Positions 1 to 12,557 of a stretch of DNA of 12,557 bases are shown piece by piece. The stretch comes from Candidatus Woesearchaeota archaeon (GTDB taxonomy: Archaea > Nanobdellota > Nanobdellia > Pacearchaeales > GW2011-AR1). The stretch lies in contig CAZETU010000008.1 of NCBI GenBank assembly GCA_964514585.1, forward strand, positions 1 to 12,557, read 5' to 3'. The notes beneath the pieces were generated by a model that did no database searches, was not told where the DNA came from, and was given only the letters and a program-made list of their open reading frames with translations. The stretch's first letter is position 1, and the number at the start of each line of letters is the position of its first letter. The translations under genes and the position numbers were made by a program.

Positions 1-10
1 ATTTATTCAT
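1..10 (-). CDS. Possible 5' end (MNK...) of the next cassette gene, running off the window
   Basis: Minus strand reads GTTAGCA (54-48), then a ~38-nt A-rich leader, then ATGAATAAAT at 10-1. This is the same layout as the other two cassettes. Only 3 codons are visible. Confidence 0.3.
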
Positions 11-47
11 TTTATACCTTTTGTGCTGTTTAGATTTCTGATATTTT

Positions 48-114
48 TGCTAACGATTAGTATATGAAGCGGAGCATCCCGCAGGGTGCTATGATTTCAT
101 ATACATTGTTAGCA
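48..114 (-). mobile_element. attC-like palindromic recombination site A (67 bp)
   Basis: TGCTAAC (48-54) and GTTAGCA (108-114) are inverted ends. Inner arms GTATATGAA (60-68)/TTCATATAC (96-104) and AGCATCCC/GGGTGCT also pair. It lies 18 nt after the SIMPL stop. Layout on the + strand is AAC-N5-GTATA...TATAC-ATT-GTT, the same as site B. Confidence 0.65.
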
Positions 115-132
115 CCTGTGCATGCTCATTTT

Positions 133-1041
133 TTATTTTTCTATATCAAATTTTATTTGAAGCATTAAAACAAATTCGACTGTCGGCTCAGTTACGATTG
201 GATTAATCACTTTATTAAAACCAGAGTAATTTATTTTGTCATAATAATATGTCGTGTTTTTCATTAAGTCTTTTCTCTTTCCAGAAGAACTATAGTTATA
301 ATATGCTTTGGTAATGTTTGGCGTATAACTTTTATAAAGTTGTTGAGGATAGAAGCTGTAAAATGATTCTCCGAATATTTCAGAGGATGATGACAGGGTG
401 ATATTGGTTGCTTTTACATATAATTCTTTTTTAATGTTGATTGCATCCATTGATGTCTGAAATAACTTTGTATAGACTTTATTTATGTCCGTTACGATGT
501 AGTCAACCTTCGCTAAATCATAAATCCCATAGTCAGCTGCTGTAACTATCATTTTATCAAGGTCTTTAATGTTTTTAAAACTTACAATTACATTTTTTTT
601 CTGCTCAAATCCGCTAACGTATTGCTCTGCATAATTTCCATTTACTTTATAATCAGATATTTGAGTTTGTGTTGTCATGTCTACATAAATGTCTGCCTGT
701 GCAATACCAATTTTTGTCAACGCTGAAATAAAATCTTGTATACGTTTGTCAATTTTTATGTTTGCGTCTTTTAATGTTGTTGAAGATTCTGAAACTCCAA
801 AAGTAGCTACATAACTGTCAGCTATGACATTTATTAAAACATTTGCTTGTATAACAAATGAGGTGTCCGACAAATAAAGTTTATCTACTGTTTGCGATTT
901 GTTTGTTTGGCTGTAATTGTAATGCTGTCCAATGACACTGTTACCACTCTGCTGTCCGAGAACTGTCAAAGCAAATAGAAATAATGTCGCACTGAAAATA
1001 GTTGTTTTCGATTTCATTTGATTAAAGTTTTTGTTATTCAT
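133..1041 (-). CDS. SIMPL (DUF541) domain protein, probably exported
   Basis: 302-aa ORF with a hydrophobic N-terminus (TTIFSATLFLFALTVLG). The segment VLINVIADSYVATFGVSE...IQDFISALTKIGIAQADI...GFEQKKNVIVSFKNIKDLDKMIVTAADYGI fits the SIMPL pattern. The true start may be the second Met (MKSKTT). Confidence 0.75.
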   Translation of the reverse strand: MNNKNFNQMKSKTTIFSATLFLFALTVLGQQSGNSVIGQHYNYSQTNKSQTVDKLYLSDTSFVIQANVLINVIADSYVATFGVSESSTTLKDANIKIDKRIQDFISALTKIGIAQADIYVDMTTQTQISDYKVNGNYAEQYVSGFEQKKNVIVSFKNIKDLDKMIVTAADYGIYDLAKVDYIVTDINKVYTKLFQTSMDAINIKKELYVKATNITLSSSSEIFGESFYSFYPQQLYKSYTPNITKAYYNYSSSGKRKDLMKNTTYYYDKINYSGFNKVINPIVTEPTVEFVLMLQIKFDIEK

Positions 1042-1079
1042 AAATAATTGTCCGATATTCTGTTGTCTTTTTGCATTGG

Positions 1080-1209
1080 TGCTAACGGTTTGTATAAGAA
1101 TAGTAGCCGACTGCGGTACTCAAATCTTTCAATTTACGAGGAAGTTGAAGCGGGCTACAACCATTGAATTTACTGCTATCTCGGCTATTATTTTTATACA
1201 TTGTTGTAG
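1080..1209 (-). mobile_element. attC-like palindromic recombination site B (130 bp)
   Basis: TGCTAAC (1080-1086)-GGTTT-GTATAAGAAT...ATTTTTATAC-ATT-GTTGTAG (1203-1209), with inner TAGCCGA (1104-1110)/TCGGCTA (1181-1187). It begins 8 nt after the DUF6155 stop. Its outer heptamers do not match each other but match the far ends of the two adjacent cassettes. Confidence 0.7.
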
Positions 1210-1217
1210 GGCGTATT

Positions 1218-1727
1218 TCATTCAAAATGTTCATAATATACATCTGCTAAATAATCGTGAAATCCCCAGCCAATATTTTTTGTTTCTTCAACTATTTCAA
1301 ATGCTCTGTCTTTATATTTACTTAAAATCCCTTCTTTGTCCATTAATTCAAGTGATGTTCCATAGGCGTTTTCAATGCTTGAATAGAAATTTTCATCAAT
1401 ATCTCCGAATTCATTGGTTAATTCCACGCCACACTCAACATAATACAATAACAAATCAGCGATACTTTCTTTTGAAGTTCCCAGTTTTTTAAAATCATTT
1501 ATTGCTTTTCTTGAAATTGACAATCTTAATCTATCCCCACGTTTTGGATAAAATCCTTCTCGAACTTTTTCTCTATATTGTTCCAGTATTTTACTTTCAT
1601 CTGGATTGATATAAAAGTCAAAATATTCTTTAACGGGTTTAAACTTCTTGTAGAGTTCTGAAATATGTTTTATCAAAGTCTCTTTTTCAAGTTTATTCAA
1701 TTCCGATTTTACTTCTCTTAGTCCCAT
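1218..1727 (-). CDS. DUF6155-like helical protein of unknown function
   Basis: 169-aa ORF. The pattern ELNKLEKETLIKHISELYKKFKPVKEYFDFY...KVREGFYPKRG...SISRKAINDFKKLG...IADLLLYYVECG resembles the Bacteroidota DUF6155 family (recognised by eye). It starts 5 nt after the upstream stop. Confidence 0.65.
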   Translation of the reverse strand: MGLREVKSELNKLEKETLIKHISELYKKFKPVKEYFDFYINPDESKILEQYREKVREGFYPKRGDRLRLSISRKAINDFKKLGTSKESIADLLLYYVECGVELTNEFGDIDENFYSSIENAYGTSLELMDKEGILSKYKDRAFEIVEETKNIGWGFHDYLADVYYEHFE

Positions 1728-1732
1728 AATTA

Positions 1733-2671
1733 TTATCCACCAATATTTTTCAATGAAAGATTTATCAATTCTTTTGTGTCTTCAAAATCCGTTATATTCT
1801 TGATTGTCAATTCCAAATCACCAGTTCCAAAATGTCCGATGTTTCTAACATCTCTTGCTTGTTTTGGCAGTTTTTCTATTTCGTCTGGATTTAATTTTAA
1901 GAAAAGCATTAACTTTTTTTTCTGTGTTTCAATACAAACAAAATTCTGCGTTGTTTTATATGCGATGTAATATTTCTTTGGTGTTTCTTCTATTGAACTA
2001 TCAAGGGTTACAATATATTCTCGAATTTCATTTAATAATTCGGTTAAATCGGCATTTACCTTATTGATATGTTCGTCAATAGCATAAATAGAATTCTTTC
2101 TTGTTTCTGCTGCTTTCTTTCCGGCGGCAACCATTACAGGATTTTTGCCATTGTTTTCAATCGAAGTTTGAGTTCTTGTTTCAGTTCTCTTATAAACCAC
2201 TTCAATACTGATTATTCCATTTTCATAAATCTTGTATTGCCAAAGTTCAATATTTGCACCCATAACTTGAACAGCGTGCAAATCATATTTTTTAAATTCA
2301 GGGGCAATACAAATTACTCTTATATCAGACCAGTCAACTTCAATATTTTCTTTCAGTACATTATTCACAGCTACTTGGAAATCTCCTTTATGGTCTGTAA
2401 TCCAATGTAGATAAAACAAACTTTGATTAATTAAGTCAGATGATGCAACTTTTTTATATTCAATTATTACAGGATTATTATCTTCTGAAATTGCTAATGT
2501 GTCAATTCTTCCAGAATGAATATTTCCAGTCGAAAATTCAGTTGCTATAAATCTACAATTGAAAAAGGTTTCTAAATTTTGTTCAACTAAATTCTGTAAG
2601 TCTTTTTCTAGTTTGAAATCAGTTGGTTTAATTCTGTTTACCTTTTTGTCTTTTATTTCAAATATTGCCAT
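1733..2671 (-). CDS. NucS/DUF91-like PD-(D/E)xK endonuclease domain fused to a C-terminal DUF5655 domain
   Basis: 312 aa. The N-terminal LEKDLQNLVEQN...GRIDTLAISEDNNPVIIEYKK carries the E...ID...ExK nuclease motif. The C-terminal KKYYIAYK...NFVCIETQKKKLMLFLKL...RDVRNIGHFGTGDLELTI is typical of DUF5655. Confidence 0.8.
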   Translation of the reverse strand: MAIFEIKDKKVNRIKPTDFKLEKDLQNLVEQNLETFFNCRFIATEFSTGNIHSGRIDTLAISEDNNPVIIEYKKVASSDLINQSLFYLHWITDHKGDFQVAVNNVLKENIEVDWSDIRVICIAPEFKKYDLHAVQVMGANIELWQYKIYENGIISIEVVYKRTETRTQTSIENNGKNPVMVAAGKKAAETRKNSIYAIDEHINKVNADLTELLNEIREYIVTLDSSIEETPKKYYIAYKTTQNFVCIETQKKKLMLFLKLNPDEIEKLPKQARDVRNIGHFGTGDLELTIKNITDFEDTKELINLSLKNIGG

Positions 2672-2695
2672 TAGTTTTGTTTTTCTTTATATGCC

Positions 2696-2756
2696 CTACA
2701 ACATCTGTATAAACGCCAGTTCCGTTTATTTCGTTTATAGCTATACCTTGTTATTT
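2696..2756 (-). mobile_element. Degenerate attC-like or attI-like site C at the head of the cassette array
   Basis: CTACAAC (2696-2702)-ATCT-GTATAAACG...CGTTTATAGCTATAC-CTT-GTTATTT (2750-2756). The spacer is 4 nt rather than 5 and the stem is imperfect. CGTTTAT direct repeats lie at 2723, 2732 and 2799. Confidence 0.5.
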
Positions 2757-2896
2757 ATTTGTAAATCATTAATAATGTTTAATAAAACCGACAACAAACG
2801 CTTATAGTCGTTTATTATCGGATAATATTGTTTTTAAACATTTAACAAATATAAACAAAAAATAAAGAAACCCCCTCTTTTAATTTCAATAAGAGC

Positions 2897-2923
2897 TTTT
2901 CAAAAGTTTCAAACTTTTGAAAA
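2897..2923. repeat. Perfect 13-1-13 palindrome (REP-like element or operator)
   Basis: TTTTCAAAAGTTT-C-AAACTTTTGAAAA in the divergent intergenic region. Confidence 0.7.
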
Positions 2924-2986
2924 ACTGCAAGCATATTATATTTATCAATTTCAACCTAAATTTTTTTAATGTAAAGATAAAAAATA

Positions 2987-3018
2987 TTTGGAATTTTAAA
3001 TCATTATCTGTATTTTTG
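2987..3018 (+). promoter_or_regulatory. Bacteroidota housekeeping-sigma promoter for the 174-aa gene
   Basis: TTTG (2987-2990)-N20-TATTTTTG (3011-3018) matches the TTTG-N19-21-TAnnTTTG consensus. Both elements are conserved in the second copy. Confidence 0.75.
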
Positions 3019-3099
3019 GTAAATACAAAAATATAGCCCTTTGTGGCTGTATTTAAGAAAACTAATCAAAATAATTAATTTATTTAAAAAACTTAAGTT

Positions 3100-3624
3100 A
3101 TGGCATTAGACAATTTAATTAAAGTATCGTTTACTGAAGAGGAAATTGGTAAACTAAACAAAAGTATGGAGGAAATAGTAAGTGTATTATCTGGCAAGGT
3201 TATAAACCTAACTCCCGAAGAACGCAGACAGTATGGTAGTATTGGCAATAATACTCAATACTGGATAGATAAAGTAGATACATATATGGTACAAAACCCA
3301 AAGCTTGTGCCTTTTTATTTGAGTAAAGAAGAATTTGACAAAGACAGGTTGGCTCGTAGTATATTTTTAGATTTGATAAAACAATCAAATAGTATTTTAG
3401 AAAGTATGGAAGATACCGGTATGTTGCTAAGTACCGATATTTATCATAATGCATTGGCATTTTACCAAAATGTGCGTTTGGCTGCAAATCAGAATGTGCC
3501 GGGTAGTACAAGCATTTATGAGGATTTGGCAGCACAGTTTCCTGGTCGTCCTGCATCAGTAACAGGCGAACCTGTTCCCGGCGCAGAAGTTTATATTGAG
3601 CAAGAAGACTCCGAAAATAAATAA
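3100..3624 (+). CDS. Conserved hypothetical alpha-helical protein, copy 1 (174 aa)
   Basis: ORF with its own consensus promoter and terminator. Motifs INLTPEERRQYGSIG, NPKLVPFYLSKEEFDKD and DIYHNALAFYQNVRLAANQNVPGSTSIYEDLAAQF resemble a widespread uncharacterised Bacteroidota family (recalled, not searched). No catalytic motif is recognisable. Confidence 0.85.
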   Translation: MALDNLIKVSFTEEEIGKLNKSMEEIVSVLSGKVINLTPEERRQYGSIGNNTQYWIDKVDTYMVQNPKLVPFYLSKEEFDKDRLARSIFLDLIKQSNSILESMEDTGMLLSTDIYHNALAFYQNVRLAANQNVPGSTSIYEDLAAQFPGRPASVTGEPVPGAEVYIEQEDSENK

Positions 3625-3645
3625 TTAAATATCTTATAAAATATT

Positions 3646-3674
3646 AAAGCTCCGAAAATCGGAGCTTTTTTTTT
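3646..3674 (+). terminator. Rho-independent terminator
   Basis: AAAGCTCCGA-AAA-TCGGAGCTTT stem followed by a T9 tract, 21 nt after the stop. Confidence 0.9.
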
Positions 3675-3693
3675 GAAAATAGTTAAATTGCAG

Positions 3694-3945
3694 TAAATAA
3701 GGCATAAAAAACCCTATTAGAACCTATAAAAAGTGGTTGAACAAGCTATAAAAAACCCTCCAATAAGCTATAAAAAGTGGTTCTGAACCTGTAAAAACTC
3801 GTAATAGACTACTTAAAAGTTGGGAATAAGGTGTAAATTATTATCTCTGTTGTTTTCTTAGCTCAATGTTCACGAGATATAGCCTGATAACTATATGATG
3901 AAACTTGGCTGTATCACGAAAGTGTAAAACTATATCACGAAAGTG
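3694..3945 (+). repeat. Non-coding ~21-22-bp periodic array downstream of copy 1
   Basis: TAAAA cores at 3705, 3727, 3749, 3771, 3792 and 3814, and a shorter TAAA at 3834. ATGAAAC at 3898. CAC-GAAA-GTG at 3915 and 3936 (21 bp apart). Confidence 0.8.
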
Positions 3946-3951
3946 AATAAT

Positions 3952-3972
3952 AACTTCAAACTTCTAAGTTCG
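3952..3972. repeat. Short 7-bp tandem repeat
   Basis: AACTTCA AACTTCT AAGTTCG. Confidence 0.5.
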
Positions 3973-4069
3973 TTCTAAAACATTCCGCCCCCACCAACAT
4001 TAATTTTTTCTATTGCTTATACGGGGTTCAACAATTTCATATCTTTCATTAAATTCATAAAAATTAAAT

Positions 4070-4077
4070 TAATTTTG
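4070..4077 (+). promoter_or_regulatory. Possible -7 promoter element for the TonB-dependent receptor operon
   Basis: TAATTTTG fits TAnnTTTG, but there is no good -33 TTTG at the expected distance. It overlaps the GTG at 4077, which favours a start at GTG 4098. Confidence 0.35.
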
Positions 4078-6461
4078 TGCAATTAATTTATACAATAGTG
4101 AATTTATTAAAAAAAATAAGCCTCTCCCTCCTGTTTATTATGCTATTGCATATAGCTTCTGCACAAAAACATACAATTAGCGGATATGTTAGAGACCTTA
4201 ATTCGGGCGAAGACCTTATTGGAGCAAATGTTTATATTAAAGAACTTTCAAAAGGAACAATTACAAATACTTACGGATTTTATTCTATTACAATTCCTGC
4301 CGGCAACTACAGCTTTGCAGTTTCGTTTATTGGATATAAGGATTACACAAAAAAGATTAAATTAGATAAGAATTATAAATTAAATGTTTCAATAGGTGAG
4401 AATATTATCACTACAGGAGAAGTAGTTGTAACAGGTGAACGTCCCGAAGATAATATTGAAAGCACACAAATGGGAGCTATAAAATTGCCTGTTGCAAGTA
4501 TTAAAAAGTTGCCTGCAATTTTTGGCGAAGTAGATATTCTAAAAACTATACAACTACTGCCGGGTGTACAATCGGGTGGAGAAGGTAATGCAGGTTTTTA
4601 TGTAAGAGGTGGCGGTCCCGATCAAAATCTTATTCTTTTAGACGAAGCTGTAGTTTACAATGCATCGCATTTATTTGGGTTTTTCTCGGTTTTTAACTCC
4701 GATGCTGTAAAAGATATTAATTTAATAAAAGGTGGTATGCCTGCACAGTATGGTGGCAGATTATCATCGGTACTTGATATTTCGATGAAAGAAGGCAATA
4801 TGAAAACTTATCATGTTGATGGCGGAATTGGACTTATAGCTTCAAGATTAACGTTTCAGGGTCCAATTAAAAAAGATACTTCTTCATTTATTATTTCGGG
4901 CAGAAGAACATATATAGATATTCTTTCTGAACCTTTTATTAAAAAAACTGCAAAAGCAAAAGGCAGTGGGTATTATTTTTACGATATTAATGCAAAATTT
5001 AATTATCGATTTTCTGATAAAGACAGAATATTTTTAAGCGGGTATTATGGTAAAGATGTTTTTAGTTTTGTGAAAAAGAAAGCCGGATTTGCGGTAAATA
5101 TACCTTGGGGAAATTCTACAGCATCGCTAAGGTGGAATCATTTATTTAACGATAAACTATTTGTAAATACAACTTTTGTTTATAGTGATTATAATTTTGA
5201 GTTTCAGGCAGAGCAAGACGATTTTGAAATGATAATGTTTTCGGGTATAAAAGACCTTAATACAAAAATTGACTTTACTTATTTACCACAAATCAGACAT
5301 AATATTAAATTTGGTATAAATCATATATATCATACTTTCACACCAAGCAGCGCAACAGCAAGAATTGGCGAAACAGAATTTGACACAGGCGATATAATAA
5401 AACAATATGCTCACGAAAGTGCAATATATATTAATGATGATTTTGATCTTACCGACCGATTTAAAATTAGTTTTGGCATACGTGGCTCTCATTTTATGCA
5501 AGTAGGTCCTTTTACAAGATATGTTCTTGACGATTTTGGCTTACATAAGGATACAATTGTATATGCAGCAGGAGAAAATATTGTAGAATATCAACATTTA
5601 GAGCCACGTTTATCTATGCGGTATTCTTTTAATTCAACAACATCAATAAAAGCAGCATATACTCAAAACTATCAGTATATTCATCTTGCGGCTATCTCAT
5701 CGGTTTCTTTACCTACCGATGTTTGGGTTCCGAGCTCCACTTTGGTTAAACCTCAGTTTGGCACTCAATATGCAATTGGATTTTTCAAAAATCTGTTCGA
5801 TAATAAATTTGAAACATCAATAGAATTATATTATAAAAACCTTCAAAATCAAATATCATACAAAGAAGGTATGACCCCCGGCGATGATGCAGGAAATAAT
5901 TCTGATGCTAATTTTACTTTTGGACTTGGAGAATCATACGGAGTAGAATTATTTATTAAAAAGCGAATTGGAAGAACTACCGGCTGGATAGGTTATACAA
6001 TATCAAAAACAACAAGATTATTCGATGAAATTAATAACGGAATAAGATATCCTGCTAAGTACGACAGAACTCACGATTTGTCTGTAATAGCTACTCACGA
6101 AATTAATGACCACTGGTTTGCTTCGTTTATATTTATATACGCAACAGGCAACAGAGCTACAATGACAATAGGCAGATACATGATAGACGGTAGAGTAATT
6201 TCAGAATATGGCACACATAACGGATATCGCATGGATGCATACCACAGAGCTGATGTTTCGGTTACTTACGAAAGAAAAAAGAATAAGAAATTTCATTCAT
6301 CGTGGACATTATCAGTGTATAATCTTTATAATCGCTATAATCCATACTTTATTTATTTCGATACAGAAGGGGATTTATACGACGGCACATTACAAACAAA
6401 AGCATTTCAGGTATCTTTATTTCCTATATTACCATCAATAACATGGAATTTTAAATTTTAG
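4077..6461 (+). CDS. TonB-dependent outer-membrane receptor with N-terminal carboxypeptidase-regulatory-like domain
   Basis: 794 aa. Signal peptide (KKISLSLLFIMLLHIASA), N-domain ISGYVRDLNSGEDLIGANVYI...TITNTYGFYSITIP, plug QLLPGV...FYVRGGGPDQNLILLDEAVVYN...YGGRLSSVLDI, and C-terminal aromatic barrel strand SITWNFKF. The likely start is GTG 4098. Confidence 0.92.
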   Translation: MQLIYTIVNLLKKISLSLLFIMLLHIASAQKHTISGYVRDLNSGEDLIGANVYIKELSKGTITNTYGFYSITIPAGNYSFAVSFIGYKDYTKKIKLDKNYKLNVSIGENIITTGEVVVTGERPEDNIESTQMGAIKLPVASIKKLPAIFGEVDILKTIQLLPGVQSGGEGNAGFYVRGGGPDQNLILLDEAVVYNASHLFGFFSVFNSDAVKDINLIKGGMPAQYGGRLSSVLDISMKEGNMKTYHVDGGIGLIASRLTFQGPIKKDTSSFIISGRRTYIDILSEPFIKKTAKAKGSGYYFYDINAKFNYRFSDKDRIFLSGYYGKDVFSFVKKKAGFAVNIPWGNSTASLRWNHLFNDKLFVNTTFVYSDYNFEFQAEQDDFEMIMFSGIKDLNTKIDFTYLPQIRHNIKFGINHIYHTFTPSSATARIGETEFDTGDIIKQYAHESAIYINDDFDLTDRFKISFGIRGSHFMQVGPFTRYVLDDFGLHKDTIVYAAGENIVEYQHLEPRLSMRYSFNSTTSIKAAYTQNYQYIHLAAISSVSLPTDVWVPSSTLVKPQFGTQYAIGFFKNLFDNKFETSIELYYKNLQNQISYKEGMTPGDDAGNNSDANFTFGLGESYGVELFIKKRIGRTTGWIGYTISKTTRLFDEINNGIRYPAKYDRTHDLSVIATHEINDHWFASFIFIYATGNRATMTIGRYMIDGRVISEYGTHNGYRMDAYHRADVSVTYERKKNKKFHSSWTLSVYNLYNRYNPYFIYFDTEGDLYDGTLQTKAFQVSLFPILPSITWNFKF

Positions 6462-6488
6462 TTTTAATTTTGCTTTTCAAAACAATTA

Positions 6489-8351
6489 TTGATGACAAAA
6501 AAAATATCTCTTTACTTTTTAAAACAATACATCTTTTGGATGCTTGTGTTTGTTATTGGAAGAGCTGTTTTTATTATTGCAAACTTAAATGAATTAAACA
6601 ACACAGGTATTGGCGAAATTCTTTTAACATTTTGGTATGCCATTTATCTCGATATTTCTACTGCATGTTACCTAATGGCTTTTCCTTTCCTTTTATTACT
6701 TATTCAATCCTTGCTAAATTTTAAAATATTAAATACAATAAATCTCTACTACACCTATTTAATGATATTTGTTTTTGCCGTAATAACTTCAAGCGAAATT
6801 GGAATTTATGAAGAATGGGGAACAAAACTAAACTATAAAGCACTTACATATCTCAAACATCCTGACGAAATTGTGCGTACTGCAAAAATATCGGTTATGA
6901 TTACAGGTATTCTTCTAATAATATTCCAAACCTTTGTTGGCATTTTTCTTTATCGCAAATTTGTACATCTTAAAAAAATTGAAGCTAAAAGAAACTATAT
7001 ATTCTCTGTTGCATTTTTAATAATTATTCCGGCTTTTATGGTTCTTGGTATTAGAGGCGGAATACAAGAAATTCCTGTTAAACAAAGTGATGTTTACTTC
7101 TCTAAAAATCATTTTTTAAATAAATCTGCCGTTAATTCAGGTTGGAACCTTATTCATAGTATTTCTAAAAATAAAAAGTACATGAATGAAAATCCTTATA
7201 AATATTACAATTATAATGATGCAAAAACACTTGTCAATCAACTTTATTATGTTGAAAAAGACACTACAATAAAAATTTTAACTACTAATAAACCCAACAT
7301 TGTATTTTTAATACTTGAAAGTTGGTCTGCTGATATTGTGCCTGCATGTGGTGGCGACCTGGGTATTACTCCTCGTTTTGACAAACTTGTTGCCGATGGA
7401 TTGGTATTTTCAAACATTTATGGAACAGGTGCCAGATCAGATCAGGGAATTCCTGCCATATTAAGTGGGTTTCCTGCTCAACCAACAACATCAATAATAG
7501 AACAACCAAATAAGGCAAAGAAACTGCCATGCATATCAAAACAATTTCAGGAAAATGGATATCACACATCTTTTCATTTTGGCGGTCAACTAAATTATGG
7601 AAATATTAAAGGATATTTATACGACCACGACTTTGATTTTCTTTTTGAAGAAAAAGATTTTAACAGCAAATTACCAAAAGGACGACTTGGTTATCATGAT
7701 GAATACCTCTTTGACCAATTTTTAAATGATTTAACCACATTTAAAGAACCTTTTTTGGCTGTTGCATTTACTTTAAGTTCACATTCTCCATACGACCAGC
7801 CAATGCCGGAAATCCTACACTGGGGTGACGATGAAAAGGATTACATAAACTCGGCATACTACACCGATAGCTGCATTGGCGATTTTTTCACTAAAGCAAA
7901 ACAACAAGATTGGTACAAGAACACATTATTTATTATAATTGCAGACCATAGTCATAGCACACCTCGTAGCACAAGTTTTGTTTCTCCTGAATACAAAAAG
8001 ATACCAATGTTATTTTATGGAAATGTTTTAAAAGATGAATTTAAAGGATCTGTTTACAATAAGATATGCTCACAAACCGATATCCCCTCTACCCTGCTTT
8101 CACAATTAGGTATTTCAAAAAAGCAATATACATGGAGCAGAAACTTATTTAACCCAAATATAAAAGAATTTGCATATTACGCTTTTAAAGATGGCGTTGG
8201 CTGGGTTGTTGACAGCAACCAGTTTGCTTATAGTCATCAAGACGAAAGATATTATATTAATCGCTTTACTCCTGCCGCCAATAAAGATAGCATAATTAAA
8301 GATGGCAAAAGCTATCTGCAAGTTCTGTTTGAAGAATATTTGGATTATTAA
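6489..8351 (+). CDS. LTA synthase family / sulfatase-like phosphoglycerol transferase (LtaS/MdoB-like)
   Basis: About five N-terminal TM helices, then an alkaline-phosphatase-superfamily domain: PNIVFLILES, GTGARSDQGIPAILSG (nucleophile position), TLSSHSPY and FIIIADHSH. The likely start is ATG 6492. It lies 27-30 nt from the receptor gene, so they are probably co-transcribed. Confidence 0.9.
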   Translation: MMTKKISLYFLKQYIFWMLVFVIGRAVFIIANLNELNNTGIGEILLTFWYAIYLDISTACYLMAFPFLLLLIQSLLNFKILNTINLYYTYLMIFVFAVITSSEIGIYEEWGTKLNYKALTYLKHPDEIVRTAKISVMITGILLIIFQTFVGIFLYRKFVHLKKIEAKRNYIFSVAFLIIIPAFMVLGIRGGIQEIPVKQSDVYFSKNHFLNKSAVNSGWNLIHSISKNKKYMNENPYKYYNYNDAKTLVNQLYYVEKDTTIKILTTNKPNIVFLILESWSADIVPACGGDLGITPRFDKLVADGLVFSNIYGTGARSDQGIPAILSGFPAQPTTSIIEQPNKAKKLPCISKQFQENGYHTSFHFGGQLNYGNIKGYLYDHDFDFLFEEKDFNSKLPKGRLGYHDEYLFDQFLNDLTTFKEPFLAVAFTLSSHSPYDQPMPEILHWGDDEKDYINSAYYTDSCIGDFFTKAKQQDWYKNTLFIIIADHSHSTPRSTSFVSPEYKKIPMLFYGNVLKDEFKGSVYNKICSQTDIPSTLLSQLGISKKQYTWSRNLFNPNIKEFAYYAFKDGVGWVVDSNQFAYSHQDERYYINRFTPAANKDSIIKDGKSYLQVLFEEYLDY

Positions 8352-8361
8352 CTAAAAAGAA

Positions 8362-8433
8362 GTGCCTAAAATTAAAAATGCCTAAAATGCCTAAAGTTAT
8401 TTTACTTCGGTCTTCTGACTTCGGTCTTCTAAC
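8362..8433. repeat. Cluster of short tandem repeats
   Basis: TGCCTAAA at 8363, 8379 and 8388. ACTTCGGTCTTCT at 8404 and 8418 (14-bp period). Confidence 0.8.
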
Positions 8434-8443
8434 TCTTTTTATA

Positions 8444-8875
8444 CACTGTCGTGATATAGTTGCACACTGCCGTGATATAGCAATACTGTTTCATCTAATC
8501 AACAATTAGTTTCATGCAAACATCAAATTGTTTCATGCGATTACCAAACTGTTTCATATAATCATCAACATATTCCATCCAAAAAAGAACTCGTTCAGAA
8601 CTACTTTTTACTACTTATTCCCAACTTTTATGTAGTATCTAAGTACTTTTAAGTAGTCTTGATACTACTTTTTACTGCTTATTTCCGACTTTTACTAGTA
8701 TTTAAGTACTTTTAAGTAGTCCTGATACTACTTTTTACTACTTATTTCCGACTTTTACTAGTATCTAAGTACCTTTTACTAGTATCTAAGTACTTTTTAC
8801 TAGTATTTAAGTACTTTTAATTAGTCCTGATATTGCTTTTTACTAGTACGTATACTGGTTTTTGTGTCTTATTTA
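8444..8875 (-). repeat. Non-coding ~21-bp periodic array downstream of copy 2
   Basis: Twelve TTTTA cores end at 8610-8842 (mean spacing 21.1). A 63-bp tandem duplication covers 8642-8704/8705-8767 (3 mismatches). GTTTCAT at 8488, 8509, 8530 and 8551. CAC-N4-GTG at 8444 and 8465. The 63-bp repeat has stops in all six frames. Confidence 0.9.
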
Positions 8876-8896
8876 CTGCAATTTAACTATTTTCAC

Positions 8897-8924
8897 AAAA
8901 AAAAGCCCCGATTTTCGGAGCTTT
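8897..8924 (-). terminator. Rho-independent terminator of copy 2
   Basis: Minus strand reads AAAGCTCCGA-AAA-TCGGGGCTTT plus a T8 tract. The one stem change (A>G) turns U-A into a U-G wobble. Confidence 0.88.
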
Positions 8925-8945
8925 AATATTTTATAAGATATTTAA

Positions 8946-9130
8946 TTATTTAACGTGAGCTTGGGGATAAGAAAGAAACATAAAAACAATTGTCATTTTG
9001 AGTGGATTTTAGGAGTGAAACGGAGAAAATTTGTATCGAAAAATAGAAAATGATTTGTTTTCGATACAAAATTCTTGCAGAATTTCACTCAAACTGACAC
9101 CAATTTCTTAAATCAAACTCTCGTTATTTA
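8946..9130. mobile_element. Palindromic MITE-like or attC-like insert (171 bp between 7-bp direct repeats TTATTTA)
   Basis: Absent from copy 1. TTATTTA at 8946-8952 and 9124-9130. Ends TAACGTGAGCTTG/CAAACTCTCGTTA pair 11/13. Inner stems include TTTGTATCGAAAA (9030-9042)/TTTTCGATACAAA (9058-9070). Confidence 0.8.
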
Positions 9131-9648
9131 TTTTCGGAGTCTTCTTGCTCAATATAAACTTCTGCGCCGGGAACAGGTTCGCCTGTTACTGATGCAGGAC
9201 GACCAGGAAACTGTGCTGCCAAATCCTCATAAATGCTTGTACTACCCGGCACATTCTGATTTGCAGCCAAACGCACATTTTGGTAAAATGCCAATGCATT
9301 ATGATAAATATCGGTACTTAGCAACATACCGGTATCTTCCATACTTTCTAAAATACTATTTGATTGTTTTATCAAATCTAAAAATATACTACGAGCCAAC
9401 CTGTCTTTGTCAAATTCTTCTTTACTCAAATAAAAAGGCACAAGCTTTGGGTTTTGTACCATATATGTATCTACTTTATCTATCCAGTATTGAGTATTAT
9501 TGCCAATACTACCATACTGTCTGCGTTCTTCGGGAGTTAGGTTTATAACCTTGCCAGATAATACACTTACTATTTCCTCCATACTTTTGTTTAGTTTACC
9601 AATTTCCTCTTCAGTAAACGATACTTTAATTAAATTGTCTAATGCCAT
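9124..9648 (-). CDS. Conserved hypothetical alpha-helical protein, copy 2 (identical to 3100-3624)
   Basis: Nucleotide sequence is identical to copy 1 over all 525 bp. Confidence 0.85.
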   Translation of the reverse strand: MALDNLIKVSFTEEEIGKLNKSMEEIVSVLSGKVINLTPEERRQYGSIGNNTQYWIDKVDTYMVQNPKLVPFYLSKEEFDKDRLARSIFLDLIKQSNSILESMEDTGMLLSTDIYHNALAFYQNVRLAANQNVPGSTSIYEDLAAQFPGRPASVTGEPVPGAEVYIEQEDSENK

Positions 9649-9729
9649 AACTTAAGTTTTTTAAATAAATTAATAATTTTGATTATTTCTCTTAAATACA
9701 GCCACAAATGGCTATATTCTTGTATTTAC

Positions 9730-9761
9730 CAAAAATACAGATAATGATTTAAATTACCAAA
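9730..9761 (-). promoter_or_regulatory. Bacteroidota promoter for copy 2
   Basis: Minus strand TTTG (9761-9758)-N20-TATTTTTG (9737-9730). Confidence 0.75.
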
Positions 9762-9876
9762 TATTTTTTTATTAATTCTGCGTTTTTTTGTTCTCCTTTT
9801 TTTTGTTACTTTTGCTAAACTAAATACTTATAACTATAAGAGAAATAAAAAACACTACGCATTTTAGCGGAGTGTT

Positions 9877-10431
9877 ATGGGCAAAGCTGAGAAAAACCAT
9901 ACATTAATAAAATTAAAGAAAATGAAAAGAAATCCACTACCAGAAAGCAAATCGTTAACAGGAGATTGGTTTGAACAAGGGTTAAAAGAATTTGAAGACC
10001 TAATCAAAGAGAGACTTGTAGATTGTGATGAAAATAGCGACAAGAAAAAGACTAAAAGAAAACTAACGGACAATGATAATCTTTGTGGAGATTGTTGTTT
10101 AGAATTTTTCTATTTCTACGATAGTCGTTTGACTCATATTCCAGCATACAAAAATGCAATATGGATTAAGGTTCATAACTTAAATGGTATTAATATTTGG
10201 TTGCGAATAGGCTTTAATCAACATGGTAGAAAAAAAGTTGAAGTTTATAGCAAATGTGATTTAGACTGTCTGAACCTTATAAAAGAGAAAACTTATGCAT
10301 TGTCTCCTGATTTTATAAAAAATGGAATTATTTGGAGAGAACAACATAGAGTTGCCAATGTGTCTTTTTCTGAAATTATAGATAGAATCTGTAAGTTGAT
10401 TGATTGTTTATGTAACGCAAAATGTAAGTAA
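9877..10431 (+). CDS. Cys-rich hypothetical protein
   Basis: 184-aa ORF filling the gap before the FG-GAP gene. It has 10 Cys and no recognised domain. An alternative start is ATG 9922 (MKRNP). Confidence 0.6.
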   Translation: MGKAEKNHTLIKLKKMKRNPLPESKSLTGDWFEQGLKEFEDLIKERLVDCDENSDKKKTKRKLTDNDNLCGDCCLEFFYFYDSRLTHIPAYKNAIWIKVHNLNGINIWLRIGFNQHGRKKVEVYSKCDLDCLNLIKEKTYALSPDFIKNGIIWREQHRVANVSFSEIIDRICKLIDCLCNAKCK

Positions 10432-10480
10432 TTCCTAAAATATAAAGTTCAAATTGTAATAATTAAAACCAATAATAAAA

Positions 10481-12475
10481 ATGAAGAAAATATTCCACTT
10501 ATTAATTCTTAGCCTTATATCAACAAATATTTTTTCTCAAGTAACATGGGGCTCACAGCAGATAATTTCAACTTCTGCTGATTATGCACGTTCAGTTTAC
10601 TCATGTGACATTGACGGTGATGGCGATAATGATGTCCTTTCGGCATCTTTATATAATATTGCTTGGTATGTAAATGATGGTAATGGTAACTTTAGTTCTC
10701 AACAAATAGTTACAGATGCTATATTAGGTGGGAGGTCTGTATTTGCTTGTGATATAGATGGTGATGGCGATAATGATGTCCTTTCTGCTTCATTTAACGA
10801 TGATAAAATAGCATGGTATGAAAATACAAATGGGCTTGGGAGTTTTGGAACACAACAAATAATTTCCTCTAGCAGTGATGGTCCTGAATCTGTATTTGCA
10901 TGTGATTTAGATGGTGACGGCGATAATGATGTCCTTTCTGCTTCAAGTACTGATGGTAATATTGTACGGTATGAAAATACTGATGGACAAGGGAGTTTTG
11001 TTGCACACGTAGTTTCATATAATGCCGATGGTGCTGCATCTGTCTTTGCTTGTGATATAGATGGTGATGGTGATAATGATGTTCTTTCAGCCTGTAGTTT
11101 TGATGATAAAATAGTATGGTACGAAAATAATGGAAATGGTCAAATTATTTCTAATACAGTAATTTCAACAAATGCCGATGGTGTTAGATCTGTATTTGCA
11201 TGTGATTTAGATGGTGACGGCGATAATGATGTCGTTTCAGGGGGGGGTGCTGCTAGTACATTTGATATTGGATTATTTGAAAATACTGATGGCTATGGAA
11301 GTTTTTTGTTAATAGACGATATTTCTGAAACTGCAAATAATGGATTTGATATATTTTCCTGTGATATAGACGGCGATGGTGATAATGACATATTGTCTGC
11401 TTCTTTCTATCAAAATAAAATAAGCTGGCATGAAAATAATGGAAATAGTCAAATTATTTCTAATCAAGTAATTTCAACAAATGCCGATGGTGCTATATCT
11501 GTCTTTGCGTGTGATATAGATGGTGATGGTGATAATGATGTTCTTTCCGCCTCTAATTCAGATAATAAAATAGCTTGGTACAGAAATAATACCACACCTC
11601 TTATAATTACACAACCAAACAATATAAATATTTGTGAAAATAATAATACATTATTTATCATAGAAGCTAATTATATAACAAATTTTCAATGGCAAGTTGA
11701 TACTGGGAGTGGATTTATAAATATTTTGGGAAATAGTATCTATAGTAATGCAACAGAAGATACTTTAAATATTTCAAATGCAACATATTCAATGAACGGA
11801 TATCAATATCGTTGTCTTGCATTTAATAATAACGATACATCTTTTTCTAGTATTGCTTTATTGTCCATTAATCCAACATATTACAGCACAGCTAATGAAT
11901 CAGTCTGCAATGAAGATAGTATACTATGGCAAGGTACATATTACAACGCAATTGGACAATATTTTGAAAATTACCAGACTTTAAATTCATGTGATAGTAT
12001 TTATGAATTGAATTTGAATATAATTGTTGTAAATACTGCTGTTTCTCAAACTGACACAATTTTAACAGCAAATACAACAGGAGCATCATATCAGTGGTTA
12101 GATTGTGATAATTCTTTTTCAATAATAACAGGAGAGACAAACCAGTTGTTTACAGCAACTGCTAATGGAAATTATGCAGTAGAAATAACAGAAAATGGAT
12201 GTACAGATACGTCTTTTTGTTATAGCGTAACTTCTGTTGGTGTTTTTGAATATTCTTCAAATTCATATATTTCAATTTATCCCAACCCAACAACAGGAAA
12301 AATAACAATACAGGCAAAGTGCATAGAGAAAATAGAGATTATGAATATACAGGGAAAACAAATATATATTGGTATTAAAAACGAAATAGATTTAAGTAAT
12401 GAGCCAAAAGGTATCTATATTATAAAAGTAACAACAAAAAAAGGTGTAGCAGTTGGAAAAGTTGTTTTGGAGTAA
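10481..12475 (+). CDS. T9SS-secreted FG-GAP/VCBS-repeat beta-propeller protein with Ig-like domains
   Basis: Signal peptide, seven CD(I/L)DGDGDND(V/I) repeats, an Ig-like segment (FQWQ...YQYRC), a CDSIYELNL module, a YQWLDC...GNYAVEIT module, and a T9SS CTD (IYPNPTTG...GIYIIKV...KVVLE). Confidence 0.92.
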   Translation: MKKIFHLLILSLISTNIFSQVTWGSQQIISTSADYARSVYSCDIDGDGDNDVLSASLYNIAWYVNDGNGNFSSQQIVTDAILGGRSVFACDIDGDGDNDVLSASFNDDKIAWYENTNGLGSFGTQQIISSSSDGPESVFACDLDGDGDNDVLSASSTDGNIVRYENTDGQGSFVAHVVSYNADGAASVFACDIDGDGDNDVLSACSFDDKIVWYENNGNGQIISNTVISTNADGVRSVFACDLDGDGDNDVVSGGGAASTFDIGLFENTDGYGSFLLIDDISETANNGFDIFSCDIDGDGDNDILSASFYQNKISWHENNGNSQIISNQVISTNADGAISVFACDIDGDGDNDVLSASNSDNKIAWYRNNTTPLIITQPNNINICENNNTLFIIEANYITNFQWQVDTGSGFINILGNSIYSNATEDTLNISNATYSMNGYQYRCLAFNNNDTSFSSIALLSINPTYYSTANESVCNEDSILWQGTYYNAIGQYFENYQTLNSCDSIYELNLNIIVVNTAVSQTDTILTANTTGASYQWLDCDNSFSIITGETNQLFTATANGNYAVEITENGCTDTSFCYSVTSVGVFEYSSNSYISIYPNPTTGKITIQAKCIEKIEIMNIQGKQIYIGIKNEIDLSNEPKGIYIIKVTTKKGVAVGKVVLE

Positions 12476-12557
12476 GTTTATGTTATAACCACAATGGCGC
12501 TAATTTGTAATCAGTACCCTGGGATATTTGGCTTATTAGCTAAAAAAGAATCTAAGT

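Follow-up and report, generated by a model that had tools for sequence, protein, structure and literature searches.

The first 2759 nucleotides of the window, which is the entire 12.5-kb contig C8 (12,557 nt) binned with a DPANN archaeon, very probably represent part of an integron-like gene-cassette array of the Bacteroidota type, without its recombinase. This reading builds on the observed sites, the complementarity of the cassette ends, the distribution of the site family, the recombinase linked to it in related arrays and covariation within the site stems. Integrons are the textbook gene-capture device of bacteria, and surveys report that Bacteroidota are nearly devoid of them. The sites described here suggest that a parallel system with a different recombinase exists in much of this phylum, namely in Flavobacteriaceae, Saprospiraceae, Chitinophagales, Cytophagales and others. 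If this is true, cassette capture via folded sites would be possible without the IntI-specific domain, and surveys based on canonical attC sites would miss a large pool of cassettes, candidate phage-defence genes included. Furthermore, the biogenesis of the rAID arrays of gut Bacteroidales would gain a concrete site and crossover model, which could be tested in cultured marine isolates. The practical meaning for the window itself, as an orphan and partly decayed fragment, is smaller.

Sites and cassettes of the array

Three sites with the architecture AAC, spacer, GTATA, variable core, TATAC, spacer, GTT can be read directly from the letters of the window. All of them are co-oriented and flank two complete minus-strand cassettes (Table 1), in agreement with an earlier note on this DNA, which had described three palindromes separating minus-strand genes. 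The cassette lengths given there were also reproduced, and the leaders are indeed short (30, 44 and ~43 nt). On the coding strand, the two spacers are 3 and 5 nt long in sites A and B; in site C, their lengths are 3 and 4 nt. The third cassette is truncated by the contig end, and the array therefore continues downstream past the contig.

Table 1. Features of the cassette array and its upstream region (positions in the window).
Feature	Position	Strand	Description
Start of third cassette	1..53	-	TT at 53-52, leader ~43 nt, ATG at 10-8; truncated by the contig end
Site A	49..116	-	Medium class; 59 nt from AAC to GTT (52-110); closes cassette 2
Cassette 2	54..1085	-	1032 bp; single ORF 133-1041, 302 aa, SIMPL/DUF541 family
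Site B	1078..1212	-	Long class; 122 nt (1084-1205); closes cassette 1, R' end starts cassette 2
Cassette 1	1086..2701	-	1616 bp; two ORFs, 1733-2671 and 1218-1727
Site C	2693..2759	-	Decayed short class; 53 nt (2700-2752); 6-nt interruption of the 5' L box
-7-like box (TAnnTTTG), Bacteroidota type	2846..2853	-	~90 nt upstream of site C, reads into the array; possible promoter

The two ends of each complete cassette are exact complements, as the earlier note had claimed: in cassette 2, GTTAGCACC (108-116) is complementary to GGTGCTAAC (1078-1086) over 9 bp, and in cassette 1, GTTGTAGGGC (1203-1212) is complementary to GCCCTACAAC (2693-2702) over 10 bp. Beyond the fixed triplet, the matches extend over 6 and 7 bases, for which the chance is roughly 2e-4 and 6e-5, respectively. 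By contrast, in none of the three sites are the two flanks perfect complements of each other. The two flanks of site B share nothing but AAC/GTT, which corresponds to the mismatch of the outer heptamers that had been pointed out for this site, and the same applies to site C. The rule recurs in eight other loci (L027, L079, L120, L122, L126, L147, L149 and L150), and the end complements in the arrays of other genomes are often perfect 10-mers, which coincide with the previous site. In integrons, cassettes recombine at G|TT, linear attC sites are hybrids and the start of each cassette complements its own R''.

Site A is the only one of the three sites that folds significantly better than shuffled sequences (z -5.5 for the plus strand and -4.4 for the minus strand), and it is 97% identical to sites in the Bacteroidota loci L111 and L067. 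The inner stem of site B comprises 20 bp with 90% complementarity (fold z ~ -1.9), and long-class sites in L054 and L036 match it with 79-80% identity. The fold of site C is weak (z ~ -1) owing to six additional bases that break its 5' L box, an insertion that is visible on alignment with short-class sites, and an upstream search for a complement of its R'' flank gave no partner; the site looks inactive. An Rfam scan of the window yielded only sub-threshold chance matches.

The protein encoded by cassette 2 matches Pfam family PF04402 (E 4e-9). In cassette 1, the upstream ORF (1733-2671) encodes a PDC-S18/DUF5655 protein of 312 amino acids (PADLOC PDC-S18, E 1e-113; PF18899), and the second ORF encodes a DUF6155 protein of 169 amino acids (PF19652). 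Based on the PADLOC match, the 312-aa gene is a candidate phage-defence gene. None of 20 homologues of this gene sampled from Bacteroidota loci is bordered by sites of the class described here, so that cassette 1 was not seen in a second array of the same type, and, judged by ORF sizes, no ORF of ~169 amino acids lies beside the gene at the DUF6155 partner position in these 20 loci. The -7-like box upstream of site C might serve as the promoter of the array; the TAnnTTTG motif shows no enrichment in the window (32 matches compared to 23 expected).

Distribution and folding of the site class

The assumption that GTATA/TATAC boxes define a Bacteroidota-specific class of sites was supported by an exact-pattern scan, which found the class in at least 119 DNA stretches, nearly all of them from Bacteroidota and including cultured isolates; class membership was judged by pattern matching, pairwise identity and pair counts. 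Among the 80 titles listed of these matches, there is one unclassified Bacteroidales MAG and no named gut genus. The sites fall into three length classes (short, medium and long) with palindromes of 44-125 nt, and a natural variant of the L box, GGCTA/TAGCC, is present in Polaribacter. When the pattern was loosened and applied to 401 Bacteroidota genomes, the background equalled the signal; inspection by eye revealed genuine hairpin sites in roughly 20 of them, which is a rough lower bound only.

Folding of the sites is supported by covariation of the L stem, in which 94% of the cells are paired and 111 double changes occur, a value that was reached in none of 500 shuffles; the first five pairs of the stem are invariant by construction of the search pattern. 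The bottom (non-coding) strand is the more stable one in 134 of 150 sites. The bulged bases of the sites described here and the extrahelical bases of classical attC lie on opposite arms, and the analogy to recognition by IntI is therefore loose.

The associated recombinase

No recombinase adjoins the array of the window and none of the array-linked type was found in the assembly, which is in line with the proposal of an integrase-less, CALIN-like array. The search of the assembly for IntI returned a Xer protein on contig C1, phage-type integrases with weak matches on C3 and C9, and three successive tyrosine recombinase ORFs on C16, and nothing else. Together with the decay of the upstream-most site and the fact that the array runs off the contig start, the lack of an upstream recombinase characterizes the array as an orphan fragment.

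In three cultured relatives, namely Polaribacter HL-MS24, Winogradskyella A2 and Tenacibaculum C7A-26P2, the array begins directly at the stop codon of a tyrosine recombinase gene in the same orientation. The ends of the first cassette in each of these three isolate arrays are complementary according to the same G|TT rule. Such a recombinase is present in 8 of the 119 loci listed and lies upstream of the site on the same strand in 6 of these 8. The array-linked recombinases share 38-52% identity among themselves and carry an N-terminal extension of ~100 amino acids. Their best score is obtained with NF040815, and TIGR02249 is matched only at positions 7-180 plus 240-314, which means that the integron-specific insertion of IntI is skipped; the PF00589 domain is uninterrupted. 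Among solved structures, XerA proteins are the closest, and VchIntIA comes next, matched in two pieces. Judged by these comparisons, the partner enzyme in relatives is a tyrosine recombinase of the Xer/XerA-like type that lacks the integron-specific insertion, so that the IntI for which the earlier note had suggested a search would not be the expected partner. In one Saprospiraceae genome, the recombinases near the sites adjoin IS91 transposases.

It is quite unlikely that the array is the remnant of a classical integron (CALIN), that is, a set of ordinary attC sites served by a true IntI that is encoded at another locus of the source organism. The sites do resemble attC in their AAC/GTT triplets, in their imperfectly palindromic structure (44-125 nt), in their hybrid nature and in their bias towards the bottom strand, and one Saprospiraceae genome with such sites contains an IntI pseudogene above the TIGR02249 cut-off, which is located far from the sites. 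However, the adjoining enzyme lacks the IntI insertion in all three isolates in which the start of the array was captured, a search of the assembly for IntI gave no TIGR02249 match above the cut-off, and the spacers of the sites are conserved in sequence and asymmetric. IntegronFinder surveys moreover found almost no integrons in Bacteroidetes (PMC9024848), yet the site class is common there.

The Xer-like sequence of the array-linked recombinases could also suggest that the sites are double-stranded, dif-like Xer sites and the cassettes pdif-type modules, which are moved by the housekeeping recombinases XerC/XerD without a dedicated enzyme for folded DNA. The pdif modules of Acinetobacter plasmids, which are recombined by XerC/XerD, resemble the cassettes in that gene modules are bounded by Xer-type recombination sites; however, they possess 28-bp double-stranded sites in alternating orientation and neither hairpins nor a dedicated enzyme or array platform. 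The sites of the present class, in contrast, are co-oriented hairpins (53-122 nt in the window, 44-125 nt overall) with covarying stems and a consistent strand asymmetry, and the arrays are headed by a dedicated gene for a recombinase that carries an N-terminal extension of its own, which makes this explanation very unlikely.

Proposed mechanism

In an integron-like array of this type, a cassette would start with TT and ~7 bases specific to the unit, followed by a short leader and by one or two ORFs, and would end with the complement of these seven bases, AAC and a hairpin-forming site. A site-specific tyrosine recombinase would insert and excise the cassettes, presumably as circles, by strand exchange at the GTT/AAC triplet. 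Exchange at this position would render all sites of a linear array hybrid and the two ends of each cassette complementary. The acting enzyme of intact arrays is probably the Xer/XerA-like protein encoded directly upstream on the same strand, with the docking site at or just after its stop codon. This enzyme would probably recombine the non-coding (bottom) strand as folded, single-stranded DNA. Due to the absence of the enzyme, the decay of the upstream-most site and the truncation by the contig end, the cassettes of the window would be stranded unless a recombinase acts in trans.

Origin of the contig

Based on its composition, gene content and site class, C8 is most likely a mis-binned Bacteroidota contig. 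Its GC content is 31% compared to 34-39% in C1-C7, and the contig is a tetranucleotide outlier (PC2 z ~3). The only protein of the assembly with a T9SS tail is encoded on C8, together with a SusC-type receptor that all 48 other genomes examined from the genus lack. The stray matches to the site class in non-Bacteroidota bins are all located on short MAG contigs.

These observations leave very little room for the alternative that C8 truly belongs to the DPANN genome, which would have gained a Bacteroidota-type cassette array plus neighbouring genes across domains. The contig does share its bin with an archaeal core, as documented by PolD DP2 on C1 (1081 bits), and a DNA search of 40 relatives, followed by a pattern search of 48 genus members, returned two further bins, G056 and G017, and no others. 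The same-genus bin G056 contains a contig with one site of this class, which follows a gene with a putative C-terminal T9SS sorting tail as judged by eye. Bin G017 carries a partial homologue of the 312-aa gene, which corresponds to its 5' end with 87% identity and lies in a cassette context of a different kind; exact copies of the core motif of the G017-type site were found across the genus on that G017 contig only. A fixed order of the genes in relatives, which the earlier note had considered as a counter-argument, was accordingly not encountered in this lone same-genus homologue. As the array is an orphan and partly decayed and C8 is probably foreign to the archaeal bin, the window is unfit as evidence of cross-domain transfer.

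Relation to known cassette systems

Integrons and CALINs (Cury et al. 2016, PMC4889954; Neron et al. 2022, PMC9024848) likewise consist of co-oriented, mostly promoter-less cassettes, each closed by an imperfect palindrome of very variable length with conserved AAC and GTT. In both systems, the sites are hybrid, the cassette start complements the inner box of its own site and the bottom strand folds better. Further similarities are the docking site beside a tyrosine recombinase gene, recombinase-less clusters scattered in the genome and candidate defence genes as cargo, here in one cassette of the window. In contrast to integrons, the linked recombinase of the present system has the N-terminal extension instead of the integron-specific insertion, is co-directional with the cassettes and has the docking site at its stop codon; moreover, sequence conservation extends to the L boxes (GTATA/TATAC) and to both spacers, which are asymmetric in length (3 versus 5 nt).

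A literature search for the site sequence and for attC or integron-like arrays of Bacteroidota revealed nothing beyond rAID, and as far as this search goes, the system is known only in outline and for gut Bacteroidales. There, recombinase-associated acquired interbacterial defence arrays (rAID-1) were described, the repetitive intergenic motifs of which the authors termed reminiscent of integrons; their sites, crossover point and mechanism are undescribed, and as late as 2025 their biogenesis was regarded as an open question (Ross et al. 2019, bioRxiv 10.1101/471110; PMC12247911). rAID-1 arrays occur in the same phylum, have a XerD-like tyrosine recombinase 5' of co-directional short genes of low G+C and are also found on recombinase-less scaffolds. 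Ross et al. defined them by a recombinase with at least 44% identity to B. fragilis BF9343_RS08045 and by T6SS immunity genes as cargo; by comparison with this description, the cargo of the window is different, namely a PDC-S18 candidate defence gene, DUF6155 and SIMPL. Compared to rAID-1-like arrays, the window array lacks the co-directional 5' Xer-like recombinase and possesses the conserved intergenic sites that are common to other members.

It is plausible, albeit somewhat less likely than not, that all these arrays belong to a phylum-wide Bacteroidota analogue of integrons, which would use a Xer/XerA-like recombinase without the IntI domain, folded single-stranded sites and docking at its own stop codon, with rAID-1 as its gut branch and with cassettes in common with other cassette systems in small-archaea bins. 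Archaeal integrons and CALINs, for which cross-domain cassette exchange was proposed, are also cassette arrays in MAGs of small archaea that mostly lack an integrase (Ghaly et al. 2022, PMC9668308). In contrast to the array described here, with its bacterial site class and probably accidental bin, their detection relied on IntI and on the canonical attC model.

Other palindromes in the assembly

That the three palindromes are REP-, MITE- or terminator-like and that their flank complementarity is unconnected with recombination can practically be dismissed: at 8946-9130, the window does hold a MITE-like palindrome that is unrelated to the sites and whose ends resemble AAC...GTT, but the motif of the sites occurs only three times in the whole 1.04-Mb assembly, each time in the window array and between co-oriented genes and not genome-wide as the earlier note had envisaged for REP elements, its unit-specific flank complementarity is repeated in many genomes, and neither target-site duplications nor T-runs were found at the three sites. 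A generalised scan of the assembly for AAC-stem-GTT hairpins, in which other L boxes were allowed, revealed nothing further above the reversed-sequence control. The 178-bp palindrome at 8946-9130 was rejected as a cassette site, as it shows a target duplication of 7 bp and lacks the GTATA/TATAC boxes. Its flank has 11 bases in common with the flank of site C.

The cassette array and its sites

The earlier note had described three palindromes separating minus-strand genes and cassettes whose two ends complement each other; reading the sequence confirmed both the palindrome positions and the complementarity. On the minus strand, each site has about seven unit-specific bases, AAC, a 3-nt spacer and GTATA on its 5' side, followed by a variable core, and TATAC, a spacer of 4-5 nt, GTT and about seven unit-specific bases on its 3' side. 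GTATA/TATAC form the L boxes, and the R boxes carry AAC/GTT. The ends of cassette 2 match perfectly over 9 bases, GTTAGCACC being the complement of GGTGCTAAC, and those of cassette 1 over 10 bases (GTTGTAGGGC and GCCCTACAAC); the flanks within site B, and likewise within site C, have the triplets alone in common. The leaders measure 30-44 nt. Within the 1,036,865-bp assembly, the motif AAC...GTATA...TATAC...GTT occurs three times, always in the window, and an assembly scan for further AAC-stem-GTT hairpins of any sequence gave none exceeding the control. Site A folds much better than shuffled sequences and site B has an inner stem of 20 bp; in site C, the 5' L box is interrupted by six bases, and folding is poor as a result.

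Coordinates of the features discussed (the window is contig C8)
Feature	DNA	Positions	Size
Site A	window	49-116	
Site B	window	1078-1212	
Site C	window	2693-2759	
Cassette 1	window	1086-2701	1616 bp
Cassette 2	window	54-1085	1032 bp
GTTAGCACC / GGTGCTAAC	window	108-116 / 1078-1086	
GTTGTAGGGC / GCCCTACAAC	window	1203-1212 / 2693-2702	
Inverted duplication	window	2979-3100 and 9648-9769	122 bp
MITE-like insert	window	8946-9130	178 bp
Empty site of the insert	window	3611-3625	
5' end of the 312-aa gene	window	2429-2707	
Copy of this 5' end and the site before it	L010 (G017:C37)	1-400	
Inverted GC-rich-core site	L010	1296-1395	
Site with tandem 10-nt units	L133	6584-6667	
Four tandem units	L152 (G069)	4379-13638	2.4 kb each
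Tyrosine-recombinase trio	contig C16	205-2954	

Origin of the contig

The archaeal core of the bin is documented by the large subunit of PolD on contig C1 (1081 bits). Contig C8 has a G+C content of 31% compared to 34-39% in contigs C1-C7, is an outlier in tetranucleotide composition, and encodes the sole protein of the bin with a T9SS sorting tail and a sulfatase-family protein with full-length homologues in Bacteroidota. It also encodes a TonB receptor of the SusC type that bears a CarboxypepD_reg domain; a search of 48 further genomes of the genus found no such receptor. C8 is therefore probably a mis-binned Bacteroidota contig, and genuine residence in the archaeon is very improbable. The small contigs C9, C12 and C14 are similarly low in G+C (31-32%); C12 and C14 share the tetranucleotide shift of C8 and C9 is shifted mainly on PC1. 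All three may be more pieces of the same foreign genome, presumably of Bacteroidota origin, in the archaeal bin.

A site family of the Bacteroidota

An exact pattern derived from sites A and B together with a site of G056, another bin of this archaeal genus, was searched in a collection of species-representative genomes. It matches at least 119 stretches of DNA, where we estimate about one match by chance. Among the matches listed, nearly all are from Bacteroidota (Saprospiraceae, Flavobacteriaceae, Chitinophagales, Cytophagales, Crocinitomicaceae), including the cultured genera Polaribacter, Tenacibaculum, Winogradskyella, Maribacter, Aquimarina, Flagellimonas and Robertkochia; the few others listed lie on short MAG contigs. 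Three length classes are distinguished: 44-45 nt, 57-60 nt and about 123-127 nt. Among the window's sites, A shares 97% identity with sites of unrelated loci and B 80% with long-class sites, and C is a damaged member of the short class. In a short-class site of L133, a 10-nt unit that covers AAC, the spacer and the beginning of the L box is present in five tandem copies, suggestive of slippage or of several rounds of partial recombination at the 5' box.

The stems were assessed in an alignment of 70 medium-class sites, in which the invariance of the first five L pairs is imposed by the search pattern only. The proposed R, L and inner stems are paired in 94% of cells, a share that drops to 22-40% in slid controls; double changes number 111, and the observed covariation was not reached by any of the 500 shuffles. 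The bottom strand is more stable in 134 of 150 sites (site A: -16.8 versus -13.2 kcal/mol for the top strand), because A-C mismatches of the conserved spacers become G-T wobbles there. This points to the folded bottom strand as the substrate, as in integrons. Two bases bulge on its 5' arm, whereas the extrahelical bases of classical attC sites are placed differently.

Recombinase-headed arrays and the orphan state of the window

In Polaribacter sp. HL-MS24, a gene for a tyrosine recombinase of 402 aa is followed by five co-oriented sites within about 26 kb downstream on the same strand. Its stop codon falls within a half-site (an L'-like box, 4 nt and GTT), and the 10 bases from this GTT perfectly complement the closing box of the first cassette, whose site has GGCTA/TAGCC instead of GTATA/TATAC, a naturally occurring compensatory change. 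The other two isolates are arranged alike. In Winogradskyella sp. A2, the docking GTT follows the recombinase stop at a distance of 28 nt and the ends of the first cassette are perfectly complementary; in Tenacibaculum sp. C7A-26P2, the stop is followed by a 20-bp palindrome and GTT, and the first cassette's ends are again complementary. As no more than a half-site stands at the recombinase end and a full site follows every cassette, the polarity is fixed: the top strand is the coding strand, and crossover takes place at the downstream GTT of each site. A gene for such a recombinase was present within 8 of the 119 loci, upstream of the site and on the same strand in six. The isolate genomes also hold scattered recombinase-less clusters and single sites of this class. 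In L152 of a Saprospiraceae genome, four tandem units, each with genes for a Xer-like recombinase of 275 aa and for a transposase of the IS91 family, lie directly upstream of a cassette site.

Given this polarity, a recombinase is expected at coordinates above site C. There, an AT-rich stretch of 340 bp leads to an unrelated opposite-strand gene, no recombinase remnant was detectable, and no partner was found for the upstream flank of site C. At the downstream end, a third cassette starts and is cut off by the contig end. The array is thus an orphan, CALIN-like remnant, which supports the earlier reading as a cassette array lacking its recombinase. An inverted duplication (94% identity), which copies the region upstream of a 174-aa gene and flanks the receptor/sulfatase operon on both sides, borders the array at its upstream end and may have cut it short. 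The 174-aa gene is duplicated, and its second copy carries a palindromic, MITE-like insert at the stop codon, with a target duplication of 7 bp; the outer flank of the insert shares 11 bases with the flank of site C (estimated chance about 9% in AT-rich DNA).

The array-linked enzyme and known systems

The three isolate recombinases are 38-52% identical to each other and score best with model NF040815 (XerA-type). They cover the integron-integrase model at positions 7-180 and 240-314 only, their PF00589 domain is unbroken, and the closest solved structures are archaeal XerA proteins, followed by VchIntIA in two pieces; on these grounds, the enzymes have no IntI-defining insertion. In Polaribacter and Winogradskyella, the enzyme is extended at its N-terminus by about 100 residues. 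Three consecutive tyrosine-recombinase ORFs (339-431 aa) on the 3.5-kb contig C16 of the bin resemble a recombinase-trio element and are unrelated to the array.

The system would work like an integron, but it is not classed as one since the IntI insertion is absent. By its description, the nearest published system is rAID-1 of gut Bacteroidales, in which an XerD-like recombinase heads a series of co-directional genes low in G+C, and the repeats between these genes are called "reminiscent of integrons" (Ross et al. 2019, 10.1101/471110). The biogenesis of rAID-1 was still described as an open question in 2025 (PMC12247911). IntegronFinder 2.0 reported only In0 elements and one Salinibacter integron for Bacteroidetes (PMC9024848), and we found no paper containing the site sequence. 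The window holds an orphan fragment of an integron-like, IntI-independent system, and the significance lies more with the system as a whole than with this fragment.

Cargo and expression

Cassette 1 encodes a DUF6155 protein and a protein of 312 aa with matches to DUF5655 and, at E 1e-113, to PDC-S18, a candidate defence family of PADLOC; the product of cassette 2 is a SIMPL/DUF541 protein. Homologues of captured genes usually reside outside such cassettes. The 312-aa protein has homologues in 27 of 401 sampled Bacteroidota, and no cassettes of this kind surround the best 20 of these. The cassette leaders contain no promoter-like boxes; one Bacteroidota-type -7-like box about 90 nt upstream of site C may, speculatively, drive the array. 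In L010, from another bin of the archaeal genus, the 5' end of the 312-aa gene recurs at 87% identity. Ahead of it stands an AAC...GTT site of another type, whose core is GC-rich and which is repeated in inverted orientation about 900 bp away. The PDC-S18-like gene seems to be carried by two distinct cassette systems.

Follow-up and report, generated by a model that had tools for sequence, protein, structure and literature searches.

An orphan helical protein gene coupled to a helically phased 21-22-bp array: a two-part chromosomal module of Bacteroidota

Introduction

Iterons of plasmids of the R6K, RK2, pSC101 and P1 type are units of 17-22 bp, spaced by about 22 bp on one face of the helix. 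Their sequence is locus-specific, the gene of the cognate Rep protein adjoins them, direct and inverted sets occur, and their copy number is variable. In the ParR-parC (plasmid R1, pSK41), omega-heptad and StbA-stbS systems, a small dimeric protein recognises a short motif in an adjoining phased array of short repeats, direct or inverted, and builds a cooperative superhelical nucleoprotein structure. In type III toxin-antitoxin loci, the gene of a basic endoribonuclease is preceded by 2-5.5 nearly identical repeats, each 34-45 nt long. In CRISPR loci, a conserved leader and a variable array of strain-dependent content lie beside protein genes, and identical direct repeats of 23-47 bp alternate with unique spacers of similar length at a period of at least 55 bp. 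The BrickBuilt elements of Porphyromonas gingivalis are intergenic tandem arrays of imperfect 23-nt units with a 'leader' and a 'tail', variable in copy number and often adjoining T9SS-cargo and DUF805 genes; they form one family, dispersed over 19 sites in a genome, whose members end in inverted repeats and are not linked to a protein gene (PMC4596501).

We analysed a stretch of DNA of 12,557 nucleotides (hereafter the window) together with homologous loci in other genomes. The window carries two copies of a gene for an orphan protein, each followed by a non-coding array of short units. Gene and array together make up a two-part module, chromosomal and conserved in Bacteroidota, of which the window is one example with two copies. 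A full-text literature search returned BrickBuilt only, as a partial analogue, and the module appears to be undescribed.

The module resembles iterons in the features given above, with helically phased direct repeats of 21-22 bp in all 47 arrays measured (88% of loci phased). No Rep gene, family or fold, however, is found beside the arrays: the protein is of about 160 residues, acidic and all-helical, without the winged-helix Rep fold. The loci are chromosomal (1-6 per genome, none on the plasmids and phages searched) and have neither DnaA boxes nor adjoining replication or partition genes. With the ParR-parC type the module would share a small dimeric protein and an adjoining phased array, as proposed here. 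Unlike those systems, it is non-plasmid, has no partner NTPase (ParM, ParA, TubZ; 80 loci) and carries its array downstream of the gene, whose own promoter holds no copy of the motif. Like type III toxin-antitoxin systems (ToxIN, CptIN, TenpIN, AbiQ), it combines a protein of about 170 residues with adjoining tandem repeats cognate to each paralogue and a terminator between the two, and occurs in several copies, with a patchy distribution and in the vicinity of defence genes. In contrast to them, its 6-25 repeats are degenerate, 21-22 bp long and downstream of an acidic helical protein; folding energies of 47 arrays showed no RNA structure on either strand. Pfam, PADLOC and fold searches gave no match of ToxN/AbiQ type, and the protein model is all-helical. 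CRISPR was ruled out by the contiguous, mutually similar (65-95%) units of 21-22 bp, which are related by duplication and drift and show no alternation of repeat and spacer; no Cas family was detected in Pfam and PADLOC scans of the window ORFs or by neighbour clustering at 80 loci. Arrays of the window clade have a conserved leader and trailer as BrickBuilt does, but ours are unique to each locus and tied to a protein family. In REP/BIME elements with RAYT, palindromic units flank an IS200-like Y1 transposase gene; among our loci the array is followed by a Y1_Tnp gene in one cluster only (two Epilithonimonas loci), and the HUH motif is absent from the family protein.

Results

Gene copies and arrays in the window

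The features of the window are collected in Table 1. The two gene copies are identical at 525 of 525 nucleotides, synonymous sites included, and their upstream regions show 7 mismatches over 121 bp. An earlier reading, made from the letters of the window without database searches (hereafter the sequence-only reading), had described A-tract units every ~21 bp behind both copies, then ATGAAAC and then two TATCAC-GNNA-GTG units. This observation was confirmed: in both copies the order is A-tract units, ATGAAAC box(es) and two TATCAC-N4-GTG boxes. The unit counts given there, 7 and 12, were essentially right; we measured 6 A-run units in array 1 (mean 21.8 +/- 0.4 bp) and 13 in array 2 (21.2 +/- 1.2 bp). 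Two leader units in the same phase lie ahead of array 1. ATGAAAC occurs singly at 3898 and four times in exact 21-bp steps at 8488, 8509, 8530 and 8551; TATCACGNNAGTG is found as a pair with 21-bp spacing in both copies (3912 and 3933; 8444 and 8465). The ATGAAAC and TATCAC boxes are also present in copy 2 and at the homologous locus L013, and are missing from L004.

The arrays were said to share pieces while differing in unit number, and three common pieces were located (3807, 3815 and 3772 against 8645/8708, 8614 and 8593). The units adjoining the two identical proteins otherwise have just an A-run in common. The leader is common to both copies and to L003, L004 and L013 despite differing internal units. 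Adenine periodicity of 10.5-10.75 bp reached 5.6 times (copy 1) and 4.1 times (copy 2) the maximum of 20 shuffles. Since a 171-bp insert parts the stop codon of copy 2 from its terminator and array, the statement that the array lies just past the gene's terminator holds for copy 1 only.

Table 1. Positions of the module parts and neighbouring features in the window
Feature	Positions	Strand	Remark
Upstream (promoter) region, gene copy 1	2979..3099	+	common to copy 2; homology boundary 2979
Inverted repeat I1	2979-3624 / 9124-9769		covers both gene copies and upstream regions
Gene copy 1	3100..3624	+	ORF, 174-aa acidic all-helical orphan protein
Intrinsic terminator of copy 1: hairpin and T-run	3646..3675	+	from sequence; repeats D11, I3
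Conserved leader (GAAAATAGTTAAATTGCAGTAAATAAGG...)	3676..3705	+	in phase with array 1
Array 1: six 21-22-bp units, each beginning with an A4-6 run	3706..3835	+
Trailer of array 1, ending ...TCTCTGTTGTTT	3832..3858	+
Single ATGAAAC box, then TATCAC-GAAA-GTG twice at 21-bp spacing	3898..3945	+
TonB-dependent receptor gene, co-directional, downstream	4077..6461	+	Pfam Plug, TonB_dep_Rec_b-barrel, CarbopepD_reg_2; true start likely the GTG at 4098
Two TATCAC-GNNA-GTG boxes 21 bp apart, after four ATGAAAC boxes (21-bp spacing)	8444..8557	-	repeat D4
Array 2: 13 A-run units, 20-23 bp, with 63-bp higher-order repeat	8587..8863	-	repeats D3, D5
Terminator of copy 2	8897..8925	-	repeat I3
171-bp insert, copy 2 stop codon to terminator	8953..9123	-	not in copy 1 or L013
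Gene copy 2	9124..9648	-	identical to copy 1
Copy 2 upstream region	9649..9769	-	L013 shares up to 9822

Period and phasing across homologues

Homologues were collected at 80 loci in other genomes, and 75 of these were tested for phasing, a pass being a signal above the 95th percentile of shuffles. A/T phasing of 10.2-11.3 bp was found within 700 bp downstream of the gene at 66 of the 75 loci (88%) against 14% of upstream controls (Mann-Whitney p = 2e-19, for loci that are related and not independent). The autocorrelation at lag 21/22 gave z > 3 in 63% of the loci and in 1% of the controls. Periodic downstream arrays are thus general among homologues, as the sequence-only reading had proposed to check. 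The period was 21 bp in 18 arrays and 22 bp in 29, so that all 47 fall at 21-22 bp (3-unit period estimates of 21.0-22.3), and the arrays extend over 100-550 bp with 6-25 degenerate units. Stops are present in all frames. The 22-bp period (29 of 47 arrays), together with these stops, rules out decayed heptad-repeat ORFs.

Unit sequences differ among genera, among paralogues of one genome and beside identical proteins. Where a genome carries divergent paralogues, each has a separate array, unrelated in sequence to the others, and paralogues that match the family profile at just E ~1e-14 to 1e-25 also have arrays. The distant subfamilies L128-L135 keep a strict 21-bp register, and period and phasing recur across classes of Bacteroidota and in Ignavibacteria. 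Since the unit length is constant at 21-22 bp while the unit sequences are unrelated between lineages, the proposal that the period is what is selected holds. Some cores do recur: the 'HDYDNY' subfamily has AAAATTTT cores in two different genomes, and a AAAACCNCYTCTGAGRNGGTT-type unit is common to three unrelated MAGs.

A functionless minisatellite, that is, slippage-prone tandem DNA kept by descent as in BrickBuilt and without a selected role, would account for several observations. Unit number varies by whole units between strains, the arrays contain higher-order repeats of 42-66 bp, which are typical of satellites, and some subfamilies have no array (for example, six 'MPY' copies in genome G231). 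Drift, however, would not fix the period while replacing the sequence, and the same period and phasing accompany unrelated sequences across paralogues, phylum classes and Ignavibacteria. A minisatellite would also lead one to expect widely scattered unit lengths, whereas those of the present sample peak tightly at 21-22 bp. The units are also not dispersed in the genome; that of L103 has no second site in genome G063. We therefore consider a minisatellite very improbable.

Array turnover between strains

The strain-level comparison of unit content, also proposed earlier, showed that L003 and L004 have the array of copy 1 plus six extra units (12 against 6). Unit number looks to change by whole units, probably via unequal recombination. 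Near-identical strains part ways downstream directly after the trailer: the TBDR gene follows in L003, and a different gene, FG-GAP and convergent, in L004, L008, L009 and L012. Contigs of the L004 type have no co-directional gene downstream of the array.

The claim that the array changes far faster than the gene needs a caveat, although unit number does differ between near-identical strains. Because the synonymous sites of the two copies are identical and sequence identity steps from 99.6% to ~82% and then to unalignable, with a break exactly at the gene end, the apparently fast change of the array may partly reflect gene conversion or recent gene duplication. The drop in identity at the gene end need not imply rapid mutation of the array.

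Complete unit turnover beside an unchanged gene and leader is compatible with the idea that the orphan protein and the array belong together as cognates and that the array undergoes active remodelling, its units being written, replaced or recombined, as a rapidly diversifying specificity or memory element. The patchy multi-copy spread and the defence-island and cassette neighbourhoods are compatible with it as well. Such a pair would be a self-contained system of an undescribed kind, with a logic like that of CRISPR, toxin-antitoxin or defence modules, and not a passive operator. We hold this to be quite improbable.

Genomic position and neighbours

Of 42 arrays, 37 lie ahead of a gene that runs in the same direction, whatever its function, and the start codon of that gene lies at a median of ~200 bp (usually 100-300 bp) from the array end. 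Downstream genes include housekeeping genes, some modules adjoin defence genes, and copy 2 of the window has no co-directional gene downstream. Among the 80 loci there was no conserved neighbour of any kind. The array-type motif is absent from the 250 bp upstream of the gene; there is thus no sign of autoregulation, and an autoregulatory operator was ruled out. Bacteroidota -7 promoter boxes (TAnnTTTG) were not enriched (6 observed against 6.8 +/- 2.5 expected), which rules out an array of such boxes or a sigma sponge. A tblastn search with the protein against 72,556 plasmids, 50,697 phage records and IMG/VR detected no plasmid or phage carriage.

Chryseobacterium arrays are followed by a promoter-like element that is conserved whichever cargo lies beyond, and the cargo is exchanged (McrBC, GmrSD, T9SS cargo). 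This swapping behind one conserved element, like the variable gene content of near-identical strains with its breakpoint right after the trailer, would be expected if the array were phased curved DNA for a host factor (nucleoid protein, RNA polymerase) or a hotspot of recombination or gene exchange. The neighbouring protein would then not be the binder, and gene and array would be one inherited or cassette-like unit at an edge of variable content. Integron cassettes are bounded by folded attC sites with R''/R' boxes; the window also has attC-like sites (48-117 and 1079-1213, on the opposite strand and outside the module) and a cassette-like array (48-2713), and the protein has no DNA-binding signature. 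On the other hand, the attC-like box ACATTGTTR was not enriched near the modules of other loci in a crude motif test (12 matches in 586 kb), and neighbour clustering of the 80 loci showed no recombinase regularly adjoining the modules. Cores specific to paralogues and subfamilies better fit a co-evolving cognate binder than a generic host factor. A host-factor site or hotspot is, in our judgement, unlikely.

DNA or RNA

An intrinsic terminator lies between gene and array at 33 of 78 homologous loci, the window included, and at L022, L051, L018 and L073 the array begins at or near the stop codon without a terminator. The latter arrangement would suit a repeat RNA made of successive short hairpins with A-rich linkers, its transcription being due to read-through or to a promoter within the conserved leader. 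Such an RNA might be cut to units of ~21-22 nt, or might serve as a multi-site sponge or partner like type III toxin-antitoxin RNAs and CsrB. Many units do consist of an A-run and a short hairpin, and the sense strand is A-rich in 17 of the 25 non-Chryseobacterium arrays. The leader of the window clade, TTTG-N18-20-TAAATAAG, loosely resembles a Bacteroidota promoter and is conserved where the units are not, and the patchy multi-copy spread beside defence genes is toxin-antitoxin-like.

Folding energies, however, showed no strand bias: the sense strand was the better-folding one in just 16 of 47 arrays. A hairpin is lacking in many units, and the majority unit of L022 consists of two half-sites that are not complementary to each other. 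Arrays of Chryseobacterium, Chitinophagaceae and Tannerella are built of two half-arrays with inverted units, and such head-to-head half-arrays would be senseless as repeated RNA units. The acidic protein also speaks against a repeat RNA. No Rfam family matched any array (window and 11 loci), which rules out a known RNA family; the sole Rfam matches, a DUF805b motif and a c4-2 RNA, lie beyond the arrays of two loci. Strand-neutral folding, inverted half-arrays, non-complementary half-sites and the intervening terminator would together argue for DNA over RNA, and a repeat RNA seems unlikely to us.

The protein family

The family (~160 residues; 118 close homologues; 3,253 clusters at 50% identity) occurs in ~8%, or roughly one in twelve, of the sampled Bacteroidota genomes, with 1-6 copies per genome. 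The copy 1 protein has a pI of 4.55 and the family a median pI of 5.2; despite the net acidic charge, basic positions are conserved (K33, R42, K58, K81, R86 and R126). Structure prediction and a Foldseek search had been suggested by the sequence-only reading. The AF2 monomer model of the 174-residue protein (pLDDT 87) is all-helical with a 55-residue helix at 76-130, and Foldseek found no match in the PDB (best E 0.26). VIA-align wide returned generic long-helix matches only (best Z 5.9), and the ESM Atlas unnamed Bacteroidota clusters only. The protein had no match in Pfam, NCBIfam, PHROG, PADLOC or PDB, and no recognisable DNA-binding fold or family was found by profile and fold searches.

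Pfam DUF5053 was matched weakly by 9 of 29 members; at a best E of 0.018 this is sub-threshold and uninformative, and it was set aside as an identity. The conserved N-terminus looks by eye like a ribbon-helix-helix (RHH), with an extended segment at 1-12 and then a helix. This assignment was unsupported: the AF2 model of residues 1-76 gave no RHH match, a profile search of PDB sequences gave no RHH, and a weak PcfF match aligns to residues 52-106 and not to the N-terminus. A word search detected no fused or longer forms of the family; two long representatives carry no Pfam domain, and one of them seems to have arisen by reading through into a gene for T9SS cargo.

Discussion

Of the three options offered by the sequence-only reading, a two-helical-turn DNA platform is the best fit, in view of the phasing, the strand-neutral folding and the inverted half-arrays. 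Our tentative reading is that the array serves on the chromosome as a helically phased DNA platform, to which the protein encoded beside it probably binds. The data establish the module with its period, phasing and position, its conservation across paralogues, the non-coding nature of the array and the variable unit number. We infer that the array acts as DNA; binding by the adjacent protein and a transcriptional output are suggested with less confidence.

The unit corresponds to two turns of B-DNA with A/T-rich patches, one per turn, and equivalent positions therefore recur on one face of the helix. The array would be a multi-site platform, probably curved, on which an oligomer of the protein could assemble side by side. 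The most economical binder would be the protein encoded next to the array, which probably dimerises via its 55-residue helix. It may recognise only a short punctuation motif, such as T-AAAA(A)-G in the window clade or AAAATTTT in another subfamily. Such recognition would put no constraint on the rest of the unit, which could drift, or on the unit number, which could change via unequal recombination. Since the array usually ends 100-300 bp before a co-directional start codon, the complex would sit just upstream of the promoter of the next gene, where it could set, insulate or silence expression.

Consistent with the platform are the linkage of gene and array, the separate arrays of paralogues, the fixed period, the subfamily cores, the position and the conserved basic residues. 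Several facts weigh against it. The protein is acidic and has no recognisable DNA-binding fold or family, and identical proteins lie beside arrays that share just the A-run. No array motif occurs upstream of the gene, some copies have no co-directional downstream gene, the downstream genes include housekeeping genes, and some subfamilies are array-less. The A-rich linkers and A-rich hairpin loops of an RNA would also yield an A periodicity of half a unit.

The module explains contig breaks at array sites. It joins a family of ~3,250 clusters, without annotation, fold relative or located literature, to a non-coding partner that conserves DNA geometry only. Should the array prove to be an RNA or a site of recombination, the module would be even further from anything described. 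Little is known of the nucleoid and silencing proteins of Bacteroidota. Binding of the array by the protein, if real, would mean that the fold is new among DNA-binding proteins and that phased nucleoprotein platforms have a new chromosomal class, placed before accessory genes, among them those for restriction systems, T9SS cargo and TonB receptors. Either way, the module offers a cheap annotation route for thousands of 'hypothetical protein + tandem repeat' loci.

Two gene copies and their arrays in the window

The window is the whole of contig C8, 12,557 bp long, in a metagenome-assembled genome (MAG) of 1.04 Mb. In this contig, a TonB-dependent receptor gene and a sulfatase/LTA-synthase-like gene are enclosed by two copies of the gene studied here. 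The coding sequences of copies 1 and 2 are identical at 525/525 positions, synonymous sites included, and 7 positions differ in the 121 bp upstream. On the 3' side of copy 1, the terminator is followed by a conserved leader, the array, a trailer, one ATGAAAC box and a pair of TATCAC-GAAA-GTG boxes at 21-bp spacing. Terminator and leader recur at copy 2, where a 171-bp insert directly follows the stop codon and precedes the terminator; its array side carries four ATGAAAC boxes exactly 21 bp apart, followed by two TATCAC-GNNA-GTG boxes. All the motifs and shared pieces described in the sequence-only reading were found in the window where it had placed them. Adenine periodicity in the two arrays is 10.5-10.75 bp, at 4-6 times the maximum of shuffled copies.

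Features of the window and of related loci
Feature	Location	Strand	Remarks
Gene copy 1	3100-3624	+	174 codons
Intrinsic terminator, copy 1	3646-3675	+
Array 1	3706-3835		six 21-22-bp units, A4-6 run at start of each
Array 2	8587-8863		13 A-run units
171-bp insert	8953-9123		self-complementary
Gene copy 2	9124-9648	-	174 codons, inverted relative to copy 1
Inverted duplication	2979-9769		composite-transposon layout
attC-like sites	48-117; 1079-1213; about 2700-2760		between minus-strand genes
DUF6155 gene	1218-1727		partner of DUF5655 protein
DUF5655 gene	1733-2671	-	PADLOC PDC-S18, E = 1e-113
Tandem paralogues with one array	G351:C45:274300-277400 (L115)		genome assembly G351
TTTACGYTTTCCCGTAAG/TTTTTATTATTATTG element	about 300-800 bp past stop codon		Chryseobacterium loci L023, L025, L028, L036, L041, L044, L045, L059, L071, others
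DUF805b motif	L073:4870-4905		48 bits; Capnocytophaga stomatis
c4-2 RNA	L080:5123-5200		71 bits; Taibaiella soli

Neither copy 1 nor locus L013, which is otherwise 99.6% identical, has the insert; it resembles a small mobile element or a solo recombination element. The promoter-gene-terminator-array module is duplicated in inverted orientation around the receptor and sulfatase/LTA-synthase-like genes; no transposase or recombinase was found within the window. The DUF5655 protein matches a candidate defence family of PADLOC. The attC-like sites are imperfect palindromes (GCTAAC...ACATTGTTAGC; GCTAACGG...ACATTGTTGTAGGGC; GCCCTACAAC) and together form an integron-like cassette array with transcription directed away from copy 1. 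A general link of the module to integron-like cassettes was not confirmed in the locus survey; attC-like sites lie near the module in the window.

The contig was probably mis-binned in its MAG. The protein is absent from 60/60 relatives of the MAG (all of 0.5-1.2 Mb), and within the 1.04-Mb assembly a T9SS C-terminal sorting domain occurs on this contig only. All homologues of the protein belong to Bacteroidota, and the sources of near-identical contigs are metagenomes of the saline Antarctic-lake type.

The protein family

No match to the protein was found in Pfam, NCBIfam, PHROGs or PADLOC, and a profile search of PDB sequences found no relative. The AlphaFold2 model, with 29 homologues as input, is confident (pLDDT 87) and all helical. 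One helix spans 55 residues (76-130); the conserved N-terminus is extended and the tail disordered. Matches from Foldseek and from an exhaustive search with VIA-align were to generic long helices only (best E 0.26, best Z 5.9). The 118 close homologues are about 160 aa long, and the family comprises 3,253 clusters at 50% identity (E <= 0.001). It is acidic (median pI 5.2), and about ten conserved basic positions are kept despite this acidity. In an even draw over the phylum, 25/301 genomes carried the gene in 1-6 copies each, some of them pseudogenes, and no copy was found in 72,556 plasmids, 50,697 phage records or the IMG/VR viral contigs. The family is therefore chromosomal, accessory and multi-copy. 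Neither the family nor its pairing with an array was found described in the literature and sequence libraries examined.

Pairing of gene and array

Eighty homologous loci were fetched from species genomes of Chryseobacterium, Aquimarina, Capnocytophaga, Epilithonimonas, Tannerella, Mesonia, Taibaiella, Chitinophagaceae, Ignavibacteria and several MAGs. Over the 600 bp downstream of the gene, 63% of 76 loci had an autocorrelation peak of base identity, at z > 3, at a lag of 21 or 22 (also 42-44 and 63-66); in the upstream control, 1% exceeded this threshold. A more sensitive phasing test scanned the 700 bp downstream in 200-bp windows, any one of which could show A or T periodicity of 10.2-11.3 bp; it was positive in 66/75 loci (88%) vs 14% upstream. 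As the loci are related, the p-value overstates their independence. In three of the failures, insertions had pushed the array past 700 bp. The downstream signal was nonetheless seen in every genus sampled.

Where one genome has divergent paralogues (five in Aquimarina longa, four in Capnocytophaga cynodegmi), every paralogue comes with its own array, and the unit sequences are unrelated; the unit of one such array was found nowhere else in its genome. At L115, two paralogous tandem genes, 107 bp apart, have one common downstream array of about 25 units with a AAAATTTT core every 21 bp. Among more distant subfamilies, about half have strict 21-bp arrays (L128-L135), and the six copies of the 'MPY' subfamily in genome G231 show none. 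The survey confirms the pairing of gene and array.

Unit length, sequence and orientation

Eighteen arrays have 21-bp units and 29 have 22-bp units, and estimates from the three-unit lag range from 21.0 to 22.3. Decayed heptad-repeat ORFs are ruled out by the 22-bp period and by stop codons in all frames. Unit sequence varies across the family, with short punctuation motifs kept: T-AAAA(A)-G/C in the clade of the window and many others, AAAATTTT in two different genomes of the 'HDYDNY' subfamily, and CTT-N4-AAG in Chryseobacterium. Since a second, weaker A/T patch usually follows the first at half a unit, base composition repeats with every helical turn. Short palindromes, with motifs such as TTCTGAA at the centre, make up many of the units. 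The arrays of Chryseobacterium, Chitinophagaceae and Tannerella are built of a run of several units in one direction and then a run of several inverted ones.

Head-to-head half-arrays of this kind typify sites bound by proteins rather than repeated units of an RNA, and we favour action of the array at the DNA level. If the array were instead a repeat RNA, an A-rich linker and an A-rich loop would likewise produce the half-unit A periodicity, and the sense strand is A-rich in 17/25 non-Chryseobacterium arrays. RNA folding, however, was better for the sense than the antisense strand in just 16/47 arrays; many units have no hairpin, and the commonest unit of locus L022 consists of two joined half-sites that are mutually non-complementary. 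A canonical terminator separates gene from array in 33/78 loci, whereas several arrays begin at the stop codon with no terminator, and the leader in the clade of the window has loose promoter-like spacing. No Rfam family matches the arrays. On balance, a repeat RNA seems unlikely.

Rfam matches were found just past two arrays, to the DUF805b motif and c4-2 RNA. The BrickBuilt repeats of P. gingivalis also adjoin DUF805 genes (PMC4596501).

Array change between strains

In the population of the window, contigs with identical protein and array part ways right after the trailer, where some have the receptor gene and others a convergent FG-GAP gene. Loci L003 and L004 have the array of copy 1 plus six extra units; unequal recombination within a pair of units, both carrying AAAAACTCGTAA, accounts for the difference. 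At L013, from another MAG, a 100% identical protein with copy-2-type promoter, leader and trailer is accompanied by 11 units of a different type (AAAAGTAGGGCAAAGCCTAGTT); identity is 99.6% over the gene and about 82% over the leader, and then ceases. The sequence-only reading proposed that the array changes far faster than the gene. The pattern, with synonymous sites identical between the two copies of the window, fits gene homogenisation or recent spread at least as well as array hypermutation.

Genomic context

Over the 80 loci, the gene has no conserved neighbour. Of 42 arrays detected, 37 are followed by a co-directional gene, and the median distance from array end to the next start codon is about 200 bp. 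Chryseobacterium has McrBC or GmrSD restriction systems downstream, and Type I R-M and XRE-type HTH genes upstream. The gene downstream can be of nearly any kind. Further examples encode T9SS cargo, an ECF sigma factor, a subtilase and a GH5 cellulase, or housekeeping enzymes (methylmalonyl-CoA mutase, class II aminoacyl-tRNA synthetase). A conserved element of Chryseobacterium, TTTACGYTTTCCCGTAAG then TTTTTATTATTATTG, comes after the array and ahead of the cargo, be this McrBC, GmrSD, a further AAA_5 protein or T9SS cargo. The element may serve as a portable promoter or operator where defence genes are exchanged.

An XRE-type HTH protein of 136 aa, divergent and with a coiled coil at its C-terminus, is encoded beside the gene in 17 Chryseobacterium loci, just upstream and on the opposite strand (PADLOC HTH_VI, E = 2e-6; L024, L025, L065, L082 and others); in other loci, HTH_3 proteins occupy the same or a downstream position. 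The XRE-type protein is a candidate alternative binder of the array in Chryseobacterium.

A possible mechanism

One property alone is constant over the family: the unit spans exactly two helical turns, and its A/T phasing follows the single turn. This is the signature of sites placed on one face of the DNA, of intrinsic curvature, or of both. Our tentative overall reading, with somewhat less than even confidence, is a phased DNA platform with the adjacent protein as its putative binder. The closest precedents are iterons with Rep and the ParR-parC, omega or StbA arrays, in which protein oligomer geometry sets the spacing and specificity drifts. The adjacent protein would be the simplest binder because it is always present, each paralogue has a private array, and the core motif of one subfamily is kept across genomes. 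There is real evidence against this. The protein is acidic and shows no known DNA-binding fold, no autoregulatory site was seen (the array motif does not occur in the 250 bp upstream of the gene), and identical proteins adjoin arrays with the A-run alone in common.

Several known systems were rejected. CRISPR was set aside for lack of spacers and cas genes, and a plasmid origin or centromere because no copy was found in the plasmid and phage collections searched and the module has no Rep or Par partner. Type III toxin-antitoxin systems differ in order, unit size and protein type, and no RNA signal was found. BrickBuilt-type dispersed minisatellites (PMC4596501) were rejected on the units of the module, which are private to each locus, and REP/RAYT on its defining test, which the module fails.

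Since the array ends shortly before a co-directional gene, its output may be transcriptional or insulating; copy 2 and L004-type contigs show that the module can do without a target downstream. With small probability, the module is something more unusual than a phased binding-site array. We class it as such an array with a cognate small protein, its putative binder.
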